Under the pieces are notes generated by a model. It searched no databases, was not told the DNA's origin, and was given only the letters and a program-made list of their open reading frames with translations. A stretch of 213 nt of DNA from Escherichia coli (GTDB taxonomy: Bacteria; Pseudomonadota; Gammaproteobacteria; Enterobacterales; Enterobacteriaceae). The stretch is taken from assembly GCF_003334405.1 (NCBI RefSeq), contig NZ_QOWM01000078.1, one strand, 5' to 3'. Positions 1-213 of this stretch are shown here, piece after piece (positions within the stretch are counted from its first letter, which is position 1; the number at the start of each line of letters is the position of its first letter). A program made the position numbers and the translations under genes.

Positions 1-6
1 AGAATA

Positions 7-83
7 TGGTGCATCCGGGAGGATTCGAACCTCCGACCGCTCGGTTCGTAGCCGAGTACTCTATCCAGCTGAGCTACGGATGC
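7..83 (-). tRNA. tRNA-Arg (anticodon ACG), intact, 77 nt, CCA encoded; enterobacterial argQ/argZ/argY/argV type
   Basis: Reverse complement of 7-83 reads GCATCCGTAGCTCAGCTGGATAGAGTACTCGGCTACGAACCGAGCGGTCGGAGGTTCGAATCCTCCCGGATGCACCA. It folds as a canonical cloverleaf: acceptor GCATCCG/CGGATGC, D-stem GCTC/GAGT, anticodon stem CTCGG/CCGAG with loop CTACGAA (anticodon ACG = plus 47-49 cgt), T-stem GGAGG/CCTCC with loop TTCGAAT, discriminator A, CCA at plus 7-9. I recognise it as the E. coli-type tRNA-Arg(ACG) from memory; which paralog cannot be decided from the window. Confidence 0.93.
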
Positions 84-146
84 ATCGGGAAAACTTATTC
101 TACTGCTGATATTGATACCGCTACTAAAGCCATATCAATTAAGAGA
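84..146 (-). other. 63-bp AT-rich spacer between the 5' end of the intact tRNA and the upstream tRNA 3' fragment; probable tRNA-operon spacer or leader
   Basis: About one third G+C by hand count. No structural RNA fold or long open frame. It sits exactly between the tRNA 5' end (83) and the CCA-encoding end of the fragment (147), as a spacer between tandem tRNA genes would. Confidence 0.55.
111..139. repeat. 7-bp inverted repeat ATTGATA (111-117) / TATCAAT (133-139) with 15-nt spacing inside the spacer
   Basis: Reverse complement of 133-139 (tatcaat) equals 111-117 (attgata). There is also an adjacent TGATA-T-TGATA direct duplication at 107-117. Short arms in AT-rich DNA, so chance occurrence is plausible. 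Confidence 0.3.
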
Positions 147-165
147 TGGTGCATCCGGGAGGATT
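147..165 (-). repeat. Truncated 3'-terminal 19 nt of tRNA-Arg(ACG), a direct repeat of 7-25; candidate att core of an integration junction, or a tRNA gene remnant
   Basis: Plus 147-165 (tggtgcatccgggaggatt) is identical to plus 7-25; identity is 20 nt if the matching base just past the CCA (6 vs 146) is included. On the minus strand it encodes AATCCTCCCGGATGCACCA. Identity ends at 165/166 (a at 166 vs c at 26), inside the T-loop. Upstream on the minus strand (166 onward) there is no 5' T-stem, anticodon arm or D-arm, so this is not a second functional tRNA. Confidence 0.8.
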
Positions 166-192
166 ACTCGCCTTGCGGCTCGCCCTTCGGGC

Positions 193-208
193 CGTTGCTA
201 AAGCAACG
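193..208. repeat. Perfect 6-bp inverted repeat with 4-nt loop (cgttgc-taaa-gcaacg); potential hairpin
   Basis: 193-198 cgttgc pairs with 203-208 gcaacg around loop taaa (199-202). It is not followed by a T-tract on the plus strand or an A-tract on the minus strand, so it is not a canonical intrinsic terminator. Confidence 0.4.
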
Positions 209-213
209 TTATC

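Follow-up and report, generated by a model that had tools for sequence, protein, structure and literature searches.

The tRNA-linked repeats (TLRs) were first seen by Egan & Landy in 1978, and Rudd catalogued 22 copies at ten loci of Escherichia coli K-12 in 1999, every copy having as its last 18-19 nt the 3' end of the upstream gene (PMC8144298). The arg members of the family are named raQ, raZ and raV in the supplement of a later study, whose strain table lists a delta-22-TLR strain with the entry 'argY/Z/Q, raQ/Z/V' (PMC8144298). The TLR family is described there as having 'no known function', and the phenotype originally attributed to the tyrT RtT RNA has since been retracted (PMC8144298). 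RrA, RrB and RrF, which are found downstream of the 5S rRNA genes in rrnA, rrnB and rrnD, belong to the same family, their last 18 nt being a copy of the 3' end of the upstream stable-RNA gene (PMC8144298). These three RNAs are processed and bind both Hfq and CsrA in vitro; the 19 TLRs of tRNA operons, the arg ones included, are rated at <0.01 as predicted CsrA binders (PMC8144298).

Here we analysed a stretch of 213 bases (the window, meaning the whole stretch of DNA under analysis) that carries a tRNA-Arg gene and part of such an element. The window matches E. coli K-12 MG1655 with 100% identity over its full length and corresponds, in the annotated K-12 genome, to argQ plus part of the argZ-argQ interval. 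Because of this 100% identity, we regard it as practically certain that the window comes from a housekeeping region of the E. coli chromosome, namely the argZ-argQ interval. A megablast search found a match to the window in every one of 5,426 complete E. coli genomes (5,426/5,426), always on the chromosome, at 1 to 9 places per genome; 4,179 of these genomes carry most of the window and many, MG1655 among them, are identical to it at 213/213 bases. The features of the window all lie on the minus strand. In the order of the transcribed strand, the raZ element (213 to 147) is followed by a spacer (146 to 84), the tRNA (83 to 7) and the start of the next element (6 to 1).

147 to 213, minus strand: 3' half of raZ (67 of 135 nt), recognised by a match to RtT RF00391 and by alignment with the tyrT RtT repeats; the element extends past base 213.

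147 to 165, minus strand: 19 nt that repeat the 3' end of tRNA-Arg (AATCCTCCCGGATGCACCA) and form the terminus by which a TLR is known, lying within the exact repeat 6-25 / 146-165.

84 to 146, minus strand: spacer of 63 nt, made up of the 3' trailer of raZ and the 5' leader of argQ and similar to the 62-nt argY-argZ spacer.

7 to 83, minus strand: argQ, tRNA-Arg(ACG) (tRNA-Arg2), 77 nt including an encoded CCA (9 to 7), supported by ARAGORN, Rfam RF00005 and identity to b2691.

1 to 6, minus strand: first 6 nt of raQ (TATTCT), directly after the CCA of argQ.

ARAGORN called a single gene in the window, a minus-strand tRNA-Arg at 7-83 whose anticodon is ACG. The Rfam tRNA model (RF00005; gathering score 29) matched 10-83 of the same strand over model positions 1-71 of 71, scoring 67.1 bits with E = 6.5e-15, and the encoded CCA appears as TGG at window positions 7-9 on the plus strand. 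The sequence of 7-83 is identical to argQ (b2691) of NC_000913.3. The preliminary description, made from the window sequence, had reported an intact canonical tRNA-Arg(ACG) with an encoded CCA at this position and proposed tRNA gene prediction as a check; both programs agree with it and add the minus strand, which it had left out. Its expectation of an enterobacterial host was likewise borne out, the match being to E. coli at 100% identity. Its placing of the gene 'downstream of the junction' did not hold, as this wording overlooks the minus-strand orientation of the gene. Two other Rfam matches were rejected. A Plastid-ycf2 5UTR match, seen on the strand opposite each tRNA-Arg (window 9-83, plus strand), reached 33.4 bits against a gathering score of 65.7; it is below threshold and antisense to the tRNAs, and is most likely spurious, caused by sequence in the model that resembles a tRNA. 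A mir-2814 match with E = 0.68 was also taken to be an artefact.

tRNA-Arg2 with inosine at position 34 reads CGU, CGC and CGA. E. coli tRNA-Arg2 is a substrate of TadA, and deletion of argZ, argY and argQ lowers tRNA-Arg2 by 16-fold and slows growth in LB (PMC13170351). The window tRNA can be taken as this TadA substrate since its sequence is identical to that of the E. coli gene, so that its A34 would be deaminated to inosine by TadA as established for E. coli tRNA-Arg2; the preliminary description had named tRNA-Arg(ACG) as a TadA substrate.

In K-12, argQ closes the serV-argV-argY-argZ-argQ operon, which lies directly downstream of csrA; the order is csrA, serV, argV, argY, argZ, argQ, yqaB, on a single strand throughout. 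argV, argY, argZ and argQ are identical over all 77 nt, and the K-12 array is thus intact, with four identical arg genes in tandem as the preliminary description had anticipated. The genes are separated as follows.

serV to argV: spacer of 3 nt.

argV to argY: spacer of 198 nt.

argY to argZ: spacer of 62 nt.

argZ to argQ: spacer of 198 nt.

Each interval of 198 nt consists of an element of ~135 nt, which begins directly after the tRNA CCA and ends in AATCCTCCCGGATGCACCA, and then a spacer of 63-64 nt. When the 63-nt spacer of the window is aligned with the argY-argZ spacer, 59 of 63 positions are identical. The number of arg genes at the csrA-yqaB locus differs between strains, with 2 in strain G1/2, 4 in K-12 and 5 in A34. 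A sigma-70-like site, TTGACT-16-TAATAT, is present ~60 nt upstream of serV (L001 (K-12), 3958-3931, minus strand) and could be the operon promoter. A promoter and terminator scan of the whole K-12 arg locus returned sites that were no more numerous than in shuffled sequence.

We also searched the window against phage and plasmid collections. No genuine phage carrying the window was found in the phage collection, where the sole match was a Salmonella genome scaffold (a 691-kb scaffold of Salmonella houtenae filed among phages). Matches in the plasmid search were mostly to megabase-sized records, that is, chromosomes or pieces of chromosomes filed as plasmids, and include several E. coli chromosomes of 4.8-4.9 Mb. 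A 14-kb 'plasmid' of Klebsiella pneumoniae (NZ_CP093469.1) has four matches to the arg array. In E. coli XL10-Gold (NZ_CP081008.1, 4654736-4658035), a match to the window lies amid short pseudogene fragments (RHS, ISAs1, 'hypothetical') with unrelated tRNAs flanking it and an 80-nt 'tRNA-Arg'; this patchwork locus looks like an assembly artefact rather than biology. As to coding potential, the sole open reading frame in the window encodes 29 aa (112-201, plus strand), is antisense to raZ and is without support.

Two copies of the 20-mer ATGGTGCATCCGGGAGGATT, 140 nt apart and 100% identical, are present at 6-25 and 146-165, and 19 of the 20 bases are the 3' end of tRNA-Arg. Since the sequence is that of a real gene, with 100% identity to K-12 MG1655, this 20-nt repeat is far beyond chance. 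The same element follows argV, argZ and argQ, three of the four arg genes: raZ starts at the base after the argZ CCA and raQ at the base after the argQ CCA (window 6 to 1), and all three arg TLRs open with TATTCT. Full-length raZ occupies 3147-3281 of L001 (K-12), and raQ, with 133 nt, occupies 2874-3006 of the same sequence. The tail copy is 19 nt long in raV and raZ and 18 nt long in raQ; the tail of raQ differs from the tRNA end in having CATCC instead of AATCC. In the K-12 sequence, the final 18-19 nt match the upstream tRNA in every TLR that was checked, those after lysT, lysW, lysY, lysZ, lysQ, lysV, serX (three copies found), proK, tyrT, tyrV (three copies), argV, argZ and argQ, and a core of AACGTTGC..GCAACGGCCCGAAGGGCGA is common to the arg TLRs and to the tyr, lys and pro TLRs. 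Because the K-12 TLRs obey this rule of ending in the 3' end of the upstream tRNA, the copy at 147-165 is the constant and normal 3' terminus of raZ. The longer TLRs after lysQ, lysV, serX and proK in K-12 have a terminator-like GC hairpin and a T run at their start (for example AAAAAAGCGCCCTAAAGGCGCTTTTTT), so that the TLR body at these loci lies beyond a likely terminator, as it does in the rrn TLRs; the arg TLRs are without such a hairpin at their start.

The distribution of arg-type TLRs was determined by an exact-pattern scan (CCCGAAGGG, 10-40 nt, ATCCTCCCGGATGCACCA) of one genome per species from 100,044 species. The pattern was found in 29 stretches of DNA, all from Enterobacterales, in the genera Escherichia, Salmonella, Citrobacter, Klebsiella, Enterobacter, Kosakonia, Phytobacter, Silvania, Pluralibacter, Huaxiibacter, Kluyvera, Lelliottia, Erwinia, Pantoea, Brenneria and Pectobacterium and in further Enterobacteriaceae. 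In all cases with upstream sequence available, a CCA of tRNA-Arg type precedes the element's own CCA by 123-137 nt. A full tRNA-Arg stands before the element in nearly every case with enough upstream sequence, the exception being one Pantoea copy that follows another TLR. In Pantoea ananatis, two arg-type TLRs are arranged head to tail (L023, 4996-5129 and 5130-5263), an arrangement similar to that of the three RtT repeats that follow E. coli tyrV in tandem.

For the secondary structure we used the 39 distinct arg-type TLRs from the scan of 100,044 species, which aligned well. RNAalifold predicted four local hairpins and one long-range helix for these 39 sequences, the helix being formed by an internal strand (CACC-AGGG-AGGAT) and the tRNA-derived tail (ATCC-TCCC-GG-ATG). 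Over the 39 elements, the 25 predicted pairs were paired in 97% of cells, compared with at most 52% when the partners were slid, and 7 pairs showed compensatory changes on both sides. The covariation score was 0.160 against 0.085 in shuffles, and this value was reached in none of 500 shuffles (0/500). The compensatory changes, for example GCC/GGC versus GGC/GCC and GTTGC/GCAAC versus ATCGC/GCGAT, are all in the local hairpins; covariation of the long-range helix is impossible in the arg set because its 3' strand is fixed by the search pattern. The fold of raZ as a single sequence gave z = -4.27.

The internal strand GCACCAGGGAGGAT, which is that of the raV copy and also the cross-species consensus, has the tail ATCCTCCCGGATGC as its predicted partner. 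The raZ strand, GCACTAGGGATGAT, carries two substitutions relative to that of raV, and the predicted long-range helix is weaker in raZ (-11.2 kcal/mol) than in raV (-19.8 kcal/mol). When compared with GCATCCGGGAGGTT, the 5' strand of the tRNA acceptor fused to the 5' strand of the T stem, the raV strand matches at 11 of 14 positions, that of raZ at 9/14 and that of raQ at 10/14. On this prediction, the 3' domain of the element looks like an acceptor/T-arm minihelix whose T loop would be replaced by a large insert. In an RNAduplex matrix of TLR bodies against TLR tails, pairing of the body with its own tail was best for arg, tyr and lysW and was not best for lysT, lysZ, serX and proK. Specific body-tail pairing across tRNA types is thus plausible but unproven, the matrix being only partly diagonal.

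tRNA precursors are cut to single tRNAs by the usual tRNA-processing enzymes. In the arg operon, argV, argY, argZ and argQ are co-transcribed with serV, and in the resulting precursor the internal strand of each element is predicted to pair with the tRNA-derived tail, which would close a domain of three small hairpins and leave a tRNA-like ...ACCA 3' end. Such an acceptor/T-arm-like end may be treated by the tRNA 3'-end processing machinery as that of a real tRNA, with cutting and trimming after the TLR, and the downstream spacer and tRNA would then mature normally. We infer from this arrangement that the TLR tail may serve as a mimic for tRNA 3'-end processing; RNase E cleavage after the rrn TLRs has been argued on similar lines (PMC8144298). 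The repeated units of tRNA, TLR and spacer could also be substrates for unequal recombination, by which the array would expand and contract, and the changes in array size probably arose in this way.

How the 19-nt copy at 147-165 came to lie beside an intact tRNA gene can be explained in other ways. The preliminary description had suggested that one member of the tandem array was disrupted or displaced, so that the copy would be the truncated remnant of a tRNA-Arg gene; this reading draws on the 19-nt identity of the copy to the tRNA 3' end and, further, on the internal strand of the element, which resembles the 5' strands of the tRNA acceptor and T stem at 9-11 of 14 positions. However, the K-12 array is complete with its four identical genes, the 19-mer is preceded by sequence that is not that of a tRNA and that has homologues in the RtT/TLR repeats from other tRNA operons, the element is catalogued as the TLR raZ, and its hairpins show compensatory changes. 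The same element also follows three of the four arg genes and takes the same position in many other genera, and because the arrangement is conserved across Enterobacterales a gene stump left by a recent event is refuted. A disrupted or displaced array member is therefore very unlikely; an ancient derivation of the TLRs from tRNA genes is possible, because the internal strand resembles the tRNA strands. Direct repeats of ~20 bp of a tRNA 3' end are typical of integrative elements, and the exact 20-nt repeat could on this ground be an attL/attR-type duplication left by a prophage or island integrated at the 3' end of tRNA-Arg. Only ~116-120 nt lie between the repeats, however, with no integrase or plausible coding sequence (the sole open reading frame is that of 29 aa), and this interval is a catalogued TLR. 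Together with the lack of any genuine phage match and the chromosomal matches in all 5,426 E. coli genomes, 4,179 of them with most of the window, this makes an integration origin the most improbable of the explanations, with hardly any chance of being correct. When a tRNA 3' end recurs as a short exact copy beside an enterobacterial tRNA gene, this is by itself no evidence of an integration junction or of a broken gene, because TLRs make the same pattern at ten K-12 loci.

With 147-165 taken as the normal end of raZ, the question becomes whether the element does anything. Conservation of the structure suggests, with modest support, that TLRs may be under selection; raV, raZ and raQ in particular are possibly selected because their fold has been kept, with compensatory changes, throughout Enterobacterales. 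That selection maintains them as structured RNAs with their own function and not as passive spacers, either in cis, as a processing module imitating the acceptor/T minihelix of a tRNA, or as a released small RNA, is nevertheless a tentative proposal that we consider rather unlikely to be right. Lower still, and on balance doubtful, we place the version in which raZ and its sisters are small RNAs with a role in trans once freed from the tRNA precursor, a role of the kind proposed for RrA, RrB and RrF. The conserved structure, with its compensatory changes in many genera, is consistent with such a role, as are the processing of these rrn relatives and their binding to Hfq and CsrA in vitro (PMC8144298), and the arg operon is directly downstream of csrA. 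On the other side stand the values of <0.01 for the 19 tRNA-operon TLRs as predicted CsrA binders, the 'no known function' given for TLRs, the retraction of the first phenotype claimed for the tyrT RtT RNA and the listing of a delta-22-TLR strain (PMC8144298), as well as the helix-weakening substitutions that raZ itself carries.

The tRNA, the TLR membership and the array of the window are thus already known, and the element is a member of a catalogued family. The window is of little import in itself, being made of a textbook tRNA gene and of a repeat family known since 1978 and catalogued in 1999. Compared with argQ of the serV-argVYZQ operon, window 7-83 has the same sequence with no difference. 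What the window shares with att sites in tRNA genes is a tRNA 3' end repeated directly and exactly over a short length. It differs from such sites in lacking mobile DNA, an integrase and presence/absence polymorphism between strains, and in having a conserved, structured spacer of ~120 nt between the repeats.

The element is closer to the RtT RNA (rttR) of the tyrT-tyrV operon, with which it shares a homologous 3' half composed of the AACGTTGC hairpin, GGCCCGAAGGGCGA, a short GC hairpin and a tail derived from a tRNA 3' end. Direct alignment of the arg TLR with the tyrT-tyrV repeats of K-12 shows that AACGTTGC-loop-GCAACGGCCCGAAGGGCGA and the short GC hairpin are common to both, whereas the last ~13 nt differ, being the end of tRNA-Tyr in the tyr repeats and that of tRNA-Arg in the arg repeats. 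The arg element also belongs to another operon, is shorter than the RtT RNA (135 versus 178 nt) and has a divergent 5' half. In terms of Rfam scores, RF00391, with a gathering score of 45, gave a truncated hit of 46.4 bits to window 147-213 on the minus strand, whereas the complete arg elements reached 31.0 (raZ) and 29.2 bits, below the same gathering score. At gathering stringency, Rfam reported tRNAs only and no RtT over the whole K-12 arg locus; to see the RtT relation, one has to use E-value thresholds or search the truncated window. An RtT RNA belongs to the tyrT operon and ends as tRNA-Tyr, whereas raZ lies in the arg operon and has a tRNA-Arg tail. raZ is therefore a relative of Rfam RtT and not a clean member of it. 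RrA, RrB and RrF, which share with raZ the copy of the upstream gene's 3' end, differ from the arg TLRs in that they sit between two terminators after the 5S rRNA (PMC8144298).

Follow-up and report, generated by a model that had tools for sequence, protein, structure and literature searches.

A covarying sense-strand RNA hairpin in the transcribed spacers between tandem tRNA-Arg genes of Enterobacteriaceae

In many polycistronic tRNA transcripts of E. coli, processing is started by RNase E, which cuts 1–3 nt after the CCA end (PMC2190699). The enzyme requires accessible single-stranded segments (PMC4191395), and cleavage is efficient where such segments lie adjacent to a structured unit bound in its duplex-binding groove, a task in which a simple stem-loop can replace the tRNA as the activating unit (PMC9841416). 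For the serV-argV-argY-argZ-argQ operon, whose four tandem identical genes supply tRNA-Arg2, a literature search returned no cleavage map, end-mapping, mutant, Northern or probing data, and in the searchable literature nothing was found on the dismantling of this precursor or on the structure or function of its arg spacers.

We analyzed a stretch of 213 nt from E. coli (the window), which is matched in every complete E. coli genome at a median of 3 places, lying under tRNA-Arg features. Its sole gene is argQ, identified by ARAGORN and Rfam in agreement with the RefSeq annotation. In K-12, the array sits between csrA and yqaB and reads on the transcribed strand serV, argV, an RtT-like element, spacer, argY, spacer, argZ, an RtT-like element, spacer, argQ and a further RtT-like element, with the window corresponding to the argQ end. 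Because one promoter-like site was detected upstream of serV and scans of the operon strand and the window revealed no promoter- or terminator-like sites inside the tRNA array, the pattern is consistent with a single precursor transcript. An earlier annotation made from the letters alone (hereafter the sequence-only reading) had placed the region of interest in a tRNA spacer, which is correct for the side facing argQ, whereas the opposite side is bordered by an RtT-like element and not by a second tRNA gene. An Rfam match to “Plastid-ycf2 5'UTR” at window positions 9–83 of the plus strand (33.4 bits, gathering score 65.7) recurs antisense to each tRNA-Arg; it stays below the gathering score and is a tRNA-derived false positive. 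Coordinates of all features are compiled in Table 1.

Table 1 Features of the window and parts of the spacer hairpin (window positions; hairpin parts are listed 5' to 3' on the transcript)
Feature	Position	Strand	Description
tRNA-Arg(ACG) gene argQ	7..83	-	ARAGORN; Rfam tRNA 67.1 bits; RefSeq; last tRNA of the serV-argV-argY-argZ-argQ operon
Upstream spacer of argQ	84–146		63 nt; nucleotide k of the transcribed spacer = window position 147-k
5' leader of argQ (GAAUAAGUUUUCCCGAU)	84..100	-	ends in U at -1
Conserved single-stranded motif AUCAGCAGUA	101..110	-	directly 3' of the hairpin; holds the second TGATA copy (107–111, + strand)
RNA hairpin of the transcribed spacer	111..139	-	fold, covariation, strand test
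Hairpin 5' arm	139->128
Hairpin loop	127->123		UUAGU
Hairpin 3' arm	122->111
Pair	139-111		A-U, lineage-specific
Pairs	138-112 through 133-117		Watson-Crick
Pair	132·118		U·G
Mismatch	131·119		G·G
Pairs	130-120, 129-121, 128-122		Watson-Crick
Conserved single-stranded segment UCUCUUA	140..146	-	between CCA end (147) and hairpin
3' part of RtT-like element	147..213	-	Rfam RF00391 46.4 bits within window; context, outside hairpin

The spacer carries ATTGATA at 111–117 and TATCAAT at 133–139, which are exact reverse complements of 7 bp as the sequence-only reading had described, and TGATATTGATA at 107–117 is exactly the TGATA-T-TGATA duplication that it had reported. Dinucleotide shuffling of the spacer produced a perfect inverted repeat of at least 7 bp with a loop of 3–25 nt 269 times in 5000 (p ~0.054), shuffling of the whole window did so 1049 times in 5000 (0.21), and a 5-mer duplicated within 3 nt was obtained in 954 of 5000 (0.19). 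By themselves, the inverted repeat and the duplication are no better than chance, and these frequencies justify the caution about short arms, AT-rich sequence and weak evidence with which they had been introduced. Pairing continues inward from the arms, giving an imperfect stem of 12 pairs, 111–122 with 128–139, closed by a 5-nt loop. Folded in isolation as RNA of the transcribed strand, the 35-nt hairpin reaches -12.9 kcal/mol (z = -5.4), and it persists when the whole window is folded. The spacer folds at -13.0 kcal/mol on the transcribed strand compared with -9.5 kcal/mol on the opposite one, because the mismatch between positions 132 and 118 is a U·G pair on the former.

The outermost A-U pair (139-111) occurs in two of 56 aligned orthologous or paralogous spacers among the loci listed, and the exact 39-mer spanning 106–144 in 1567 of 5426 complete E. 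coli genomes. This leaves 112–122 paired with 128–138 as the conserved stem, and the exact seven-pair version is a polymorphism of the K-12 lineage. With one to four places per E. coli genome, all chromosomal and without any plasmid copy, the 39-mer does not qualify as a dispersed extragenic repeat of the REP/BIME or ERIC type. In the transcript, the two copies of the duplication correspond to the UAUCA of the 3' arm (117–113) and to the UAUCA of the single-stranded segment that follows (111–107). The former varies and covaries with its partner, the latter lies within a near-invariant AUC-nGnAGUAA motif, and neither the argY spacer nor Enterobacter-type spacers retain the duplication. The duplication is a chance meeting of two differently constrained elements and no feature in itself.

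Species-representative genomes were surveyed for a tRNA-Arg 3' end followed by 45–75 nt and a tRNA-Arg 5' end, yielding at least 120 loci; the loci listed, together with K-12, contributed 186 spacers, and the 171 distinct ones were analyzed. In the 108 distinct Enterobacteriaceae spacers among the loci listed, covering 24 genus labels, the mean energy of the best hairpin is -9.8 kcal/mol compared with -4.8 kcal/mol in dinucleotide shuffles, and -8 kcal/mol or better is attained by 83% of these spacers versus 18% of shuffles in alignment-free minimum free energy calculations. Hairpins start at a median of 7 nt after the CCA end (interquartile range 6–9) in the listed Enterobacteriaceae spacers, 88 of the 108 having a -8 kcal/mol hairpin within 14 nt of CCA. 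These 88 hairpins comprise 80 distinct sequences and form 13 clusters at 70% identity, with stems of the type TTGATAYGGCT/AGCGRTATCAA in Escherichia, Salmonella and Citrobacter, TTCATATTGCTT/AAGTGATATGAA in Enterobacter and Lelliottia, TCAGTGTTGC/GTGACATTGA in Atlantibacter and Siccibacter, and AACAATGCTGAAG/CTTCAATATTGTT in Cedecea. None of the 31 Erwiniaceae spacers listed reaches -8 kcal/mol, as compared with 10% of their shuffles, and hairpins of this stability are rare among the listed Pectobacteriaceae spacers, most of which have none. The hairpin is a gain or loss at the family level. Erwiniaceae and most Pectobacteriaceae spacers, located between the same tRNA-Arg genes, are shorter (45–57 nt) and hairpin-less and keep the spacer ends (UUCU... 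and ...UUUCCCGAU). An Enterobacteriaceae-type tRNA-Arg spacer on a contig with the label Chryseobacterium sp. 18061 is near-identical to the one in Citrobacter sp. 18056, which belongs to the same project; contamination or mislabelling is the probable cause. Rfam 15 returned chance-level matches only over positions 101–146 (mir-2187 with 14 bits, E = 8.5; E up to 10) and none at gathering score over the spacers of 13 orthologous loci.

Covariation was scored against the K-12 stem in a sequence-only MAFFT alignment of 61 spacers among the loci listed, made with no structure input. In this alignment, 81.5% of cells are paired, compared with 27–54% when the 3' partners are slid by one to three columns, and double, compensatory changes are present at 10 of 12 pairs. 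Window pair 136-114, for instance, is G-C in 44 sequences, C-G in 10, U-A in two and A-U in one, and pair 132-118 is U-A in 27, C-G in 16 and U·G in 10. In 500 shuffles, neither the pairing nor the covariation score of the real alignment was ever attained, a figure that, like the other shuffle-based statistics, overstates independence, as the sequences are phylogenetically related and the paralogues evolve in concert. RNAalifold independently predicts the same helix. A covariance model built from the MAFFT alignment aligned 113 matches among the loci listed (100 distinct, divergent stem types included), in which 90.1% of cells are paired versus 27–51% after sliding, and 144 cells carry double changes versus 48±6 in shuffles; this alignment is fitted to the structure and serves as corroboration only. 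The compensatory substitutions that characterize a conserved structured cis-acting RNA element are hence found in an alignment unfitted to structure. The sequence-only reading had made its stem depend on whether orthologous tRNA-Arg spacers keep the arms or show compensatory changes, and the outcome is positive, with many double substitutions across Enterobacteriaceae. The alignments indicate that a spacer hairpin of 11 conserved pairs is kept in this family by selection for pairing and not for sequence.

On which strand the pairing resides was assessed with a strand-symmetric stem finder that treats both G·U and A·C as mismatches. Across the spacers listed, internal positions on the tRNA-sense strand comprise 52 G·U versus 12 A·C; 15 genera have more G·U than A·C, and none among the loci listed shows the reverse. 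Counts in fixed columns agree (55 G·U versus 17 A·C), and folding across the spacers listed favours the sense over the antisense strand. G·U is thus tolerated on the transcribed strand and A·C is not, as in conserved structured cis-acting RNA elements, and because G·U outnumbers A·C on the tRNA-sense strand, selection is taken to act on sense-strand RNA and not on a DNA palindrome. We put the probability that the feature is a selected sense-strand RNA hairpin at about 0.9. The suggestion of a stem in a polycistronic tRNA precursor gains support from both lines of evidence, the double substitutions across Enterobacteriaceae and the wobble asymmetry that places the stem on the transcribed strand.

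The sequence-only reading had also offered a binding site for a dimeric DNA-binding protein. This explanation, or an internal sigma-70 promoter driving the downstream tRNA (TTGATA-N15-TATCAAT), draws on the perfect 7-bp palindrome in K-12 and on the likeness of its arms to -35 and -10 hexamers. A protein site would conserve its half-sites, but the arm sequences vary (GATA, CATA, GTGT, CCTG and others) through the 13 clusters while complementarity is kept, and the G·U positions, being mismatches in DNA, break the palindrome. The promoter scan gave no site in the window or the spacers, the hexamers are 15 nt apart instead of 16–18, and they are unconserved across genera, so that a DNA-level function is barely credible. 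An intrinsic terminator or attenuator was rejected as well: neither the window nor the operon strand has a terminator-like site, and on the transcript the stem is followed by AAUAUCAGCAG instead of a U tract. Inspection by eye gave no convincing match to an ArgR box, a CsrA GGA loop or Hfq (ARN)n motifs.

Complementarity could also arise without function, if a neutral quasi-palindrome were produced by templated (intrastrand) mutation and spread by gene conversion. The weak single-sequence statistics and the near-identity of the paralogous spacers within one genome are in line with such an origin. Templated correction yields Watson-Crick palindromes that are symmetric between strands, however, an expectation at odds with 52 G·U against 12 A·C on the sense strand. 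The hairpin moreover holds the same position through 13 unrelated clusters and 24 genus labels among the loci listed, and different hairpin types coexist inside one operon. We regard a neutral origin as highly improbable, and like the DNA-level readings it is disfavoured relative to a selected RNA hairpin.

The sequences flanking the hairpin are conserved in a way that the hairpin itself is not: its loop sequence is not conserved and its stem sequence is variable, while position and flanks are kept. In the MAFFT alignment of 61 spacers among the loci listed, T3, T5, T6 and A7 of the segment between CCA and hairpin are near-invariant. The motif 3' of the hairpin has invariant columns T38, G41, A43 and T45 (numbering of the first sequence; window positions 109, 106, 104 and 102), and in the structure-fitted alignment it is aligned in every stem type. 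A leader ending in ...UUUCCCGAU is common to most Enterobacterales spacers among the loci listed. Since loop and stem vary while position and flanks are conserved, a role as structural guide is suggested; this pattern, in which the helix may have any sequence but keeps its distance from CCA, points to a structural function of the hairpin, with recognized sequences residing in the flanks. As separate observations, AUC-nGnAGUAA directly 3' of the hairpin is near-invariant in Enterobacteriaceae, and a tandem AGCAGUAA-AGCAGUAA is present in several genera. A possible closing helix, CUUAC/GUAAG, could enclose hairpin and conserved motif by pairing window positions ~139–143 with 90–94 (alignment columns 6–10 with 55–59). 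Its cells are paired to 78.5%, and a few double changes are seen (C-G 28 and A-U 7 at one pair), but it was rejected as a conserved part, being absent in the second commonest (TCAGTGTTGC-type) stem and weak in K-12.

The RtT-like element adjoining the spacer at 147–213 ends in a copy of the last 19 nt of tRNA-Arg (147–165, AAUCCUCCCGGAUGCACCA) present as a direct repeat, and positions 166–213 fold into three short G+C-rich hairpins within the whole window. A second tRNA gene at 147–213 was ruled out, as the sequence beyond the 19-nt copy is not tRNA. The RF00391 match covers the 3' half of the model in truncated mode (46.4 bits, gathering score 45), and the full arg RtT-like copies of K-12 score 29–31 bits, below gathering. 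This match spans 147–213 only and ends at 147, so that the hairpin at 111–139 is not part of RtT. RtT-like copies lie at positions 1647–1781 and 2062–2195 of locus L001. Elements of the arg, lys and tyr operons share a common core (GATAACGTTGC..GCAACGGCCCGnAGGGCGAG..CGAGT), followed by the 3' end of the preceding tRNA, and are inserted exactly after CCA. This arrangement looks like an insertion with target-site duplication. A segment upstream in the element pairs with the copied half of the T-arm, GGGAUGAU/AAUCCUCCC in arg and AGGAU/AUCCU in lys. The arg copies are unannotated in RefSeq, whereas those after tyrT, tyrV, lysV and lysQ are annotated. RtT-like inserts vary between genera in count and position, whereas the hairpin spacer does not change. 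The arg array holds two inserts in E. coli, Citrobacter koseri and others and none in Salmonella enterica subsp. arizonae, where four tRNA-Arg genes are separated by three short spacers. The hairpin spacer also follows complete tRNA genes, as between argY and argZ and in all three Salmonella arizonae spacers.

What the hairpin might do is best framed by RNase E-type processing of the serV-argVYZQ precursor, a function that we propose tentatively and to which we assign an even chance or somewhat less. A hairpin in each internal transcribed spacer, 6–9 nt downstream of CCA in the preceding tRNA or RtT-like pseudo-3' end, would split the ~62-nt spacer in two, leaving on either side a short single-stranded window of conserved sequence, UCUCUUAC directly behind CCA and AUC-nGCAGUAA...UUUCCCGAU ahead of the next tRNA. 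The helix would provide RNase E with a duplex for its structure-binding groove and position the enzyme on 140–146 and perhaps on 84–110. Cuts near CCA and in the leader would then separate the four identical tRNA-Arg units, and RNase P together with 3' exonucleases would finish the ends. In view of the RNase E findings in PMC2190699 and PMC9841416, the segment 140–146, directly 3' of where the upstream tRNA or pseudo-tRNA ends, is a candidate endonucleolytic cleavage site. The hairpin, its position, its covariation and its strand are observed; that a nuclease uses it, and which nuclease this would be, we infer. What fits the RNase E-guide model is geometry only, namely the flanking segments and the distance of the hairpin from CCA. 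Since the Erwiniaceae (0 of 31 listed) and most Pectobacteriaceae are without it, the hairpin is not generally needed to separate tandem tRNA-Arg genes. A stable hairpin 6–9 nt after CCA would also impede 3' exonucleolytic trimming, and its benefit is non-obvious.

Conservation of pairing and position without conservation of stem and loop sequence also speaks for a passive structural insulator, which would shorten unstructured untranslated RNA as a precaution against Rho loading, or prevent mispairing of spacer and identical tRNA halves during co-transcriptional folding, with no nuclease recognition involved. The 5' strand of a unit is complementary to the acceptor 3' strand of the preceding unit, a pairing that RNAalifold predicts when flanks are included. 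However, the spacer is not C-rich, hairpin-less Erwiniaceae spacers of similar length work, and the strong sequence conservation of the single-stranded flanks is left unexplained, so that we consider passive insulation improbable.

A further explanation regards the hairpin as an exonuclease barrier that stabilizes an excised spacer fragment, three per transcript, which would soak up small RNAs or Hfq in trans as a sponge or decoy. The motif 3' of the hairpin (AUC-nGCAGUAA, followed by AAGCAGUAA in many genera) is as conserved as the hairpin position and resembles GAAGUAAAGCAGUAC of the E. coli metZWV spacers, which co-purify with RybB and MicF (PMC4583644) and weakly bind the distal face of Hfq (PMC10710024), and stable hairpins are able to block 3' exonucleases (PMC10100675). 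The resemblance is short, however, and was judged without statistics, and the second motif copy is degenerate in E. coli K-12 (AAUAAGU / AAUAAAU). Moreover, the hairpin lies on the 5' side of the motif and would offer it no shield against 3' exonucleases, and the literature contained no pull-down, CLIP or RIL-seq evidence for arg spacers. A barrier function of this kind is unlikely in our view, and its specific form, in which the hairpin and the AUC-nGCAGUAA tail would be excised as a discrete exonuclease-resistant small RNA, three per serV-argVYZQ transcript, titrating Hfq or sRNAs like the metZWV spacers, is a long shot. If true, the output of a growth-rate-controlled tRNA operon would feed into post-transcriptional regulation, an addition that would be specific to Enterobacteriaceae because Erwiniaceae are without the hairpin.

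Under the preferred reading of a selected RNA hairpin with a putative processing role, a hairpin at a fixed distance from CCA offers a mutable handle on how RNase E and RNase P select where to cut in tandem arrays of identical tRNAs, and Enterobacteriaceae with the hairpin and Erwiniaceae without it provide a natural comparison. The hairpin represents an uncatalogued structured element, absent from Rfam, in one of the best-studied genomes. Structured elements of transcribed spacers are a familiar category and none of the papers found mentions the arg hairpin; the finding is modest and introduces no new principle.

Among described systems, the RNase E-activating structures (PMC9841416) likewise place a helix between short single-stranded segments of a polycistronic tRNA precursor; there, too, the identity of the helix is unimportant, to the point that a terminator hairpin can stand in for a tRNA, and its position relative to the CCA-proximal cut matters. 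In the operons of that study (glyVXY, argX-hisR-leuT-proM and metT), the structured unit is the neighbouring tRNA, whereas the arg spacer has a dedicated extra hairpin. The sponge spacers of metZ-metW-metV and the leuZ 3' trailer (PMC4583644, PMC5222698, PMC10710024) compare with the arg spacers as spacer RNA of identical tandem tRNA genes present in several copies per transcript, and a AGUAAAGCAGUA-like single-stranded motif is common to the metZWV and arg spacers. In contrast to the latter, metZWV spacers are 33 nt long and unstructured (dG 0 to -0.7), and sRNA and Hfq binding is reported for them, the arg spacers being likened by motif alone. RtT elements (RF00391; tyrT, lysT and valU operons) are repeated, co-transcribed tRNA-operon sequences that adjoin the spacer at 147–213, but the hairpin is outside the RtT match and is present in S. 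arizonae, which has no RtT-like copy. With REP-type barriers to 3' exonucleases the hairpin shares the property of a stable extragenic stem-loop within a transcript; REPs, however, are dispersed in hundreds of copies with conserved sequence, whereas the arg hairpin belongs to this operon only and is variable in sequence. When the spacers between adjacent E. coli tRNA genes were folded, those of leuQPV and metZWV were unstructured without a hairpin, while the glyV-glyX-glyY and valU-valX spacers and the spacers after the pseudo-CCA in the lysT operon form a small stem-loop 0–11 nt after CCA or pseudo-CCA in K-12, similar to the arg spacers. These have ~5 pairs and -4 to -7 kcal/mol, compared with 11–12 pairs and -13 kcal/mol for the arg hairpin, which is the longest in this set and, as the one assessed for covariation, covaries.

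Follow-up and report, generated by a model that had tools for sequence, protein, structure and literature searches.

A GC-rich, hairpin-dense stretch between argZ and argQ of Escherichia coli is probably the 3' half of a tRNA-linked repeat related to RtT RNA

The locus and its features

The window, by which we mean the whole 213-nt stretch of DNA analysed here, covers the argZ-argQ end of the E. coli serV-argVYZQ operon, which according to the annotated context is located on the minus strand between csrA and yqaB. It contains the following features.

1-6, minus strand: start (TATTCT) of raQ, the next tRNA-linked repeat, directly 3' of the argQ CCA and running off the window; the TATTCT body is shared after argV, argZ and argQ.
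7-83, minus strand: argQ, a tRNA-Arg(ACG) gene and the last tRNA of serV-argV-argY-argZ-argQ (ARAGORN; Rfam tRNA, 67.1 bits; RefSeq and K-12 annotation).
84-145, minus strand: plain inter-tRNA spacer of 62 nt, homologous to the spacer right after argY (alignment).
146-165, minus strand: repeat tail, an exact 20-nt copy of the tRNA-Arg 3' end (AATCCTCCCGGATGCACCA plus T; direct repeat, 100% identity).
147-149, minus strand: the CCA within the repeat tail.
157-164, minus strand: ATCCTCCC, the 3' strand of the predicted closing helix, within the repeat tail.
166-169, minus strand: junction GAGT, within GA(R)TAATCC, leading from hairpin C to the tRNA-derived tail (invariant alignment columns; in the genome-scan alignment this is partly by construction, as the search pattern included these bases).
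170-179, minus strand: hairpin C, GCC-GCAA-GGC (anchored stems, RNAalifold, covariance-model alignment).
182-192, minus strand: hairpin B, G-CCC-GAA-GGG-C, the most conserved core of the family (CCCGAAGGG, invariant in arg and tyr copies).
193-208, minus strand: hairpin A, CGTTGC-TTTA-GCAACG (anchored stems, covariance-model alignment).
211-213, minus strand: GAT, the last three nucleotides of the predicted closing-helix 5' strand (GGGATGAT, one mismatch), cut by the window edge (full-element folds, junction sequences, fixed-register pairing test).

A similarity search with flanking sequence, as proposed in the earlier sequence-only reading, identified the stretch as the argZ-argQ spacer of the core E. 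coli chromosome. The window was matched in all 5426 complete E. coli genomes, with at least 80% of its length covered in 4179 of these. That reading had also described an abrupt change in composition at position 166, three closely packed stem-loops and a complete break with the tRNA sequence, and all of these descriptions were borne out. The G+C content is 0.75 in 166-193 (21 of 28 nucleotides), compared to 0.33-0.43 in 30-nt windows of the spacer at 84-145. The stem-loops gcc-ttgc-ggc (170-179), gccc-ttc-gggc (182-192) and cgttgc-taaa-gcaacg (193-208) are present, and identity to tRNA-Arg ends at 165/166 in the alignment, where the base before AATCC is T in the element and G in the tRNA.

The same reading had considered that the stretch might be the 3' end of a GC-rich protein-coding gene. 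Although mechanically predicted ORFs on the plus strand cross the region, they are the only ones that do so and they span whole tRNA genes in antisense orientation. On the tRNA-sense strand, no ORF reaches 20 amino acids, and two annotated tRNA genes flank the region, which forms the 198-nt spacer between them. We therefore give a coding origin practically no chance.

To place the window in the operon, the three spacers between its tRNA-Arg genes can be compared: those between argV and argY and between argZ and argQ are both 198 nt long, while that between argY and argZ measures 62 nt. Each long spacer consists, in order, of a body of ~115 nt that starts with TATTCT after the CCA, a 20-nt copy of the tRNA 3' end, and the 62-nt spacer of the argY type. 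The site after argY thus resembles an "empty" site, with the 62-nt spacer directly following the tRNA and no repeat in between. The element after argZ is ~135 nt long and begins one base past the argZ CCA. Window positions 146-213 are its 3' half, and it extends ~68 nt past position 213, outside the window. Its components are, from 5' to 3', two hairpins, a GGGAGGAT-like 5' strand, hairpins A, B and C, the GAGT junction, and the 19-20 nt copy of the tRNA-Arg 3' end. Within the window, this copy forms a perfect 20-nt direct repeat (6-25 and 146-165) that comprises the tRNA-Arg 3' end including the CCA plus one base. The two copies are spaced 140 nt apart, the length of one unit of tRNA plus spacer. 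The body alone was found in 5358 of the 5426 genomes, and no annotation was found under it in the genome records listed.

A third copy (raQ) follows argQ (L001, 2371-2506, minus strand). Our own covariance model R1, described below, scores it at 61.2 bits (L001, 2374-2452). In this copy, hairpin C is degenerate (ACGTCAGT), and the junction and the 5' strand are GAGTCATCC and GGAAGGAT, respectively. In E. coli strain G1/2 (L002, 2507-2953), the operon has two tRNA-Arg genes and one long spacer rather than four genes, which fits the loss of units through recombination between the repeats. The 62-nt spacer holds a hairpin of its own (inverted repeat 111-122 / 128-139). In addition, spacer positions 118-130 (CCGCTACTAAAGC) are 85% identical to 192-204 in hairpin A (CCGTTGCTAAAGC), a likeness that could be due to chance or be a trace of common origin. 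The CUGAUGAG-stem-CGAC segment in the 5' half of canonical copies was considered as a hammerhead-like motif and dropped, as the expected GAAA reads GAC.

A tRNA-linked repeat related to RtT

Tandem tRNA operons of E. coli are known to carry tRNA-linked repeats (TLRs). These were first seen in 1978, and 22 of them were catalogued at ten K-12 loci by Rudd (1999) (PMC8144298). [quoted passage not shown] 2021, PMC8144298). TLRs are described there as having no known function, and an early claim that rtT modulates recovery from amino-acid starvation is described as later retracted. Its supplement includes a strain table for a strain lacking all 22 TLRs, which lists Δ(argY/Z/Q, raQ/Z/V) at 2815672-2816445 in older K-12 coordinates (PMC8144298 supplement). 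We found these coordinates to correspond to the K-12 arg operon.

We propose that window positions 146-213 are the 3' half of raZ, a TLR of the arg operon that has diverged from its RtT relatives in the tyrT operon and that may be a precursor-processed RNA; we put the probability of this reading at about 80%. The name raZ for the copy after argZ is one that we infer from the naming pattern. Like the K-12 TLRs described before (Egan & Landy 1978; Rudd 1999; PMC8144298), raZ adjoins the 3' end of a tRNA gene within a tRNA operon and its last 19-20 nt equal the upstream tRNA 3' end, as the exact 20-nt repeat consists of 19 nt of tRNA (AATCC...CCA) and one further base. There is no difference from the K-12 TLRs, and raZ is the catalogued element itself, one of three arg copies that are named raV, raZ and raQ. 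The element was therefore already known, and what is new here is the comparative evidence for its fold and its distribution beyond Enterobacterales.

The Rfam model for RtT (RF00391) matches positions 147-213 on the minus strand with 46.4 bits (E-value of 2.5e-8) in 5'-truncated mode, where the gathering score is 45. Full-length arg copies score only 31.0 and 29.2 bits with this model, below the gathering score, whereas the four tyrT/tyrV copies reach 133-138 bits. This low score is explained by the arg copies sharing only their 3' domain with the tyr copies, since the 5' halves differ. Because they score below the Rfam threshold, the arg copies are unannotated in RefSeq. Similarly, the orthologues of the arg copies in Pantoea and Silvania gave no Rfam RtT call at the gathering threshold. 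With model R1, a covariance model of the three hairpins, the full arg copies score 75-76.5 bits and the window fragment 67.2 bits, with the reservation that the arg copies are in the seed of this model. The R1 core was found at the K-12 TLR loci that we fetched, namely tyr (four copies), proK, arg (three), the lysT operon (five), lysV and serX (three), and weakly at rrnB (20.9 bits). Most of these loci, with the exception of the arg copies, are called by Rfam at threshold.

A lone Rfam CRISPR-DR4 match (50.1 bits, gathering score 35) was observed downstream of serW (L126, 354-381, plus strand; K-12 NC_000913.3, 925753-925780). It lies near the serW TLR remnant and far from the known K-12 CRISPR arrays.

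With RtT (rtT/rttR of the tyrT-tyrV operon; Bösl & Kersten 1991), raZ has a 3' domain in common that consists of hairpin A, CCCGAAGGG, hairpin C, GAGTAATCC and the 3' end of the host tRNA, and both are positioned after a tRNA gene and tend to occur in multiple copies per operon. The 5' half of raZ is distinct and shorter, resulting in an element of 135 nt versus ~178 nt. The 5' strand of the closing helix directly precedes hairpin A in raZ, while it is found ~45 nt upstream in RtT, and raZ lacks a tpr-like ORF. The RrA, RrB and RrF elements at the ends of rrnA, rrnB and rrnD belong to the same class, as they repeat the 3' end of an upstream stable RNA, are transcribed in a precursor and are released by processing (PMC8144298). 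Their tails copy 5S rRNA, whereas the tail of raZ copies a tRNA. They are also positioned between two terminators and bind Hfq and CsrA in vitro, whereas the TLRs of tRNA operons are predicted not to bind CsrA (PMC8144298).

Folding and covariation of the three hairpins

The minimum-energy fold of 166-213 consists of exactly hairpins A, B and C. Taken by itself, this segment is only modestly unusual in its folding (z = -2.08; 4 of 200 shuffles were as stable), so the evidence beyond chance comes from comparison. The full elements have z-scores of -4.27 (the window copy) and -5.59 (the argV-argY copy), and none of 200 shuffles was as stable.

For this comparison, we scanned one genome per species with a pattern in which hairpin B and the 3' junction were fixed but hairpins A and C as well as the tail could vary. 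This identified at least 120 loci, and the taxa among the matches listed include Enterobacterales, Salinisphaera, Thioalkalivibrio, Chromatiaceae, Cellvibrionales, Alteromonas and Mariprofundus. As the variable length of hairpin A makes it unsuited to alignment with MAFFT and RNAalifold, we used anchor-based tests and a covariance model instead. Without any alignment, the 81 distinct sequences between the hairpin C anchors form end-anchored stems with a mean of 3.9 bp, against 1.5 bp in shuffled sequences (maximum of 1.84 in 200 shuffles). For hairpin A, the mean anchored stem in 113 distinct segments, which include 68 distinct stems, is 5.6 bp against 2.8 bp when shuffled (maximum 3.1). When given a plain MAFFT alignment, RNAalifold finds both hairpin B and hairpin C, with double-sided changes preserving three hairpin C pairs in 11-14 of 39 sequences.

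We also aligned 146 distinct copies to the model, an alignment that is thus fitted to a model with the arg copies in its seed. Here, 91.0% of the cells are paired, compared to 70.9% in shuffles, where none of 500 reached this value, and to 25-45% in slid registers. Double-change cells number 367, against 116 in shuffles, and the covariation score reaches 0.423, compared with 0.015-0.034 for slid registers. Hairpin A (helix 1) is 89.5% paired and has double changes at all six pairs; for hairpin C (helix 3), these values are 89% and four of four pairs. Hairpin B is a special case, as its three inner pairs were fixed by the search pattern and are neutral on pairing. Its closing pair varies between GC, GU, AU and AC, and CCCGAAGGG is invariant in the arg and tyr copies aligned without any pattern.

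The above comparison of homologous loci, a check that the sequence-only reading had suggested, settles one of its tentative readings in favour of a structured RNA: the stretch is the 3' domain of an RtT-type TLR, and covariation supports all three hairpins. It also argues that the fold of the element is under selection and that the stretch is not a neutral spacer, as far as can be judged from sequence. In the model-fitted alignment, which favours G.U, the ratio of G.U to A.C on the sense strand is 94:57. This wobble ratio is too weak to assign the strand, and the assignment is instead based on the position of the element, its CCA tail and the annotation of rttR, which in K-12 is on the tRNA strand at tyrV.

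In the Rfam consensus structure of RtT, the region of hairpin C has no pairing, and the CGAA/GGCG bases of hairpin B are paired to the 5' half. Our comparison favours local hairpins B and C over this consensus, and the Rfam structure looks improvable. Our result suggests correcting the RtT consensus structure and broadening the family.

Together with the CGAG that follows each of them, hairpins C and B make up a tandem direct repeat with units of 12 nt (167-178 and 179-190; CTCGCCTTGCGG / CTCGCCCTTCGG) that are 83% identical. These two hairpins may have originated by local duplication.

Linkage to tRNA genes of many types

Most tRNA-linked copies among the matches listed have a tRNA gene on the same strand that ends ~110-135 nt upstream of the core, and a 19-nt tail identical to the 3' end of this tRNA. 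The host tRNAs among these matches are Tyr, Lys (two anticodons), Arg (four), Ser (four), Gln (two), Glu, Pro (two) and Asp. Overall, tail and upstream tRNA 3' end are the same in at least 45 tRNA-linked copies of many tRNA types, and the body is found beside at least 16 tRNA species. Since many of these copies on various tRNAs are called by Rfam RtT at threshold, the spread across tRNA types was already implicit in Rfam.

The linkage bears on whether the element could be a decayed tRNA-Arg pseudogene that arose by tandem duplication, with a 3' end kept identical by gene conversion and hairpins that are meaningless remnants. The element does lie within a tandem tRNA array with a repeat spacing of exactly one unit, and GCACTAG-GGAGG before the closing helix resembles the 5' strands of the tRNA-Arg acceptor stem and T-stem (GCATCCG and GGAGG). 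Against this, the same body with the same hairpin order and invariant motifs is found beside Tyr, Lys, Pro, Ser, Gln, Glu, Asp and other Arg tRNAs. One body accompanying many tRNAs did not originate independently from each host tRNA, and for this reason we reject the pseudogene explanation as very improbable. Moreover, the hairpins contain compensatory changes, and neither ARAGORN nor the Rfam tRNA model detected a cloverleaf in 146-213 or in the full spacer, the only call being that at 7-83.

In Pantoea dispersa (L083, 2382-3307), four tandem copies of the Arg type alternate with four tRNA-Arg(ACG) genes. A repeat follows every tRNA in this array, whereas argY of E. coli has none.

A closing helix matched to the host tRNA

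In the predicted fold of the full element, GGGAGGAU, located immediately 5' of hairpin A, is paired to AUCCUCCC in the tail, with GCA-UGC outside of this helix and ACCA remaining single-stranded. The 5' strand of this closing helix is thereby predicted to pair with the T-stem and the first acceptor base of the tRNA copy. In this way, the helix may mimic the stack of acceptor stem and T-stem in the host tRNA, and hairpins A, B and C would take the place of the T-loop.

The 5' strand varies with the host tail, reading GGGGAAGGAT for Tyr, TGCCCGGCAGGAT for Arg-CCG, GGTAGGAT for Gln and AGAGGAT for Pro. Among the matches listed, we found 12 sequence versions of a closing helix with 6 bp or more, which vary according to the host tRNA. 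When pairing was assessed in a fixed register, 5' strands formed 6.9 bp with their own tails versus 4.4 bp with swapped tails, and in a free register these values were 7.5 and 5.9 bp (Wilcoxon p = 4e-5). In Pantoea, where tRNA-Arg carries A7-T66, the element reads AGGAGGAT/ATCCTCCT, which compared to E. coli is a compensatory change. In the window copy, the closing helix contains one mismatch (GGGATGAT).

The question of a mobile origin

The sequence-only reading had also raised the possibility that the stretch is the terminal sequence of an inserted element. In the sense meant there, this was not supported by the genomic context. The stretch is ordinary core chromosome sequence beside an uninterrupted tRNA-Arg gene, an outcome that the earlier reading had itself named as refuting it. 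The surroundings lack an integrase, 5358 of 5426 genomes contain the body, and matches in phage and plasmid records were mislabelled. A recent insertion was rejected on the grounds of core-genome presence, the lack of an interrupted tRNA or a nearby recombinase, and absence from genuine phages and plasmids. Carriage as phage or plasmid cargo was rejected as well, as the matches were mislabelled chromosomal records.

The element could also be the relic of a small mobile element that inserted at a tRNA 3' end, with the duplicated 3' end as an att-like or target duplication and the GC-rich stretch as a structured end. The 115-nt body and its tail lie between a tRNA 3' end and the normal spacer, for which argY provides the "empty" site, and the duplication begins in the T-loop (AATCC). 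The T-loop is the crossover point of many tyrosine integrases at tRNA genes. Attachment sites of integrative elements in tRNA genes likewise consist of a direct repeat of the tRNA 3' end from the T-loop that flanks a non-tRNA segment, but the 115 nt enclosed here lack an integrase, are located at a core-genome locus and contain a conserved structured RNA domain. Genes between the repeats and variable presence, as expected for an integrative element, were not found: the repeats enclose 115 nt, present in nearly all of the genomes. The body adjoining at least 16 tRNA species with host-matched tails and the related core in true Sedimenticola MITEs (see below) are also consistent with a mobile past, as are Erwinia strains that differ by RtT gain and by replacement of RtT with a tRNA (PMC7542023).

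Several observations nevertheless make such a relic unlikely. The neighbouring genes are yqaB and csrA, with no integrase or transposase nearby, and the element is part of the core genome and absent from genuine phages and plasmids. The element in the window lacks terminal inverted repeats, and in E. coli the copies occur in tRNA and rRNA operons only, which differs from MITEs. A duplication of 19-20 bp is atypical of transposases. The covariation of the 5' strand with the host tail implies long residence and selection on structure. Finally, tandem arrays and changes in copy number are explained by unequal recombination between repeats, a process that has been reported in Erwinia (PMC7542023).

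In Sedimenticola hydrogenitrophicus SN1189 (L092-L114), we observed at least 24 dispersed copies of a 199-325 bp repeat with an RtT-like core. This repeat has terminal inverted repeats (ATGGCACTTACTTAAG / CTTAAGTAAGTGCCAT), target-site duplications of ~10 bp and length steps of 42 bp, and is a MITE by these properties. Its ends may be akin to ERIC repeats. Similar dispersed copies without a tRNA tail were found at other loci (L044-L049, L010-L012, L034-L036, L080 and L082). Considering the 20-nt direct repeats by an empty site, the moves among tRNA types and the MITE relatives in Sedimenticola, an ancient mobile origin of the element is still conceivable.

A tentative extension of these observations is that the three-hairpin core is an ancient and widespread RNA module with a specific partner or activity. 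It would have been re-attached repeatedly to different tRNA 3' ends, with its 5' strand adapted to the host tail, and would be MITE-borne in some lineages. We consider this conceivable, at odds of roughly one to three. If true, TLRs would be a functional or semi-autonomous class of elements rather than processing debris, and the 45-year-old question of TLR function would become testable via the invariant single-stranded motifs and the host-matched helix.

Proposed processing and possible function

By analogy with rtT and RrB, raZ would be transcribed as part of the tRNA precursor, and most likely it is co-transcribed with the tRNAs and excised by the tRNA 3'-processing machinery. The 5' end of raZ would be generated by the 3' maturation of argZ. 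Its 3' end would be formed by the same machinery acting on the tRNA-like tail, with an RNase E cut just past the CCA followed by exonuclease trimming, and a compact RNA of ~135 nt would be released. For RrB, the 3' end maps 3 nt beyond the repeated sequence, and the repeated end has been proposed as an RNase E recognition site (PMC8144298). RtT RNAs have been seen on northern blots in Actinobacillus (PMC4986893).

A promoter-like site was found upstream of serV. No sense-strand terminator-like sites were found within the operon, with counts no higher than in shuffles, and a promoter or terminator role of the hairpins was discarded on this basis.

Could the released RNA have a function? It might be a trans-acting regulator or a protein sponge, like RrA, RrB and RrF that bind Hfq and CsrA, with the hairpins and single-stranded junctions providing a binding surface. 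This would add to the explanation of raZ as a processed TLR rather than exclude it. The structure and single-stranded motifs (GA.AAC, CCCGAAGGG and GAGTAAUCC) are strongly conserved across orders, RrB provides a precedent (PMC8144298), and RtT RNAs are detectable and stress-responsive in Klebsiella and E. coli datasets. Conversely, the 19 TLRs of tRNA operons scored below 0.01 as CsrA binders (PMC8144298), no partner or target is known, and the retracted claim mentioned above was the sole functional claim for rtT (PMC8144298). The strain without all 22 TLRs has been built and is viable, with no phenotype reported in the main text (PMC8144298); by this evidence, TLRs are dispensable in the laboratory. 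We therefore regard a regulatory or sponge function as possible, though doubtful.

For the window itself, these results provide a clean annotation, in that the apparent edge of an inserted element belongs to a long-known class of repeats whose arg copies are missed by current pipelines. TLRs have been without an established function since 1978, and the covariation, the host-matched helix, the spread over Gammaproteobacteria and Mariprofundus and the MITE relatives provide experimental handles.

Many non-enteric copies open with a terminator-like GC hairpin and a T-run right after the tRNA (L021, L028, L054, L059, L068, L071, L078, L079, L115 and others). Their core thus lies behind a terminator-like hairpin, likewise to the TLRs of rRNA operons that are positioned between two terminators (PMC8144298), and these copies may be transcribed through read-through only.
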